Assembly: GCA_030428125.1 (NCBI GenBank)
Contig: JAUIBF010000003.1
Span: 65,516 to 129,515 of the forward strand
DNA from: a bacterium
GTDB taxonomy: Bacteria; Patescibacteriota; Saccharimonadia; Saccharimonadales; SZUA-47
Direction of reading: 5' to 3'
DNA length: 64,000 bases
Part shown: positions 1-64,000 of the stretch, piece after piece
Position numbering within the stretch: the stretch's first letter is position 1
Layout: every line of letters begins with the position of its first letter
Position numbers and translations under genes: made by a program
Notes under the pieces: model-generated
Database searches by the model: none
Told to the model about the DNA's origin: nothing
What the model saw: the letters and a program-made list of their open reading frames with translations, nothing else

Positions 1-2
1 TA

Positions 3-497
3 GTTAAATTTTTCCACACCAAAAACAAGCAACCGATAAATATCGCAAAAATTGAATCATTATTCCGAGACCTACATAAAGATTACATACATGTCAGAAA
101 AAACTGGAAGGATTTGCGCTATCCATTCATGTGGACGATGGTGATGAACTTCACGGAAATTTTAACCATTTTCATCGTGTACTTATCTTTTGGAGAACTG
201 GTAAATCCCGGAGCTATAATTATCAGCTATGCTGTTGCTAACATGGCAGGACTTGTCGCTGTGTTGCCTGGTGGAGTAGGTGTTTACGAAGGATTAATGA
301 CAGCCGTGATGGCCAGTGCTGGCGTAAATAAAGTATTAGCCTTGTCCGCGACTGTTGTGTATCGAGTTCTGAATATGGCTCTATTTTTACCTCCAGGTTA
401 TTTCTTATACCAAAGAGCGCTGCGTGATATGGATGTAGAATCTGAAGATATTCCTGGAGTAGGCGAGGAGGAAGATGGAACCGATATTCTCAGTTAG
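3..497 (+). CDS. C-terminal part of a flippase-like / UPF0104 (lysyl-PG synthase TM region family) membrane protein; 5' end lies outside the window
   Basis: The frame is open from base 3, with no stop before the TTG listed at 114. It has hydrophobic helices, the family-typical LPGGVGVYEG motif and an acidic tail. Confidence 0.5.
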   Translation, partial: VKFFHTKNKQPINIAKIESLFRDLHKDYIHVRKNWKDLRYPFMWTMVMNFTEILTIFIVYLSFGELVNPGAIIISYAVANMAGLVAVLPGGVGVYEGLMTAVMASAGVNKVLALSATVVYRVLNMALFLPPGYFLYQRALRDMDVESEDIPGVGEEEDGTDILS

Positions 498-1584
498 TGA
501 AGCTGTAGCTGTAATCAATCAGACTTTCGATAATACTTATCCAACAATTACTGTCGTAGGTGAACTATCGCAGTTCAAAATCGCCAAAGAACGCTGGGTG
601 TATGCAGACATCAAAGATGACACTGCTAAGCTTAGACTTTTCGGGACCGTATACCAGTTACCAGCTCCGATGGAAGATGGAATGATGGTTGAGGTGATAG
701 CAGAGCCACGACTACATCCACAATTCGGCTTCAGCCTGAATATTCGAAACATTCGTCCTGTTGGTGAAGGAAGCATAAAGAAAGCATCGGACTTGCTGCT
801 AGCGAAACTCACAAAAGAAGGACTGTTTTCGGAAGAACGTAAAAGAACAGTCCCGTACGGTCCCGAACGGATTGGATTAATAGCCTCCGAAGAGTCTGCT
901 GCTTACAGCGATTTTATAAAGATTTTAAATACACGCTGGGTAGGAGTTGAAGTTGAGCTAGTAAACGTAACGGTGCAGGGCGAATCAGCTCCGCAATCAG
1001 TTATAGAGGGAATTAATCATTTTACCCAAGAGTCAGATCCACCAGAAGTATTAGTAATTATTCGTGGTGGTGGTAGTGCAGATGACCTGGCTGCGTTCAG
1101 TACTGAGCAGGTCACTCGTGCAGTCGCTGGCAGTAGGATACCGACAGTCGTGGCGATAGGTCACGAGAACGATACCGCCCTAGCAGAACTAGCAGCGGAC
1201 ATGCGCGCAAGCACACCCAGTAATGCTGCAGAACTATTGTTTCCAGATAAAAGGGAATACGCATCAAGACTTAGTCAAAATCTCAAGTCTCTTAAATCAG
1301 CTGTTGATTATGAGCTAGAAACTAGAAAAGAAGATTTGATTCAGAAAACAGATATGCTTAATCAATCGGCGTTAAACTATATAGAAAACAAGAAGCTGAA
1401 GCTAGAGAGCCTCGATAATTTACTAGAAAGTGTGCACCCTAAGGCGACCTTGAAGCGTGGCTACGCAATCGTTGAATCTGGGGGTAAGTTAATATCATCA
1501 GTCAAACAGGCTAAAAAAGGCGATAAGTTACATGTGACGCTAAAAGACGGCAAAGTAATAACTAATGTAGAAGAGGTACAATAA
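475..1584 (+). CDS. xseA: exodeoxyribonuclease VII large subunit
   Basis: 369 aa with an N-terminal OB-fold-like region (VVGELSQFK), a catalytic core (IIRGGGSADDL..GHENDT) and a coiled-coil tail. It is followed immediately by xseB. Confidence 0.9.
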   Translation: MEPIFSVSEAVAVINQTFDNTYPTITVVGELSQFKIAKERWVYADIKDDTAKLRLFGTVYQLPAPMEDGMMVEVIAEPRLHPQFGFSLNIRNIRPVGEGSIKKASDLLLAKLTKEGLFSEERKRTVPYGPERIGLIASEESAAYSDFIKILNTRWVGVEVELVNVTVQGESAPQSVIEGINHFTQESDPPEVLVIIRGGGSADDLAAFSTEQVTRAVAGSRIPTVVAIGHENDTALAELAADMRASTPSNAAELLFPDKREYASRLSQNLKSLKSAVDYELETRKEDLIQKTDMLNQSALNYIENKKLKLESLDNLLESVHPKATLKRGYAIVESGGKLISSVKQAKKGDKLHVTLKDGKVITNVEEVQ

Positions 1585-1588
1585 ACTT

Positions 1589-1777
1589 ATGAAAGAAAGA
1601 TCTTATAAGCAGCTTGAGGCAGAACTCGCTGAAGTACTAGATAGAGTAGAGCATGCCGACTATGATGAACTAGATGATTTGCTCGCAGATTACGATAAAG
1701 GCAAGAAGATAATTACTGAACTAGAAAAAAGATTAGATTCTGCAAAGAACACCATAAAGAAGGTCGGCAGTAAGTAG
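1589..1777 (+). CDS. xseB: exodeoxyribonuclease VII small subunit
   Basis: 62-aa helical acidic protein (YKQLEAELAEVLDRVE...) located 4 nt after xseA. Confidence 0.85.
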   Translation: MKERSYKQLEAELAEVLDRVEHADYDELDDLLADYDKGKKIITELEKRLDSAKNTIKKVGSK

Positions 1778-1781
1778 TTAG

Positions 1782-2465
1782 ATGGAAATCCTCTGGCTTA
1801 TAGGCATAATTGTAGTTTTGATGTTTTGTGGAGTTGTTGCTTTTGGTGCCCCTTTCTTGCCTACACTGTCAAAAAGAGTAGAAGATGCAGTTGAGCTTCT
1901 TGATTTAAAGCCCGGGCAAACATTGTTAGAACTAGGATCGGGTGACGGAAGATTACTCAAAGCTGTTGCAAAGAAAGGGGTGTATGCTATAGGTTATGAG
2001 CTAAATCCAATCCTTGTCGTATATACCTACCTGTCTACCTGGCGTTACCGTAAGTATGTGACTGTAAAATGTCGTAGTTATTGGCACATTAAATGGCCGC
2101 AAAGTGATGCCATGTATGTTTTTCTATTAAACCCATACATGAGCAAATTGCACAAAAAAGTTGTACAGTATCTAGACTATTCAGACGCGATTTCTCTACA
2201 GTCGGCAAAGCCACCTGCCAGAAACTCGCTCTTTGGTAATTTTCGTCGTTTTCTTTCCGATACTCAGGACAGAGTACGTTATGTACGCTTACTTCCGTTT
2301 CTCAAGAAAAACAACAAGAATCATACCAAGCAAGATGGTCTGTATGCTCAAAGGAAGTTTGCATCAAGTAGCAAAAGTAAATACAAGGTTGTGAGTTTCG
2401 CGTTCGAAATAACAGAGAAAAAGCCCGTTAAAACTAAAAATGGTATGTTTCTCTATAAATACTGA
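1782..2465 (+). CDS. membrane-anchored class I SAM-dependent methyltransferase with a basic internal insertion
   Basis: It has an N-terminal TM helix, a SAM motif I (LLELGSGDGRLL) and an acidic end of beta-2 (YELN). The C-terminal strand is VVSFAFEI..MFLYKY. A roughly 70-aa K/R/S-rich segment lies between them. Confidence 0.6.
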   Translation: MEILWLIGIIVVLMFCGVVAFGAPFLPTLSKRVEDAVELLDLKPGQTLLELGSGDGRLLKAVAKKGVYAIGYELNPILVVYTYLSTWRYRKYVTVKCRSYWHIKWPQSDAMYVFLLNPYMSKLHKKVVQYLDYSDAISLQSAKPPARNSLFGNFRRFLSDTQDRVRYVRLLPFLKKNNKNHTKQDGLYAQRKFASSSKSKYKVVSFAFEITEKKPVKTKNGMFLYKY

Positions 2466-2508
2466 CATCAAGCTGACTTGATAAAGAACATCGAAGTAAT
2501 ATATTATT

Positions 2509-3168
2509 ATGCTAATGATTAAGAAAAACGAACAGGGGAGCGTGTCCATTGTGCTAGCCATCGGGTTTGGTTTGTTGTTCGTAGTTACGAGCGCATTCGG
2601 GATCTGGGCATATACAGAACGACAAAGCTACAAAAACGATGTAGACGCTAAGATTGATGATGCCGTTGCTGTCGCCGTTCAGGCAGAATCAACCAGAAAA
2701 GACGCAGAGTTTGTAGAGAAGGAAAAATCTCCAGTCAGAAGTTACACTGGCCCAGAAGTATACGGAAACCTAACTTTTGACTACCCAAAGACATGGAGCG
2801 TCTATGTCGACGAAAACTCTAGTGGTACGGTTTTAGATTTTTATGCCTATCCCAAGATACTGCCTGAGTTTAATTCAGGGTTACCGTATGCTTTAAGAGT
2901 TAAAATTGTAGCCGGGGATTATGACGATCAGGTAGCAGCTATAAATACCCGGGTAGATAAAGGGCTTATGACATCATCTGCATTTCGACCAGAGAAAAAC
3001 GATAGCGTGCTTGGAATAAAAGGTGATGGAAATTTGGGTGAAGATAGGGAGGGAAGTGTTGTTTTGCTTCCTCTGAGAGACAGGACAATTAGTTTCGTGA
3101 CAGAGTCTCAAGAATTCGTAAATGACTTCAATAAATACGTACTGCCTAGCATTAATTATCAGCCATAA
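2509..3168 (+). CDS. hypothetical membrane-anchored extracytoplasmic protein
   Basis: Long ORF with a single N-terminal TM helix (VSIVLAIGFGLLFVVTSAFGIWAY). No family recognised. Confidence 0.5.
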   Translation: MLMIKKNEQGSVSIVLAIGFGLLFVVTSAFGIWAYTERQSYKNDVDAKIDDAVAVAVQAESTRKDAEFVEKEKSPVRSYTGPEVYGNLTFDYPKTWSVYVDENSSGTVLDFYAYPKILPEFNSGLPYALRVKIVAGDYDDQVAAINTRVDKGLMTSSAFRPEKNDSVLGIKGDGNLGEDREGSVVLLPLRDRTISFVTESQEFVNDFNKYVLPSINYQP

Positions 3169-3262
3169 AAACTATAAAAATACAAAAAAACGTAGTCAAA
3201 TCTGCACTATTTTATAGTTCGAACAATTGTTATACTGAATGTAATTCGGGGTAACAACAAAG

Positions 3263-3949
3263 ATGAAGCAAATTCAACACTCAATTGAGCCAGAGTCTAG
3301 ATTTGATGATTCAAAGCTAGTTTTTATGCTTGGTGAAGAGCTTAAAAAACCCCTGACAGCTATCAAAATATTGGCTGAAAGTTCAGGGGATAGTTCTGTG
3401 CAGTTAGAAGCACGAAAGGCGCTGCGTACCGTCGATAATGTGCTTTATTATCAACAAATAGCATCAAGGCAAACGCAGCTTAAGCTCACAACCGTTCATG
3501 CGGGTAGCACATTAACCAACGTTTCACATTCTCTAGTGCCACTTTCTTTAGAGAAAGGCTGCGAAACGGAGATTCAAATTCAATCCGGAATATCACCTGT
3601 ACATGCCGACCCGGGTATTTTAAAGTCGGGAATAGAAAGCCTCTGGCAGGCAGTAATTGGCATGACTTCCAAGCCGTCTACAGTTAGCTGGCAAGTTTAC
3701 AGGTCTCCTAAAGGCGTCAGGATTGTCGTCGTGAATAGTAGTCTGGACTTATCAAAAGTGAACTTAAGTACCGTAACAGTGGGCAAAGCATCTCAGCCTT
3801 TTAAAGGCGTTTCAGGTCCTGCCACAGACTTAGTAACAGCTCAAAGCTTATTTACTGCAATGGGAGCGAAATTATCCAAAGTCAGAAAAGACGGTCTAGA
3901 AGGCCTAGCAATTACTTTACCAGTAAGCATGCAGCTCGAGTTGGTTTAG
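3263..3949 (+). CDS. degenerate histidine-kinase-like protein (pseudokinase; H-box His replaced by Glu)
   Basis: The H-box-like MLGEELKKPLTAI stands where a kinase has SHELRTPLTAI. The N-box (SLWQAVIGMT), G1 (VVNSSLDL) and G2 (SGPATDLV) positions lack the ATP-binding Asn and Gly residues. No TM segment. Confidence 0.55.
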   Translation: MKQIQHSIEPESRFDDSKLVFMLGEELKKPLTAIKILAESSGDSSVQLEARKALRTVDNVLYYQQIASRQTQLKLTTVHAGSTLTNVSHSLVPLSLEKGCETEIQIQSGISPVHADPGILKSGIESLWQAVIGMTSKPSTVSWQVYRSPKGVRIVVVNSSLDLSKVNLSTVTVGKASQPFKGVSGPATDLVTAQSLFTAMGAKLSKVRKDGLEGLAITLPVSMQLELV

Positions 3950-3951
3950 CC

Positions 3952-4329
3952 ATGAAAAACGTACTTATTATTGAGCCCGATAGAACTATTGCCAAATGTA
4001 TTAAAGACGAGCTGGGGAAGAGGTCTATCAGTTCAAAAATGGTAAACAACGCAGCAGAAGCTATTACAGTTGCGGATGAGCAAAAACCAGACGCAGTAAT
4101 AACCGAACTATCACTTGCTGGACACAGTGGCACAGAGTTTATATATGAATTCAGGACATACGCTGATTGGCTGGAAATACCCCTGATAATCTATAGTTCA
4201 ATGAAAATTCCTGAACAGGTTGAAAATTCTAATGATTGGAAAAAGCTAAATATCTCAGGATTTTTTTATAAACCTGAAGAATCATTGGATCAGCTAGCTA
4301 ATTCGGTCGAATCTTTACTGGAAAGTTAA
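3952..4329 (+). CDS. receiver-domain-like protein with Glu at the phospho-acceptor position
   Basis: 125 aa with REC topology: VLIIEPD, PDAVITELSLAGHSG (canonical PDLVLLDLxMPGMDG), IIYSS and FFYKP (Lys retained). It starts 3 nt after the kinase-like ORF. Confidence 0.65.
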   Translation: MKNVLIIEPDRTIAKCIKDELGKRSISSKMVNNAAEAITVADEQKPDAVITELSLAGHSGTEFIYEFRTYADWLEIPLIIYSSMKIPEQVENSNDWKKLNISGFFYKPEESLDQLANSVESLLES

Positions 4330-4338
4330 GCTACAAAT

Positions 4339-5028
4339 ATGAAAACGCAGACTACGCAGGCGATAATCCTAAAGCGTCTGAACTTTTCAGAAGCTGACAG
4401 AATCCTAACTGTAATTACTCCAGATAAAGGCAGGTTGAGCTTGCTTGCTAAAGCTGTTCGTCGGCCAAAAAGTAAACTGGCAGGGGGCTTAGAGCTATTT
4501 TCTGTAAGCGACATTACTTATGTCGAGGGCAGGAGTGAGCTTAAAACTATAATCTCCACCAGGCTAAAAAATCATTATAGAAACATTGTTAGCGACGTAA
4601 ATAAAACTATGGCGATGTATGAGTACTTAAAAGTCCTCGATGAAATTACACAGCATGGGGTTGAAAATGGGCTGTTTGAAATTTTAAAAGAGGCCATGGC
4701 CTACCTAGACGAAGAAGACTCTAGCATTGCAATTGCTAATGCGTGGCTTGTAACAAAGCTACTTAAGTCAGACGGACGCTCTATTAATACTGAGAAACCT
4801 GCTAACTCTTCAAAATTTAGCGAGGAAGATGAGTATGAATTTTCGTATGATGATATGATTTTTATCAAAGTAAATCAAGGCGTGTTTACGCCCAATCACA
4901 TAAAGTTTTTGAGACTGGTTGAACGTTCCGACAGCCCAAAAAAATTACACATGATCAATGACTACGAGCATATATCAGCTAGTCTCAATACTATTTTTAG
5001 CAACTTACTAAAGATGCACAAGGCCTAA
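4339..5028 (+). CDS. recO: DNA repair protein RecO
   Basis: N-terminal OB fold with TQAIILKRLNFSEADRILTVITPDKGRLSLLAKAVRRPKSKLAG; 229 aa. Confidence 0.85.
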   Translation: MKTQTTQAIILKRLNFSEADRILTVITPDKGRLSLLAKAVRRPKSKLAGGLELFSVSDITYVEGRSELKTIISTRLKNHYRNIVSDVNKTMAMYEYLKVLDEITQHGVENGLFEILKEAMAYLDEEDSSIAIANAWLVTKLLKSDGRSINTEKPANSSKFSEEDEYEFSYDDMIFIKVNQGVFTPNHIKFLRLVERSDSPKKLHMINDYEHISASLNTIFSNLLKMHKA

Positions 5029-5082
5029 ATTTTATCTTGCTCAAGCTTGCATTAACGGATAATAAAGTTATATCTTAAATCG

Positions 5083-5895
5083 ATGCGCTTACCACACGAA
5101 ACGATGCCAATCGAGCTATCGTGTCACACCACCATAGGTAATACTAGACTAGTAGATCTTGCTGGTTTAACGACTGGTGTTGCTGAATGGCAACGTTATA
5201 GAACAACTCTTGAATTTAGTGAAGGTGTTAGAGTTGTTCCATTTTCGGGCGAGGAACTAATTGATGATATTGAATTTGATTTAGGCGATGAGCCGATTGA
5301 TGCGAGATTGAAGCAACGGTCCCTAGAGTTTGTGGCATCTGCTATATGTGAGTTTAATATGTGGTCAACTGCACGAAATATCCAAGTTGATGGTGATGGA
5401 GATAAATTATTTGAAGCAGAAAGGCTGGAAGAACCTCCAACAGAAGTTGTAACCATTAACGCAACTAACGGTGGTCAAACTACAAAGCTACATGTGTTTA
5501 ACTTTGGTGATAGATGTGATGACCTGGAGCTTGATAACCTAGAGTCGTTGGTTCGTCGTACGATAGCTCCGTTCAAGACCGGTGTTCCTGACGCTGACAG
5601 TTACCTTATGATGGTTGATACTCCAAGTGCCGAAAACAACTTCGCAAGGGGTCTGCATCCTTTCATGATGTCTAGAGGGTTTGCTCAATTACCTTTCAGG
5701 TACTTTGATGATGAGCCTGATTTACTGCAACAACAAATATATTCCATAATGTGCTCCGTTTTATTCAGAGATGCTGATAATAGTAGGCTCAACACAACAG
5801 AGGGAGAGCTGGAATCGTACCATTCAGTAGAACAGTACGGAGGCGAATGGGGTATGAGAGTCCCGTTAGCTGTTACTATAGAGCCAGTAGATTAA
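5083..5895 (+). CDS. hypothetical acidic cytoplasmic protein
   Basis: 270-aa ORF with coding-like composition. No motif recognised. Confidence 0.5.
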   Translation: MRLPHETMPIELSCHTTIGNTRLVDLAGLTTGVAEWQRYRTTLEFSEGVRVVPFSGEELIDDIEFDLGDEPIDARLKQRSLEFVASAICEFNMWSTARNIQVDGDGDKLFEAERLEEPPTEVVTINATNGGQTTKLHVFNFGDRCDDLELDNLESLVRRTIAPFKTGVPDADSYLMMVDTPSAENNFARGLHPFMMSRGFAQLPFRYFDDEPDLLQQQIYSIMCSVLFRDADNSRLNTTEGELESYHSVEQYGGEWGMRVPLAVTIEPVD

Positions 5896-5900
5896 CTAAA

Positions 5901-5929
5901 TTGACAAAAACGCTAATGTTTGCTATAAT
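5901..5929 (+). promoter_or_regulatory. near-consensus sigma70-type promoter (TTGACA-N17-TATAAT)
   Basis: TTGACA at 5901-5906 and TATAAT at 5924-5929. The GTG start at 5936 is only 6 nt downstream of the -10. Confidence 0.55.
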
Positions 5930-5935
5930 AACAGC

Positions 5936-6580
5936 GTGAACTATCAAGATAAAAATTTTCGTATGCAAACACAAGGCTCTCCACAAACGGGACCAGTAGA
6001 CGGTCCAATACCAGAATTGAGTATGACGGGTGGGGAACCACTACCTCCACTTTATGGGCAAGCTCCGGCCTCGGCCAACGAACCTATACCTGAGCTAAGC
6101 ATGACAGGGGGGCAGCCGTTACCACCTCTTTACCCTAACGGAGGTGTTAACTATGGTGGGCATGACAGGGCAGATTCACTGGAACGGACTTTTGAAAGCA
6201 CGACTGCTGCTAAAGCTGGTGTTGATTTGGGCGAAACTGCAGTTCCTGTAGAAGTCGGCCTAAATACAGACGGAAACATGCCAAAAGATTCTGGATACCT
6301 AGGAACACTAAATTTGCACGACGATACTCCCACAACCACGCCGAAAGAATATTCCCCTGAAACAACCACAACAACTCCACCTCCACCTCCGACCACGACA
6401 ACTCCACCTCCGACTACAACCACAACAACTCCACCTCCGACCACGACAACTCCTAAGGAAATGGATATTTTGCATGACTCTGATATGTTTGGTGGTGACG
6501 CTTCCGCTGTACCTCCTTCGCAACAGCCAGAAGGTCATAGAGACTTTATTGGCAGGCAAGATATTCCAGGTCGAGAATAG
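5936..6580 (+). CDS. Pro/Thr-rich low-complexity protein with an internal duplication
   Basis: PIPELSMTGG(E/Q)PLPPLY occurs twice, and there is a T4-6/P3-5 block (TTTTPPPPPTTTTPPPTTTTTTPPPTTTTP). No signal peptide. GTG start at 5936; the alternative ATG is at 5963. Confidence 0.5.
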   Translation: MNYQDKNFRMQTQGSPQTGPVDGPIPELSMTGGEPLPPLYGQAPASANEPIPELSMTGGQPLPPLYPNGGVNYGGHDRADSLERTFESTTAAKAGVDLGETAVPVEVGLNTDGNMPKDSGYLGTLNLHDDTPTTTPKEYSPETTTTTPPPPPTTTTPPPTTTTTTPPPTTTTPKEMDILHDSDMFGGDASAVPPSQQPEGHRDFIGRQDIPGRE

Positions 6581-6648
6581 GTATTATTACTAAAAATTTT
6601 TCCGGCAAACTAGATTTATAATCTGTTATTAGCGTATACTGTTTACAA

Positions 6649-7941
6649 ATGGCAGATAAAGATAAAGTTTCACTTGAAGACATTGTTAGTCTATGTAAAC
6701 GCCGGGGATTTATATTCCAGGGCTCTGAGGTATATGGTGGTCTAGCAGGCACGTGGGACTATGGCCCGCTTGGTGTGACTTTGAAGAAAAACTTGATGAA
6801 CTTATGGTGGAAGACTTTTGTCGAAGACCGCGATGACATGGTTGGTGTAGACGCTGCAATCTTGATGAATCCTAAAACTTGGCAGGCAAGTGGTCACGTC
6901 GATACTTTCACCGACCCATTAGTGGAATGTTCCAACTGCAAAGGCCGATTCCGCGAAGATAAAATTGACACTAGCAAATGTCCGGCTTGTGGAGAAAAAG
7001 ATTCATTTGGTGAAGCACGTCAGTTCAACTTGATGTTTGAAACTATTGCAGGGCCAGTTGCAGATGACGACAGCAAAGTTTATATCCGACCTGAAACAGC
7101 ACAAGGTATTTTCACGAACTTTAAAAATGTAGTCGACACACTTTATCCAGAAGTGCCATTTGGTATCGCTCAAGCCGGTAAAGCATTTCGTAATGAAATT
7201 AGTCCGCGAGATTTTGTATTCCGTTCTAGAGAATTTGAACAGATGGAAATCGAATACTTCATCAATGAGTCTGATTGGGAAAGGTTATTCGAGCAGTGGA
7301 GGGCGGACATCAAAGCTTTCTTGGCAGAAGCCGGTGTGAATGCTGAGCAAGTTCATGAACTCGAAGTCCCCGCAGATGACCTAGCACACTATTCGAAAAG
7401 AACAATTGACTATGAGTTCGAATATCCACACGGGAAAGATGAATTGCTGGGACTTGCATACCGAACAGATTTTGATTTAGGCAACATACAACGGGCAAGT
7501 GGAAAGAAAATGGAGTACCGACCTAAAGATGGTAGTCCGGCATTCGTACCACACGTGATAGAACCAAGTTTCGGGGTAGAGCGTCTAGTAATGGCAGTGC
7601 TTTGTAGTGCATATTCTGAAGATGAACAGAACGGTGAAAAACGAGTATATCTAAAGCTTCCTGAAAACATCGCACCAGTAAAATACTGCGTATCGCCATT
7701 ACTAAAAAATAAGACAGAACTGGTTGAAAAGGCACGAGAAGTATATACGAAGCTCCGAGAAAACAATTCAGTCATGTGGGATGACAACGGAAACATCGGT
7801 AAACGCTATCGCCGTCAGGATGAAATCGGAACCCCATACTGCGTAGTAATCGACTTTGACACATTAGAAGACGGCACTGTGACTGTAAGGGACCGTGACA
7901 CCACAGAACAAAAACGAGTAAAGATTGAAGACTTAATCTAG
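6649..7941 (+). CDS. glyQS: glycine--tRNA ligase (homodimeric class II type)
   Basis: RRGFIFQGSEVYGGLAGTWDYGPLG, RPETAQGIF, FRNEISPR and a C-terminal anticodon-binding domain; 430 aa. Confidence 0.93.
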   Translation: MADKDKVSLEDIVSLCKRRGFIFQGSEVYGGLAGTWDYGPLGVTLKKNLMNLWWKTFVEDRDDMVGVDAAILMNPKTWQASGHVDTFTDPLVECSNCKGRFREDKIDTSKCPACGEKDSFGEARQFNLMFETIAGPVADDDSKVYIRPETAQGIFTNFKNVVDTLYPEVPFGIAQAGKAFRNEISPRDFVFRSREFEQMEIEYFINESDWERLFEQWRADIKAFLAEAGVNAEQVHELEVPADDLAHYSKRTIDYEFEYPHGKDELLGLAYRTDFDLGNIQRASGKKMEYRPKDGSPAFVPHVIEPSFGVERLVMAVLCSAYSEDEQNGEKRVYLKLPENIAPVKYCVSPLLKNKTELVEKAREVYTKLRENNSVMWDDNGNIGKRYRRQDEIGTPYCVVIDFDTLEDGTVTVRDRDTTEQKRVKIEDLI

Positions 7942-8472
7942 ATGAAAGCATTGATACTCGTTGGGTCTAGTGATAAACAGTCACATTCGTTGGCCCTAGG
8001 AAATAAGATTGGTGAACTTCTGGAGTCGAAAGTTGACTCGGTAGAAGTAATGAACCTAGCAGATACGGAAATTCCACTCTATAACCGGGCGATTGAACGT
8101 GAAGCTAGCTATAGCAACAAAGTTAAAGAATTTTTAGAACAAAGCGTGGAAGCAGACATCATAGTTTGGGTAACACCTATCTATCACAACAGCTTTAGCG
8201 GGACACTGAAGAATGCACTCGACTGGCAACATAAAACAAAGTTTGATGGTAAGGTTCTAGGGCTAGCCAGCAACGGTGGCAATAGAAGCCCGCAAGCAGT
8301 CGATCAATTAATGTTAGTCGCTCGTTCGCAGGGTTACATTACAGTTCCAAAAAGGGTCTGTACACAAGAAAGTGACTATGACGAAAATCTAAACCTAACC
8401 GACGAAAATATTTTAAGCAGAACTAACGACTTCGTAGAACAATTAGTAAGTTTAGCAAACAAAATTAGATAA
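7942..8472 (+). CDS. NAD(P)H-dependent FMN reductase family flavoprotein
   Basis: Flavodoxin-like ILVGSS...TPIYHNSFSGTLKNALDW motif; 176 aa. Confidence 0.75.
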   Translation: MKALILVGSSDKQSHSLALGNKIGELLESKVDSVEVMNLADTEIPLYNRAIEREASYSNKVKEFLEQSVEADIIVWVTPIYHNSFSGTLKNALDWQHKTKFDGKVLGLASNGGNRSPQAVDQLMLVARSQGYITVPKRVCTQESDYDENLNLTDENILSRTNDFVEQLVSLANKIR

Positions 8473-8493
8473 AAATTTAACAGGTTAAAAACA

Positions 8494-9636
8494 ATGAAAA
8501 ATTTACCACTCCAAGTGAAGTATTTATTCGTAGAATCATCTCTTACCGGCTTGATTGTATTTATGCCGGTTGCTTACCTATTGTTTGCGAATATTGGACT
8601 GAATCAATTTCAAATCGGGCTGCTGCAAGCAGCATTTATGGGTGCTCTATTAATCTTGGAGATCCCAACAGGTTATTTAGCCGATAGAATCAGTAGGAAA
8701 AAAGTTAATGCGTTAGGTGATTTAATGATTGCTTTCGCTGCATTGATATATTTCTTTGCCGGTAGTTTTGGCCAAGCACTAGTGGCTGAGATACTTTTTG
8801 GTCTGGGCCTGAGTTTAACTCACGGTGCTGACAGTGCTTTATTGAAAGCACATAGTGAAAAATCAGGTCTAAATTATACTCGGATTGCTTCAAGGCTAGA
8901 AAGCGTCAGATTTGTAGCTGCTGGTTTTGGGGCGATTGTCGGTGGCTTAATCGGTGCCTACAATATCAGGTGGCCATTCTTGCTTCAAGCAATTATTTTT
9001 GGAGTCGCTTTTTTGATTGCTTTACGGGTAAAAGACTTGGGCAAAAAAAGAGTATCAAAACATCACCCAATCAAGGATATTGGTAGGGTAGTAAAGTATT
9101 GTATCCACGGACATCCGAGATTGTTTTGGAGGATGTTCTTAGGAGGCGCTTTAATGACCTCTACCTATTTCATGGTTTGGTTTATGACTCCGACTTTCCT
9201 AAAGGCGAGTATAGATATTAGCTGGCACGGGATATTATTTGCTGCGATATCAGTAGTTGCAATTGCAGGAAGTGAATTTATAGCTCGTAATAAATCAATT
9301 AAAATGACAACTCCATTTCTAATTTCGGCTGGTGCATATTTTGTGCTGGGTTGGCAAATAAGCTTGTTCACAGTACTTATATTTCTTGCAACAAGCTTTG
9401 CACGCGGTATAAACACTGCTAGGGTTAAACCTTACATCCAAGAAATAGTTCCTGAAGATATTCAAGCTACCGCGGTGTCAGTTTACGGAATGATTTATCG
9501 CGTGATGACTATGACGTTAGGGTTATTCGTAAACTTTATGGGTAATAAAAACCTGCAGCTTGGTTTAATTACTGCAGGGATCATTTCAACAATATTTTGG
9601 TTGTTGTTTTATTTGGAACGAAAACGATGGGTTTAA
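8494..9636 (+). CDS. MFS transporter
   Basis: About 12 predicted TM helices and the MFS loop motif GYLADRISRKKV between TM2 and TM3. Confidence 0.75.
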   Translation: MKNLPLQVKYLFVESSLTGLIVFMPVAYLLFANIGLNQFQIGLLQAAFMGALLILEIPTGYLADRISRKKVNALGDLMIAFAALIYFFAGSFGQALVAEILFGLGLSLTHGADSALLKAHSEKSGLNYTRIASRLESVRFVAAGFGAIVGGLIGAYNIRWPFLLQAIIFGVAFLIALRVKDLGKKRVSKHHPIKDIGRVVKYCIHGHPRLFWRMFLGGALMTSTYFMVWFMTPTFLKASIDISWHGILFAAISVVAIAGSEFIARNKSIKMTTPFLISAGAYFVLGWQISLFTVLIFLATSFARGINTARVKPYIQEIVPEDIQATAVSVYGMIYRVMTMTLGLFVNFMGNKNLQLGLITAGIISTIFWLLFYLERKRWV

Positions 9637-9826
9637 ATATTTTAGTTTAAAAACGCTTCGTGATTTATAGCCTGTTTAATTCTTCTTAGTGGGGGCACTT
9701 TTTACCTTTTTAAATTTGTGTGTACTTATAGTTTAACATAACCACGATTTTTAAATTTCGTGATAGCTAAACATTAAGGTTTTAAACTTAGAAAAACTTG
9801 AGAGCGTGAAAATTACTAACCAAAAA

Positions 9827-10273
9827 CTAAGACTGGCTAAAGATTCTGGTCGGTTGGTTGTGTATGTCGGAATAATCAATATTAGCCAAGAATTCAGGCA
9901 GGATTTTATTGGATGTAGGATCAATAAACTCAATTTCGGATATTTCATCTTCTCCGTGTGAAGTCTTACTCAAGTCTATATTTAAATAATCATCAGCATT
10001 TAGGATATGGAAGAAAAATTCCAAGTGTTCTTTGTCTTTTTCTGGTTCTGTGAATTGCTGGATAAACAACAGACTGCCAACTACAGGTTTGACGGCAGTT
10101 TCTTCAATCATTTCTCTATTAATTGCATCCAGTAACGATTCGCGTTCGTCTACGCCACCACCAGGCAAACACCAATATTGTCCTCTGATTGCGCCTTCAT
10201 ATGCTTTTAGCTTTACACACAAAATCTTGCCGTCGTTAACTGCGATTCCTCGGACTGCTATTCTCCTTGTCAT
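9827..10273 (-). CDS. NUDIX hydrolase
   Basis: Nudix box: LPGGGVDERESLLDAINREMIEETAV. Confidence 0.85.
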   Translation of the reverse strand: MTRRIAVRGIAVNDGKILCVKLKAYEGAIRGQYWCLPGGGVDERESLLDAINREMIEETAVKPVVGSLLFIQQFTEPEKDKEHLEFFFHILNADDYLNIDLSKTSHGEDEISEIEFIDPTSNKILPEFLANIDYSDIHNQPTRIFSQS

Positions 10274-10302
10274 AGTTATAGTCTACATGTAACCTTAGAT
10301 AG

Positions 10303-10719
10303 ATGAGAATTTTTTATACCGACGGTAGTTGCAGTCCAAATCCCGGTCCGGGTGGGTTTGCGGTTATTGAGAACGGGCAACCCGTTGCACTTGGAGCTGA
10401 CAAAGATTCAACCAACATTCGTATGGAGGGCCTAGCATTAATTGCGGCTATAAAATATGCAGACGGGGAAGAGTGCACAATCCACACCGACAGTGAATTC
10501 TGGATAAATGTAATTACTAAATGGGCTTCGGGTTGGGAAGCAAAAGGCTGGAAAAAGTCTAAAGGTGAAATCAAAAACCTCGACATAGTTAAAGAAGCCT
10601 ACCAACTGTACAACGACGTTCCAGCTACATTGGTGTGGGTGAAGGCACATGTAGGGCATGATCAGAACGAGCTAGCTGACGAGTGGGCTAACAAAGCTCG
10701 CAAAGGTGCAACGCTTTAG
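10303..10719 (+). CDS. rnhA: ribonuclease HI
   Basis: DEDD residues in YTDGS, MEGLALI, TDSEF and NELADEWA; 138 aa. Confidence 0.88.
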   Translation: MRIFYTDGSCSPNPGPGGFAVIENGQPVALGADKDSTNIRMEGLALIAAIKYADGEECTIHTDSEFWINVITKWASGWEAKGWKKSKGEIKNLDIVKEAYQLYNDVPATLVWVKAHVGHDQNELADEWANKARKGATL

Positions 10720-10770
10720 TTATTGCTTGTGCTTTGGATTTAAACAGATTGAGAGTAATATCTATACATT

Positions 10771-12072
10771 ATGATGTTTAGACCACTCGGAGAAGGAGAA
10801 CCTGCAACTTTTGGTGATGCGTTGCAGCAAGGGCTTGCACCAGATGGGAGTCTCTATTTTCCAGAAACAATTCCAAAATTCCGTGAAGGGTTTCTGGATG
10901 ATTTAGAAGTTCTTGACAGACAAGAAGTTGGCATAGAAGTGCTGAGTCCTTGGCTCTGGGATGAGCTTACCGGAGAAGAAATACGAGGAATCGTAGATAC
11001 GGCGTCGACTTTCGAGACTCCAGTTGTGTCTGTTGGGGACAAAAAAGTGCTAGAACTTTTTCATGGTCCCACCCAGGCATTCAAAGACGTAGCTGCACGT
11101 TACCTCGCATCTCTGATGGGACATTACAATCAAGTCGATGAACGTGAGTCTACTGTGCTAGTTGCAACAAGTGGTGATACTGGGGGTGCTATTGCACATG
11201 GGTTTGGCGGAGTCGACGGTACTCGAGTAGTTGTTTTGTACCCGAAGGGTAAAGTTAGCGCTATGCAGCAAGAACAACTTCGGAGAACGGCACCGAATGT
11301 TCGCACCCTAGAGGTAGACGGAGTTTTTGATGATTGCCAAGATTTAGTTAAGCAGGCTATGGGGGATGAAGCTTTAACAGAGATAAATCCTACTTCAGCT
11401 AACTCAATTAGCATTGGTCGTCTTATACCTCAAATAACTTATTATGCTGATGCAATTCGTCAACTTCGCACGCAAGGAAACGAGGATGATTCACACAGGT
11501 TTGTAGTGCCGACCGGAAACCTGGGTAATTTAACTGCTGGTTTACTCGGATTCAGAATGGGTCTGCCTGTTGATGAATTTTTGGCCGCAAATAATGCAAA
11601 TAATGCTGTCGATAGGTATTTAAGAACAGGTAGATATTCGCCGTTACCTACTGTCGAAACACCTTCGAACGCTATGGATGTAGGAAAACCCAATAATTTC
11701 CCACGATTCTTGGAACTGTTCGGTGGTAGTGTAGTACGAGCGCGAAATCTTGTGAAGTCAACACTTGTAACCAAAGCTCAAACTGCCGGAACGATAATAA
11801 GCGTGTTTGAGGAGCAGGGATATTTGCTCGATCCACATACGGCAGTTGCTTGGCATGCTAGCGAAGAGATTACTCCATTCAACGTAGATTCTAGAGACGT
11901 TATTGTTTCTACTGCTTCACCTGCCAAGTTCGCCGAGGAAATTGAAAGATTGACAGGTATCGAGGTAGATAATACGGCAGAGATAGCTAAGTTACGTGAA
12001 AATCCCGAAGAATATGATGAACTACCAAACGACTATGGTGCTTTCAAAGGCTATCTATTAGGAATGAAATAG
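10771..12072 (+). CDS. thrC: threonine synthase
   Basis: PLP-lysine motif FHGPTQAFKDVA and the SGDTGGA glycine loop; 433 aa. Confidence 0.9.
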   Translation: MMFRPLGEGEPATFGDALQQGLAPDGSLYFPETIPKFREGFLDDLEVLDRQEVGIEVLSPWLWDELTGEEIRGIVDTASTFETPVVSVGDKKVLELFHGPTQAFKDVAARYLASLMGHYNQVDERESTVLVATSGDTGGAIAHGFGGVDGTRVVVLYPKGKVSAMQQEQLRRTAPNVRTLEVDGVFDDCQDLVKQAMGDEALTEINPTSANSISIGRLIPQITYYADAIRQLRTQGNEDDSHRFVVPTGNLGNLTAGLLGFRMGLPVDEFLAANNANNAVDRYLRTGRYSPLPTVETPSNAMDVGKPNNFPRFLELFGGSVVRARNLVKSTLVTKAQTAGTIISVFEEQGYLLDPHTAVAWHASEEITPFNVDSRDVIVSTASPAKFAEEIERLTGIEVDNTAEIAKLRENPEEYDELPNDYGAFKGYLLGMK

Positions 12073-12131
12073 TCGAAGATACTTCTAAAACTAGGTGCAA
12101 AACTTTAGAGATTTAAATAAAATAGATTTTA

Positions 12132-12707
12132 ATGAAAGAAGTTTTTACTGCAATTGGTATTGTGATTACGTTCATAAGTTATGTTCCGTACTTTAGAGAT
12201 ATATTCTCAGGAAAAACAAAACCACACGCATTCACCTGGTTGATCTGGGCAACCTTAACAGGGATTGCATTTTTTGCCCAGCTGATTGATGGTGGGGGTG
12301 TCGGCTCAATAGTGCTTGGGCTGACTGCGCTTATTTCAGTATTCATTTTCGTAGCTTCGTTAAAAGTTGGCCGTAAGAATATTGAGTCAGTTGATTGGTA
12401 TTTTTTAGCCGGTTCAATAGTGGCAATAGGTTTGTGGTTTGTTACAGACGATCCGCTGCTATCCGTGATATTAGTAACCATAATAGACGCAGTTGCATTC
12501 GCGCCCACATTTAGAAAGGCCTGGAAAGATCCAGGCTCAGAAACCACCATAACTTTTGCATTATCTGCTGTTAAGTTTGTTTTCGCTATTTTAGGACTTG
12601 AAACGTATACTGTCGTAACCGTTCTATACCCTCTGTCGTTAGTGCTGGCAAACAGTTTATTTGTTGCTATGTTAATCTATCGCAAGAGAACCTTAGGTCA
12701 AGCGTAA
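12132..12707 (+). CDS. hypothetical polytopic membrane protein
   Basis: Six hydrophobic segments; no family recognised. Confidence 0.5.
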   Translation: MKEVFTAIGIVITFISYVPYFRDIFSGKTKPHAFTWLIWATLTGIAFFAQLIDGGGVGSIVLGLTALISVFIFVASLKVGRKNIESVDWYFLAGSIVAIGLWFVTDDPLLSVILVTIIDAVAFAPTFRKAWKDPGSETTITFALSAVKFVFAILGLETYTVVTVLYPLSLVLANSLFVAMLIYRKRTLGQA

Positions 12708-12790
12708 GTTCCTAGTTTTGTGATATTTAACACGTAAATTGTTAGAGTTATATTACTTAAAATAAAACAAAGTTTCTATACCATTAGCCC

Positions 12791-12892
12791 ATGGAAAAGG
12801 CTAAATGGGAGATTCCAAAGATTGCTGTAATGGCTATCGGTACTGTGGTAATCACAGCGATATTGGTAGTTTTTGCAGAGATATCTACTTAG
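12791..12892 (+). CDS. possible 33-aa single-pass membrane peptide
   Basis: The ATG ORF encodes MEKAKWEIPKIAVMAIGTVVITAILVVFAEIST, with one clear TM helix. There is no Shine-Dalgarno. It lies in a 268-nt gap upstream of the NYN gene. Confidence 0.25.
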   Translation: MEKAKWEIPKIAVMAIGTVVITAILVVFAEIST

Positions 12893-12975
12893 AAAAACCT
12901 GCTAAGCGGCAAGTAGGGTAGAGGTTTCTTCGATTTGTCTTAAAACAAACACAAGTTAACTGATATCATTAGTGT

Positions 12976-13581
12976 ATGAGCCAGAAACAAAAAAGGTTCC
13001 CATTTCGTAGAAGGCGACAGAATAAGGTCGTTAAACCAAACTATGCATTTATAGATTCGCAGAATTTAAACCTTGGTGTGCAGCGAGTTGGTTGGAAAAT
13101 GGACTGGAAGAAATTTCGCCAGTACCTGAAAGACAAATACAACGTCGAAAAAGCATTTATGTTTATTGGCTATGTGCCAGAAAACGAAAATCTGTATAAA
13201 CAGATGCAAGAAGCAGGGTACTTGGTAGTGTTGAAGCCAACTGTAGATATGTACATGACTAAGGAAGAGCTAGCTGATGAGAAACATGTCACCAAAGGAA
13301 ACGCAGATGCTGAATTGGTTTTACATGCTATGAAAGAATTAAATAACTACGATAAAGCAGTTGTTGTATCTGGAGATGGTGACTTTTTCTGCCTGGTTGA
13401 GTATTTAGATCAAATAAATAAGCTTCATAGCTTGCTAGCGCCCAATGATCATTATTCTTCACTTTATTCACCTTACGCAGAAAAGGTAATGGTGTTAGAC
13501 AGTCTAAAAAGACAATTAGCATACGAATTCATAAAACGCAGAACTAGAAAACGAGGCGCAAAAAAACAAAGCAAAAAATAA
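12976..13581 (+). CDS. NYN-domain (LabA-like) putative RNase
   Basis: YAFIDSQNL...GNADAELVLHAM...VVVSGDGDF acidic motifs of the NYN/PIN-like fold, with basic N- and C-terminal tails. Confidence 0.8.
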   Translation: MSQKQKRFPFRRRRQNKVVKPNYAFIDSQNLNLGVQRVGWKMDWKKFRQYLKDKYNVEKAFMFIGYVPENENLYKQMQEAGYLVVLKPTVDMYMTKEELADEKHVTKGNADAELVLHAMKELNNYDKAVVVSGDGDFFCLVEYLDQINKLHSLLAPNDHYSSLYSPYAEKVMVLDSLKRQLAYEFIKRRTRKRGAKKQSKK

Positions 13582-13626
13582 AAACTTCGGGTATTATGTA
13601 AGCATAAAATCGGAGGGGAATGTGTC

Positions 13627-14046
13627 ATGGAAATCGGCGTTAACTGGGCAGCTGTAGGGCTAGCGACTGTATCTAGCTTTTTAGTGGGGTTTATCTGGTA
13701 TGCAAAACCAGTATTCGGTGGTGCGTGGATGAAACTGACAGGACTAACAGAAAAACAATTAAAAGAAGGTCCGGGTGGCAGGGCATGGGTTATTACAACT
13801 GTCGCTGCTTTTCTAGAGGCTTATGTTTTGTATCACGTGACGTATCTATCAGATTATTTTTATACTGATGCAAGTTGGCTTCAGTCGGCGCTAACTTCAG
13901 CAATATTTATGTGGTTAGGTTTTCAGTTAAGCATGATTTTCACGCATGATTCCTTTGAGCAAAGACGCATTAAACTGTCTTTAATCAATGCAGGGCATCA
14001 GCTTACAACCTTACTAGTCATGGGTCTAATAATTGGTTTAATGTAG
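13627..14046 (+). CDS. DUF1761-family membrane protein
   Basis: N-terminal NWAAVGLATVSSFLVGFIWYAKPVFGGAWMKL is typical of the family; four TM helices. Confidence 0.65.
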   Translation: MEIGVNWAAVGLATVSSFLVGFIWYAKPVFGGAWMKLTGLTEKQLKEGPGGRAWVITTVAAFLEAYVLYHVTYLSDYFYTDASWLQSALTSAIFMWLGFQLSMIFTHDSFEQRRIKLSLINAGHQLTTLLVMGLIIGLM

Positions 14047-14071
14047 CAATTACAACGAACATAACACCTGT

Positions 14072-14108
14072 AAAGCTCCGTTAGGATTTGCGGAGCTTTT
14101 TTTATTTT
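14072..14108 (+). terminator. rho-independent terminator
   Basis: Stem AAAGCTCCG (14072-14080) pairs with CGGAGCTTT (14091-14099). It runs into a T7 tract at 14097-14103. Confidence 0.65.
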
Positions 14109-14149
14109 AATGAGCATAAGTAAATACTACTTTTTAGAATTTTTAGAGC

Positions 14150-14701
14150 ATGTGTTTAATAAGCTTTACTATGAAAATATTTACACCAGAAAGCCTAGAA
14201 GGTTTTCAGCTAAATCGCTATACACAATATCAAGAACTTGCAGATGAACGCATAGATGCTCAGTTGATTGAGTTATCCAAACAGCCACATATTCTTGAGT
14301 TCGAACATGAAGATTCTAAATATAGAGGACGTTTCGCTAGACAAAAAAATATATCCGAGTGGATGGCGTCAGGACGGATAGTTTATGCATTAACTGAAGG
14401 TAGAGACCTAAAAGGGATTTCATGGTTTAGGATTAGCCAGCCAGAGGAGTTTAGTAGTGGTTATCAACTAACCTTTGGCATTAGGCTCTACGAGGGAGCT
14501 GTCGGTCGTGGTTTTTGTATGCCATTCATGAGAGAGGTCCACACTGACATGGCTCAGTTTGGGCAGGGCTGTGGTATTTGGCTTTCTGCAAAACAAGATA
14601 ATTTTAGGGCAATTGATAAGTACGAGCAGTTCGGATATCAATATCACCACCGAGAAAAAGGACTAGTTTATATGGTTAATGATGATGCTCTAGTGATATG
14701 A
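14150..14701 (+). CDS. possible GNAT-family acetyltransferase
   Basis: YEGAVGRGF resembles GNAT motif A (R/Q-x-x-G-x-G/A), and there is a C-terminal N..A...YEQFGY. The start is more likely the ATG at 14171. Confidence 0.4.
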   Translation: MCLISFTMKIFTPESLEGFQLNRYTQYQELADERIDAQLIELSKQPHILEFEHEDSKYRGRFARQKNISEWMASGRIVYALTEGRDLKGISWFRISQPEEFSSGYQLTFGIRLYEGAVGRGFCMPFMREVHTDMAQFGQGCGIWLSAKQDNFRAIDKYEQFGYQYHHREKGLVYMVNDDALVI

Positions 14702-15702
14702 TTATTGCAATGAATGAACAGCCTAACATTGTTGTACTAGGTGGTGGAACTGGTAGTTTTACGCTTCTAAGTGGACTGAAGCGCTACACCAGTAACTTAA
14801 CTGCATTGGTTAATATGTCTGATGACGGTGGATCGACAGGGGTTTTACGGGATGAATTGGGAGTTTTGCCTCCAGGTGATGTTAGACAATGCCTGGTTGC
14901 GCTTAGCGAAACTGACCACGTCCGGGACCTATTCACTTATAGATTCGATGAAGGCAGTTTAGATGGCCATAGTTTCGGGAATTTGTTCATTAGCGCTGTC
15001 GAAAAAATGACGGACAGTTTCGAAAAAGCAATTGAAGTCGCCAGTGAAGTATTAAGGACCAAGGGCAGGGTTATACCCATAACCTTGCAAGATTCAAAAC
15101 TGATTGTAGAAACAAAAAGTGGACTCCGTATTGAGGGCGAACATAAGATTGGCCATATGAAAATTGAAGATCAACGCCCAAAAGTGTTTTTTGATAAAGC
15201 AACCTCGGTAAATTCTGAAGCAAAAAGGGCAATCATGAATGCCGATGTGGTTGTAATCGCGCCTGGAAATTTATATGGATCGCTTGCGCCAGCATTAATC
15301 GTCGACGGTGTGGGTGATGCGTTAGCTAAAACTAAAGCCAAAGTCGTGCAGATTGTAAATCTTGTAACCAAACCTGGGCAGACTGACGGGTTTACAGTCA
15401 GTGATTACGTGGATGAGATAGAGCGTTTTTGTGGTAAAACGGGAATAGTTGATTACGCTGTTTTTAACACGGATGAGCCGACTAAAACTATGCTAGATAA
15501 GTACGTAGCAGACGGCGAGTTAATGATCGAGTTTGACCTTGAAGATTTAGACACTAAGCTGTATAACGCAGTCGGCTTGCCGCTAATTGATAAATCGCCA
15601 ATAGTTGTAGACCCGAAGGACAAAATTGCCCACAGGAGGACATTCATTAGGCACGATAGTGATTTAACTGCTAGAGAAATCATGAAAATCTACTTTTCGT
15701 AA
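14698..15702 (+). CDS. yvcK: YvcK / CofD-like gluconeogenesis-factor family protein
   Basis: VVLGGGTGSFTLLSGLK and NMSDDGGSTGVLRDELGVLPPGDVRQC motifs. Confidence 0.85.
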   Translation: MIIAMNEQPNIVVLGGGTGSFTLLSGLKRYTSNLTALVNMSDDGGSTGVLRDELGVLPPGDVRQCLVALSETDHVRDLFTYRFDEGSLDGHSFGNLFISAVEKMTDSFEKAIEVASEVLRTKGRVIPITLQDSKLIVETKSGLRIEGEHKIGHMKIEDQRPKVFFDKATSVNSEAKRAIMNADVVVIAPGNLYGSLAPALIVDGVGDALAKTKAKVVQIVNLVTKPGQTDGFTVSDYVDEIERFCGKTGIVDYAVFNTDEPTKTMLDKYVADGELMIEFDLEDLDTKLYNAVGLPLIDKSPIVVDPKDKIAHRRTFIRHDSDLTAREIMKIYFS

Positions 15703-15724
15703 TGCTAATGTACAATGTAAGTAA

Positions 15725-17017
15725 ATGAAAAAAGAAAAACCACTATTTCCAAAAGATTTCCTCTGGGGGGCTTCAACAGCATCACATCAAGTAGAAGGTA
15801 ATACATTTAATCAGTGGACGGTCTGGGAACTAGAAAACGCTGCGCGTTTGGCTAAAAACGCCACCAAGCATAATAGTTGGATGCCAAAATGGGATAAGGT
15901 CAAAAAGCAAGCCGAAAAGCCGGAGAACTATATATCGGGTAAGGGCATAGAGCACTACACAAGATATAAAGAGGATTTTAAGCTAGCCAAGAAACTTAAC
16001 CTAAACTCCTTTAGGTTTGGCATAGAGTGGTCTAGGGTTGAGCCAGAAGAAGGACAGTGGGATGACGAGGCGTGGGAGCATTATCGTCAGTACATTGCTG
16101 AACTTAAAAAACTAGAAATCGAACCAATATTAAACATTTTTCATTGGACAATGCCGGTCTGGTTTACGGATAAAGGTGCTTTCGAAAAACGCAAAAATAT
16201 CAAGTATTTTAAACGATTTGTTGAGAAGCTTTGCGAGGAATTGCCGGTTAAAGATCTCAAGTACATTCTGACCCTAAACGAGCCAAATGTATATGCAAGT
16301 TTTGGCTATGCAACAGGCGAATGGCCTCCTGGAGATAAAAAAATACTTAAGTTTTTCAGGGTATATTACAACTTAACCAGAGCACACAAAGCCGTATACC
16401 CTGTGCTAAAAAGTGCAAATCCCAAATTAAAAGTAGGACTTGCTAGCCAGTTTGCGAATATTCAAGCAAAAAGACCAAGGAATCCTATGGACTCTGCTGC
16501 GACCTGGTGGATGCGCTATTTCTGGAACTGGTGGTTCTATAACAGAGTTAGAAACTACATGGATTTTTGTGGTTTTAACTACTATTTTACGGATTACTAT
16601 AGGTTTGGCGACTATAAACATATAAAGAATCATGAGTTATTCCACCGAGCAAATCCTAATGAACCTAAAAACGATCTGGGCTGGTATATGGAACCGGAAG
16701 GATTGCACGCAATTATAGTAAGGGCCTGGGCTCATTATAAAAAACCCATTCTGATTACCGAGAATGGACTTGCCGACATGGACGATGAGCATCGGCGATG
16801 GTGGATTGAAGAAACTATTGTCGCTATGGAACGTGCGCTGTCAGAAGACATAGAAATGATAGGCTATTTACATTGGAGCTTGATGGATAATTTTGAATGG
16901 GCATATGGCTGGTGGCCAAAATTCGGGCTTATTGAGGTAGACATGAAAACTATGGAGCGAAAGATTCGCCCCAGTGCTGAATACTTCGCTAAAACCATAA
17001 AAGATCTGTCTAACTAA
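15725..17017 (+). CDS. glycoside hydrolase family 1 beta-glucosidase
   Basis: FLWGASTASHQVEGN, acid/base TLNEPN and nucleophile ITENG; 430 aa. Confidence 0.9.
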   Translation: MKKEKPLFPKDFLWGASTASHQVEGNTFNQWTVWELENAARLAKNATKHNSWMPKWDKVKKQAEKPENYISGKGIEHYTRYKEDFKLAKKLNLNSFRFGIEWSRVEPEEGQWDDEAWEHYRQYIAELKKLEIEPILNIFHWTMPVWFTDKGAFEKRKNIKYFKRFVEKLCEELPVKDLKYILTLNEPNVYASFGYATGEWPPGDKKILKFFRVYYNLTRAHKAVYPVLKSANPKLKVGLASQFANIQAKRPRNPMDSAATWWMRYFWNWWFYNRVRNYMDFCGFNYYFTDYYRFGDYKHIKNHELFHRANPNEPKNDLGWYMEPEGLHAIIVRAWAHYKKPILITENGLADMDDEHRRWWIEETIVAMERALSEDIEMIGYLHWSLMDNFEWAYGWWPKFGLIEVDMKTMERKIRPSAEYFAKTIKDLSN

Positions 17018-17027
17018 AGCCACATTA

Positions 17028-17056
17028 TTGACAAAACGCTAAAGCTTTGGTATAAT
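17028..17056 (+). promoter_or_regulatory. near-consensus promoter (TTGACA-N17-TATAAT)
   Basis: TTGACA at 17028-17033 and TATAAT at 17051-17056. Its spacer shares ACAAAACGCTAA with the 5901 promoter. Confidence 0.55.
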
Positions 17057-17545
17057 GTGAGTGTTATGTCATTAAGATCAAAACTAAACCCTAAAGGCAG
17101 CAATATCGATGAGCGTCTAGAGACAGCTCGTTTAGAGCATGGCATGTCAACTGAAGTATCAAAGGATGATAGATTAGCAAGGGCTAAAGGTGCAGCTGTA
17201 GTTGCGCTACTTTCAGCAGGCTCTCTTGTAGCAAGTAATGCAGTAAGAAGTGCCGAGGATGGGCCGCGGATGCCTGAACCAACTTCGACAACTGAAGTTG
17301 TGGCGCAGCCTGGGGATGATGTTTGGAGCTTACAGAGGGCAGAGGCCACAGGTTCGGGTGTGCATCCTGACACTGATATCCGAGAAGAGATAGACCAAGC
17401 AGTTGAGTTAAACGGAGGTCCTACCGTCCAGACCGGTGAACGTGTTACATTGGTCGAGTTTCCTAATCAGCCAGGTTCACCTCAAGCGATAGCAGAGCAA
17501 CAGCCTCCTGTTACTCCAGTTCCTACTCAAGATTCTAATAAATAG
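17057..17545 (+). CDS. membrane-anchored protein with a LysM-like segment and a Pro-rich tail
   Basis: TM helix AAVVALLSAGSLVASNAV, followed by VVAQPGDDVWSLQRAE...VQTGERVTLVEFP, which is LysM-like. The GTG at 17057 abuts the -10 box, so the real start is more likely the ATG at 17066. Confidence 0.5.
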   Translation: MSVMSLRSKLNPKGSNIDERLETARLEHGMSTEVSKDDRLARAKGAAVVALLSAGSLVASNAVRSAEDGPRMPEPTSTTEVVAQPGDDVWSLQRAEATGSGVHPDTDIREEIDQAVELNGGPTVQTGERVTLVEFPNQPGSPQAIAEQQPPVTPVPTQDSNK

Positions 17546-17560
17546 TAATAATTATCACAC

Positions 17561-17599
17561 TATCTTAAAATCACTGCCTAGCGCAGTGATTTTAAGATA
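17561..17599 (+). terminator. 17-bp perfect hairpin (terminator candidate)
   Basis: TATCTTAAAATCACTGC, loop CTAGC, then GCAGTGATTTTAAGATA, 16 nt after the stop codon. Confidence 0.55.
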
Positions 17600-17686
17600 G
17601 TACACCACATGTTGTGTAATCAGCAAAAAGCTTATGTAAATTGTGGAAAACCCGGAAAAAACAGCTAGTTTTATCTAAAAAAGGGG

Positions 17687-17737
17687 TTGCTGTGGGTTTA
17701 TGTGGGTAGTATATTGTTGGCAGTGGGTAAAAGTGGT
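17687..17737 (+). promoter_or_regulatory. putative mraZ promoter overlapped by phased GTGGG (MraZ-box-like) repeats
   Basis: GTGGG at 17692, 17702 and 17723, and GTGGT at 17733 (spacings 10, 21 and 10 nt). Candidate -35 is TTGCTG (17687-17692) and candidate -10 is TATATT (17710-17715), with a 17-nt spacer. Confidence 0.5.
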
Positions 17738-17803
17738 TATCAAAAATAATAACCGCGCCAAAACAAAAACCACTGCAAATTAAAAACAATTAAACAGGGA
17801 CCA

Positions 17804-18163
17804 ATGGGAAAAGTAGACTACTTCGAGCGTAAGCTAGACGATAAACGTCGTTTAACCATTCCGACGGAAGTCCGGGATGAGCTCTCTAAAGGCGTCGTAA
17901 TTACCAAAGGTTTCCAAAACTATCTACACCTATACCCAAAAGAAGTGTGGGAAGAGATAGTTGAGCCAAAGCTCGATGGAGATATCCTCGATGAGCGAAT
18001 CGCTGATTTAAACGTTCAATTCCGAATGGGCAAGTCAGAGGTTGAGCTAGATGGCAAGCAAGGCAGAGTGACTTTAGATAGTCATCACCTGGCGTTTGCT
18101 GGCATAGATCGAGATGTTGTGGCCATCAGAGTAGGTAGGTATTGGCGATTACAAGCCAAATAG
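17804..18163 (+). CDS. mraZ: transcriptional regulator MraZ (short form, 119 aa)
   Basis: Two SpoVT/AbrB-like halves carry KLDDKRRLTIP and ELDGKQGRVTL. It is the first gene of the dcw cluster. Confidence 0.8.
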   Translation: MGKVDYFERKLDDKRRLTIPTEVRDELSKGVVITKGFQNYLHLYPKEVWEEIVEPKLDGDILDERIADLNVQFRMGKSEVELDGKQGRVTLDSHHLAFAGIDRDVVAIRVGRYWRLQAK

Positions 18164-18670
18164 CTTCATTTTGTTTTTAATCTGGAAGTACATTAAAAAT
18201 TCGGCCAAGCAGGATTAGAAAACCAACTTGAAACTCAAGGCGCAAATATACATTTGCACCGAACGTCTTTTGTAGCTGATTGTAGCTAGAAAAGGAAAAA
18301 GAGCAGACGGAACAGGCGATTCACTCGACTGTCCCGCTCGATGAGAAAAAACGTAGTTTTGTCTCATGAGGCTCGCCGTTCGAGGTTAGCTAATCGGCAG
18401 TTAACATGTGGATTTGAAGGTAACCACATAAAAAACCTTTGCACATTTCTCAAAAACACCTCCCAAAACTCCACCTCACACATAAGTCTCTCAACTTAAA
18501 CTCTTAGATTAGATGAGAAAGATGCCTTTTTACGAATTTTTTAAATTCTAACTATATAGCATCAAAAATTCGCATCAATCTATAAACAAAAACAAAAACC
18601 ATCAAAAACAAAATTGTTAGCTGCTGATTAGGTGACCTTGCAAAAACAAAAACAAAAGTAAGAAAAGACA

Positions 18671-19549
18671 ATGCCAACACCAAAAAATAAAAATCACCAA
18701 CCTGTCTTGCTAGATGAAATCTTGAATGAGCTCAAGCCCAAAAAAGGCGAGCGCTATTTAGATTTAACAGCAGGATATGGCGGACATGCGAGCGAGGTTA
18801 TTTCGGTAACCAAAGCAAAAGCAACTTTAGTCGACAGGGATGAGAACGCAATTTATGAACTAAAAAAGCGTTTTAGACTTAAAGAAGCAAAATTAGTGCA
18901 TAGCGACTTTTTGTCAGCAGCTAAGCTGCTGGTGGACGAAAAAGAGTCGTTTGATTTAATTTTAGCGGATTTAGGAGTGTCGTCACCGCACCTTGACAAG
19001 CAAGCCAGGGGTTTTTCTATCCAAAAAGATGGACCATTGGATATGCGCATGGATCAGAGGCAGAAATTAACTGCATCTGACATCGTAAACAACGAAAGCG
19101 AAGCAGAGCTTATTCGTATTCTTAAGGAGTACGGGCAAGAGCCAAAAGCAAAACGCATCGCTAAGTTGATTATCGGGCATAGACCAATACAAACCACACA
19201 TGAGCTTGCCCAAATAGTAAGCAGGGCATGGCCTGGTCACAGCCGGGTTCATCCAGCCACACGAACGTTTCAGGCTATACGTATAGCTGTAAATGACGAG
19301 CTAACCCAAATAGCAGATTCATTACCACTATTACTAAAGCTTTTGAAGCCAGGTGGGCGCCTTGCAATCATTTCTTTCCATAGTTTGGAAGATGCTATCG
19401 TAAAAAGCTTCTTCAATGAGCATGGAGGGAATAGGTATGACGCTACGTTGGATATTCTGACCAGGAAACCGATTGTAGCCCAACCTAATGAAATAGTTTT
19501 TAATCCACGGGCACGAAGCGCGAGACTTCGTGTAGCCGAGCGAAAATAA
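18671..19549 (+). CDS. rsmH: 16S rRNA (cytosine1402-N4)-methyltransferase
   Basis: HQPVLLDEIL, YLDLTAGYGGHA, DLGVSSPHLD, ISFHSLEDAIVK and NPRARSARLRVAE. Confidence 0.92.
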   Translation: MPTPKNKNHQPVLLDEILNELKPKKGERYLDLTAGYGGHASEVISVTKAKATLVDRDENAIYELKKRFRLKEAKLVHSDFLSAAKLLVDEKESFDLILADLGVSSPHLDKQARGFSIQKDGPLDMRMDQRQKLTASDIVNNESEAELIRILKEYGQEPKAKRIAKLIIGHRPIQTTHELAQIVSRAWPGHSRVHPATRTFQAIRIAVNDELTQIADSLPLLLKLLKPGGRLAIISFHSLEDAIVKSFFNEHGGNRYDATLDILTRKPIVAQPNEIVFNPRARSARLRVAERK

Positions 19550-19782
19550 AAATAAAAAGAAAGGAACTAGACTATGCCAATTCAGGTAAAAACAAGTTCT
19601 AGATCCTACAAAGTCAAAGTCCGTGTTGTATAAGCTCTAAAAAATAGAGAAGTTCAACCAGACGACAACGCTTTGTAGAAAAAGCGTACCAACTTAAAAA
19701 ACGTACTAAAAAGGGGGCCGATACATAACGCGCCCGTTATCTAAGCCCCCTTGCAGTACATTAAAACAAAAAATAAAGACAT

Positions 19783-20130
19783 ATGACATATTCATCAGCA
19801 GCAAGTGTGAATAGACAAAGATTTTCGACCAGAGGTCAGAACGCCGTTAGCTTCAAGTCTGAAGACAGGCGTTTAGGGCCGATTACGAATGCCATCGTGC
19901 TTCTAGTAATGGTTTGTTTAATCGGATTAGTTTATCTGACGCAGGTTACGAAGACTAATTCTTTTAGTTATGAAATTGACAAGCTGGAAACAGAACAGTC
20001 ACAACTAAAAGAAGAACAAAAAGATTTAGAACTGACGGCAGCAAGATTACGATCAGTTGAGTCGGAGCGAGTCGCAAAAGCATCCGAAGGCTTAGTCTCT
20101 GTGGCCCCATCAGGTACAATTTCCGAATAA
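19783..20130 (+). CDS. ftsL: FtsL-like bitopic cell-division protein
   Basis: One TM helix followed by a coiled coil (EIDKLETEQSQLKEEQKDLE). It lies between rsmH and ftsI. Confidence 0.6.
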   Translation: MTYSSAASVNRQRFSTRGQNAVSFKSEDRRLGPITNAIVLLVMVCLIGLVYLTQVTKTNSFSYEIDKLETEQSQLKEEQKDLELTAARLRSVESERVAKASEGLVSVAPSGTISE

Positions 20131-20173
20131 TCTATCCTTGTCCGATATAATATAGGCAAAGACTATAGTTCTT

Positions 20174-21943
20174 ATGAATCTAACTCCTAATATTTCGTCT
20201 AAAAAACGCATACAACTTGGGTATGCTTTTATTTTAATTGTAGGCATGTTATTTATTGCCAGACTGTTTTACTTGCAGGTCATTCGTCACGGTTATTATC
20301 AAGATCAAGCATCAGCATCGCAGCTAAAGAGATACGAGATACCTGCTGAACGAGGGGTAATCTATGCATTAGACAGTACTGAAGCCGTGCCAATTGTCTT
20401 AAATGAGCTTCGTTATCAGATTGTTGCAGATCCAGAAATTATTCCTGACAAAGAAGAAACAGCTCTAAAAGTAGCTGATGTTTTAGGTGTTAACAAAGAT
20501 GAAGTTCTGGAAAAACTAAACGGACAATCTCGCTATGAAATCTTAGCCAAAAAACAGACGAAAGAAGTAAAAGAAGAAATTGAAAAACTATACGCTGAAG
20601 GTGAAATTGTAGGTGTCTTTGCCGAAAAAACCACACAACGAGTTTATCCTAGGGGTCAGCTGGCTTCGCAGGTCTTAGGTTTTGTAAACGACGAAGGTGA
20701 AGGTAACTACGGTGTTGAAGAGTCGTTGGATGATAAATTGGCAGGTACAGCGGGAAGAGTCAAGGCTCTAACAGACCAAAATGGGATACCTTTGCTTGCC
20801 AGCGGCGAAAACGTCCTGGAAGAACCCGTTGATGGTGAGGGGATAGTTCTGACAATTGATATTGCTATGCAGGAGCAACTTGAAGCACTTCTGAAAAAAG
20901 GATTAAATAATGCAAAAAGTGAGTCCGGTAGCGCGTTAATAATCGACCCTAATAATGGCCAGATCAAAGCAATGGCTAACTATCCCACGTATAATCCGGC
21001 AGAATTTAATAAAGTCGAAGACCCATTGGTATTTAATAATGCAAATGTAAGCTCACCTCTAGAGCCAGGTTCGATTATGAAGACTTTGACTACTGCCGCA
21101 GCACTAGATCAAGGGGCAGTTTCAGTAGATCAAACTTACTATGACCCTAGTTTTTACAGCATCGACGATGCGGTAGTTAGAAATATCGAAGAAGACGGTG
21201 GAGCTGCTGTACGCTCAGTCGAAGATATTATGCGATTGTCACTGAACACAGGTGCTACGTGGCTTTTGATGCAAATGGGTGGGGATGAATTGAACGAACA
21301 GGGAAGAGAAGCCTGGTATGACTACATGGTTAATCACTATCAACTTGGAAAAGCTACAAACGTAGAGCAAGGATTTGAGGAGCCTGGCTATATACCTGAC
21401 CCAACAGATGGATTTGGGCTAAACATCAGATACGCAAATACCAGCTTTGGACAGGGTATGACGGCTACTCCGTTACAGATGGCTGCCGCTGTAAGTTCAG
21501 TAGTCAACGGTGGAACGTACTACCAGCCTACGCTTGTAGCAGGTACCTATGATGAATCGGGAGAATATTCAGGCTCTGACGCCAAAGTTGTTAACGATAA
21601 CGTTGTTAGCTCTGAAGTGTCATCAACGATTGTAGATTTTATGCAAACAGTACTTAAAGGCAATAGCGTTACCCGGAAATATGCTCGTGACGGATACATC
21701 GTTGGCGGAAAAACGGGGACTGCTGAAATTGCTCGACCAGAAGGTGGTTATTATGAAGACAGGTTCAACGGAACCTATTCTGGCTTTGTTGGTGGTGATA
21801 GGCCAGAATATGTGATTTTAGTACGGGTAAATGACCCTAAAATACCTGGATATGCCGGCTCACAGGCGGCCGGACCTCTGTTCGGCTCTATTGCCAATAT
21901 GTTAATTGATAACTTCTCAGTAACCTCCATTTCGGGTCAATAA
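20174..21943 (+). CDS. ftsI: class B penicillin-binding protein (FtsI/PBP2-type transpeptidase)
   Basis: N-terminal TM anchor, a dimerisation domain, and SIMK (SxxK), SLN (SxN) and KTGT motifs. Confidence 0.88.
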   Translation: MNLTPNISSKKRIQLGYAFILIVGMLFIARLFYLQVIRHGYYQDQASASQLKRYEIPAERGVIYALDSTEAVPIVLNELRYQIVADPEIIPDKEETALKVADVLGVNKDEVLEKLNGQSRYEILAKKQTKEVKEEIEKLYAEGEIVGVFAEKTTQRVYPRGQLASQVLGFVNDEGEGNYGVEESLDDKLAGTAGRVKALTDQNGIPLLASGENVLEEPVDGEGIVLTIDIAMQEQLEALLKKGLNNAKSESGSALIIDPNNGQIKAMANYPTYNPAEFNKVEDPLVFNNANVSSPLEPGSIMKTLTTAAALDQGAVSVDQTYYDPSFYSIDDAVVRNIEEDGGAAVRSVEDIMRLSLNTGATWLLMQMGGDELNEQGREAWYDYMVNHYQLGKATNVEQGFEEPGYIPDPTDGFGLNIRYANTSFGQGMTATPLQMAAAVSSVVNGGTYYQPTLVAGTYDESGEYSGSDAKVVNDNVVSSEVSSTIVDFMQTVLKGNSVTRKYARDGYIVGGKTGTAEIARPEGGYYEDRFNGTYSGFVGGDRPEYVILVRVNDPKIPGYAGSQAAGPLFGSIANMLIDNFSVTSISGQ

Positions 21944-21987
21944 AGTGTTATAATACATAGAGATAGATAACGTTAGGAAAAACAAAA

Positions 21988-23028
21988 ATGACAGATACAG
22001 TAATAAGCTTCACAACCGGGACTTTTGTGGAAGTCATGTTGTTCGGCGTATTTGGATTTTTAATGGCAATGTTGCTGACGCCGATTTATACAACTCTAGC
22101 TTACAAATATGAGTGGTGGAAACGCTCTCGAAGTGTCGATGTAACAGGGAAAAAAGCTACTGTATTTCAGAAATTGCACGGTGCAAAACTGCGTAAAAAT
22201 ATCCCAACAATGGCGGGAATAATTTTTGTTGTTGCTACAGCATTAATAACCTTTGCTGGTAATCTTGAGCGTAATTCGACGTGGCTACCGTTAGCTGCAA
22301 TGCTTGGTGCCGGATTTGTTGGTTTACTAGACGACATCTTAAACATCAGGAGTACTGGTGGAGTGGCTGGTTTGCGCGCCAAGACAAAGTCATTGTTGAT
22401 ATTCATGGTTTCTCTGACTGGTGGCTGGTGGTTCTTTGCAAAGTTGGGCGTTACAGCTATTACAGTACCTTTCTTTGGTGAGTTGGCACTTGGATGGCTC
22501 ATCGTACCCCTGTTTATTCTGGTGGTTATTTCGGCTGCTAATGCTGTAAACATTAGCGATGGCTTAGACGGCCTTGCTGGAGGTTTGAGCGTTATTGCGT
22601 TTAGCACATATGCCTTTATTGCCCTGATGGAAGGTAATGCCGGGGTGGCTGCATTTTGTATGACACTTGTAGGTGCTTTGCTTAGCTATACCTGGTTCAA
22701 TGTCTATCCGGCTAGGTTTTTTATGGGTGATTCGGGGTCATTTGCGCTCGGAACAGCACTCGGTGTGATTGCCATGCTAACGGATACGGTGCTGTTGTTG
22801 CCAATTATTGGATTTGTATTTGTGGTCGAAGCTGGTTCAAGTATGATTCAAATTCTGTCTAAGAAGTTCAGGGCAGGGAAGAAAATCTTTAAGATAGCTC
22901 CAATACACCATCACTTCGAAGCAAGCGGCTGGCCTGAAACTAAAGTAACAATGAGATTTTGGCTTATCGGTGTGATGTCATCTATAGCCGGAATCATCCT
23001 GTATCTTTTGGAGTTTAGTTCATCATGA
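21988..23028 (+). CDS. mraY: phospho-N-acetylmuramoyl-pentapeptide transferase
   Basis: KxxxPTMGG-like NIPTMAGI, NAVNISDGLDGLA and PIHHHFE. Confidence 0.93.
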   Translation: MTDTVISFTTGTFVEVMLFGVFGFLMAMLLTPIYTTLAYKYEWWKRSRSVDVTGKKATVFQKLHGAKLRKNIPTMAGIIFVVATALITFAGNLERNSTWLPLAAMLGAGFVGLLDDILNIRSTGGVAGLRAKTKSLLIFMVSLTGGWWFFAKLGVTAITVPFFGELALGWLIVPLFILVVISAANAVNISDGLDGLAGGLSVIAFSTYAFIALMEGNAGVAAFCMTLVGALLSYTWFNVYPARFFMGDSGSFALGTALGVIAMLTDTVLLLPIIGFVFVVEAGSSMIQILSKKFRAGKKIFKIAPIHHHFEASGWPETKVTMRFWLIGVMSSIAGIILYLLEFSSS

Positions 23029-24275
23029 GCCCACGACGAACTGGTTCAAGGCGCAGATTCGCAGCTGCAAATGCCTCCGGTTCGCAAAGCGAAAATATCC
23101 GGAAGCACAGGCCAGATTATTCGCTAGTTTTGTACATGACTTTGCTATTAGCGTTAGGTGCAGTAACTGTCTATGCTATTAGTCCTGGAATTACTGCGGC
23201 TCAAGGTTTGAATGAAAACTTCTATAGTTCCAAACAGCTTATATCTATAGGTTTGGGCATAGTTGCTTTTATCGTTGCATCCACAATGAACCTTAAAACG
23301 TGGCGTAAACTCGAAACGCCACTTCTGGTAGCGGCAATTGTTGTAGCGCTCGCAGTAAGATTATTTGGTGATCCAGTTAATGGGGCATATAGGTGGCTAG
23401 AAGTTGGTGGTATGTCCTTTCAGGCAGCCGAGCTCATAAAGATTACTCTGGTAGTTTGGTTGGCTGGATATTTGACAAGAAGAAAGATGGAACAGAAATT
23501 GAATCACCCAGATACGTTTAAAATGCTCGGGATAATTTCGGGGATAACTCTTTTTGTGGTCGCAGGTTTACAGAGCGATCTGGGCTCTGCGGCGGTAATG
23601 TTAGGAATAATAGGATTCATGTCATTGATTGCCGGTTTATCGTTCAAGAAAATAGCAGTCGCTGGTCTAGTCGCTATTGTTTTAGTCGGGTTATTTATCG
23701 CAGTTAGTCCGTATAGACGAGACAGGGTTTCAACATTCTTAAACCCGACGGCTGACTGCAAAGATGAGGGCTATCAGGCCTGTCAGGCCCTAATTACGGT
23801 AGGTTCTGGTGGGATGTTCGGGAAGGGCCTAGGGCGTAGTGTGCAGGCTTATGGATACCTCCCAGAAGCTGCGAATGACTCAATATTTGCGATTGTTGCA
23901 GAGAAGTATGGATTCTTAGGGACTTCAATAATGATTGGCATTTTCGTTGCGTTGTTTAGGAAAATAAAAATTGTTGCCGAGAATGCCCCAAATGACTATG
24001 CGCGATTATTAGTAGGGGGAATATTAGCTTGGTTGAGTATTCAGATGATAATTAATGTCGGTGCAATGATAGGGTTACTCCCGCTGAAGGGTATTACGTT
24101 GCCTTTTGTAAGTTATGGGGGCACAAGTATTATCTTTGTGATGGCAGCAATGGGAATAGTCTTTCATATCTCAAAATACACAATTGCTGGACAGCGAGAA
24201 TCTTCTAGAGAATATGGACGTCAAGAGAAAGCTAAATCTACCCGTATAGTACGTCGTAGATGGGGAGAGGCCTAG
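23025..24275 (+). CDS. ftsW: SEDS-family peptidoglycan polymerase FtsW/RodA
   Basis: Ten TM helices, FQAAELIK, PEAANDSIFA and LPFVSYGGTS. The ATGA overlaps the mraY stop. Confidence 0.9.
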   Translation: MSPRRTGSRRRFAAANASGSQSENIRKHRPDYSLVLYMTLLLALGAVTVYAISPGITAAQGLNENFYSSKQLISIGLGIVAFIVASTMNLKTWRKLETPLLVAAIVVALAVRLFGDPVNGAYRWLEVGGMSFQAAELIKITLVVWLAGYLTRRKMEQKLNHPDTFKMLGIISGITLFVVAGLQSDLGSAAVMLGIIGFMSLIAGLSFKKIAVAGLVAIVLVGLFIAVSPYRRDRVSTFLNPTADCKDEGYQACQALITVGSGGMFGKGLGRSVQAYGYLPEAANDSIFAIVAEKYGFLGTSIMIGIFVALFRKIKIVAENAPNDYARLLVGGILAWLSIQMIINVGAMIGLLPLKGITLPFVSYGGTSIIFVMAAMGIVFHISKYTIAGQRESSREYGRQEKAKSTRIVRRRWGEA

Positions 24276-25450
24276 ACATGAAGATTATAGTAGCCGGCGG
24301 CGGTTCCGGTGGACATCTAACTCCTCTATTGGCTGTCGGAACAGCAATCAAGAGCTTAGACAGCCAATCACAGGTTATTCACATAGGCCAAAAAGGCGAT
24401 AAGCTTCACGACGTTACTAATCATAAAAGTATAGACGTTGCATATCAAATACCGGCAGGGAAGTTCAGGCGCTACCATGGTGAGACTTTTTTACAACACA
24501 TTACAGACTTAAAAACTATGGCTCTGAACTTCAGAGATTTTTTTAGATTTGCTTTTGGTACATTCAAAGCTTGGCGACTACTGGGATCGATTAAGCCGGA
24601 CGTAATTTTTCTAAAAGGTGGTTTCGTCTGTGTCCCTGTTGGATATGCAGCCAAGTTACGAAAAATACCGTACATCACACACGATTCAGATGCTATACCA
24701 GGGCTTGCCAACCGTTTAACAGCAAAAAACGCAGTCTACAATACCACAGCGATGAAGCCCAACCTGTATCCATACGAACAAACTAAAACAATTCAGGTAG
24801 GCATTCCGTTGCAGCCGGAGTTTCAGCTAGTCACCGAGAAAATCAAAAATGAAACTAAAAAGAAGCTAGGCTATCCTAGCGATGCACGACTAATATTTAG
24901 TGTTGGAGGGGGGCTAGGAGCACAAAATCTCAATAAAGCACTCGTGAATGCCTCAGAAGATCTGTTAGAGGATAAGAATGCCTTTATCATCCACCTCACT
25001 GGGAAAGTTCCTTACGATGAAACCAAGAAGCTATACGAAGAAATCCTTAAATCTCCTGAAAAACTAAAGAGAGTTAATCTACTAGATTTCAGCAGTGAGT
25101 TGTATGCACTTAGCGCAGCGTCAGATGTGGTAATTACCCGTGCCGGGGCAACTAATATTGCAGAATTTGCCACACAAGCTAAGCCTTGTATTGTTGTGCC
25201 GGCTCCTCACTTAACAGGTGGACAGCAACTACATAATGCCGATGTGTTGGTGGCCAATAAAGCAGCTATTGTGCTACAAGAAACAGAATTGCCTAGCCTA
25301 GCTGGAGTTGTGAGAAGCTTACTGAATGACAAGAAACTAGCAGATAGCTACGCTCAATCCATTCACCAGTTCGCCATAAGCGATTCAGCGGATAAAATAG
25401 CTGAATTGCTACTCAACATAGCAAAGAATAAAACAAAAAACTCAGTATGA
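24260..25450 (+). CDS. murG: UDP-GlcNAc:lipid I N-acetylglucosaminyltransferase
   Basis: IIVAGGGSGGHLTPLLAV and RAGATNIAE. The probable start is the ATG at 24278. Confidence 0.9.
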   Translation: MGRGLDMKIIVAGGGSGGHLTPLLAVGTAIKSLDSQSQVIHIGQKGDKLHDVTNHKSIDVAYQIPAGKFRRYHGETFLQHITDLKTMALNFRDFFRFAFGTFKAWRLLGSIKPDVIFLKGGFVCVPVGYAAKLRKIPYITHDSDAIPGLANRLTAKNAVYNTTAMKPNLYPYEQTKTIQVGIPLQPEFQLVTEKIKNETKKKLGYPSDARLIFSVGGGLGAQNLNKALVNASEDLLEDKNAFIIHLTGKVPYDETKKLYEEILKSPEKLKRVNLLDFSSELYALSAASDVVITRAGATNIAEFATQAKPCIVVPAPHLTGGQQLHNADVLVANKAAIVLQETELPSLAGVVRSLLNDKKLADSYAQSIHQFAISDSADKIAELLLNIAKNKTKNSV

Positions 25451-26379
25451 AATTAAGACGCAAGCAAAAGATTCAATCCAGGCGCGCCAGACCTATTATA
25501 GGGCGATCGTTATCTTCAAATTCATACTACAGGCCAAAAAATACAGCACTATCAAGCGTCGAAACATCTCAAAAAAAGCAGACAGAAGAGACTAAGAAAT
25601 CTAGATTCAAACTCCCAAGCATAGGGAAGTTAGTTAACTTTGCAATCGTAGTCCTGTTCTCTGTGCTGATATTTTTTGCAACTACTCTGTCGTCAACACC
25701 TGATGTCAAAATTGCAGAAAGCAACTTTCAATTTCGGAGTACATCTGAATATCAAGAAAGGGCAAGTAGCCTTCTAAATGAAAATGTACTTAGAAAAAGT
25801 AAGATTTTATTCCGTAGTCAGGATTTTGAAGCCAGTATGATCGAACGGTTTCCGGAGATATCTGCCATAGACGCTATCGTCCCTTTGGGTGGGCGAAACC
25901 TGACAGTTAGTATGAGTTTGTCCGAGCCCTTAGCTGTCGTATCAAATGGATCGGAAAAAGGAATAGTCGATGAAAACGGGTTTCTAGTATCTAAAGATAC
26001 CGAAAATCAGAAAAACTTATATACAATTAGATTCACTACACCACAAGATACATTTGATGTTGGGTCTCGGATATTCACTACCGAAGAGGTCAACCAGCTC
26101 CAGCTACTATCTAAAGAGCTATCTGATATAGAGCTAGACTACAAAGGCAAGAAATTAACAGGGCTCAATGTTACAGAGGTACTATTCAATGTTAGAGATG
26201 GACAATTTGAAGTTAAGTTGGCCGAAGTGCCGTACATTATTAAGTTGAGCGCTTACGCTGATAGTGAAGAGCAGGTGGGGGCCACCAAGGTTACCCTATT
26301 AGAACTACATAACGAACTCAAGAAGCCTCCAGTTAAGTACTTAGATGCAAGGGTGCCTGGTAGGGTGTTTGTACTTTAG
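25447..26379 (+). CDS. ftsQ: FtsQ/DivIB-like bitopic cell-division protein
   Basis: Basic N-terminus, one TM helix (FAIVVLFSVLIFFATTL) and an extracytoplasmic beta-rich domain. It overlaps the murG stop and occupies the last dcw position. Confidence 0.55.
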   Translation: MKLRRKQKIQSRRARPIIGRSLSSNSYYRPKNTALSSVETSQKKQTEETKKSRFKLPSIGKLVNFAIVVLFSVLIFFATTLSSTPDVKIAESNFQFRSTSEYQERASSLLNENVLRKSKILFRSQDFEASMIERFPEISAIDAIVPLGGRNLTVSMSLSEPLAVVSNGSEKGIVDENGFLVSKDTENQKNLYTIRFTTPQDTFDVGSRIFTTEEVNQLQLLSKELSDIELDYKGKKLTGLNVTEVLFNVRDGQFEVKLAEVPYIIKLSAYADSEEQVGATKVTLLELHNELKKPPVKYLDARVPGRVFVL

Positions 26380-26402
26380 CCCCCCTATTACTACCCTAGC
26401 AG

Positions 26403-26420
26403 AGTTCGCAAAATGTTCGC
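26403..26420 (+). promoter_or_regulatory. direct-repeat operator-like element (7-nt repeat, 11-nt period)
   Basis: AGTTCGC-AAAA-TGTTCGC. A near-identical copy lies at 26943-26960. Confidence 0.25.
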
Positions 26421-26522
26421 TAAATGGTAAAAAACATATAAATATATATAATTCAAGAAAAAGCAAATAATTGCAAATAGCAGGGGTGGGGGAGTAGTAC
26501 GTTAAAAATATCACAAACAAAG

Positions 26523-26552
26523 TTTCGTGAAAAAGAAAAGCATTTCACGAAA
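26523..26552 (-). terminator. hairpin terminator candidate for minus-strand transcripts
   Basis: TTTCGTGAAA pairs with TTTCACGAAA (10-bp stem). On the minus strand it is followed by CTTTGTTTG. Confidence 0.4.
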
Positions 26553-26662
26553 AACTAGCGTTGTGGATAACTTAACATGTAGTGTTCCTCGCTACAAAGC
26601 ATCCATACATTAATAAAAATAGCGTAAATGGACGCAAGTACAGTGTAGAGAAACGTAGATAA

Positions 26663-26714
26663 AGGCCTGTTTTAGGTACAGGCCTGAAAACTCCCCTGAT
26701 ACTGGGGGTATCAG
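26663..26714 (-). other. two adjacent hairpins with an alternative pairing option
   Basis: AGGCCTGT (26663-26670) pairs with ACAGGCCT (26678-26685). CTGATAC (26696-26702) pairs with GTATCAG (26708-26714). CCCC at 26693-26696 could instead pair with GGGG at 26704-26707. Confidence 0.4.
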
Positions 26715-26942
26715 TTATCATCTGTAAATATATATGACGAGTCGCAAAATATACATTGTACGACATACTATCTATGTTCACTTTTCGTTCGTATACTCAT
26801 GCCCCACGCCCATGTTTTTGAATTTATTTTATGGATTTAGTTTTTTAAATTTTGGTCTGCCCTAGTTTCTTACAAACTTAATTGTTTTTGGTTATTTATG
26901 TGTTTCTTGCTTTTTAAACCAGGTTTATAAATTAATCATTAA

Positions 26943-26960
26943 TGTTCGCAAAGTGTTCAG
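26943..26960 (+). promoter_or_regulatory. second copy of the direct-repeat operator-like element
   Basis: TGTTCGC-AAAG-TGTTCAG, ending 2 nt from the stop codon of the 26963 gene. Confidence 0.25.
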
Positions 26961-26962
26961 TT

Positions 26963-27667
26963 TTATTCATGTTCAATTTCTACACCGTGTGCGTAGGCGA
27001 GCTCGCAATCATCCTCTTCATTTAGATTGAGTTCAGGCCAAGAGCTTAATTCTGCTGCAGGGCTTACGTGGGGCTCGATATCAACCAAAACTAGTTCGTC
27101 ATCGTTAATTATAAACTGAGGCAACCTATATATATCATATATATACCAACCTTTATTTTTGGCGGCTGTATTTCTGGCACTTCTCAGAGCTGAAAGAAGA
27201 TCTAAGGACTGGTTGTAGTTGCTTTGCGTGAGATTTGGTGATTTTAGGTAGTTAGTACCACTCACACGTTCTATTAAAGCTCCTAGACAAAAGTTCCTGT
27301 CGAGCGAGAAAGTATCACAAAATTCTCTGCCATTATAATCCTCATCTGCCGGTGAGATAGATTCTGTAAGTAAGTTTAGGATTTTCCATTCATGTACGGC
27401 GACTCTGCAAGGCATCACTTCGGATACTGCTTGTATTGCATCTTGTAGTTCTTGGTCGACTTTTTCTAGAAATCCATCTATACCATCCAACTGAAATTCA
27501 TCAATAAGACCAAGAGGCACATCTACAACTATAGACCTTAAAACTTTATCGCCTAATGTGGGATTTGCAAATAGATTACTTGTTCCGTTTGCAGTGAAAC
27601 CTGGCGGCTTACCTTCCCAGTCAATAACCTCTAGTCCTGAAATAGTTTTAGGAGGTAAAGCATTCAT
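26963..27667 (-). CDS. hypothetical acidic protein (third gene of the HTH operon)
   Basis: 234-aa ORF, 14 nt after the upstream gene. The C-terminal YDIYRLPQFIINDDELVLVDIE loosely resembles a kinase-like catalytic loop plus a DFG-like strand. Confidence 0.5.
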   Translation of the reverse strand: MNALPPKTISGLEVIDWEGKPPGFTANGTSNLFANPTLGDKVLRSIVVDVPLGLIDEFQLDGIDGFLEKVDQELQDAIQAVSEVMPCRVAVHEWKILNLLTESISPADEDYNGREFCDTFSLDRNFCLGALIERVSGTNYLKSPNLTQSNYNQSLDLLSALRSARNTAAKNKGWYIYDIYRLPQFIINDDELVLVDIEPHVSPAAELSSWPELNLNEEDDCELAYAHGVEIEHE

Positions 27668-27681
27668 GAATTAACCAAAAG

Positions 27682-28161
27682 TTATATTTGTTGTTGTAGG
27701 CGCGGGACTAAATCTTCTCTGATGGCTCTTAGTGTCTGGCTAGTCGCCACTTCTTGATTACCGAATACCTTTACTATACTGCCAGCTATTACGCCGTATT
27801 CGGATATTATTCTGGCGTCAGGAGCCATTTCAGGTCCGTCATCGTAGGGTGAGACCCCAGCTGCTTCACGCTTAACTATTTGCAGGCCTTCAATAGGTGC
27901 GACCTCACGAATCTGACTCCAGCCTCTTTCGGTGCCATTCCATGCGTATAAAGCATTAGATAAATTAGGTGATCTATCACCTTTTAACCCAAACGCTCCG
28001 TCAACTAAGAAATGAAATGCCCTGCCATAACTCTGTTTAGAAAATCTCTGTGGTATTTGTCTGGCTAGAAACTCGAGATGTTCACGCAGTACCAAATCTT
28101 CTGGGTTAGATATCCCTTCAAGATATCCTAAATTTCCAGCTGTAGTTTTGATATCGGGCAT
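27682..28161 (-). CDS. hypothetical protein (second gene of the HTH operon)
   Basis: 159-aa ORF, 7 nt after the upstream gene. No motif recognised. Confidence 0.5.
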   Translation of the reverse strand: MPDIKTTAGNLGYLEGISNPEDLVLREHLEFLARQIPQRFSKQSYGRAFHFLVDGAFGLKGDRSPNLSNALYAWNGTERGWSQIREVAPIEGLQIVKREAAGVSPYDDGPEMAPDARIISEYGVIAGSIVKVFGNQEVATSQTLRAIREDLVPRLQQQI

Positions 28162-28168
28162 AAGAGTT

Positions 28169-29209
28169 TTAGTTATCTTCTGCGAGGGTGTATGTGGCTT
28201 TTGCAGTTCGTTTGAACTGGTCTTTGCCTTGAAGGTTTAGAAGGATAGTAGTTTCTTTAACGAATCTCTTCTTAAGCACTCTTTTGACGATTTCGTCTCG
28301 GTGTAGGGGTTCGCCTGACTCTTTTAGTACTTCAGTGATAACGTCAGCAACCGTTCCTTGCTTGAATCCCCACTCTTTTAGAGCGTAAATTCCACGTCCA
28401 ACAAGGATGAATCGCTTGTCTTTGATAAGTTCGTTATGAATCGCTTGGGTAGTAACATCTTTTCGTTTGAAATCTGAGCCGCTTATAGCTTCAGCGATTT
28501 CATTGAAGTGCATTTGTTTGCCGTTTTCGTAAAGGATAACGTAAATTTTGTCGCGAATATTTTTAGGATTAACCATTGGCCATTTTACAAGTCCCCAACG
28601 ACCGTTAAGGGTTGCAAGGTCTTTAGATACAGAAGCAAGCGCTCTAACTTCGTTTGCATCAGGGTGCCCCATTGCTCCAGCTACTTCTTCAATACTTACA
28701 GGCTTGCCAATTTTCTTTATAGCTGCAACTACATGCCCTACTTTTTCACGAACGCCCTTCTCTGAGTAGTCGCTAATTAGTGCTGCTGCATTGTGGAAGT
28801 GATCGTTTTCGTTCACAAACGTGATAGATGGTGCTAGTCTTGCAAGAAATGCTACACGTGATTGGTCAATTTTTGAATTTTTTTCTGTTAGCTTCTCTGA
28901 CAAGTCACTGATTTTAGATAGTTTTCCAGAAGATTTTAAGATTTCTACCAAAGCTTGGTCGGCTTCAGTTACGCTCGGGATGTCTTTCTTAGAAAGTGTT
29001 GTCAGCTTAGACATTACAGACTTTTCAAGCTGTCGTACCCTTTCCCTGGTAATCCCTAATAGCTCGCCGATTTGCTCTAGTGTTTCTTTTCTGTCGAATA
29101 GTCCGTAACGACGAGAAATAATCTCTCGTTCTCGCTCTCGGTCAATACTACCTAAAACTTCTTTAACGATACTCTCCACCGCTAGAGTTACTTCTGTTGT
29201 TTGTGACAT
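28169..29209 (-). CDS. sigma-70 region-4-like HTH protein with HARE-HTH-like repeats
   Basis: The N-terminus (REREIISRRYGL...TLEQIGELLGITRERVRQLEKSVMSKL) matches sigma region 4. The C-terminal part has repeats such as MHFNEIAEAI...RFILVGRGIYALKEWGF, which are RpoE-delta/HARE-HTH-like. Upstream are TTGACT-N17-TAGAAT and the SD AGAGGTGA. Confidence 0.65.
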   Translation of the reverse strand: MSQTTEVTLAVESIVKEVLGSIDREREREIISRRYGLFDRKETLEQIGELLGITRERVRQLEKSVMSKLTTLSKKDIPSVTEADQALVEILKSSGKLSKISDLSEKLTEKNSKIDQSRVAFLARLAPSITFVNENDHFHNAAALISDYSEKGVREKVGHVVAAIKKIGKPVSIEEVAGAMGHPDANEVRALASVSKDLATLNGRWGLVKWPMVNPKNIRDKIYVILYENGKQMHFNEIAEAISGSDFKRKDVTTQAIHNELIKDKRFILVGRGIYALKEWGFKQGTVADVITEVLKESGEPLHRDEIVKRVLKKRFVKETTILLNLQGKDQFKRTAKATYTLAEDN

Positions 29210-29370
29210 ATCACCTCTTCTTTTAAACTATTCTATAACAATACTTTGCAAAAGTCAACTATTGTTCTCTGATATATCTATTGTACCAGGATTTCGCTAT
29301 AAATTCATAAAAAAGGTGTGTCAATATTACTACAAAACAAACCCTACCCTGTTACAAATTTATTATGGTT

Positions 29371-31665
29371 TTACTTCTTAGACTTACGTTTTGTAAAGCG
29401 TTTTTTCTTCTTTGGAGCGTCAGCTATCATCTGCTTCGCTTGTTCTTCAGTGATGCTGGCTGGATCAGTGTCTTTTGGTATGCGAGCATTGGTTTTGTCC
29501 TTCTTAATATATGGTCCATACGGGCCGTTCAAGATTGCAATTCCACTGTCTGGGAACTCTTTAATCGGCTTCCGTTTTTCATCAAGTTCTGCAATTGCTT
29601 TCTTGGCATCATCAAGGGAAATTGTTAGCGGGTCGTGACCTTTTATAGAGTAGAATTTACCTTTAGCCTGTACGTATGGCCCGAAACGACCGATATTTGC
29701 TTTGATTTCTTCTCCGTCATCAGTATTTCCGACTACCCTTGGGAGTTTGAACATTTCTAGAGCTTGCTCTAACGTGACATTTTCTAGCGTCACGCCTTCT
29801 GGCAGTGGTGCAAATCGTGGCTTTTCTTCATCTGTTGCTTCACCAATCTGTAGCATTGGCCCAAATCTGCCGTAGCGCGCAATCACTGGCTTACCTGATT
29901 TAGGATCCTTACCTAGGGTTGTACTTTGAGTACTTTCACTCCTTGAAATAGAGTCAGAAGCTTCAATTAAAGGATGGAACTCTTTGTTATAAAAGTCGGC
30001 AATCATGGTATTCCACTTCTCTTTGCCGTCTGCGATTTTGTCGAATTCCTCTTCGACGTTAGCTGTGAAGTCATAGTCGACAATAGGCATGAAATTCTTG
30101 GTCAGGAAGTCGGTTGTCACCTTTGCTGTCGAGGTCGGCACCAGCTTGTTCCGGTCGGCTCCGTAGCGCTCCGTAACCGTTTCTTCGGATATATTACCAC
30201 TATCAAGTGTTAGCTGGATTACTTCCCTCTCTTCGCCCTCTAGGTCTGTTTTTTCGATATATCCGCGGTCTTGAATTGTACCGATAGTCGGAGCATAGGT
30301 ACTCGGACGGCCAATACCCATTTCCTCGAGTTTGCGGACCAAGCTAGCTTCACTGTAGCGGGCAGGTGCACGGTTGAATACCTCTCGAGCCACCATTTGT
30401 TGTAAGTCCATGGTGTCGTCGACTTTAAGGGGAGGAATTATTTTATCCTCTTTTCCTCCACCGTAAACACTGAAGAATCCGTCAAAAATCAGTACTTCGC
30501 CCTTGCCGACCAACGTTTCCGATCGGCCTTCAACTGCTACTGTGACCTCTGTTTTCTCGATTTCAGCACTAGCCATTTGCGAGGCCACAGCCCGTTTCCA
30601 GATTAGCTCATAAAGTTTACGCTGTTGGTCGTCATTTCCAACTGATGTTTTAGAAAAGTGAGTTGGTCGGATTGCTTCGTGAGCTTCTTGAGCACTCTGA
30701 TTTTTTGTCGCGTATTGACGGTATTGGTGGTATTTCTTGCCGTACTTATCCTCCACATATTTACCAATTTGGCTGGTAGCTTGACCAGATAAAACGGTGC
30801 TGTCAGTACGCATATAAGTAATATGACCATTTTCGTACAGTCTCTGTGCAAGCAGCATAGTTTGCTTAACTCCGTACCCTAATCTGTTAGAGGCCTCTTG
30901 CTGGAGTGTTGAAGTAGTAAATGGAGCCGAAGGGCTTCTTTTACCCGGTTTTTTGGCGATATCGGTAATAGTAAGCTTGGCTTTTGTGCTATCTTCCAGT
31001 AACTTTTTAGCTTTATCGATGTTTTCCAGCTTTTTTGATAATTCAGTTTCTAAGATTTCCCCTGTTTTGGCTCGTAAATCAGCAGTAACTTTAACAGTTT
31101 TGTCAGCGTTAAATGCGTCAATTTCCTCTTCACGCTCCTGAATTAGGCGTACTGCTACTGATTGCACACGACCAGCACTCAGGCCTGGGCGGATTTTCTT
31201 CCACAAAACTGGGCTTAATTCATAACCAACCAACCTGTCTAGCACTCTCCTTGCCTGCTGAGCGTCAACCAGGTTCTTATCTACAGTCCTTGGGGCTTTT
31301 ATAGCCTCTTCTATCGCGTTTTTGGTTATTTCATGGAAAACTATGCGTTTTGTGGTTTTGTCGTCTAATTTAAGCGCTTGCGCAAGGTGCCAGGCAATAG
31401 CTTCTCCCTCACGGTCTTCATCAGATGCTAGCCAGACGGTTTCTGCTGCTTTTACTGCTTTGCGCAGGTCAGCGACAACCTTTTTCTTATCGGCGCCGAT
31501 TTCATACGTAGGAGCGAAATCGTTATCTTTATCAATGCTCATGCCCTTTTTAGGCAAATCACGGATGTGGCCAAAGCTAGAAAGAACTTTGAAGTCTTTA
31601 CCTAAGTAGCCTTCAATAGTTTTTGCTTTCGCTGGGCTCTCTACGATAACCAAGTTTTTAGCCAT
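29371..31665 (-). CDS. topA: DNA topoisomerase I
   Basis: Toprim LVIVESPAKAKTI, DEDREGE, active-site region YMRTDS, and C-terminal GRFGPY repeats; 764 aa. Confidence 0.95.
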   Translation of the reverse strand: MAKNLVIVESPAKAKTIEGYLGKDFKVLSSFGHIRDLPKKGMSIDKDNDFAPTYEIGADKKKVVADLRKAVKAAETVWLASDEDREGEAIAWHLAQALKLDDKTTKRIVFHEITKNAIEEAIKAPRTVDKNLVDAQQARRVLDRLVGYELSPVLWKKIRPGLSAGRVQSVAVRLIQEREEEIDAFNADKTVKVTADLRAKTGEILETELSKKLENIDKAKKLLEDSTKAKLTITDIAKKPGKRSPSAPFTTSTLQQEASNRLGYGVKQTMLLAQRLYENGHITYMRTDSTVLSGQATSQIGKYVEDKYGKKYHQYRQYATKNQSAQEAHEAIRPTHFSKTSVGNDDQQRKLYELIWKRAVASQMASAEIEKTEVTVAVEGRSETLVGKGEVLIFDGFFSVYGGGKEDKIIPPLKVDDTMDLQQMVAREVFNRAPARYSEASLVRKLEEMGIGRPSTYAPTIGTIQDRGYIEKTDLEGEEREVIQLTLDSGNISEETVTERYGADRNKLVPTSTAKVTTDFLTKNFMPIVDYDFTANVEEEFDKIADGKEKWNTMIADFYNKEFHPLIEASDSISRSESTQSTTLGKDPKSGKPVIARYGRFGPMLQIGEATDEEKPRFAPLPEGVTLENVTLEQALEMFKLPRVVGNTDDGEEIKANIGRFGPYVQAKGKFYSIKGHDPLTISLDDAKKAIAELDEKRKPIKEFPDSGIAILNGPYGPYIKKDKTNARIPKDTDPASITEEQAKQMIADAPKKKKRFTKRKSKK

Positions 31666-31768
31666 ATATAAGTATGTTCATCCTTAACATTAGCGTTTAG
31701 TATAACTTAACACATTCAGTGCGATTGGCTAGAATAGCAGACAAAATGCTGAGTTTGCAAAAGAAATT

Positions 31769-32623
31769 TTATTTTAGCTGCCATAACCCCAACGAGTCTT
31801 GGGTGATTTTTCCCTGAATCTCTAGCATTGTTAGATGAGTTTGGAGTTCTGTTGTCTTGAGCTTTGTTTCTGCTTGCAAGGTATCAGGATCATTTAACCC
31901 TTTAGCTATTTTCTGCAGGATTAACGTCTCTGCTTCGTTCTCGCCAGCTAAATCTAGCTTTTGCTGACTAGGTTTTGAATTGATACCTAAGGCGCTAAGC
32001 ACGTCCGATGCTTCGGTAACCACTTTCGCCCCTCTTTTGAGTAGTTGATTTGTGCCCTCGCTCATAGGACTCGTCGTGTTACCGGGTACAGCAAAGACTG
32101 GTATTCCTAGCTCCCGTGCATTACGGGCAGTATTCAAACTACCAGACTTGTCGGTTGCCTCAGGGATTACTACGGCGTCGCATAGGGTGGCAACTATACG
32201 GTTTCGTTCTAGAAATTTAACTCTTGGTGGCATATTTTTGGGCTGGACTTCCGTTAAAAGAGCGCCTCTTTGTTCTAATATTCGCTCCGCTATCATCCGA
32301 TTGGTCGCTGGGTAACCAGTAGGTAAATCAGGCAGTACAGCTATAGTAGATCCACCAGCATCCAAACAGGCTTTATGGGCCAGACTATCGATGCCTAATG
32401 CCAATCCACTAACAATAATCACACCCTCCCTTGCTAGTCCCTGAGTGAGCTTTTCGGTCATCATCTTGCCGTAAGCAGTCGGTTTCCTGGTTCCAACAAC
32501 AGCTACAAACTTGTGATTAACTAGGTCATTTATGTCCACTCCACTAAAAGTCAACTCACCAACTGATTTGTCTAACCTGTTCAACTTATGTTTTAACTGG
32601 GGTGAAAGCTTAAGCTTTTTCAT
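31769..32623 (-). CDS. dprA: DNA-processing protein DprA
   Basis: Rossmann-like VAVVGTRKPTAYG...IVSGLALGIDSLAHKA...VLP, with a C-terminal winged-helix-like tail. Confidence 0.9.
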   Translation of the reverse strand: MKKLKLSPQLKHKLNRLDKSVGELTFSGVDINDLVNHKFVAVVGTRKPTAYGKMMTEKLTQGLAREGVIIVSGLALGIDSLAHKACLDAGGSTIAVLPDLPTGYPATNRMIAERILEQRGALLTEVQPKNMPPRVKFLERNRIVATLCDAVVIPEATDKSGSLNTARNARELGIPVFAVPGNTTSPMSEGTNQLLKRGAKVVTEASDVLSALGINSKPSQQKLDLAGENEAETLILQKIAKGLNDPDTLQAETKLKTTELQTHLTMLEIQGKITQDSLGLWQLK

Positions 32624-32662
32624 AATATATACTTGTCAAACTCTCAAAAATATAAAATAGTA

Positions 32663-32690
32663 TTGACTTATGACATATTTTTGCTATAAT
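32663..32690 (+). promoter_or_regulatory. strong promoter with no ORF behind it (TTGACT-N16-TATAAT)
   Basis: TTGACT at 32663-32668 and TATAAT at 32685-32690. The -10 context GCTATAATAAC is identical to that of the 5901 promoter. Confidence 0.5.
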
Positions 32691-32696
32691 AACAAC

Positions 32697-33030
32697 TTGT
32701 AAGCGTACATTTGAGACGCATTACGTACCTTTACCCCTAAATTCTAACACTAAAAAAGTATTAGAATTTAAGTTTTACAACTGCTAGCAAGTCGTTGTTA
32801 CCCTCCACGCCTTTTAGCTCTTACCCTAGAGGTAAAAGTTGTAAAACACTTATCCCCTTTAACCCCGTTTCCCCCTCTCGTTTTATTTGAGTTTTGGGCT
32901 CGGAAATCGGACATACCTTATGGATGGGCTTTGTGCACTTTTGCGAGACTGCATAAAGATAAGCCTTCAAGGTGGGTTGAAGGGTGTAAAAGGCCTACAG
33001 CGGTGCCCACCCCCTCTGTAGGCCTTTTAC
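32697..33030 (+). ncRNA. candidate structured RNA or long cis-regulatory leader (family unknown)
   Basis: About 334 nt with no ORF of 60 codons or more. Hairpins are AATTCTAA/TTAGAATT, GTTTTACAACT/AGTTGTAAAAC (11 bp), CCTTCAA/TTGAAGG with loop GGTGGG, and GTAAAAGGCCTACAG/CTGTAGGCCTTTTAC (15 bp), whose loop contains CCCACC. Confidence 0.3.
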
Positions 33031-33074
33031 ATTTAAGAAGAAAAAACATTTTACTTATGCTTGCATTATAGTTC

Positions 33075-33962
33075 GTGCTACCTGATAGTATGCGCATGGC
33101 ATTTGATTCAACTGGTGAGATTTCATGGGAAATCCCTGATGGTTATTATGAAAATATTGCGCAAAGTGATGTTAGTAGCTTCGTGCATTTAACTGGTCGC
33201 TTAGCCTTGGCACCTATTTCTATTGCAAGATTTGGCCGTCCAGTTATCGATACAACAGAGGCATTTGAAGAAGCTAGACCACAATTTGGTGATGGAAATA
33301 TTATTATCGCAAGCACACACCGTAGTGACTGGGAAACGGTTTTACAGCCTGCAGTTTTTGAGAGAGTAGGTCTTCATCATGCGAGACCTATCGCTAAGTT
33401 AGAGCCGATGTTTCAGCCAAGGTGGATGAGATACGTAATGCATAAACTCGGTGCATATGCAGTAGATAAGCGTCCAGGCCATTCTGACAATCTAGGTTTA
33501 CAAACCGCAGCAAGTGGGATTTTGCAGAGGGGCGGGATTCTAACCTACTACATGGAGGGCGCAAGAATGACTGAAAATCCTAATATTGTCGAGTCAGTAA
33601 AGCCTGGTGGTGTAATTTCTGCCACAGTCAATGATAGTTTGGTGGTGCCTACATCTTTTGCTGGAATATCAAAACTTACAGAGGGCAAAGGTGAAGATAA
33701 AATAAATGTGGCAAGGGATGAGCCTAGTATGTTCGGCAGGCAGAGAAAGCTTGTTGCCGCTTTCGGAGATCCATACAGATTAGAACAGCCCGGTTTTGAT
33801 GTAGATATGCTTCTTGCTAACCCGCGCAAACTCGACAAGTCTCAAAGAGGTGAATACTTTGACTATTTACGAGAGCAATCAGAGGTTGTACGAGTGTCTA
33901 TGCAAACAGTTCTAGACCGAGCTTATGAACTTCGTGGTTCGTATCTAGAGCAAATAGCGTAA
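33075..33962 (+). CDS. PlsC/LPLAT-like acyltransferase
   Basis: HRSDWE (an HX4D/E-like block) and YMEGARM (an FPEGTR-like block). The start is uncertain: GTG at 33075, or ATG at 33090 or 33096. Confidence 0.5.
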   Translation: MLPDSMRMAFDSTGEISWEIPDGYYENIAQSDVSSFVHLTGRLALAPISIARFGRPVIDTTEAFEEARPQFGDGNIIIASTHRSDWETVLQPAVFERVGLHHARPIAKLEPMFQPRWMRYVMHKLGAYAVDKRPGHSDNLGLQTAASGILQRGGILTYYMEGARMTENPNIVESVKPGGVISATVNDSLVVPTSFAGISKLTEGKGEDKINVARDEPSMFGRQRKLVAAFGDPYRLEQPGFDVDMLLANPRKLDKSQRGEYFDYLREQSEVVRVSMQTVLDRAYELRGSYLEQIA

Positions 33963-33964
33963 TA

Positions 33965-33994
33965 TTGACAAAATAACGATAAACATGATATAAT
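33965..33994 (+). promoter_or_regulatory. near-consensus promoter (TTGACA-N18-TATAAT)
   Basis: TTGACA at 33965-33970 and TATAAT at 33989-33994. The ATG at 34001 is 6 nt downstream. Confidence 0.5.
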
Positions 33995-34000
33995 AGAAGT

Positions 34001-34243
34001 ATGAATGATGAGTTTGGAAAAAGAACAGTTTTTAGTGGGGCGTTTCAAGCTCCTGCTCCAGAATTTGAAGCTCCTTGGGGTGAAGGTCAGAGACCACAAC
34101 CTACCCGAAGAGCCGAGATAAGCATTCCAGGGATGCCAAAAGGCACAGTAGTGCCCTTGGACCAAGACGTATTAATGGTCCCAACTCACGAAACTATTAG
34201 TGCGGCAAGTGACTTGCCACCTGCACCTAGAGATCAATTGTAA
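34001..34243 (+). CDS. possible 80-aa Pro-rich leaderless small protein
   Basis: The ORF starts 6 nt after a consensus -10. Its 3' end overlaps the pth 3' end by 17 nt. Composition is disordered (P, A, E, Q). Confidence 0.4.
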   Translation: MNDEFGKRTVFSGAFQAPAPEFEAPWGEGQRPQPTRRAEISIPGMPKGTVVPLDQDVLMVPTHETISAASDLPPAPRDQL

Positions 34244-34865
34244 TCGAGTGTTCGGACAAAGGTCCAGCGCTGCGCTCGTCTAAAATAGTGCAAACTTCGT
34301 TCAAAATCTTATGAATATTTGGTTTTTCCTTGTCGGAAAAATCCTGCAATACAAAGTCTGCGCTGTCAATTTGTGGAGGAGATTTCGGGCCTACGCCTAC
34401 CCTGACTCGTGCAAAATCGTCACCAATTAAACTTTTTAGAGATTTTATACCGTTATGGCCGGCGGACCCACCCCCTAGCCTGGTCCTGATGGTCCCAAAA
34501 TTTACGTCTAGTTCGTCGTAAACAGCAGTCGTATCAGAGTTGTATAGCCGATAAAATTTTTGAATTTTTTGCGCTGCTTCACCACTGTTGTTCATAAAAG
34601 TCGTAGGTTTGGCCAAAATGACTTTAGTTGAGCCTACCATTCCCTCGCTCATCAGGCATTTTAAGTCTTTTTTTTCTGTCCAGTTAGAGAAATCGTGCGT
34701 CGATTGGTACTTATCTAGCGCCATAAACCCTAGGTTGTGACGGTTTGCCGAGTATTTCTTGCCTGGATTGCCGAGGCCGATAACTAGAATTGTCGAAGAA
34801 TTGCCAATTGTATAAAACGGCTGCGCGTCATAAAAGTTAGTTTTCTTACGATCAAATAAGCCCAT
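34227..34865 (-). CDS. pth: peptidyl-tRNA hydrolase
   Basis: LVIGLGNPGKKYSANRHNLGF, GGGSAGHNGIKS. Confidence 0.92.
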   Translation of the reverse strand: MGLFDRKKTNFYDAQPFYTIGNSSTILVIGLGNPGKKYSANRHNLGFMALDKYQSTHDFSNWTEKKDLKCLMSEGMVGSTKVILAKPTTFMNNSGEAAQKIQKFYRLYNSDTTAVYDELDVNFGTIRTRLGGGSAGHNGIKSLKSLIGDDFARVRVGVGPKSPPQIDSADFVLQDFSDKEKPNIHKILNEVCTILDERSAGPLSEHSITIDL

Positions 34866-34899
34866 ATGACAACCAGTATAGCTTACTTAGTTATGCCAG

Positions 34900-35622
34900 C
34901 TATAGCTTACGTTCTACCAAATCAAGCCACGAGTCATGAACGGCTTGTAGGCCTGCAGCATATATTAGACGTTGATCGCTCATTCTTCTGGACTCTAAGG
35001 TATAGTCTGGTGAACGTGGCGTCGTAGACTCTCTATCGATAACTGAATCGAACTCCCTGTATCCAGTGAATGGAAAAGCTACGTCTCCCCACTTTGTTCT
35101 AAATGCTACGTCAGGGCTTCTGAATTCATCAGGGTCAAGTCTATTGCTTGCAATGTGAGATCCCCCCGCATCAAATGTAGAAACCAAGCACATCCTAGGG
35201 TCAATATACCTGTTTATAACAGAGTGATACTTGTAACCTTTTCTTTTAGCTTCTTCATAGAACCCTCTACTTCTTGCGGGGATAGTGTCTAAGCGTAGCA
35301 CCGCGTTAACTCCTTCAGCAATTTCTACTGCGTTGCTTTTGACTCCCACAGATGGGTAGCTGCTATTTTTTGGTCTGCCATAAGTAGCTACACCAGCTTC
35401 AAATAACAGTTCTTTGTGTCTTTTTACCGTACCCCATACTGCCGCTACTAAATCTTCGGTCGTCCATCCGTCTGCGTATCTTTGAGTGCCGATATTTACT
35501 ACTTGTGCATTACGAGCATCTATCGCAAACTCTTCTGCAAATCCCAATGATTCTCTAAGTCGCCTAACCCGATCAAAATTTTCTATAGTCAACTCTGCAG
35601 GTCCAGTTTCTGGTTGAGCCAT
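34900..35622 (-). CDS. hypothetical protein
   Basis: 240-aa ORF with the SD AAGGGAG 6 nt upstream. No motif recognised. Confidence 0.5.
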   Translation of the reverse strand: MAQPETGPAELTIENFDRVRRLRESLGFAEEFAIDARNAQVVNIGTQRYADGWTTEDLVAAVWGTVKRHKELLFEAGVATYGRPKNSSYPSVGVKSNAVEIAEGVNAVLRLDTIPARSRGFYEEAKRKGYKYHSVINRYIDPRMCLVSTFDAGGSHIASNRLDPDEFRSPDVAFRTKWGDVAFPFTGYREFDSVIDRESTTPRSPDYTLESRRMSDQRLIYAAGLQAVHDSWLDLVERKL

Positions 35623-35687
35623 ATTTCTCCCTTAAATTATAAAGGAAATATATCACTAGCCATTCTATTTAACAAAAGCAGTATTGA

Positions 35688-37079
35688 CTATTGTTCTTTT
35701 TTACGTCTTACAGAGTCTCGGTTGCCGTTGTTTTTGAATTCTTTAGGTCGTTCTACGTCTCTGTCAATAAACCAAAGTTGAATTGGAGACCCTACATAGT
35801 CCCAGGACTCACGCATCATGCGGTCCATGTGTCGTCTGTAGCTCCAGTGTAAGAACTTAGTTTGGCTTCCGAACACCTTGAATGCTGGGATTGGATTGCC
35901 TTCTTCTTGCACCATATAACGCAATTTTGGCTGACGATTTTTTAAGCCGGCAGGAGGATGCCGGTCGGTAACTGATTTAAGCCAACGGTTTAGGTCTCTA
36001 GTCGGGATTTGTTGTGCCCTGCGTTCCATAATTTCTAGTGTCAAATCAAACAGTTTGGTAACGTTTTTGCCGGTTTCCGAACTGGTAAAAATTAGAGGTG
36101 CCCAAGGAACGAAATCGAAATCATGTGCAATGCCTGGAGCCATATTGTCACGGGTAAATTCGTCCTTGTCTTCTTTGATATCCCACTTACTGACGACCAG
36201 TACCAATCCTTTACCTGCTTCTTTAACCATGCCGGCAATTTTTTGGTCTAGCGCAACACTTAGTTCATTAGCATCGATTAACAAGAAACATACGTCTGCT
36301 TCCTCGATAGCTTTAAGAGAACGAAGCACGCTAAATTGCTCAATCCCTCTTTCAATCTTGCCACTTCGCCTAATACCTGCCGTATCCATCAGTTCGAGTT
36401 CACGGTTCTTATATTTGACGATGGTGTGGTTCACGTCTCTAGTTGTGCCTGCTCTGTCAGCAACAATTGCCTGCTGTTTCTTGGCCATAGCATTGTACAA
36501 GCTGGACTTACCTACATTTGGCCGTCCTAATAACGCAATTCGTATTCGGTCATCAGCCTCTTTTATCGATGCTGGTGGCAGTGCTTCCTCTAGCGCGTCT
36601 TCTAGTTCTTCAAAACCACGTTTTTGAGTAGCCGAAGTAGCGATTAACGGTTTTATACCTAGTTTTTCGAAGTTTTTAATCTGATCTTTTTTAGCTTTAT
36701 CAGATTTATTAACAAGTAGAATCAGCTTCTTGCCACTCTTGAAAGCCATCTTGGCAACTCGGCGGTCTTCTTCAGTGATAATCGTCGTGCCATCAACGGT
36801 GACTAGGATGACATCGGCGCTGTTGGCTGCTTCTGTAATCTGGTCCTGAATTGATAATTCGAAGGCGTCGGCTGCATCCTTCAAGCCAGCAGTATCAACT
36901 AGCCAGAAATCTTTGCCTGATTCAAGCGTAGCGCGCGCGTGGATAGAATCTCGGGTCGTTCCTGGCTCATTGGCGACAATCGCCTCACGTCGGCCTAGAA
37001 GCGCGTTAAATAGGCTACTTTTGCCCACGTTTGCTCTACCGATTATGGCAACTATTGGTACCTTGGTCTTACTCATCAC
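35688..37079 (-). CDS. der: ribosome-assembly GTPase Der (EngA)
   Basis: Two GTPase domains (GRANVGKSSL and GRPNVGKSSL; DTAG twice; NKSD and SKWD), a KH-like C-terminus and a basic tail. Confidence 0.93.
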   Translation of the reverse strand: MMSKTKVPIVAIIGRANVGKSSLFNALLGRREAIVANEPGTTRDSIHARATLESGKDFWLVDTAGLKDAADAFELSIQDQITEAANSADVILVTVDGTTIITEEDRRVAKMAFKSGKKLILLVNKSDKAKKDQIKNFEKLGIKPLIATSATQKRGFEELEDALEEALPPASIKEADDRIRIALLGRPNVGKSSLYNAMAKKQQAIVADRAGTTRDVNHTIVKYKNRELELMDTAGIRRSGKIERGIEQFSVLRSLKAIEEADVCFLLIDANELSVALDQKIAGMVKEAGKGLVLVVSKWDIKEDKDEFTRDNMAPGIAHDFDFVPWAPLIFTSSETGKNVTKLFDLTLEIMERRAQQIPTRDLNRWLKSVTDRHPPAGLKNRQPKLRYMVQEEGNPIPAFKVFGSQTKFLHWSYRRHMDRMMRESWDYVGSPIQLWFIDRDVERPKEFKNNGNRDSVRRKKEQ

Positions 37080-37102
37080 TTTTATTCTACAGAACCCATA
37101 TA

Positions 37103-37708
37103 CTAATCTGCTAATAGTACAGGTAGGTTATTTTTATTCAATGCGCCAGGGTCTCTATCTAGCATCTCTAAGTGATCCAAAACCGCGTATCCGATAGTCT
37201 CCCCGAGGTATACTTCTCTGTAGAAAAACTTCTCAAGTTTAAATGGCGCTGGTCTTAGGTGTTCAGTTGCTGCAACTCTGCTAGGAGCGTTAGTGTCGGG
37301 GTCTGCTTGCAAATAAATAATGCCGTTTGCCGGGTCTTCTTGTTCTAGGAGACGCCTTCTGACCGGTCGTTTAGTTAAGGTTTGGCATATGTTGAAGAAA
37401 GGGTCCATATAGAAAACTCTGGTATCGGACCCGTCTCTAGATTTAGTTACAGCGTAATTTGCAACATGACCAAAAGCTTTAGTCCTATGAAAATTAGGAG
37501 AAATTTCAAATATAAAACCCAAATCTAGGTCATAGCCAGCTTCGTCTAAAATCGGAGTGCCTTGACCTCTTAGGAGATCTAAAAGATTTGTAGCACGCTT
37601 CGTACATTCTAATTCTTGGCTTTCTCCTTCACTGTAGACTTCTTGGCATGCATTATGCATGACGTTTAGCCGCAGTTCTTTCGGTGGCATGTTATTCCTA
37701 GCCATCAA
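37103..37708 (-). CDS. hypothetical protein (third gene of an overlapping three-gene operon)
   Basis: 201 aa. Its start overlaps the upstream stop (ATGA-type, 4 nt). It has ordered Cys21 (HNACQE), His81 (FGHVANY) and Asp92/95. Confidence 0.5.
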   Translation of the reverse strand: MMARNNMPPKELRLNVMHNACQEVYSEGESQELECTKRATNLLDLLRGQGTPILDEAGYDLDLGFIFEISPNFHRTKAFGHVANYAVTKSRDGSDTRVFYMDPFFNICQTLTKRPVRRRLLEQEDPANGIIYLQADPDTNAPSRVAATEHLRPAPFKLEKFFYREVYLGETIGYAVLDHLEMLDRDPGALNKNNLPVLLAD

Positions 37709-38493
37709 GCTATGCCCTGATGCGTAATAACTCTACCGTTGTGAATGTCCCAAAGTTGATCCTTAAGATCTTCGTCTGCAAGGGTTGTGGAATGCCCTGT
37801 CATCGTGTCTACCACTGCAGTTGCCATTTCGTTAAAAAATATAGTTGCGAAAACCAAATCTGGTCTAGATGCTGTATCGTCTTCAGGAAATTTGATATCG
37901 AAGTAATCATCAGCAGTAATTGATGTGAGTTTTATCTCAGAGTCCGGTTTTCTAAGCATATAAACCGTTTCTTCATTTGTGTCAAAATCTCCTGTAGATC
38001 GTCGTTTCTGAAGTAATTCATGAACATTACTTACGCCTCCATAATGGCCTTCAAATTCACGCTCTTTACCGACAATGAGCAACTTACTACCTGGCACTAC
38101 ATCATCGGATTTTGATTCTGGATCGTAGTTATCCACAACAGTATCTAGATCATCTTGTCTCGCTGAAAATGTATTAAACCAATGTGATCCTACTCCATCG
38201 TAATGTACGATCGCTACGCCACTAGATATATGTTCAAATGGAGAAACTAACGTATGGAATAAAATACTTCTGGCCATACAGTTCGCAGTTCCTTCACGCA
38301 AAGCAGTGTCTAAGTTCGAACCTTTTGGCTCGTACTTGTTTAGTTTTCCATTTACGTACATGAATGCCTTTTGCAGAATTGAAAGTGGGCTGATTAGAGC
38401 TTCTTCCGGTCTCCTGTATGAAATATCGAAAGCTTCTCCGTAGAGGTTCGGGTGACGCTGTCCATATTGGGGCGCTATATCTAGATTAAACAC
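37705..38493 (-). CDS. hypothetical protein with a transglutaminase-like Cys-His-Asp arrangement
   Basis: Cys72 in EGTANCMARSILF, His104 in GSHWFNTF, and Asp114-121 in QDDLDTVVD. The spacings of 32 and about 15 residues resemble the transglutaminase-core/papain-like fold. Confidence 0.45.
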   Translation of the reverse strand: MFNLDIAPQYGQRHPNLYGEAFDISYRRPEEALISPLSILQKAFMYVNGKLNKYEPKGSNLDTALREGTANCMARSILFHTLVSPFEHISSGVAIVHYDGVGSHWFNTFSARQDDLDTVVDNYDPESKSDDVVPGSKLLIVGKEREFEGHYGGVSNVHELLQKRRSTGDFDTNEETVYMLRKPDSEIKLTSITADDYFDIKFPEDDTASRPDLVFATIFFNEMATAVVDTMTGHSTTLADEDLKDQLWDIHNGRVITHQGIA

Positions 38494-39322
38494 TTACCGG
38501 GCCTCCTGCTAGTAGTCGTACGGTATTCTTGCTTACCTGCTGCCATGTGGTTGTAAAAACTGGATGGTTAATTGCGGCACACTTTCCAGGAGTGTCTAAA
38601 ACACGCTTCACTTTGTCGAAATTGGTAGCGACTAGTTCGCCCCCACTAAACACAAAATCAAACTCATCGCTATCATTTTGGTAGAGCTCGTACCGTGCAG
38701 ACTCTTCGGTAAAGGCACCACCATCCTTTACGCCATATAAAACTTCCGTACGGTTGTTGTTTCTACGCGCCATATCTGCGAAAGCCATTGGTAAGGCCTC
38801 TTGTGATGCAATCAACACATCGATCATTTCAGTGTCAGATAAACCACCTTCTTTAAGCATTGCTTCAACGCCTCGTTGAGCGAGCATTCCCATTGCTTTC
38901 ATTCCCGTACCAATTCCAACGTCTGGAACTTTTCGCTCACCTCTCCGAGTGTATTCAACAGTCGAGATGTCTTCTGCGTCTCTAATCTGAAGAAACTCAC
39001 GCTGAACCCCTTTATGAAGTAAGTAGCCACCCAGGCCACCAATACTTGTGTGTCCTCTTAGTTTAAATAACTCATCCAAAGTCAAAGGAGCTTCGATGTC
39101 AACCTCGCCAGCTTCTTGCATTTCTGGTTTAGCAGTTTGTCCACAAAATGCTAGTACACCAGTATAGTCTAGTCGGGTCATACGGAGCGAAGAGATGTCG
39201 GGAGCTGGTGAAAAATCATCAAAATTCACAAATCCATAGGGTGGATTATTTATGACGGTTTGTTCCAGTCCTTGATGAAGTTGGTCGAGAATTTCCCCTA
39301 CACCAGGAGTCATAGTTTGCAT
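38486..39322 (-). CDS. hypothetical protein (first gene of the three-gene operon) with an NPPY motif
   Basis: 278 aa with VINNPPYGF at residues 23-31 and a glycine-rich PDVGIGTGMKAMG about 110 residues later. An in-frame stop lies 2 codons upstream of the ATG. Confidence 0.5.
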   Translation of the reverse strand: MQTMTPGVGEILDQLHQGLEQTVINNPPYGFVNFDDFSPAPDISSLRMTRLDYTGVLAFCGQTAKPEMQEAGEVDIEAPLTLDELFKLRGHTSIGGLGGYLLHKGVQREFLQIRDAEDISTVEYTRRGERKVPDVGIGTGMKAMGMLAQRGVEAMLKEGGLSDTEMIDVLIASQEALPMAFADMARRNNNRTEVLYGVKDGGAFTEESARYELYQNDSDEFDFVFSGGELVATNFDKVKRVLDTPGKCAAINHPVFTTTWQQVSKNTVRLLAGGPVSV

Positions 39323-39442
39323 AAGGTGTTATTATACAACAAAACAGCTTAAAAAGCCACACCTGTCTAGTACAAATTCAGCTAGTCTTCTGATATATTC
39401 CTGGAATACTTCGACCTAAGTGGGGCTTCTTGCTCTAATAAA

Positions 39443-39718
39443 TTACAACAGTGGTTCTGCGAAAACTGCCACTGCACGAGAGGTGGGTACACCATCAATA
39501 TCAGTAATTGGAGCTACGCCAGCACCTAAAATTGCGAGATATAACTTGCCAAATTCATGGGATTCGTGAAGAGTATTTGTTACAGTACAAGCAACTCCTC
39601 CTAATAAAACTTCACTAAGTCCGTATCTATTACGTAAGGCTTCTCCAGCTAAGTGTTCGCCTAGATCCATAGGTCTACTGCGTACAGAGGTGATAGCAAA
39701 TAGTGATTCTGATAACAT
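39443..39718 (-). CDS. hypothetical 91-aa protein
   Basis: The ORF starts 16 nt after the pseudouridine synthase stop. No motif recognised. Confidence 0.3.
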   Translation of the reverse strand: MLSESLFAITSVRSRPMDLGEHLAGEALRNRYGLSEVLLGGVACTVTNTLHESHEFGKLYLAILGAGVAPITDIDGVPTSRAVAVFAEPLL

Positions 39719-39734
39719 ATAAATGACTCAATAA

Positions 39735-40400
39735 TTAATAACTTATGTCAATAGTATACTTCCCCTCGATAATATTATCAAGGAGAAAGTCCGCATGCTT
39801 GATGCGCTTAAGTGAAAGAATATTTTTTTGAATAGATTCCAAGCTTCTACGGATCTGGCGATTACGGCCTTCCTCCAGTGTTACTTTGTATTTTTTAGAC
39901 TTTAGTTCTTCAATCTTTGCGAACTTACTTGGCCTTTCGTCGCCGATATCAACTCCTGTTGTGAGCTGTTTTATATCGCTGTCAGAGAGTTGTTCGTTCA
40001 GCTCTATTTCGTACACTTTTTCTTTATCTTTGCTAGGGTGAGTTAGCTCGTAAAGCAAATCTCCGTCAGAAGTTAGTATTACCAGACCACAGCTATCCTT
40101 ATCAAGCCTCCCGGCAATATTCAGGTACTCGTATTTCTTCGGAAGCAGATCATAAACCGTTGGACTCCCCTGACCGTCCCTGGAACACACGTATCCAATA
40201 GGTTTATTAAGTAGGATGGTTAGGTTTTCTGAACTTCCTGAAATAACCTTATTGTCTAAGGTTATAACGTCATCTGTTTTTATCGTATCTCCTATGCTGG
40301 CAGTTTTAGAATTTATTGTAATTCTTGCTGAAGCAATAGCTTCGTCAGCCTGACGACGTGATAAATGCGTGTTTTGAGCAATGAACTTATTGATTCTCAT
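39735..40400 (-). CDS. RsuA/RluB-family rRNA pseudouridine synthase
   Basis: N-terminal S4 domain (MRINKFIAQNTHLSRRQADEAI) and the catalytic GRLDKDSCGLVILTSDG. Confidence 0.85.
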   Translation of the reverse strand: MRINKFIAQNTHLSRRQADEAIASARITINSKTASIGDTIKTDDVITLDNKVISGSSENLTILLNKPIGYVCSRDGQGSPTVYDLLPKKYEYLNIAGRLDKDSCGLVILTSDGDLLYELTHPSKDKEKVYEIELNEQLSDSDIKQLTTGVDIGDERPSKFAKIEELKSKKYKVTLEEGRNRQIRRSLESIQKNILSLKRIKHADFLLDNIIEGKYTIDISY

Positions 40401-40425
40401 ATACTTCTAATAGTATATCTGAATT

Positions 40426-42264
40426 CTATAGTGCAATTGCGTTTGGATCTGGCTTGCTTGAATCTACAGGCATTGGTGAAGGCGCGGGGGACTCTGTAGC
40501 GGGTTGAGGGGATTGAGATACTCCATCGATACTAGTTCCGTTTGTATGGGGGATTACAGGTTTAGGGGTGGCGGCTTCGGTTTCAGTGGTCGATGTCTGT
40601 GTATTTGCAGGTTCAGTAACCGGAGCTGTGGATTCTTCTACTATTGGATGTGGAGTCTCTGGTGCTGGCTCTGGCGTCACTGGTGGCTCTTCTGCAACAG
40701 GTTCAGGAGCAGGCATAGGCGTAGGTGTTGGTGAAGGGTCAGAAGTTACTGGATCCGTTTGAACCATTACTGGCTGTGGTGTTGCGATTTGCTCATCTGT
40801 TGCCGTGGTTTCTGTCGCTGGTGCTTCTACTATTGGTGTTTCCACTGGAGTGACTGCCGGGGTATCAGCATCTGGCTCTGATCTCATGGGCTCGGGAGTG
40901 TTGGCTGGCTTTTCTATCGGTTTTGCGTCTTCTACAGGCTTAGGATTTAGTGCTTCTAGACTTCCATCTTCTCCGATCTTAACTTCATCTTCGGCTGGTG
41001 TTGCCGGTGCTGGTTCTGGTTCTTTCGGTTTTCTGGCAGCTGCTCTTAGTGTGGCTTCCGCTGATAATTCATCTGCCGTTTCATTTGCGTGGGGATTGGA
41101 GCTAATTTCTTTAGCAATTTGGGCCATTTGCTCCTTCTCTTTTTCCTTCTTAAGTAGCGCGTCTAAGTCAGGGCCGGAGCTCTTACTCAAATCATTAATT
41201 GGTTGTATCACTTTTTTTTTTGAAGATTCAGAGCTTGAAGAGCTATTCGGTGGAGTTGTGGATTCCGGTCCCTCTACGGGGTTAGCAGGTTCTGTAAATT
41301 CGTCTTCGGGTGTCTCTGGCGAAGCTTCACCAGCTGGTTTATCTTCAGCAACGGTTTGAGGTGCAGGTTCAGGCACAGGAGTTGGTGCTGAATCTGTAGT
41401 TTTTTTAGAATCAATAAAATTTTCAATCTGTGCAGCGATAGCTTTTTCTTCGTCCTTAACAGACTGGCCGAGGGCCTCTACTTCACTGTTGGTGGGACTG
41501 GGGGACGTTGCACCCTCTGACTGAGATGAATCATCACTTGTAGTAGTTGGATCAACAGCAGGTGTCGCTGGATCTTCTGTTACGGGAGCTGGTGTTGGGG
41601 TTGTAGAGTCATCGGCAGGATCAGAGCTTTGGGTAACTGCAGCAACTGGATCAACAGCAGGTGTCGCCGGATCTTCTGTTACGGGAGCTGGTGTTGGCGT
41701 TGTAGAGTCATCTTGTGTAACAGGTGCAGGAACAGGCGTTGGAGTTTCGGTAACAGGTTCGGGTACTGGCTCTGGAGTCATCGGTTCTTCTGCTACAGGT
41801 TCAGGAGTTTCTGTAGCTGGTGCTGGTGTTGGCGTTTCTGTAGGTTCTTCTTCGGCGACTAGTGCAGACTGTACGTTTGGTGGAGGAGTGTTTGCTTCTC
41901 CCTCTAAGACTTCGCGTGCAACTTTCGCTACGTCCTCCAAAGTCACCTGAGATTTTACGAGGTATCGATCGGCACCTAGTTTGCTAGCTCGTTCTTTATC
42001 CTCTGCTTGAGACAAGGCAGTCATCATTATCACCTTGGAGTTTTTTGTTTCCTCTGTTGAACGAATTATGTCTAACATGTCAAAGCCGCTGATTTTTGGC
42101 ATCATAACATCAGAAATAATTAAATCAGGCTTTTCTTTCATGGCAATGGTCAGAGCTTCTTCGCCATCGCGTGCCGAAACTATTTCGTAACCCTCTGCCT
42201 GCAATCTTGCTTCGTAAATTTCTCTTAGGTTGTTGTCATCTTCTACGAGTAATATTTTTGACAT
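40426..42264 (-). CDS. response-regulator receiver domain fused to a roughly 490-aa Pro/Thr/Glu-rich disordered tail
   Basis: The REC domain is intact (ILLVEDD, DLIISDVMMPKISG, MMTAL, YLVKS). The rest is PT/E-rich with internal repeats and has no recognisable output domain. Confidence 0.8.
   Translation of the reverse strand: MSKILLVEDDNNLREIYEARLQAEGYEIVSARDGEEALTIAMKEKPDLIISDVMMPKISGFDMLDIIRSTEETKNSKVIMMTALSQAEDKERASKLGADRYLVKSQVTLEDVAKVAREVLEGEANTPPPNVQSALVAEEEPTETPTPAPATETPEPVAEEPMTPEPVPEPVTETPTPVPAPVTQDDSTTPTPAPVTEDPATPAVDPVAAVTQSSDPADDSTTPTPAPVTEDPATPAVDPTTTSDDSSQSEGATSPSPTNSEVEALGQSVKDEEKAIAAQIENFIDSKKTTDSAPTPVPEPAPQTVAEDKPAGEASPETPEDEFTEPANPVEGPESTTPPNSSSSSESSKKKVIQPINDLSKSSGPDLDALLKKEKEKEQMAQIAKEISSNPHANETADELSAEATLRAAARKPKEPEPAPATPAEDEVKIGEDGSLEALNPKPVEDAKPIEKPANTPEPMRSEPDADTPAVTPVETPIVEAPATETTATDEQIATPQPVMVQTDPVTSDPSPTPTPMPAPEPVAEEPPVTPEPAPETPHPIVEESTAPVTEPANTQTSTTETEAATPKPVIPHTNGTSIDGVSQSPQPATESPAPSPMPVDSSKPDPNAIAL
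41549..41712 (-). repeat. 99-bp-period tandem duplication inside the receiver tail
   Basis: The 65-nt blocks at 41549-41613 and 41648-41712 differ at 2 positions. They encode DDSTTPTPAPVTEDPATPAVDP twice. Confidence 0.85.
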
Positions 42265-42337
42265 TGATTTGTTAGCCCTTATTCTTCTTTAGCATAACCT
42301 TTTCGTTAATTGTATCACGTACTTGAATTCTGTCCAC

Positions 42338-43573
42338 TTAACTTATCTGCGTATTATCTTCGTCTGCTAGTGCCTGCATTTCCTTTGCTTTCTCTGGGCT
42401 TATTCTTGGTAGGTTTATGTAGAATGTACTGCCGTGGCCGCTTTCGCTTTCAACCCAAATTTTACCTTTGTATAGCTCTATGATTTTCTTACATATAAAC
42501 AGACCTAATCCAGTTCCACCGATGGTTCTAGTTGCCGAATTATCGACTCTGTAAAATTTCTGGAACAAGTGCTGGATGTCTTCCTTAGGAATTCCCGGAC
42601 CAGTATCTTTAATGTAAAACTGTACGACACTAGCATCTCCAGTTACACCTATTGTAATCTTTCCAGACTCAGTGTATTTCACGGCATTATCGAACAGGTT
42701 CGTGATAACTTCCCGAAATCTATCAGGGTCTATATAAGCGTGCAAAAGTGGCGAAATATTCTTTATTGACCCCGAGCTAGTCGTTTGTTTTGCGTGATTA
42801 CTGTGAAGCTCAAGGCTTAAGCCTTTTTTCTCTGCTGAAAATCGCAAGTCCTCCACTAATTTATCGACAAAATCTCCAACTTCAACAATGGTTGGGTTGC
42901 TAGTTAACCTCCCGTCTTCAGCTTTGGCGCTAGTTAGGAGATCCTGGAAGAGCTTGCCTAAATGGTGGGTGCTGGATAGAGCTTTATCTAAATAACCACG
43001 TGCTTTCTCATCAATAGTGCTTACTTTGTCGTTCATCGCAAGAGATAGATACCCCTCAATAGCGGCAACCGGTGTGCGCATTTCATGACTAGCTGTGCTA
43101 ATGAAGTCAGCTCTTTGCTTTTCTTGTTTACGTTGCTCGTCTACATTTCGGAATACTCCAATTGCTCCTGAGACGTGCTCTGTAGAGTCTAGAAGAGGCG
43201 AAACGCTTACATCTACCGAGAGTGAAGTATTATCTTTTTTGACAAGTGACAGTGTGCTCTCATGTATCGTTGATTTCTGTTGAAAAACTCTAAAGAACGG
43301 GTGCATTTGCTCTGTTAAGGGCTGTCCCTTTTCGTCTACTAACTTTACAACAGAACGATAGTCGATCTCTGTAGCTTCAGCTTGGTCCCAGCCAGTTATT
43401 TTGCTAGCTGCTGGATTAAATATCTGAATAATATTTGATGTATCTATCAATATAACCGCGTCATCGATTGAGTTGACTATTACGCTAGCTCTTTGCTTTT
43501 CATCACGAATAACCGAAGATAGTTTCCCACCCCCGTTTTTGCCGTTGTTGTTTTGTTTTGAGAATAAACCCAT
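42338..43573 (-). CDS. soluble PAS-domain sensor histidine kinase
   Basis: PAS region, H-box TASHEMRTPVAAIEGY, N-box NLFDNAVKYT, DTGPGIP, GGTGLGLFIC. No TM helix. Confidence 0.88.
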   Translation of the reverse strand: MGLFSKQNNNGKNGGGKLSSVIRDEKQRASVIVNSIDDAVILIDTSNIIQIFNPAASKITGWDQAEATEIDYRSVVKLVDEKGQPLTEQMHPFFRVFQQKSTIHESTLSLVKKDNTSLSVDVSVSPLLDSTEHVSGAIGVFRNVDEQRKQEKQRADFISTASHEMRTPVAAIEGYLSLAMNDKVSTIDEKARGYLDKALSSTHHLGKLFQDLLTSAKAEDGRLTSNPTIVEVGDFVDKLVEDLRFSAEKKGLSLELHSNHAKQTTSSGSIKNISPLLHAYIDPDRFREVITNLFDNAVKYTESGKITIGVTGDASVVQFYIKDTGPGIPKEDIQHLFQKFYRVDNSATRTIGGTGLGLFICKKIIELYKGKIWVESESGHGSTFYINLPRISPEKAKEMQALADEDNTQIS

Positions 43574-43630
43574 ATTTTATTGTCGGGCAAGCCCTCCTAA
43601 GGCTGGAAAACCTGGGCTACGTAGGTGTGG

Positions 43631-43714
43631 TTATCGCATTCTGCGATCCCGAAACTTCGCGATAGAAAACAAGTTTTCTTCGGAAGGTTTCCTTGCGAAA
43701 TGCGCTTTAGGCAT
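43631..43714 (-). CDS. candidate 27-aa small ORF with a perfect Shine-Dalgarno
   Basis: On the minus strand the sequence reads AAGGAGGTGA-gaa-ATG, with 6 nt between GGAGG and the ATG. The product is MPKAHFARKPSEENLFSIAKFRDRRMR. Internal hairpins are GAAAAC/GTTTTC and ATCGC/GCGAT. Confidence 0.35.
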   Translation of the reverse strand: MPKAHFARKPSEENLFSIAKFRDRRMR

Positions 43715-43778
43715 TTCTCACCTCCTTAGCATCCGGGAAATTCAAGATTTCTCGGTGGATCCAACCCATTCATCGTGT

Positions 43779-43835
43779 GTATGTTTTTGGAGTAAATCCC
43801 AAAACATACGCTAAATAAGCAAAACGCTTTTGCTT
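43779..43835 (-). terminator. two tandem hairpins downstream of the DUF1996 gene
   Basis: AAGCAAAA pairs with TTTTGCTT (43817-43835). A 12-bp stem with one mismatch spans 43779-43809. Confidence 0.45.
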
Positions 43836-43890
43836 GTGTACCATTATGGCGTTTTTATATCTTTTGGGCAAGCTTTTCTAGAGAATATAT

Positions 43891-45810
43891 TTAGAATTTT
43901 CGACCGAAGAATCTTGGCTCTTCTTCGCCGGCTCTGAATTCAATACAGCCTAGTCTGTTTAGAGAAGGTCGGCCAGCGCATGGTCGTGCATCACTCTTGG
44001 TTAAGCCACAGTACCGTTGTCCTCTCACGCATGTATCGACAAGCCTCTCAAGGGTTTCAGGTCGCCAACCGTTTACGAAGTCAGCGTGTGCAGTGTACCA
44101 AGGACCAGAGCTAAACTTGAATCCTTCACCACCAGTTGCATCCGAGTATCCTAGATTGAACATTAGCTGGAAGAATGCTTTAGGGTGCGAGTCCGGACAC
44201 TTATTGCCAACTGGGTATGCCATATGTTTGGAGTTAGGTAGCCACAGGTTTTCTCCGTCCCAGCACTGTGGGAACTGTATCTGCAATCTAACACCATTTT
44301 CATTAGATCTGGTCGTGAACATACGTCCACCATGTGTTGATTGAGTATGAGGTTCTGTGTGCTTTCCTTCACTAGTGGTTGCAAACAGGTAGGTTACTTG
44401 GGGGCTTTGTGGGCCCGTTGCGTTAGCGTTACCAGCAATCATACGCAGTCCCACAGGCATCGGAACAATGTCTTGTGGGTTAACTCTACCAATTTTGTAA
44501 TAGAACTTATTATTGTCGGCTTCCAGGCGTTTGCCGTCTTGGTAAGCAGTTGGAGTCCAGTAGGCGCTTCTATCACCACCAACTTCACAAGTATTATCGG
44601 CGTTGTTAATTATAGATTCTATGGTTGAGTGTGCGCTAAGTGTTGTATCTCCAAAGAATTCATGACTGTGCGATGCTCCTGCTTGGTCCGGGAACACTAT
44701 CGGATCATCATTTTTGTAGTGAGAAGATTTGCAGTCGACTGTAAAGAGTTGTTGGCCACGACCCTTAAATCTACCGTGGAGAGTCGTAGTTATTACTTCG
44801 TCTTCAGGTATCACGGATGTATCGAACTGATCATCGCCAGTGTACACAAGGGCATCAGGATTTACAGAGTGAGGTGGCTCTGCAGATACAATTTCTGCTG
44901 GTCCTGGCTCTTCCTCGTCCATCCGTACCTCAGCTTCTTCGTAATTCGTAAAAGTTCTAACTTCTAGACAGTCGAGTGAATTGGTTTTTAGTTGTTCGTA
45001 ATCTTCGTTCAGCTCTTTCCAGGTTCTCTGTTCAACAGAATTTCCGTCTTCAATTAGCTTTTGTTTGCAGTCGTAATTTACCCAGATGAAGTATTTGTCT
45101 TCTAGTACTACTTGCGCACCTGTGCCCTCCCCCGACTTGCTAGGATTCTCATAAACTTTTATTTTGTCATTGCCTGAATCCCCTAAATCAATGTCCATGC
45201 CGGTGTCGCGGACAGTGAAATCGTCAATCAATAAAGTGCCAGAATCATATAGTCTAAATTCAAATCGTGCGTACTTTGCTCCTGTAGGTACCGTGCTGCC
45301 CATTGCTATTCTGGTCCAGTCTGAATTGCCGGATACTTGTCCAGCAGAGGTTGCGGTAGAAATCCAGGCATCTCCCCAGGAACCGTCTCCTTTGTCTTTA
45401 AAAAAACTTATTGATAACACGCCTCTTTCTTTAACGTTCACTGCTTTTAAATAAACAGAGGCAGTAACTTTTTCGCCAGGCATAACTTCTTGTTTATCGA
45501 TTCCGGTCATCCATCTAGTTAGTTCAGAAACTTTATTGACTCCATTTACAGAGTTGTTTGACTCGATTTTCAGAGACCTCTTGCCACTTCTGGACTCGTT
45601 GCTGTCATTTGTTTGGAAAAATTTAGCTTTTTTTCCGTGGTAAACATATTCGCCCTTTGGTAAATTCGACTCAAAATCATCCGTTATATCTATAGCTATA
45701 GTTTTTGATGTAAAAAGCTGTAAAGAAACCCCGATTGCTAGTAGGCTTGCAGCTATAGCGATGAAATAGAAAATCTTTTTGTAATTCTTGTTTAAGGCTA
45801 GAGATTTCAT
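43891..45810 (-). CDS. secreted/anchored protein: CBM4_9-like jelly-roll plus a DUF1996 domain
   Basis: N-terminal anchor, followed by a CBM-like region ending YARFEFRLYDSGTLLIDDFTV. The C-terminal part has DPIVFPDQAGASHSHEFFG...YWTPTAY, typical of DUF1996. Confidence 0.7.
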   Translation of the reverse strand: MKSLALNKNYKKIFYFIAIAASLLAIGVSLQLFTSKTIAIDITDDFESNLPKGEYVYHGKKAKFFQTNDSNESRSGKRSLKIESNNSVNGVNKVSELTRWMTGIDKQEVMPGEKVTASVYLKAVNVKERGVLSISFFKDKGDGSWGDAWISTATSAGQVSGNSDWTRIAMGSTVPTGAKYARFEFRLYDSGTLLIDDFTVRDTGMDIDLGDSGNDKIKVYENPSKSGEGTGAQVVLEDKYFIWVNYDCKQKLIEDGNSVEQRTWKELNEDYEQLKTNSLDCLEVRTFTNYEEAEVRMDEEEPGPAEIVSAEPPHSVNPDALVYTGDDQFDTSVIPEDEVITTTLHGRFKGRGQQLFTVDCKSSHYKNDDPIVFPDQAGASHSHEFFGDTTLSAHSTIESIINNADNTCEVGGDRSAYWTPTAYQDGKRLEADNNKFYYKIGRVNPQDIVPMPVGLRMIAGNANATGPQSPQVTYLFATTSEGKHTEPHTQSTHGGRMFTTRSNENGVRLQIQFPQCWDGENLWLPNSKHMAYPVGNKCPDSHPKAFFQLMFNLGYSDATGGEGFKFSSGPWYTAHADFVNGWRPETLERLVDTCVRGQRYCGLTKSDARPCAGRPSLNRLGCIEFRAGEEEPRFFGRKF

Positions 45811-46304
45811 TCTTCAGTCTCCTCTGCAATCGCTATTATTTCGCGCATTGCATCCTCGCTGATATTCCCATCCTTATCTAGCTGGTCGTATTCTAGTATT
45901 TCGTTTACGTTATCAATCTCTTCGAAGGCCGGAGAAGTATTTACTGCTTCTGTAAATTGTGCTTTGAGTTCTGGGTCCGCTTCTGGCAGGCTGAAATCGG
46001 AGAAATCTCGTGGATCGCTAGGTTCAGTTCCGAAGGCGAATGTATAGCCATTCTCTTCTAATTCTGATATTTCGTCTGCCGTATCGAAGGCCGCAAGATA
46101 CGTGTTTCCGTATTCTATGATTGTGTCTTTATTCAAAAAAAGTGTTGTAGTTATAGCAACTATAGCTATAAGGGTAATCCCTGAAACTACAATCGCATGG
46201 TTTCTTAAGTGTTTTTTTTCGACCGAAGACCCAGTAACGAAGTCATGATCTTTGTGTTCTGTACCCGTAGGTTTGACGGTGTCGTCTTTTCTAAAAAGTC
46301 CCAT
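45807..46304 (-). CDS. hypothetical bitopic membrane protein with an acidic ectodomain
   Basis: One TM helix (AIVVSGITLIAIVAITTTLFL). Its stop overlaps the start of the downstream gene by 4 nt. Confidence 0.5.
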   Translation of the reverse strand: MGLFRKDDTVKPTGTEHKDHDFVTGSSVEKKHLRNHAIVVSGITLIAIVAITTTLFLNKDTIIEYGNTYLAAFDTADEISELEENGYTFAFGTEPSDPRDFSDFSLPEADPELKAQFTEAVNTSPAFEEIDNVNEILEYDQLDKDGNISEDAMREIIAIAEETEE

Positions 46305-46424
46305 AAAAATCCCTCTTATGACTATAATTTACACCAAGAGCAGTCAATATAAAAATTTATTCAATGGTTCAATGTAGAGCTCGCAATAACAAACTAACTC
46401 TCAGTATGCTTTGCCACAGGTTTT

Positions 46425-48380
46425 CTACAGGTTGGTCGATGCTATAACTTGTCTCGGGCCTTTTGTGTCCCACTGACCGCCGTTACCAACCAATACTGCA
46501 TCTTTGCCAGAGCTCATGAAGTTAGTCATAACAACAGCTTTGTCACCTGCACCTCTCCAAGGTTGTGGAACCAACTTTCTTGTCCATCCTGTTGCATCGC
46601 CATTGTTTAAAAACAACATGTGAGCTGAATTAGATTCCGGGTTCTTGTTGCTAAGTGCTTGAACAACAAATATATCTTTATCGCCATCGCCATCTATATC
46701 TGGAGTAACCACTTCCCATCCAAATTCTAGAGGTTGCTCGAATGCTATATTGAAACTCCCCGAGCTGTTGAGCCACACCTGTAGGCTATTTTTTTTAGCT
46801 AGCAGTAAATCTTCCCAGCCATCGTTGTTGACATCAGAGAAACTGGCCCCATGAACCAAGCTTAGATCTCCTGGAAATGGGTAATCTACAAAAACTTGTC
46901 CTTGAATGTTTTTATAAATCCAGGCGCTGTCTGCATCGCAAATAATGATATCTGTCCAGCCATCGTTGTCAATATCTGTTGCCTCTGCACAACTTGCATT
47001 TCCTCGGGCGTTACGTAGGCCCATATCTGTATCTTGGAAGCCTCGCCACTTACCAAATTCGTCATTACCTAAGTTAACTATTATTCTGTGAAATGACGTG
47101 TTGCCCGTAGAACTTGCAGTTGCCGATACTAAAATATCTGTCCAGCCATCGTTGTTTACATCTAGCAACGCGACTTCACGTGATCTGTCCCTCGTCATGT
47201 CACCCATTAAGTGATTGAGCTGCTCGAACTTGCCGTGCTCATCCTGTAGCCAAAGCCTATCGTTTTTAAAGCAAGTTCCCTGGCACGCGCCATTTGGCCC
47301 AAAAATGTCTAGATCTCCGTCTTTGTCAAAATCAGCCACAGCACAGCCATGATTATCGTGTTTGACTAGCCCGGAATTACCGCTGTCCAAAACAAATGTG
47401 CCTGATTCCTGACCCCAGAATAGGTTTATTACATCTGCCTTATGCTCAGACCATAAGACATCTCGCTTGCCATCAGCGTTTAGATCGGCCACGCAGGGCT
47501 TACCGAATGAACTCGAACTCTCTGGTATCGAAGTTAGTCCTAGTTCTGGTGCGTAGTTTCGGTATTCAAAATCACTATCTATATCAGGGTTTCCATGGAT
47601 TATGCTAGGCGTAACAGTTAATATAGTAGCTTCATTTCTCCATTTGTTATTTGCTCTTGTGCTTAGTGATATATCGTAGGTTGTTTCGTTTGTTAAGCCC
47701 CCAATTATTACCGAAAAAGTCTCGTTATTTAGTTGCGAATATTGCGTCCAACTGCCACCCGCTTCTCGATACCGGTAACGGTACTTCTGAGCATTTTCTA
47801 CTGGTTCCCAGTCTAGGTATATAGCGCCATTTAATGGTGTTGCTGTAGCCGTAGGCGCTGTGCCGTTACCCTCTACAGTCACCGAGTAATCATTGCTAGG
47901 TTGATCTTGCTCATCTGGGTCACCGGGGTTTTCGTCCTCGGTAGGATCATCTGAATCTTCATTATCACCGTCTTCGCCTTCAGCGCCAGGGGTTAAGGTT
48001 GCCTCTGCCCAGTCATTTAACCACTTGTCATTTACTCTTGTACCCACTGCAACAGTGTATTCAGCTCCATTTTCTAATTCTTCAATCAGGTACATTAAAG
48101 TAGAATTCGATAGTTGGACGTTCGTGCTCCATGCTTGCGCACCTCTTCTATACCGGTAACGATACTTCTGAGCGTTTTCTACCGGTTCCCACTCCATGAG
48201 AATTGCCCCATCTAGTGATGTGGCAGTCATTGTAGGGGCAGTTTTTTCACCAGAAACAGTTATTGAGTTGGCGCTGAGACTTCCTATATGCGTAAAAGGA
48301 AGCGTTAGCACAGCTAACATCGCAAGTATAATTCTTGTTTTTTTAGTTTTTTGTTGAAAATTTAGGCGTCTCAAATACAA
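46425..48380 (-). CDS. secreted protein: 2 FN3-like domains plus an FG-GAP/VCBS beta-propeller
   Basis: TTG start 6 nt after GGAG, with a signal peptide. Two ~90-aa modules contain WEPVENAQKYRYRYR. Six Dx(D/N)xDGxxD repeats are present: ADLNADGKRD, ADFDKDGDLD, LDVNNDGWTD, TDIDNDGWTD, SDVNNDGWED and PDIDGDGDKD. Confidence 0.75.
   Translation of the reverse strand: MYLRRLNFQQKTKKTRIILAMLAVLTLPFTHIGSLSANSITVSGEKTAPTMTATSLDGAILMEWEPVENAQKYRYRYRRGAQAWSTNVQLSNSTLMYLIEELENGAEYTVAVGTRVNDKWLNDWAEATLTPGAEGEDGDNEDSDDPTEDENPGDPDEQDQPSNDYSVTVEGNGTAPTATATPLNGAIYLDWEPVENAQKYRYRYREAGGSWTQYSQLNNETFSVIIGGLTNETTYDISLSTRANNKWRNEATILTVTPSIIHGNPDIDSDFEYRNYAPELGLTSIPESSSSFGKPCVADLNADGKRDVLWSEHKADVINLFWGQESGTFVLDSGNSGLVKHDNHGCAVADFDKDGDLDIFGPNGACQGTCFKNDRLWLQDEHGKFEQLNHLMGDMTRDRSREVALLDVNNDGWTDILVSATASSTGNTSFHRIIVNLGNDEFGKWRGFQDTDMGLRNARGNASCAEATDIDNDGWTDIIICDADSAWIYKNIQGQVFVDYPFPGDLSLVHGASFSDVNNDGWEDLLLAKKNSLQVWLNSSGSFNIAFEQPLEFGWEVVTPDIDGDGDKDIFVVQALSNKNPESNSAHMLFLNNGDATGWTRKLVPQPWRGAGDKAVVMTNFMSSGKDAVLVGNGGQWDTKGPRQVIASTNL
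47769..48191 (-). repeat. intragenic FN3 module duplication (period 381 bp)
   Basis: The 42-nt cores at 47769-47810 and 48150-48191 differ at 3 positions. Confidence 0.75.
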
Positions 48381-48617
48381 CTTTGTCTCCTCTAAAGCAA
48401 TTTTATAGTTTACTTTAGCTAATCATAGTATTTTTTTAAAACCCCGTCAATAATTTGTCGTGCGAACAAAAGATTAATATTATGCCCTGTGATTCATGCT
48501 CACTATTAAATCTATGGGTCCTGTAAGGCCATGAATGTTCATAAAATGACACAAAGTAATAAATTTGAAGTAATAACAGATATTGCGATGCTTCAAATAA
48601 ATTCGTCTTTATCGTGC

Positions 48618-49268
48618 CTACAACGGTCTAAGTTTTTGCGCAAAAGCTCTGTGCCTTACAAAACCGAATCTTGGATAGTGTCGAATAAAGTATCTTAGCC
48701 CGCTCTCTCCTCCTGGAATATTTCTTCTGTGTAGTGTTCCGGCTGGAACCCTTAGCATTTGCCCCGGAGAATAACTAACAACTTCAGCATCGCCTCTTTC
48801 TAGGGCGTTGTCTATCGCAGCTTTTCCGTCCTCGACATCCCAGCGGTGATTTGGATTCCAATGACGATCAAAAATTTGAACACCGCTCAGCTCAATCCGA
48901 CCCACTAAAAATTCGGTAGGCCACCTTGAAGCACCTGTCAAAAACTCAGTTAGCTTAAAAACTCGGGCATCGCCAGCCGTGTCTGCGTGCCAACCATCGG
49001 TTAATCCTTTCCGGTACCCGCTTACAGATACTAGATCGTTGAATTGCCCATCGCTATGTATATTTTCAAATGCCCCTGGGAAAAATAATCGATTCCATTT
49101 AATTTCAACTATATTTTTCATTAAATCAAACTCTCCACCCGCAAGTTGTCTTTGTACTTCAAAAGGGCTGGAGCCAGGACTAGCTTCTAAAATTTCGTTG
49201 ATTCTGTCGTGTAGTTGCGTGGCATCAAAACCGCCTACGATTCGGGGGCTATCTGATTTGTAAATCAT
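48618..49268 (-). CDS. possible Fe(II)/2-oxoglutarate-dependent oxygenase-fold protein
   Basis: An HxD motif in GWHADT, a distal His in AGTLHRR and Arg in RYFIRH give ordered HxD...H...R spacing. Recognised by eye only. Confidence 0.4.
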   Translation of the reverse strand: MIYKSDSPRIVGGFDATQLHDRINEILEASPGSSPFEVQRQLAGGEFDLMKNIVEIKWNRLFFPGAFENIHSDGQFNDLVSVSGYRKGLTDGWHADTAGDARVFKLTEFLTGASRWPTEFLVGRIELSGVQIFDRHWNPNHRWDVEDGKAAIDNALERGDAEVVSYSPGQMLRVPAGTLHRRNIPGGESGLRYFIRHYPRFGFVRHRAFAQKLRPL

Positions 49269-49314
49269 GAAATAAAGCTATCATGTCATATCGATAAAAC
49301 ATAATGCCTATGCT

Positions 49315-49389
49315 TGGTGACCCCAACGGGAATCGAACCCGTATTGCCAGATTGAGAATCTGATGTCCTAACCGTTAGACGATGGGGCC
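49315..49389 (-). tRNA. tRNA-Glu (anticodon CUC), CCA encoded
   Basis: The minus strand folds as a 75-nt cloverleaf. Acceptor GGCCCCA/TGGGGTC, D arm GTCT/GGAC, anticodon stem TCAGA/TCTGG with loop TTCTCAA, T arm ACGGG-TTCGATT-CCCGT, then A-CCA. Confidence 0.9.
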
Positions 49390-49402
49390 TCGTCGGTATG
49401 TG

Positions 49403-49650
49403 ATGGCGCTTGCGCCTGAACTGCCGACGAAACAAGTTCCTCGGACACTTCAGGCACCCTCGCCATGCTGCTTCCTATCAATTTCGCGAATTATTGCTTC
49501 GCAGAAATTCACGAAATTGGTTTATCCTTGGCCTTATTTTACTAAATTTTCAAACCAAGTGAAACCGTTTGAAAATTTAAAAGGAAGGGCTAGTTGGGTT
49601 AGTTGCTGCTTGCGGGCAAACTTGTTTTTTCGCAAGTTCTGCTAACCCAA
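49403..49650 (-). other. array of four long hairpins adjacent to the tRNA (function unknown)
   Basis: A nested rod at 49403-49466 (ATGGCG/CGCCAT, GCCTGAA/TTCAGGC, CCGA/TCGG). A 13-bp stem at 49480-49518. An 8-bp stem at 49547-49575. A 9+6-bp nested stem at 49594-49650. The apical GGAAC/GUUUC pairs of the rod form only on the minus-strand RNA, through G-U pairs. Confidence 0.4.
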
Positions 49651-49694
49651 CGTTACGCCTTGACGCTACAGGGGTGAAGTCCAGCATAAGCATA

Positions 49695-49724
49695 TTGACA
49701 AATAGTACATAAGCGTGTTATAAT
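49695..49724 (+). promoter_or_regulatory. near-consensus extended -10 promoter (TTGACA-N18-TGtTATAAT)
   Basis: TTGACA at 49695-49700, TG at 49716-49717 and TATAAT at 49719-49724. ATG codons at 49728 and 49731 lie 3 and 6 nt downstream. Confidence 0.55.
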
Positions 49725-49727
49725 AAG

Positions 49728-50396
49728 ATGATGAGAAATTTATCAGTTGAAAAGATGCTAAGTCATGAAATAGCAGTGTTGGGTACGCCTGCCATCATAG
49801 GTGCGGGTAACACTCAAGCCGGGCTACAAGAAGGTTCAGTCCATAATGCTGAACAGTTCGCTAGGGTTCTAGACGCAGGACTAGTCTCGGGTGGAGAGGT
49901 GATATTTACTGGTATGGGTCCAAGTACCACCATTGAATATCCGGTTAGTGAAGCTCAAGGTATGCTAGACATCGTTAATGCTAATTCTAGACATGGAGTT
50001 ACCCGGCCGATTATCGAAGATGGTTCATATGACACAATGGGAAACGTTGCAAACGTAGCAAGAATTGTTGAGGCTCGCGAGATTCCTTCTCTGGTAGTCT
50101 TTGGTGCAATATATCACGTAGATAGATTTCAAGAACTGGCAGCTAAAAGAATGCCTGACACAAAAGTAACAACTGTCCGAACGCTAGAGAGAACTTCTAT
50201 TAAGGCTAGGGCGAGAGAAGAAGTTCTGAGTACTTTAGGGTATTTAACGCATATTGGCGTTGAGCCAGGCGACCACGAAAAACTAGACGCTCGTGAAGAT
50301 GCATACAGGAGAGCTATGCGTTTTCCCAAAGAATTAATGTTTAGATTTGGTGTAACTGAAAGATATTCTGACAATCTAGACAACGAAGCCGCCTAA
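49728..50396 (+). CDS. DUF218 (YdcF/ElyC-like) protein
   Basis: SEAQGM, EDGSYDTMGNV and VVFGAIYHVDR match the DUF218 pattern (SEA..M, E..S.nT..N, YH..R). The likely leaderless start is 49731. Confidence 0.6.
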   Translation: MMRNLSVEKMLSHEIAVLGTPAIIGAGNTQAGLQEGSVHNAEQFARVLDAGLVSGGEVIFTGMGPSTTIEYPVSEAQGMLDIVNANSRHGVTRPIIEDGSYDTMGNVANVARIVEAREIPSLVVFGAIYHVDRFQELAAKRMPDTKVTTVRTLERTSIKARAREEVLSTLGYLTHIGVEPGDHEKLDAREDAYRRAMRFPKELMFRFGVTERYSDNLDNEAA

Positions 50397-50845
50397 GCGA
50401 CCTGCTGAATGTAGCTAACTAATTCCTTAGGAGTAATTTCGGCTTTAATTAAATATCCGTCAGCCATTTTTTCAACTTCTTTACGGACATCTTCTTTCTG
50501 ATCTAGATTAGTTGTGATTATCACCTTGCTTCGCAACGGTGGTTGAACATGTTCGCCACGCAATTTATAGAGCATGTCTACGCCGTTCATTGTTGGCAGC
50601 ATAATATCAAGAAGAATTATGTCGAATTCACCAGAGCTGGCTTGGTGCAGACCTAGTTCTCCATCGTTGACTATAGATACGTCATAGCCTGCGTTTGTTA
50701 GTGCACGAGCATATAAATCACTGATAAATCGCTCATCTTCAATACAGAGAATTTTTCTAGGGGATGATCTTTGTATGGGTTGGCTTGGGTCTGGCTGAGT
50801 TTTTGGCTGTTCTTGAGATGATTGTTGGTTTAAATCTTGATCCAT
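50393..50845 (-). CDS. stand-alone response-regulator receiver protein
   Basis: A Q/P-rich 30-aa N-terminus, then ILCIEDE, DIILLDIMLPTMNG, IITTNL and YLIKA. No output domain. Confidence 0.85.
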   Translation of the reverse strand: MDQDLNQQSSQEQPKTQPDPSQPIQRSSPRKILCIEDERFISDLYARALTNAGYDVSIVNDGELGLHQASSGEFDIILLDIMLPTMNGVDMLYKLRGEHVQPPLRSKVIITTNLDQKEDVRKEVEKMADGYLIKAEITPKELVSYIQQVA

Positions 50846-50847
50846 AT

Positions 50848-52404
50848 CTAATTCCTATATAGCGAATGGTTTTTTATCCACCCGTGCGCTCCTCTGATAA
50901 TACCATCTTCCCCTTCTGCTTGCTCTGCAGAAATTTGATCAAACGGAATTAAAGTAAAGTTAAACTCCGAGCCTTCACCCTCTTTTGATCTTACCCAGAT
51001 ATTACCACCATGGGCATTAACAATAGCTTTGCTGAGGTATAGGCCTAGCCCTGTGCCTCCTACTTGGATTCGACTTTTGTGGCTTCTGTGGAATTTCTGG
51101 AACAAGTCGCCCATAACTGAAGTCGGTATGCCAATCCCATAGTCCCGTACAGAAATTTCTACTAGTCCATCGTTATTCATGTAGGCGTGAACGTCAACTT
51201 TATCTGCTTTGTCGCTATACTTTATAGCATTGTCTACCAGGTTGTTGATTACTTCATGAACCGAAATCCTATCTGCAGCAACGGGGGGTAAGTTTTCGTC
51301 AATTTTAAGGTCTATGTGCTTACCATGTACTCGTGCTCGTAACTCTAGGTCGCTGATGGCAGTTTGCATAATGTCTGAAATATTTTCCGATCTTAGTTTA
51401 AGTTCTAGCTGATTTTCCTCGACACGAGCAACATTCAGGATGTTGCTGACAAAGGCCGTAAGTTGTTCGGCGCTAGCCTGCATTTTATGCATGAAATCTT
51501 TCAATTCTGGAGACAGGCTGCTTCCTAGCTCATCACTAAATACCTCTATGTATCCACGCATGATTGTTAATGGCGTGCGAAGTTCATGCACTGCGAGTGC
51601 TACAAAGCTGATTTCGTTGTCGTCAGCACCATACTGTTCTGTGCGATCGAATATTGCCATCATAGTCTCTGTGCCAGTAGAATTACCACTTGAAAAGTTG
51701 GCGACCATATCGAACTGTTTCCATTCATCTTGACTGACGGCATGTCGGACTCGATTCCATGCCCTTGTCGAGGTTACGGAAGATTTCTTAACTTTATTAA
51801 GCCACTCTTCTAACCCCTCTTCCGATCGAAAGCTCAAGTGTACGCTGTCATATAATGACTTACCGATGATTTCGCTCAGAGGTTTATTTATATAATCAGC
51901 GACTGCCTTGTTTGCTACAGTAACATTTTGGTTCGTATCCATGCCGATTATCGGCATTGGAATAGCATCAATAACAATTTGAGTAGCAGGTTGTTCTGTG
52001 ACTTGCTGAGGTTGATTTACTGATGTTGTGGCAGGAGCGGCAATTGTAGTCGGTGAGCTGCTTCCGAGGTTATAAATTTCCCTACTTAAACTTTCTACTA
52101 AATCTCTCGCTAGTTTAAGTTTAGCTGTGTCGGGTGCTGCTCCACCTCTCTCGCTGTGAGCAGTAAACATGATAATTTCTTGCAGTTTTTCTAATGGTTC
52201 GCTAGCTTTTATCGTCAATACATTGGCGCTTATTATTGCTACGGCGATTCCGGCTGACAGGCTAATGATTAGGGTGAACAATATCTCAAAGCTGAATATT
52301 TCTGAGCATAAAAACCAAAAAACGGCCAAAACTATTACAGGGGTAATCACCGCCAAAAAGCTTCTGAGTGCCAGCTGTCGTCGGTATTTACTGATAAAAT
52401 CCAC
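50848..52404 (-). CDS. membrane sensor histidine kinase
   Basis: Two N-terminal TM helices, a PAS-like region, H-box AVHELRTPLTIMRGY, N-box NLVDNAIKYS, DYGIGIP and GGTGLGLYLS. Confidence 0.9.
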   Translation of the reverse strand: MDFISKYRRQLALRSFLAVITPVIVLAVFWFLCSEIFSFEILFTLIISLSAGIAVAIISANVLTIKASEPLEKLQEIIMFTAHSERGGAAPDTAKLKLARDLVESLSREIYNLGSSSPTTIAAPATTSVNQPQQVTEQPATQIVIDAIPMPIIGMDTNQNVTVANKAVADYINKPLSEIIGKSLYDSVHLSFRSEEGLEEWLNKVKKSSVTSTRAWNRVRHAVSQDEWKQFDMVANFSSGNSTGTETMMAIFDRTEQYGADDNEISFVALAVHELRTPLTIMRGYIEVFSDELGSSLSPELKDFMHKMQASAEQLTAFVSNILNVARVEENQLELKLRSENISDIMQTAISDLELRARVHGKHIDLKIDENLPPVAADRISVHEVINNLVDNAIKYSDKADKVDVHAYMNNDGLVEISVRDYGIGIPTSVMGDLFQKFHRSHKSRIQVGGTGLGLYLSKAIVNAHGGNIWVRSKEGEGSEFNFTLIPFDQISAEQAEGEDGIIRGAHGWIKNHSLYRN

Positions 52405-52420
52405 CTGGTAACCCCTTTAT

Positions 52421-53596
52421 TTACGGTGTGTATTTAATCCTGCCTGAAGGTATTGCTGTAACCCATTTTTGCCCAGCGTTTAGCTCAATAGGGTCGCCGT
52501 TAGCGTCTTCTAACTCTAAAGCCGCAGTGTCCGACGCTTTTTTCCAGGTGGCTTTAGTAACCTTTCCATCCTGGAAGATAAATGCTTCGCCTGATCCTAC
52601 GTTCTCATAAATGCTGTGTATACGATTGGAATGAATACCGTAGCTCATGACTAGTCCAATAACTACTTTAGGTTTGATTTGCTTACCAGACTCTTGGTCT
52701 TTGTGTGGTAGTCCGGCCATGAAACGACTGTATTCGTTTTTATCCTCATCGTAGGTGTAGTAGGTATTGTAGTTTGCGCTTGAAATATTAAATTCTATAC
52801 GGCTTGCTGTAGCTGGAGATTCAGCAGTCGGTTTATCGTCCTCTTTTCGTTCAAATCCTGTAAATTTACTCGAGGTATATCCTAACTCTTTGCTCAGTGA
52901 GTCTATCCTATCCATACTGGTGTATACGTTATGTGGAGCATATCTGTTAGAAACGCGACTCGCTATCTGATTTCCGTATTTGCCATGATCTAAATCCTTC
53001 ATATCTAGCGATCGTATAAGTGCTAAAGCAGCGCCACTACCTCCACTATGTAGGTAGCGTGCGTCGTAGCCGGCAGCCCAACGCACATAGTATGGACGCG
53101 CACTTCGGATTGGACCGATATTGTCCGGCTTAGCTTCTTGATATAGCGCTAAGAACCTCGTTATACCACCTTCTGCAATTGCCTCATAAACTATGCCGGC
53201 TTCTTGTAGGCCCGACTGTGGTCTAGCATCAATACTGTTTTCTATCATTGCGCCAGTAACTGGACGAGCTGCTAGCTCCTCGGTAGTTTCTATTCCCGTG
53301 AGAGCAGAGTAAACAGGTTCTGGTGGTGGAACGTATGTCGATACCACATCCGGCTCGTAAAGTTCTTCGCTCGGCTCAATTAGGGTAAATGCCATCGCGC
53401 CTCCGATTAACAGAACGGCACCAGCAATCCCACCAACCATCATTAATCGTTTCTTTGGAGGGCGTTTTTTTAGGAACTCTTTGATCCCGGCAAAACGGTC
53501 TTTCTTAGTGACATCAACAGGATTAGGATTACTGGGTATCGGTTTTTGTTCCATAAAGCTTACGTCTATTTTATAACTTTGAGGCGAGCAATTCAA
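52421..53596 (-). CDS. DUF3048-family membrane-anchored protein
   Basis: A TM anchor, then ENSIDARPQSGLQEAGIVYEAIAEGGITRFLALY and IGPIRSARPYYV. The start may be the internal ATG (MEQKP...). Confidence 0.75.
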   Translation of the reverse strand: MNCSPQSYKIDVSFMEQKPIPSNPNPVDVTKKDRFAGIKEFLKKRPPKKRLMMVGGIAGAVLLIGGAMAFTLIEPSEELYEPDVVSTYVPPPEPVYSALTGIETTEELAARPVTGAMIENSIDARPQSGLQEAGIVYEAIAEGGITRFLALYQEAKPDNIGPIRSARPYYVRWAAGYDARYLHSGGSGAALALIRSLDMKDLDHGKYGNQIASRVSNRYAPHNVYTSMDRIDSLSKELGYTSSKFTGFERKEDDKPTAESPATASRIEFNISSANYNTYYTYDEDKNEYSRFMAGLPHKDQESGKQIKPKVVIGLVMSYGIHSNRIHSIYENVGSGEAFIFQDGKVTKATWKKASDTAALELEDANGDPIELNAGQKWVTAIPSGRIKYTP

Positions 53597-53618
53597 CCGA
53601 AGTGTTAAACTATTATCA

Positions 53619-55292
53619 ATGAGTGAAGAAACGAAACAAAGAATAATCGAACTACTTTCTGGTGGAGCTGAAGTTTCAACGCGGAGTGCCGTAGAATATC
53701 GTTATCCAGCACGAGAACTTCCAGAAGGTGCCGAGGTGACACGATTTTGTCCGTCCCCAACTGGCTTCGTACATATTGGTGCGATTTTCACAGCTATGAT
53801 TTGTAAGAGGCTCGCAGGTCAAACTAACGGCGTCTATATCTTAAGAATTGAAGATACAGATAAAAAACGTGAAGTCGAGGGTGCACGTGAACTGATAGCA
53901 GAACAGCTAGCTGCATTTAACCTGCAGGCCGATGAAGGTTTGCAGGCTGACGGTACTATTTCTGGCGAATATGGCCCTTATGTGCAAAGTGATCGCAGAG
54001 ATATTTACCTTACCTATGCGATCGATTTATTAGAACGAGGCCGAGCATATCCTTGTTTTGCTAGCATGGAAGAACTGCAAGAAGCAGTCAAGGACCAGCA
54101 AGCTAAAAAACTACGTCCAGGGTATTACGGTGAATGGGCCCTATGGCGTGATCGAACAGACGAAGAAGTTTTACAGGCATTAGATGCCGGCAAGAAATTC
54201 GTATTACGGTTCCGCTCAGAAGGCTCTCATCAAAAACGTATGCAATTCGATGATGCAATAAAAGGTCAAATGGAAGTCCCGGAAAATGATTTGGATGTTC
54301 CACTAATTAAATCTGATGAATCTAGGTTGCCGACCTATCATTTAGCGCACGTAGTCGATGACTTTTTAATGGGTGCAACAATAATTACACGTGGCGAGGA
54401 GTGGCTGCCGTCTACCCCTCTACACATTGAATTAGCCCAGGCACTCGGAATTAAAACATTCAAGTATGCACATACGCCAGTTATTTCTATTGTTGGCGCA
54501 GAAGGTGGTAAACGAAAACTGTCAAAGCGTAAAGACCCTGAAGCGGATGTTGCATATTGGCACAAGGCAGCTTATCCACTAAAAGCAGTAAAAGCATATT
54601 TGTTAGGGCTTGCTAACTCAAACTTCGAGGATTGGTATAAAGAAAATCCTGATGCTGATTTGGATGAATTCGAATTTAGTTTAGACAAACTTAAAACTTC
54701 GCGCTCCCCACTACTTGATATGAAAAAGGTTGAAGATTACGCTAAAGACGAAATCGCACGTATGTCCCAAGAGCATTTCAATAAAGAGATTCTTGCGTGG
54801 TGCGAACTGCATGATAAAACTTTATTCGATGAAATGATGGCTGATCCAGAATACACAAAGGCTGTATTGGCAATCGAGAGAGGTGGCGATAAACCGCGGA
54901 AAGATGTCGCAAAATGGTCAGATGCGCCCGAACAATTTAGGTATTACTATGACTTTATTTTTGACTCCAGTGTAATGCCAAAGGCTCAGTGTGATTTCGT
55001 TGAAGAAGTAGACTTAAATGAGCAAAGTGACGTATGCGAAGCGTTTATGAAAAACTATGATCACAGTGCCGATAAAGATACTTGGTTTGAGAATATGAAA
55101 AAGTCCGCAGAATCAGCGGGCTATGCCCTAGACCGGAAAGAGCTTAAAGAAAATCCTGATAAATTCAAAGGTGGGTTGGCAGATTTCGCAAAAATTATTA
55201 GAGTAAAACTAACGGGTAAAACCAGAACTCCTGACCTCTACACCATAATGCAAATTTTGGGTGAGGTGCGAGTCAAGAACAGACTAAGCTAG
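53619..55292 (+). CDS. gltX: glutamate--tRNA ligase
   Basis: RFCPSPTGFVHIGA (HIGH region) and KLSKRK (KMSKS); 557 aa with a long C-terminal domain. Confidence 0.9.
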   Translation: MSEETKQRIIELLSGGAEVSTRSAVEYRYPARELPEGAEVTRFCPSPTGFVHIGAIFTAMICKRLAGQTNGVYILRIEDTDKKREVEGARELIAEQLAAFNLQADEGLQADGTISGEYGPYVQSDRRDIYLTYAIDLLERGRAYPCFASMEELQEAVKDQQAKKLRPGYYGEWALWRDRTDEEVLQALDAGKKFVLRFRSEGSHQKRMQFDDAIKGQMEVPENDLDVPLIKSDESRLPTYHLAHVVDDFLMGATIITRGEEWLPSTPLHIELAQALGIKTFKYAHTPVISIVGAEGGKRKLSKRKDPEADVAYWHKAAYPLKAVKAYLLGLANSNFEDWYKENPDADLDEFEFSLDKLKTSRSPLLDMKKVEDYAKDEIARMSQEHFNKEILAWCELHDKTLFDEMMADPEYTKAVLAIERGGDKPRKDVAKWSDAPEQFRYYYDFIFDSSVMPKAQCDFVEEVDLNEQSDVCEAFMKNYDHSADKDTWFENMKKSAESAGYALDRKELKENPDKFKGGLADFAKIIRVKLTGKTRTPDLYTIMQILGEVRVKNRLS

Positions 55293-55961
55293 AAGAGCTA
55301 TTTCGGCAACTTCTCGGAATGTTGGACGTAAGATCTTAGCTTCTGAAGTTGGTTCAACCGGCACGACAGGAACAAAAAACTTAGGTTCGCCTGCTGGTCT
55401 AATGTTTACTGCTTCTGTAATATGATTCAAGGATCGATAGTATTGTCTTCCGGTGGCAGGATCATTCCAGTCTAAGCCATGTCCAACTACAAATTTGCTT
55501 GCAATCCTAAACCCGTAATGAACCTCATCAGCTCTCAGTTCATCGTAGGCTTTTTCTTCCTCAGGTTTATCAAGTAGCGAAACAAACCTAATACTTTTTG
55601 GGCTCTGGTCGACTAGTCTATTTAATACAAAATCGGCAGTTGAACCAGAATCATCCACGTCCTCCACGACCAATACATCAAGACCCTTTATGTGGATGTC
55701 TGTGTCCTTTACTAGCTTGGGTTCAGTCCTCTCGGTTCCATTCATGCTTCTGACACGTATCGTATCTTCAAGTACAAACGGGTTATTCATGGCACCAGTC
55801 AAGTTTTTAGCGAAACGCGAAGCTCCTTCTAGCACCGTAATTACAGCTACTTCATCACAACCGTACAAGCTATCATAATATTCAGCTAACTTTCTCGTTC
55901 TCTCTGCAATTTCGGCACTAGGAATAAACTCCTCGCCACCTGACAATCTCAAGTCAGACAT
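55284..55961 (-). CDS. hpt: hypoxanthine(-guanine) phosphoribosyltransferase with a C-terminal extension
   Basis: PRPP loop VLVVEDVDDSGST, LLDKP and FVVGHGLD. There are about 45 extra C-terminal residues. The 3' end overlaps gltX by 9 nt. Confidence 0.85.
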   Translation of the reverse strand: MSDLRLSGGEEFIPSAEIAERTRKLAEYYDSLYGCDEVAVITVLEGASRFAKNLTGAMNNPFVLEDTIRVRSMNGTERTEPKLVKDTDIHIKGLDVLVVEDVDDSGSTADFVLNRLVDQSPKSIRFVSLLDKPEEEKAYDELRADEVHYGFRIASKFVVGHGLDWNDPATGRQYYRSLNHITEAVNIRPAGEPKFFVPVVPVEPTSEAKILRPTFREVAEIALLA

Positions 55962-56033
55962 TTTAACCCCTGTTTTTATTAATTCCCTCTATCTAATTTG
56001 GAGTATAACCATTTATTTTTGAATGTCCAAATT

Positions 56034-56675
56034 CTAATTTGAAGAGACAGGTTGAGAATTCTCAGGAACCTCAATTTGGACGTCTTGGTACTCGTAGTCA
56101 ATATTGAATGTTCCATCACTGCCTTCCCATTCTGCTCGGTTGACTCGCCCTTCTGCGTTTATAAATAGCTCTCCAATATTATTGTCTTCTTCAATTTCCC
56201 ACGTATCACATGTGCCTGATGCACAAGAATCACGACCCAAGTATTTTGCAGTTTCTTTAAACTCTACATAATCTTGCTCGTTATACTCGAATTGCTCTTC
56301 GTCGATTGGGCTACCATCGCCACCCGGACTCTCGATGCAAGTGTCTTTATTGCAAACTATATTCTTGTTGTCGATCTGATATATCTCAAAAGTGTCCGAG
56401 CCTAGGGTACCTTGATAATGCGTATTTCCATTTGAGTCGTGTTCGATTGTTGCTGTATAGAATTTGCCATCTTTTGTCCTGCCACTAACAAACGCAACAT
56501 ACGAAGAAGACTCCGTGCTCAACGGATTAAATACTGAAACTGCATCTTCGTTACTTACGGTTATTGGTCCACTTTGCGTGCTGTTATTTTTTGGCTCGGT
56601 AATTTTGAATATTGTATACACACCAGACACGATTAGGGCTAAGCATACAAGAACCACAACTACTAATCTCATCAC
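56034..56675 (-). CDS. hypothetical membrane-anchored/secreted Cys-containing protein
   Basis: N-terminal hydrophobic anchor (LVVVVLVCLALIVSGVY), followed by an acidic beta-rich domain with 6 Cys. Confidence 0.5.
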   Translation of the reverse strand: MMRLVVVVLVCLALIVSGVYTIFKITEPKNNSTQSGPITVSNEDAVSVFNPLSTESSSYVAFVSGRTKDGKFYTATIEHDSNGNTHYQGTLGSDTFEIYQIDNKNIVCNKDTCIESPGGDGSPIDEEQFEYNEQDYVEFKETAKYLGRDSCASGTCDTWEIEEDNNIGELFINAEGRVNRAEWEGSDGTFNIDYEYQDVQIEVPENSQPVSSN

Positions 56676-56765
56676 ATCCCTTTATGACTAGACTTAATTA
56701 TATAATTCTTCGCACCTCAGGTCATATGTGAAAAAAATCACATCGCAATAGTCAAACATTATTAA

Positions 56766-57224
56766 TTGTTTTATTCTAATTGCATAGGAAGGGATAAAGG
56801 GATGGACGAAGAAAATGTACAAAAACCAAAAATTGTAATAGTAGAAGACAATTTTGCGCTTGCAGACATATACAAAACGAGACTAGATATTATTGGCTAC
56901 AATTGTATGGTCGCCCACGACGGGATGGCTGCGCTGGAGTTGATTGAGCGTGAAAAACCTGACCTGGTGTTGCTGGATCTTATGGTCCCAAGAATTGCTG
57001 GAGATGAAATTCTAAGGCGAATGCGCGCTAGTGACTGGGGTAAAGACATTAGAGTGTTTATTATTTCAAACTTGAATGAAAAAGATGCCCCAGAAGGTCT
57101 AAGAGAGCTTGGTATTGAGGGTTATGCTGTCAAGGTTGGGCTAACGGACGATGATATTGATAGACTAGTTGATAACATTCTAAAACCTACCGATCAAGAA
57201 GAAGACGTGTCGCTAGAAGGATAG
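56766..57224 (+). CDS. stand-alone response-regulator receiver protein
   Basis: IVIVEDN, DLVLLDLMVPRIAG, IISNL and YAVKV. The likely start is the ATG at 56802. No output domain. Confidence 0.85.
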   Translation: MFYSNCIGRDKGMDEENVQKPKIVIVEDNFALADIYKTRLDIIGYNCMVAHDGMAALELIEREKPDLVLLDLMVPRIAGDEILRRMRASDWGKDIRVFIISNLNEKDAPEGLRELGIEGYAVKVGLTDDDIDRLVDNILKPTDQEEDVSLEG

Positions 57225-57916
57225 TCAAAAAGCGCTACTTCTGCTGCATTTTGGTTGTTGAAATGTTGCAGCTGCAGACAGGCAAGTCCGACACCTGAAC
57301 TTGCCAAAAGGAACTCATCAGCCCTAACCTCTCTGCCGACCCTGGACTCAAAACCTCCAACAGCTAGCCCCTGAACGAAATCCGTTAAATACGGTTGATG
57401 ATTTTCTGCAACTCCACCTAGCGCGCGCATAAATGGACCAATGTGCTCCATCTGTTTGTCATTTAAGAACATTTCATCCTCAGGAACTGGCCATGTGGTA
57501 AATGTAGAAACCTCAAGTTTAGCTAGCATTGTCGCGCAAACACCATAAGCGTACACGAAAGTTAATCCATGGTAGCCTAAACTTTCTTCAAAATGAGGGG
57601 ATATATATCTTTCCAACATCTCTCTTTGTCCCGTAGACATGCCGCTCCTCATCATTCTTTTTGCTAAATCGGATAATCTAGCATTCGTAAAATCAATGTA
57701 AAAATCATAGATAGTATCGTCTCGTCTTTCACCTATTTGTATTTCTCCATGGTAGCCGGTAGCGTTTTTACCTAAAACTGCCATTAATTGTTTTGGATGT
57801 ACTTGATGAGGTGGGATATCAGGCATGCCGTCGTTAATGATTTGCCTTGCAGCCTTTGCTGTCTTTCTCGACCCACGAAGGCGTGGCCAGCGAAGTAGTT
57901 CAAATTCAGCGGACAT
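57194..57916 (-). CDS. hypothetical protein
   Basis: 240-aa ORF, 4 nt after the asparaginase-like gene. Its 3' end overlaps the convergent receiver gene by 31 nt. Confidence 0.5.
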   Translation of the reverse strand: MSAEFELLRWPRLRGSRKTAKAARQIINDGMPDIPPHQVHPKQLMAVLGKNATGYHGEIQIGERRDDTIYDFYIDFTNARLSDLAKRMMRSGMSTGQREMLERYISPHFEESLGYHGLTFVYAYGVCATMLAKLEVSTFTTWPVPEDEMFLNDKQMEHIGPFMRALGGVAENHQPYLTDFVQGLAVGGFESRVGREVRADEFLLASSGVGLACLQLQHFNNQNAAEVALFDYPSSDTSSS

Positions 57917-57920
57917 GTCT

Positions 57921-58439
57921 TTATTCTACCGGAATAAAAATTCCGTTTTCTACATCCTTTTGTACATTACCCCCATTATGCACCACCCCGTTCATCGCAA
58001 CATAGACTCCGGCAGGAGATAGTCTGGCAGCTGTAAGCGCACTCCCCAGATTAAATCGAGCGTCGGACTCTCCTGCTAGTTGTGCAGGTTTCATTGCCCC
58101 TGTTAGAACTATAGTTCTCATCGAAGATAATCTTTGCGCATGGTTTAAGAAGTACCTGGCAGTTTCTGGCATCGTGCTTGTTCCGTGGGTTATGACTAGC
58201 CTTTTTGCTCCAGAGCTTCTTACGGCACCAACCAAGTTGGCTCGATGTTCATCATCCATGAAGCGACTATCTATTCTCATGAAATGATCAATGCTTACCC
58301 CTTCGCACGCACCAGCATCTTCTAACAACCTTTCAATTACTGAAGGTCCACTGAAATCAAATGCTTCGGTATTCGGGTTGTAAGTTTTATCGATCGTACC
58401 ACCCGTAGTGATGATATGCACTGGTTCTACCTCTGTCAT
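57921..58439 (-). CDS. short asparaginase-domain protein (N-terminal asparaginase/glutaminase fold only)
   Basis: ITTGGTIDK (catalytic Thr motif), ITHGTSTM (HGTDT-like) and VLTGAMKP; only 172 aa. Confidence 0.7.
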   Translation of the reverse strand: MTEVEPVHIITTGGTIDKTYNPNTEAFDFSGPSVIERLLEDAGACEGVSIDHFMRIDSRFMDDEHRANLVGAVRSSGAKRLVITHGTSTMPETARYFLNHAQRLSSMRTIVLTGAMKPAQLAGESDARFNLGSALTAARLSPAGVYVAMNGVVHNGGNVQKDVENGIFIPVE

Positions 58440-58486
58440 AAAATTAATTAAAACATAAAGTAGATATAAATCAAAGGATAGTTGGT

Positions 58487-59122
58487 TTATTTAGAATTAC
58501 GCATTTGGAACGACAGACCAAATGCTAGCAGTACAACCCAGACGAAAATCCAAAGATAATCCGTCTCATGAATAATTGATGTGTTTCCGTGCTGAAGGCT
58601 GTCGACTAGCTCTTTGTTGGTGAAGAGTAAAAGTCCTGTCACGATCGCTGATGCACCTTGAGCCGAAGTTACGAGCGCAAACAATGCCTCGACCAACTGA
58701 AAAGTTCTGATGATTAAGAAAATGAGCACACCTGCGAAAACAGAAAGACCAATTGCCACAAATACATTCGCGTCTAGCCTATTTAGAATCCCATAGGTTA
58801 TGGTGCCAGCTGTGTAGGATATGCTCAAGGTAATAAATAGCTTGTAGAATCTAATTGCTAGAACTGCAACCAACACGGCAAGACCAATCGTTAAGGTAGT
58901 TTCTAGCCAGCCTGTTAGATTCGAGTGATAAAACAAGGCGTGCCCGATATTGAATCCAATTATTACTCCTAGTAATCCGACAGCTAATTTAATAAATTTC
59001 GCTCCAAAGAATAGTAGGATTGCTCCTACGAATAGGTAGAAAATTCCATAAACAATTGCCGATTCCATGCTAAGCCTCCCTTGACTAACCCCCACTATAC
59101 TCGCTAATTTTTCGCTCAACAA
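58487..59122 (-). CDS. polytopic membrane protein (DUF4203-like)
   Basis: Six or seven TM helices with glycine-rich packing motifs. The likely start is the ATG at 59068 (MESAIVYG). Confidence 0.55.
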   Translation of the reverse strand: MLSEKLASIVGVSQGRLSMESAIVYGIFYLFVGAILLFFGAKFIKLAVGLLGVIIGFNIGHALFYHSNLTGWLETTLTIGLAVLVAVLAIRFYKLFITLSISYTAGTITYGILNRLDANVFVAIGLSVFAGVLIFLIIRTFQLVEALFALVTSAQGASAIVTGLLLFTNKELVDSLQHGNTSIIHETDYLWIFVWVVLLAFGLSFQMRNSK

Positions 59123-59181
59123 GCACAGCCGGTATCATATTGTTCATGGTTAATAAATACTTCATTGCTAATATCAACTAA

Positions 59182-59973
59182 ATGAGTAAACAAGAGCTGC
59201 TTCCAGACATGTATCCTATTCATGCAGAGCCTATCGTGATTGATTACTCTGATAGAATTGACCAAACACAAGTATTTATAGAGGTAGATGACTTTGCATA
59301 CGAATCACTTCATGTTGCGCGTAGCAGAGAGTTTGGCCTCTGGTCGCAAGAAGTTGTCGTCGAAACTATTATAGAATGTTTCGAATTGCCAATTTTACCA
59401 CCGGAAACATGGCGTAGATTGCCCAACGGACAAAAATGGGGGCCAATTGAGCACGATGATTACTTTATTCAGCCACAAGGCATAGTAGATTCTAGCGCAG
59501 AGATCGGAGAGAGAATATTAAGAATCGGTAACGATAACTTATCTATAGTTACGAATTATATTATTGACTTAGCAGGTAGAAAGATATCGTCTATTACTGA
59601 TGAGATAGAATACGAAGAATTGCCTGCAGCTTTTCGTAGCGAAGTTTTTCTAAAAGAACTGATCAATGGAGGTCACGTGTTAGGATTCGAAGATTTCCAA
59701 AGTGCAGCCTATTCAATAGGGACATCGCCGGCCAAGGGTGCAGATGTGTTCGATACTGTCATCAAGATGTTAGGAGATGACGAGGCTAAAGAGTGGGTCG
59801 GTCTGCTAGAAATTCATGGCAACCCGTATGCACGCAGAGATATTAGAGGACAGCTATATGTTGCAACACAAGCTTTGGCTAACCTTCTCGCTGAACTTGA
59901 TGAAAATCCAGAGCTGCACCCAGAGTTGAATTTAAAATCCAGAGCTGTTCTACGCGCTATCCTAGAAGACTAG
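59182..59973 (+). CDS. hypothetical acidic protein
   Basis: 263-aa ORF; no motif recognised. Confidence 0.5.
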   Translation: MSKQELLPDMYPIHAEPIVIDYSDRIDQTQVFIEVDDFAYESLHVARSREFGLWSQEVVVETIIECFELPILPPETWRRLPNGQKWGPIEHDDYFIQPQGIVDSSAEIGERILRIGNDNLSIVTNYIIDLAGRKISSITDEIEYEELPAAFRSEVFLKELINGGHVLGFEDFQSAAYSIGTSPAKGADVFDTVIKMLGDDEAKEWVGLLEIHGNPYARRDIRGQLYVATQALANLLAELDENPELHPELNLKSRAVLRAILED

Positions 59974-59981
59974 TGCACGCC

Positions 59982-60010
59982 CACTGTACAAGGAACGTCC
60001 TTGTACAGTG
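59982..60010. terminator. 13-bp perfect palindromic hairpin between convergent genes
   Basis: CACTGTACAAGGA, loop ACG, then TCCTTGTACAGTG. It lies 9 nt after one stop codon and 19 nt after the other. Confidence 0.6.
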
Positions 60011-60028
60011 ATATATGTCACGCTGAAT

Positions 60029-60778
60029 TTAGATGTCTTCAATGTGGGCGAGGCCTGTGTAGTCATCAATTGTGAGGGGTGCGCCTCTGTATGCAACGGT
60101 GCTAGGGTTCATTATTCCACGCAAACGTAACATTGAAGCAGCCACTATTAAATCTGCCCGAGTTACAAGTGATTGCTCAAATTCTGAAGCGTCTGTATCT
60201 AGCACTGGCTCTCCAGATTCGACAATTCTCTCAATGTCATCTGCAGTTAACTTGTCGTTGCCTATAACTGCACCTGGTGCGTAACCGAAAAACCTCTCAA
60301 TTTGCGTAAAAGTTTCATTGACTAAATTCAATCCATATTCTAAGTCTGCTTCTGCTCTCTCGGGTCTACCATAGTATCTTCGTACATTTAATTGGCGTTC
60401 TGATTCTAGATATCCTTCAACTTTTTCATCAATATCAGGATCGAAAATTTGGAAATTCCCTGGCTTGTATTGAAGGTTTGTCTCGTCTCCAGATATTGTA
60501 GAACCGTCTGATTTAACAGGTTGCCAAATATTTGCCATTGCAACAGCGTGACTCCAAGTAACACTGTAAACATCAACCTCGCCAAGATAAATAGCCTTGA
60601 ATCTGACCGTCTGGATTGATCTGTCGGCAAGAGTTACGCTGCTATCTACCAGTATTTCATTATGATATCCGTCAGCACCTGCGGATTGAACGCAAATTCT
60701 ATCTAGTTTACGACTAAAGTCAAGCACTTCTCCGTCGCTCGCTGGCCAATACAGTTCTGGATTTCTGGGACTGCTCAT
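60029..60778 (-). CDS. hypothetical acidic protein
   Basis: 249-aa ORF; no motif recognised. Confidence 0.5.
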   Translation of the reverse strand: MSSPRNPELYWPASDGEVLDFSRKLDRICVQSAGADGYHNEILVDSSVTLADRSIQTVRFKAIYLGEVDVYSVTWSHAVAMANIWQPVKSDGSTISGDETNLQYKPGNFQIFDPDIDEKVEGYLESERQLNVRRYYGRPERAEADLEYGLNLVNETFTQIERFFGYAPGAVIGNDKLTADDIERIVESGEPVLDTDASEFEQSLVTRADLIVAASMLRLRGIMNPSTVAYRGAPLTIDDYTGLAHIEDI

Positions 60779-60895
60779 TTACTTAATAAGTTAACATAAA
60801 TTTTAATTCACATATAAATCACTGGAGTGAAAAGTTCTGTCGAAAAAGCTTAAGCAGTTAAAATTTAGGACAGTTGCCTGTATTATCTGGTTAAT

Positions 60896-61624
60896 ATGCC
60901 CAGAAGACACAACAGAAGATCACAGCCAAGACCCCGTCATACTCAAATCCCCGGGTATATTCAAGATGGTTCGCACGGCAGAAGCACGCTACATGAAACC
61001 TGGAGATTAGACCCGAACGGAAAATCATCAACCAGACATAGATACTTACAGACCGGTTTAGGAAGGAGTTTAAGCACAGACACTGTTGGAGGTTTGCTCG
61101 AGCTTCTGGGTTTGCCTGAAGCAGAAAAGATTGGCCAATCAGGCATTGCGTACGTTGCCGGCAATGAAATGGCAAAATTGGTTCAATACGGCTTTATGTT
61201 GGGTGGGGCTAGTAGGCTAGAGCCACATGATGCCGTAAACGCTTTGTATGAGGGTGTTTTGGTTTCCGGTGGGGTCATTACTGAACGTGATGAATTTGTT
61301 GTTGCTTGTAAAGGTTTTGGGGTCAAGCAGTTTGGTAGTTCGGTGCTAAAAATCGTTGCTCATCTGTCTGATGTCTCCAACGAGGAGGGAGAACCGATAA
61401 TATTGGATGAGCGCATCAGAGCGATGGAACTGTTAGGAGTTGATCAAGTGCCAAGTAGAAAACCTTTTGACTTAATAACTCATAATGCCGACTTAGCTCT
61501 AACCGATGAGGTTAGTTTTGATGATGCAAAAAGTATGGTAAATGATGCGAACGCAACAGCAAGTCACTTAGACGTGACATTGTTGCCTGTTAGTGCAGTA
61601 ACGACAGTCTTGCCGGGTAGATAA
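60896..61624 (+). CDS. hypothetical protein with an Arg/His/Ser-rich N-terminal ~90 aa (start uncertain)
   Basis: The first 90 codons have unusual composition, and two antisense ORFs are open across them. The globular part begins near the ATG at 61169. Confidence 0.4.
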   Translation: MPRRHNRRSQPRPRHTQIPGYIQDGSHGRSTLHETWRLDPNGKSSTRHRYLQTGLGRSLSTDTVGGLLELLGLPEAEKIGQSGIAYVAGNEMAKLVQYGFMLGGASRLEPHDAVNALYEGVLVSGGVITERDEFVVACKGFGVKQFGSSVLKIVAHLSDVSNEEGEPIILDERIRAMELLGVDQVPSRKPFDLITHNADLALTDEVSFDDAKSMVNDANATASHLDVTLLPVSAVTTVLPGR

Positions 61625-61625
61625 C

Positions 61626-62066
61626 ATGGCATCCTTCGAATACACACAATTTGGCTATGTATTTCCCGGTTTCAGACCGACAATTAATCCTTTTATTGAA
61701 TATTCTGGTCAAGAGGCTAGTTTTTCACCTCTCGGAATTGAAGGAAAAGGCACCCCTGCTCCGATGCCAGATGCAAAACTCAAGGCTGCTGTTTGGCTAG
61801 GTAGGTCAGTAAGTGGGCGTGGCGAGTCACCAGTATTAGCGATGGTTTTGGGTGCAGATACTCCCGTTGACTTCGAAAAACTACTATTTGAGTCAATTTG
61901 GTGGTACGGGGCAGCTAAAGTCGGATGGGACCAGGGTGAGTTCGGTATGTTTGGTTCAGAGCTTGCATTAGCAGATTTTGCTATCGAACGAGCAATGCAC
62001 GGCACAGAAGTTTTCGGCAGTGTAGTTGTAAACTTAAAAGAGTTTTTGCCTGATCTGACTACCTGA
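61626..62066 (+). CDS. hypothetical protein
   Basis: 146-aa ORF starting 1 nt after the upstream stop. Confidence 0.45.
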   Translation: MASFEYTQFGYVFPGFRPTINPFIEYSGQEASFSPLGIEGKGTPAPMPDAKLKAAVWLGRSVSGRGESPVLAMVLGADTPVDFEKLLFESIWWYGAAKVGWDQGEFGMFGSELALADFAIERAMHGTEVFGSVVVNLKEFLPDLTT

Positions 62067-62092
62067 AAATACCCAGGCCTTAGCAATTGCCC

Positions 62093-62719
62093 CTAGTTGC
62101 CGGGTACTACTTGCGCAGGGTCAACCTGCACTAATTCAACGTCAAAAATTAACATAGAGTTTGGTGGGATTGGATCCTTGCCTTGTTCCCCGTAGCCAAA
62201 CTGACTAGGAATTATAAGTCTGCGTTTTCCACCCTCTTTCATGCCAAAAATTCCCTGCTCCCAGCCTGAGATTACTTGGCCAGCACCTAGGGTGAAGTCA
62301 AACGCTACGAGCTGACCTTTTTCGTTAATCTGTGACTGGTCAAAAATTTGTCCACTTGTAAGATAGCCAGTGTAGACGACATGTGCTTTTGTTCCACGCG
62401 TTGCTTCATCTCCCGAACCAACTTTAATGTCAATAAACTGAGTACTTTCAGCATCAGAATATTGCTCGTAAACCGAAAATTCTACAGGCTCTGGGATTTT
62501 AGGTTGTGATGTAGAGTCGTCGTTGGAGCTTTGGATACCTAAATTGCTTTGCTGATTTTTAGGTAACGCGGATTCAAGTGATAAATCTACTTCTGATTTG
62601 GAGCTTTCAAGCTGCTTATCTTGTTGTTCGAACAGCAGAATGTAGCCCACAGTTCCACCACCCGTGAGCAGAAGCGCTAAGATTACAGTAATTACTGCTG
62701 TTTTTTTACCCATGTTCAT
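62093..62719 (-). CDS. membrane-anchored FKBP-type peptidyl-prolyl isomerase
   Basis: A TM anchor, then VVYTGYLTSGQIFDQS...FTLGAGQVISGWEQGIFGMKEGGKRRLIIPSQFGYG...LIFDVELV. Confidence 0.88.
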   Translation of the reverse strand: MNMGKKTAVITVILALLLTGGGTVGYILLFEQQDKQLESSKSEVDLSLESALPKNQQSNLGIQSSNDDSTSQPKIPEPVEFSVYEQYSDAESTQFIDIKVGSGDEATRGTKAHVVYTGYLTSGQIFDQSQINEKGQLVAFDFTLGAGQVISGWEQGIFGMKEGGKRRLIIPSQFGYGEQGKDPIPPNSMLIFDVELVQVDPAQVVPGN

Positions 62720-62816
62720 ATTAATTTTAGCAGTTCTGATAAATATTTATCCAAGAATATTGTGAAATATTAGGTATTGGATGTAAACTTCTTATGTATA
62801 GGGATGCAAATAGATT

Positions 62817-63650
62817 ATGAATGACGAAGAAAAAGCAAAAGAATCTGCCGAAAACCTCAATAAGGAGCCTGAAAACAACATGCCGGAAGGTCTAGAGGTG
62901 TTTGAGCCAGGTGAAGCCACGGTAAGAAACATTAATCAGCAGGATGACCAGCAACAATTTGTAGCAAAAGATATTGGATTTTCGCAAAACACCGAGGAAA
63001 AAAAGAACGAACGCTATACAGGCCCTGTGACTCAAGCAAGCTATGACACTAGCGAGATGTCACAGAGTTTTAATTCCTCTAACACTGTGATCCATAAATC
63101 ACATGCTACACGCAATAAAAAACTCACCTTCATTATTCTTTTGCTAGTTATCGCCACTGTCGTTGGAATAGGGTATTTCCTGAGCACTACGGACACGGTG
63201 CCAAAGGCAAGTGAAAGCAATGTCGGCTCTAATGCTGATATAGTCGAAGAACAGCCAGAAGAACTAGATAATTCCCTGCAAGCACGAAAAGCCAGAGATT
63301 CAGAGCGCAAGACCGACATAAACACACTACATCAACAAGTAGAAGCATATTTTGCCGACAATGGTTTTTATCCATCGGATCTCAGCGAAGAGGTGCTAGT
63401 GTCTGTTGACCTAGATAGTCTCTTGGATCCAACCGAATTATATATTGATGTCTTGCCTCCACTAACACAGACGACCAAACCTGACTCATTATTTGCTGGT
63501 GGTGAGCTTGGCAGTCTAGAATCTCCACAATACTCATATCAAGCATACAATTGCACATCAACTGTCGAAGGCTCTCACTGCTTAGGTTATACACTTTCAG
63601 CCTGGCTGGAAACAGATCCAGAACCATACGAAAAGCAAAATATTAACTAA
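62817..63650 (+). CDS. membrane-anchored protein with a pilin-like ectodomain
   Basis: A central TM helix is followed by ARKARDSERKTDINTLHQQVEAYFADNGFYPS, which resembles the post-helix segment of type IV pilin / T2SS pseudopilin-like proteins. No prepilin cleavage motif is present. Confidence 0.5.
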   Translation: MNDEEKAKESAENLNKEPENNMPEGLEVFEPGEATVRNINQQDDQQQFVAKDIGFSQNTEEKKNERYTGPVTQASYDTSEMSQSFNSSNTVIHKSHATRNKKLTFIILLLVIATVVGIGYFLSTTDTVPKASESNVGSNADIVEEQPEELDNSLQARKARDSERKTDINTLHQQVEAYFADNGFYPSDLSEEVLVSVDLDSLLDPTELYIDVLPPLTQTTKPDSLFAGGELGSLESPQYSYQAYNCTSTVEGSHCLGYTLSAWLETDPEPYEKQNIN

Positions 63651-63661
63651 AACAACCCGAA

Positions 63662-64000
63662 CTAAATACTGGAAGCAATTCGTATAAGTTGATCGGTGGT
63701 CATGTCTGATTCACCTTCTATTTGGTACCAAATTCCATCGTCAATCCAAGTAGCATTTGAACTATCGTAAATATATAGAGTTCGGCCTCTGTCTAGATAG
63801 GTTTGGTATTGTTTATTCTCTGGCTCAATAAAGTTTGCTAGCAACGCATCACTGTTCCAGTTGCTGTTGCGCTGAACTAGCGAATATTCTCTGTCATCAG
63901 AATTGGCTTGATAATTTACTGCTACCTCGCCAGGGTGGTAATTAATTGGTCCCTTAAAGCTAAAGCCCGAAGGTGTATATCCAGGCATACGAGCATCGAA
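63662..64000 (-). CDS. C-terminal part of a DUF4367-like protein; 5' end lies outside the window
   Basis: The frame stays open to base 64000. The C-terminus ...WYQIEGESDMTTDQLIRIASSI resembles the DUF4367 ending. Confidence 0.45.
   Translation of the reverse strand, partial: FDARMPGYTPSGFSFKGPINYHPGEVAVNYQANSDDREYSLVQRNSNWNSDALLANFIEPENKQYQTYLDRGRTLYIYDSSNATWIDDGIWYQIEGESDMTTDQLIRIASSI

Follow-up and report, generated by a model that had tools for sequence, protein, structure and literature searches.

In the window, i.e., the whole stretch of 64,000 nucleotides analyzed here, a consensus promoter lies in the gap between dprA and an acyltransferase gene and is not followed by a start codon, which raises the question of what is transcribed from it. 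The window derives from a Candidatus Saccharibacteria genome, and the proteins on either side of the gap have their best named relatives in this group. An earlier note on this DNA had proposed an undescribed structured RNA or a cis-regulatory leader of the acyltransferase gene. The locus has the following features:

31769-32623, minus strand: dprA (Pfam DNA_processg_A), the 5′ neighbor of the gap
32624-33074: the gap with the RNA gene, between dprA and the PlsC-type acyltransferase ORF
32663-32668, plus strand: −35 hexamer TTGACT (promoter scan)
32682-32690, plus strand: extended −10 element TGcTATAAT, with the TG flagged by the promoter scan and TATAAT at 32685-32690
32695-33035, plus strand: RNA gene of ~340 nt, with ends deduced from the promoter and the terminal hairpin
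33075-33962, plus strand: PlsC-type acyltransferase ORF, the other border of the gap

The promoter scan agreed with the consensus promoter described in the earlier note, as TTGACT, a 16-nt spacer, and TATAAT represent an 11/12 match with an additional TG extension. The −10 context was said to be shared with the promoter at 5901, and GCTATAATAAC was in fact found at 5922 and 32683 only, at a chance expectation of 0.03. TTG-TAA is present behind the promoter, as claimed, and the description of the region as highly structured was supported by a comparison of its fold with shuffled sequences (z = −5.8 for the plus strand, z = −4.5 for the minus strand). The RNA gene was assigned to the plus strand because of the conserved promoter on this strand and the U tract after the last hairpin. 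G-U pairs are frequent in the helices described below and agree with this assignment, those in P1, P6, and P10 being compatible with the plus strand only. In relatives, the plus-strand promoter consists of TATTGAC, a 17-nt spacer, and TGCTAAAAT, and TATTGAC occurs at the same position in every host homologue. As far as sequence comparison can tell, the plus strand of 32695-33035 is shown to carry a separately transcribed gene whose product is a structured non-coding RNA of ~340 nt, the ends being predicted.

Homologues of the RNA gene were found with an nhmmer profile and with R1, a covariance model built from nine main-clade 5′ halves with the window left out. With the acyltransferase as query, we obtained several metagenome contigs in addition to three genome loci, and dprA and a gap of 500 to 900 nt were present in each. 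The sequence of this gap is conserved far beyond that of the proteins (43 to 56% identical), with invariant blocks and covarying stems, and the large insertions present in these loci occur at fixed sites. A metagenome scan with a degenerate pattern of the 3′ end yielded 46 contigs, and nhmmer detected the whole element in ~30 of them. About 16 matches of the pattern in GC-rich coding sequences were rejected as chance, being recognized neither by nhmmer nor by R1, whereas the true loci were detected by both (L003 and L005 by nhmmer). R1 matched the window at 32695-32823 with an E value of 4.7e-4 and recovered 31 host loci, the window included, with no false-positive locus; at E ≤ 0.01 it missed L003 and L005, both of which nhmmer recovers. 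More distant genomes, one of them labelled Candidatus Saccharimonas, were reached through DprA homologues; in these genomes a shorter form of ~300 nt occupies the same place.

The homologues are located on ~34 Saccharibacteria contigs in a fixed gene order. As seen by tblastn, the arrangement is the same everywhere: topA and dprA are on the same strand, the RNA is divergent from dprA, and pth is convergent downstream. This order was present in all informative loci, even in those whose DprA is only 42 to 55% identical to that of the window. In many loci the convergent pth has its 3′ end directly next to the terminal hairpin of the RNA, and the distance between the two ends was 39 to 62 nt in L013, L024, L029, L032, L036, L040, L049, and L054. 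These results show that the RNA belongs to a previously undescribed family of 290 to 500 nt, which is inherited at the dprA-RNA-pth locus of Saccharibacteria. The search of homologous intergenic regions and tests of covariation of the kind proposed in the earlier note showed that both the sequence and the pairings are conserved in relatives.

The predicted fold was shown to consist of two parts, a 5′ module, in which P1, J1/2, and P2 precede a helix P3 enclosing P4 and P5, and a 3′ domain closed by the long-range helix P6 and ending in the hairpin P10. Compensatory changes in the aligned sequences support six of these putative helices, namely P1, P2, P3, P4, P6, and P10. The 5′ module comprises the following elements:

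32699-32724, plus strand: P1, hairpin GUAAGCGU ... ACGCAUUAC; both-sided changes in 8 of 9 pairs in 38 sequences, with concurring per-sequence folds
32725-32738, plus strand: J1/2, invariant C-rich single strand, which reads GUACCUUUACCCCU in the window
32739-32769, plus strand: P2, hairpin AAUUCUAACAC ... GUAUUAGAAUU; 96% of cells paired, both-sided changes in 5 of 6 modelled pairs
32772-32782, plus strand: P3, 5′ strand GUUUUACAACU, partner 32837-32847
32783-32818, plus strand: P4, hairpin with loop L4; both-sided changes in 7 of 7 outer and 2 of 4 inner pairs
32820-32836, plus strand: P5, a small hairpin in the window, UUACC-CUAGA-GGUAA (segment comparison)
32837-32847, plus strand: P3, 3′ strand AGUUGUAAAAC, partner 32772-32782

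In the alignment made with R1, which comprised 38 sequences from hosts and phages, 90% of the cells of the 5′ module were paired, compared to 27 to 37% with the partner slid, and both-sided changes occurred in 22 of 26 pairs. The covariation score was 0.479 compared to 0.03 to 0.07 for the controls, and none of 500 shuffles scored as high. An alignment made by R1 is biased towards the structure of the model; the slid controls and the per-sequence folds argue that the covariation signal is real. When the 5′ part was aligned with MAFFT alone, RNAalifold predicted no pairs because such an alignment is not structural, and the covariance model and the alignment made with it were used instead.

The stems listed in the earlier note for this part fared differently. 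The first one, GTAAGCGTAC/GTACCTTTAC, was not borne out, the actual structure being the local hairpin P1. The stems AATTCTAA/TTAGAATT and GTTTTACAACT/AGTTGTAAAAC correspond to P2 and P3, respectively, and proved to be real, as they covary across relatives. In the case of P3, both-sided changes were found in 9 of 11 pairs across the family, with variants such as GUUUAAGAG/CUCUUAAAC, GCUCAGG/CCUGGGC, and GCGCAC/GUGCGU. A duplicated TTACCCT had been thought to compete for one partner. The first copy turned out to be part of L4, the invariant loop UACCCUCCAC at 32799-32808, which is unchanged in hosts and phages, and the second copy forms a small clade-specific hairpin with AGAGGTAA. L4 includes CCUCC, the anti-Shine-Dalgarno core, which we note as a lead only. 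J1/2 reads RYACCUUAUACCCCC(A/U)AU in the family, its columns being invariant in the alignments A4 and A9; the invariant core is ACCUUAUACCCCC, represented in the window by the conserved single strand ACCUUUACCCC at 32727-32737. A pairing of J1/2 with GGGUGUAA, which follows P6, was considered and rejected: it is complete (8/8) in 18 main-clade sequences, but the variants retain 4 to 7 of the 8 pairs without compensation. Hairpins of variable length are found at four fixed sites, i.e., the P2 apex, which differs in length among relatives, P5, the linker between P3 and P6, and the position just before P10. At the P5 site, other clades carry a branched domain of 100 to 220 nt, and P5 is a variable-length site as is typical of structured RNAs.

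The elements of the 3′ domain are as follows:

32855-32864, plus strand: P6, 5′ strand CCCUUUAACC, long-range partner 32975-32984
32865-32970, plus strand: interior of the 3′ domain, with clade-specific helices including a covarying hairpin with loop UUUUGCGAGA
32971-32976, plus strand: invariant GGUGGG, proposed 5′ strand of a pseudoknot, complementary to CCCACC of L10
32975-32984, plus strand: P6, 3′ strand GGUUGAAGGG, partner 32855-32864
32985-33031, plus strand: P10, terminal hairpin with loop L10; both-sided changes in 8 of 10 pairs, 99% of cells paired

P3, P6, and P10 were evaluated together in a MAFFT alignment of three joined pieces per locus, namely the P3 5′ strand as defined by R1, the stretch preceding CCCUUUAA, and the 3′ end. 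In this alignment, 92% of the cells were paired and both-sided changes were present in 18 of 35 pairs, although the P3 of the window clade is shifted by one column and pairing is understated accordingly. P6 was paired in 100% of the cells in 28 sequences. In the distant genomes L057, L058, and L060, CCCUUUGU with AUGAAGGG replaces CCCUUUAA with UUGAAGGG, so that AA/UU becomes GU/AU by one compensatory and two one-sided changes. These pairings bear on the hairpin CCTTCAA-GGTGGG-TTGAAGG of the earlier note, which occurs in the window clade only; across the family, UUGAAGGG pairs with CCCUUUAA (32855-32862), with compensatory change. As a family feature the local CCUUCAA/UUGAAGG hairpin was rejected, since it is lost outside the window clade, and even for the window clade RNAalifold chose P6 over CCUUCAA-GGUGGG-UUGAAGG. 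In this analysis of seven window-clade sequences, RNAalifold found double changes in a total of 13 pairs. Other clades show a different architecture in the interior of the 3′ domain, which was resolved within clades only.

The terminal stem, described previously as 15 bp, was confirmed as the 15- to 16-bp stem of P10, which covaries across relatives. Its loop L10 is invariant, reading GCGGUGCCCACCCCCUC at 33000-33016, and includes CCCACC at 33006-33011. The complementarity of this motif to GGTGGG (32971-32976) holds as the earlier note had stated it, both motifs being invariant in all relatives. A 6-bp GGUGGG/CCCACC pseudoknot is plausible; as its strands are invariant, covariation speaks neither for nor against it, and RNAalifold places part of GGUGGG into nested pairs in the window clade rather than into the pseudoknot. 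P10 is followed by a U-rich tail, with UUUUAGG or UUUUUAUUU in relatives, and likely forms a terminator together with this tail. In most relatives a covarying stem of 10 to 16 bp is followed by UUUU(A)...; a simple terminator scan made no call here, since the 15-nt loop is above the 8-nt maximum of the scan. In L057 to L060 a second, classical terminator is located downstream of P10. The comparison of all these elements shows that three C-rich unpaired elements, J1/2, L4, and L10, are invariant, while the helices vary by compensatory change.

The RNA is also present in phages. A scan of IMG/VR with J1/2 and L4 patterns identified seven phage contigs of 33 to 41 kb that carry it. Six of the seven encode a mini-RNA of ~130 nt, which is matched by R1 with E values of 2e-7 to 1e-5 and has its own promoter, P1, J1/2, P2, a stem enclosing the L4 hairpin, and a U-run terminator. 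The stems of the mini-RNAs differ from those of every host yet remain paired, and J1/2 and L4 are unchanged. L073, a phage of the same type as L072, contains a full-length copy of the RNA with a host-type promoter. The phage nature of L067, L069, L071, and L072 was established by PHROGs matches and that of L073 by homology to the FtsK/exonuclease fusion and RecT of L072. Phage-type proteins encoded on these contigs include endolysin, RecT- or Erf-type annealing proteins, exonucleases, an HNH endonuclease, and an FtsK-like protein, and no host dprA, topA, or pth was found on L067, L069, L071, L072, and L073.

To place the RNA among known families, the window was searched with Rfam 15 at the gathering score, and no family was found in the region. 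At E ≤ 10, the region in the window, six host loci, the main-clade member L011, the minimal member L058, and the phage copy L072 gave unrelated sub-threshold matches only, which completes the Rfam check proposed in the earlier note at both gathering and lenient thresholds. With ARAGORN, neither the window nor any of 24 homologous loci yielded a tmRNA. The searchable literature contained no description of such a non-coding RNA of Saccharibacteria or other members of the CPR, and according to a TM7x transcriptome paper no small RNAs have been validated in Saccharibacteria. Conserved sequence and covarying helices at ~34 host and seven phage loci, with no Rfam family, tmRNA, or literature match, bear out the first of the two proposals, an undescribed structured RNA, and we put the probability of a new structured RNA gene and family at about 90%.

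With regard to function, we somewhat favor a model in which the RNA acts in trans, its C-rich 5′ module binds a conserved partner, and phages copy this module. The 5′ module would be the working surface, with J1/2 and L4 displayed to a partner that is itself highly conserved; this partner could be a protein, the ribosome, or a further conserved RNA rich in G, and the RNA might bind, titrate, or scaffold it. The 3′ domain would fold via P6 and the GGUGGG/CCCACC pseudoknot and may add a second function or control the first. The same interaction might be supplied or usurped by the phages, of which six encode the 5′ module alone and one encodes the entire RNA. That phages keep the 5′ module alone argues that it is an autonomous functional unit, and since the C-rich strands are fixed while their surroundings change, they are the likely contact surface. 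Invariant stretches of 10 to 17 nt, despite DprA identities of ~42%, suggest a very conserved partner over ordinary mRNA targets, such as the machinery of translation or of transcription, or else a protein. As a working model only, the RNA may be likened to 6S RNA, CsrB/RsmZ, and Y RNA, in that an abundant, stand-alone RNA with its own promoter would bind and titrate a conserved component of the cell through unpaired conserved elements. The 6S rod with its central bubble, the GGA repeats, and the Ro-binding stem are all absent from the RNA described here, whose motifs are C-rich.

Within this model, the RNA might be a base-pairing regulator whose C-rich loops act on G-rich Shine-Dalgarno regions of mRNAs, as in the case of RsaE/RoxS and the actinobacterial 6C RNA. 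Two or three unpaired C-rich motifs in loops and linkers, the CCUCC inside L4, and the sRNA-like size and layout of the phage mini-RNA agree with this special case. 6C RNA and RsaE/RoxS also display several unpaired C-runs, as J1/2, L4, and L10 do in the supported fold, and resemble the phage mini-RNA in size. They are simple hairpins of 60 to 120 nt, however, with no sequence similarity to the Saccharibacteria RNA, for which Rfam gave no match to RF01066 (6C) or RsaE, whereas the host RNA has two domains, 300 to 500 nt, and long-range helices. Invariance over 10 to 17 nt across lineages with DprA ~42% identical would be unusual for mRNA-targeting seeds, and the large conserved 3′ domain would be left unaccounted for. 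A search for G-rich sites complementary to L4, J1/2, and L10 in the 64-kb window and 367 kb of loci returned only RNA genes or chance matches, with no enrichment near genes; a 10-nt match in the pth mRNA of the window was rejected, as it is not conserved. We consider mRNA targeting unlikely and retain the broader model of a trans-acting RNA with a conserved partner.

The occurrence in phages could also reflect a signal at the DNA level, i.e., a phage attachment site in a locus resembling a stable-RNA gene, with the phage copies as attP segments. Integration into stable-RNA genes is common, a contig end is found at a distance of 0 to 1 kb from several of the phage copies, and in L001, L002, and L005 an element downstream ends in a repeat of the 3′ terminus of the RNA gene, in a manner resembling an att scar. 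The phage copies, however, each form a complete transcription unit, in which a promoter and the stems are followed by a U-run terminator; no integrase was seen adjoining these copies, and the host helices covary throughout. The phage stems, unlike those of any host, are still paired by compensatory changes, which only selection on RNA explains. An attachment site as the sole explanation is highly improbable, although an additional att role of the conserved motifs is possible. RNAs of large or host-like type that are also phage-encoded are known from ROOL, GOLLD, and phage tRNA and tmRNA genes. ROOL and GOLLD are mostly borne by phages or prophages and have no fixed chromosomal locus, whereas the Saccharibacteria gene is chromosomal and vertically inherited, with a reduced module in the phages; neither sequence nor model comparison revealed any similarity to ROOL or GOLLD.

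A strongly diverged version of a universal RNA, namely RNase P, tmRNA, SRP, or 6S RNA, would be consistent with the size of 300 to 500 nt, the strong promoter, the single copy, and the phylum-wide conservation, which are housekeeping-like, and none of rnpB, ssrA, and ffs was found in the 64-kb window. CPR bacteria are reported to possess diverged RNase P RNAs, some falling below Rfam thresholds, and bit scores down to 5 were needed to find some of them (Lui et al. 2021, PMC8172020). In small-region Rfam scans reporting matches of at least 9.5 bits, none of these four RNAs was found, and the bacterial RNase P models (RF00010/RF00011) gave no match at E ≤ 10 in four such scans with the same floor of 9.5 bits. 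CPR RNase P RNAs occur in the same group of organisms, have a similar length, and likewise escape default Rfam thresholds; they keep a core of P1 to P4 and conserved regions, however, and are found by RF00010 at low score. The Saccharibacteria RNA differs in topology and gives no RF00010 match: in its covariation-supported fold a local hairpin contains the 5′ end and P10 contains the 3′ end, with no closing P1 and no P4-type helix, and the core motifs GGAAAGUCC and ACAGNRA...GGCUUA are absent from the sequence. Neither a tRNA-like end nor a tag ORF is present as in tmRNA, and SRP domain IV is lacking, with no Rfam match to either RNA in any threshold scan run. The multi-domain fold of 290 to 500 nt stands in place of the ~180-nt rod with a central bubble of 6S RNA, which also gave no Rfam match, and the bare 130-nt phage 5′ module fits none of the four. 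These results agree with the earlier note, which could assign the region neither to these RNAs nor to a riboswitch, and leave a diverged universal RNA with very little probability.

A further RNA used for comparison was the raiA motif RNA (RF03072). It is a stand-alone, single-copy, trans-acting structured RNA with invariant linkers, pseudoknots, and optional peripheral stems, it adjoins the competence gene comFC as the Saccharibacteria RNA adjoins dprA, and both are widely conserved with unknown function (PMC12968392); for the RNA described here, trans action is inferred and the pseudoknot only proposed. The raiA RNA has ~200 nt, a P1 formed from the 5′ and 3′ ends, and a UUAGACGUAA linker, and is found in Bacillota and Actinomycetota (PMC12968392). 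None of its features (closing P1, PK1, PK2, and UUAGACGUAA linker; PMC12968392) is present in the Saccharibacteria RNA, which gave no RF03072 match.

The second proposal of the earlier note was a cis-regulatory leader or riboswitch of the acyltransferase gene, with the terminal hairpin as a regulated terminator. The RNA of the window is on the strand of the acyltransferase gene, ends ~50 nt upstream of its start, and terminates in a terminator-like hairpin, as a leader would. In the relatives this arrangement is not kept. The acyltransferase was found in the window's clade only (nine homologues), and in L001, L002, L005, L007, and L008 it lies 200 to 900 nt away or behind other ORFs. Otherwise the next gene varies and is mostly the convergent pth, the phage copies have no acyltransferase gene, and no riboswitch family matched. 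The leader function is thereby refuted as far as a reading can be that retains a minute residual probability, and the acyltransferase is an insertion peculiar to the window's clade. The constant order of topA, dprA, RNA, and pth, together with the restriction of the acyltransferase to one clade, argues that the RNA is a gene in its own right.

A small protein gene, either the 33-codon ORF with an ATG near 32921 or a 44-codon TTG ORF at 32887-33021, is next to inconceivable: short ORFs do occur on either strand, but a check of the homologues found no conserved ORF, in line with the ORF-free region claimed initially, as start codons, frames, and lengths (25 to 109 codons) are not conserved, peptides resemble one another only across the RNA blocks that are invariant, indel lengths are not divisible by three, and stem changes are pairwise compensatory.

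Saccharibacteria have genomes of ~1 Mb with very little spare sequence. That such lean genomes keep an RNA of 300 to 500 nt at a fixed locus, with invariant motifs and a consensus promoter, makes it likely that annotation has missed a basic function, and judged by its conservation the RNA probably serves a basic cellular function. More tentatively, and with a little less than even odds, it might represent a large housekeeping RNA of a new class, confined to Saccharibacteria or possibly shared by the wider CPR, which would be the core of an unknown RNP or a ribozyme and of which phages would encode a stripped copy to seize or replace the host function. If true, CPR bacteria and their phages would thereby gain their first described system of host-RNA mimicry. 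Large bacterial RNAs without an assigned function are few, and the family adds to them. The phage mini-versions indicate the functional module, and with ~130 nt this module is a natural minimal construct for pull-downs, structure determination, and genetics in available transformable strains. In phage L073, which contains the full-length copy, the exact L10 loop recurs upstream of recT, where it sits on a separate hairpin whose stem is unrelated.

Six IMG/VR phage contigs (33-41 kb; L067-L072) were found to carry a mini version of the RNA, ~130 nt each, which comprises only the 5′ module (P1, J1/2, P2, P3, and P4) and is equipped with its own promoter and terminator:

L067 852-966, minus strand: mini-RNA, phage contig
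L068 1098-1200, minus strand: mini-RNA, phage contig
L069 3894-4008, plus strand: mini-RNA, phage contig
L070 505-619, plus strand: mini-RNA, phage contig
L071 5817-5926, minus strand: mini-RNA, phage contig
L072 4154-4268, plus strand: mini-RNA, phage contig

The usual site of the mini-RNA is flanked by lysis genes on one side and by a recombination module (RecT or Erf, exonuclease) on the other, and in several cases the distance from the copy to a contig end is 0-1 kb. A further phage contig, L073, which is of the same type as L072, contains two relevant features:

L073 7976-8370, plus strand: full-length copy of the RNA
L073 6858-6900, minus strand: separate hairpin GACGUG-CGGUGCCCACCCCCU-CACGUC, ~190 nt upstream of recT

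The separate hairpin bears the exact L10 loop of the terminal hairpin P10 on a stem different from that of P10. This recurrence points to the L10 loop itself as an independent recognition element. As a pairing target of L10 we considered the pth mRNA, 10 nt of which are complementary to the loop (window 34466-34477, minus strand, inside pth). The complementary stretch encodes Gly-Gly-Gly in the window, and the match was rejected as a chance one because the codons differ in other loci.

Between GGGUGUA and P10, an identical 36-nt hairpin insert, AUCUGUUGGGAUGUCCAUUGAGUGACGUCCCUAGAU, is common to two otherwise different members, L001 and L007, and unrelated hairpins occupy this site in L019, L027, L035, and the phage contig L073. 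Directly 3′ of the RNA's terminator, a second conserved element of ~110 nt (GCCCAGUCGCG..CGACCCCCGAACUUC...GCCACAGGCAAU..CACCCUCUAAAGGCUCUUAUUU) was observed in the loci L001, L002, and L005, and in weaker form in L007 and L027:

L001 2728-2763 (approximate): 36-nt hairpin insert
L007 1125-1160 (approximate): 36-nt hairpin insert
L001 2830-2935: downstream element
L002 2195-2300: downstream element
L005 2250-2350: downstream element

The downstream element is absent from the window, had no match in Rfam, and closes with a repeat of the RNA gene's 3′ end. Possible readings of the element are a scar left by integration and a further small RNA.

Two records call for comment. The 4.4-kb contig L055 has two inverted copies of the RNA, 335-884 (plus strand) and 3674-4213 (minus strand), with many single-base indels. 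The double copy probably arose through an error of assembly or sequencing, and L055 was therefore left out of the RNA counts. The record L003 (JBPOIO010000025.1) is labelled Candidatus Magasanikiibacteriota; its TopA is 74% identical to that of the window and its locus order, dprA-RNA-acyltransferase, is the same, and it is likely mis-binned or mislabelled.

In the window, the promoter of the RNA overlaps, back-to-back, the likely promoter of dprA:

Window 32624-32662 and 32649-32676, minus strand: likely dprA promoter, ATGTCA-16-TATATT, 9/12 match

With this arrangement, RNA polymerase binding could be common to dprA and the RNA gene, or the two could be in competition for it. The −10 context of the RNA promoter, GCTATAATAAC, which the earlier note had described as identical to that of another promoter, indeed has a second copy at window 5922-5932.
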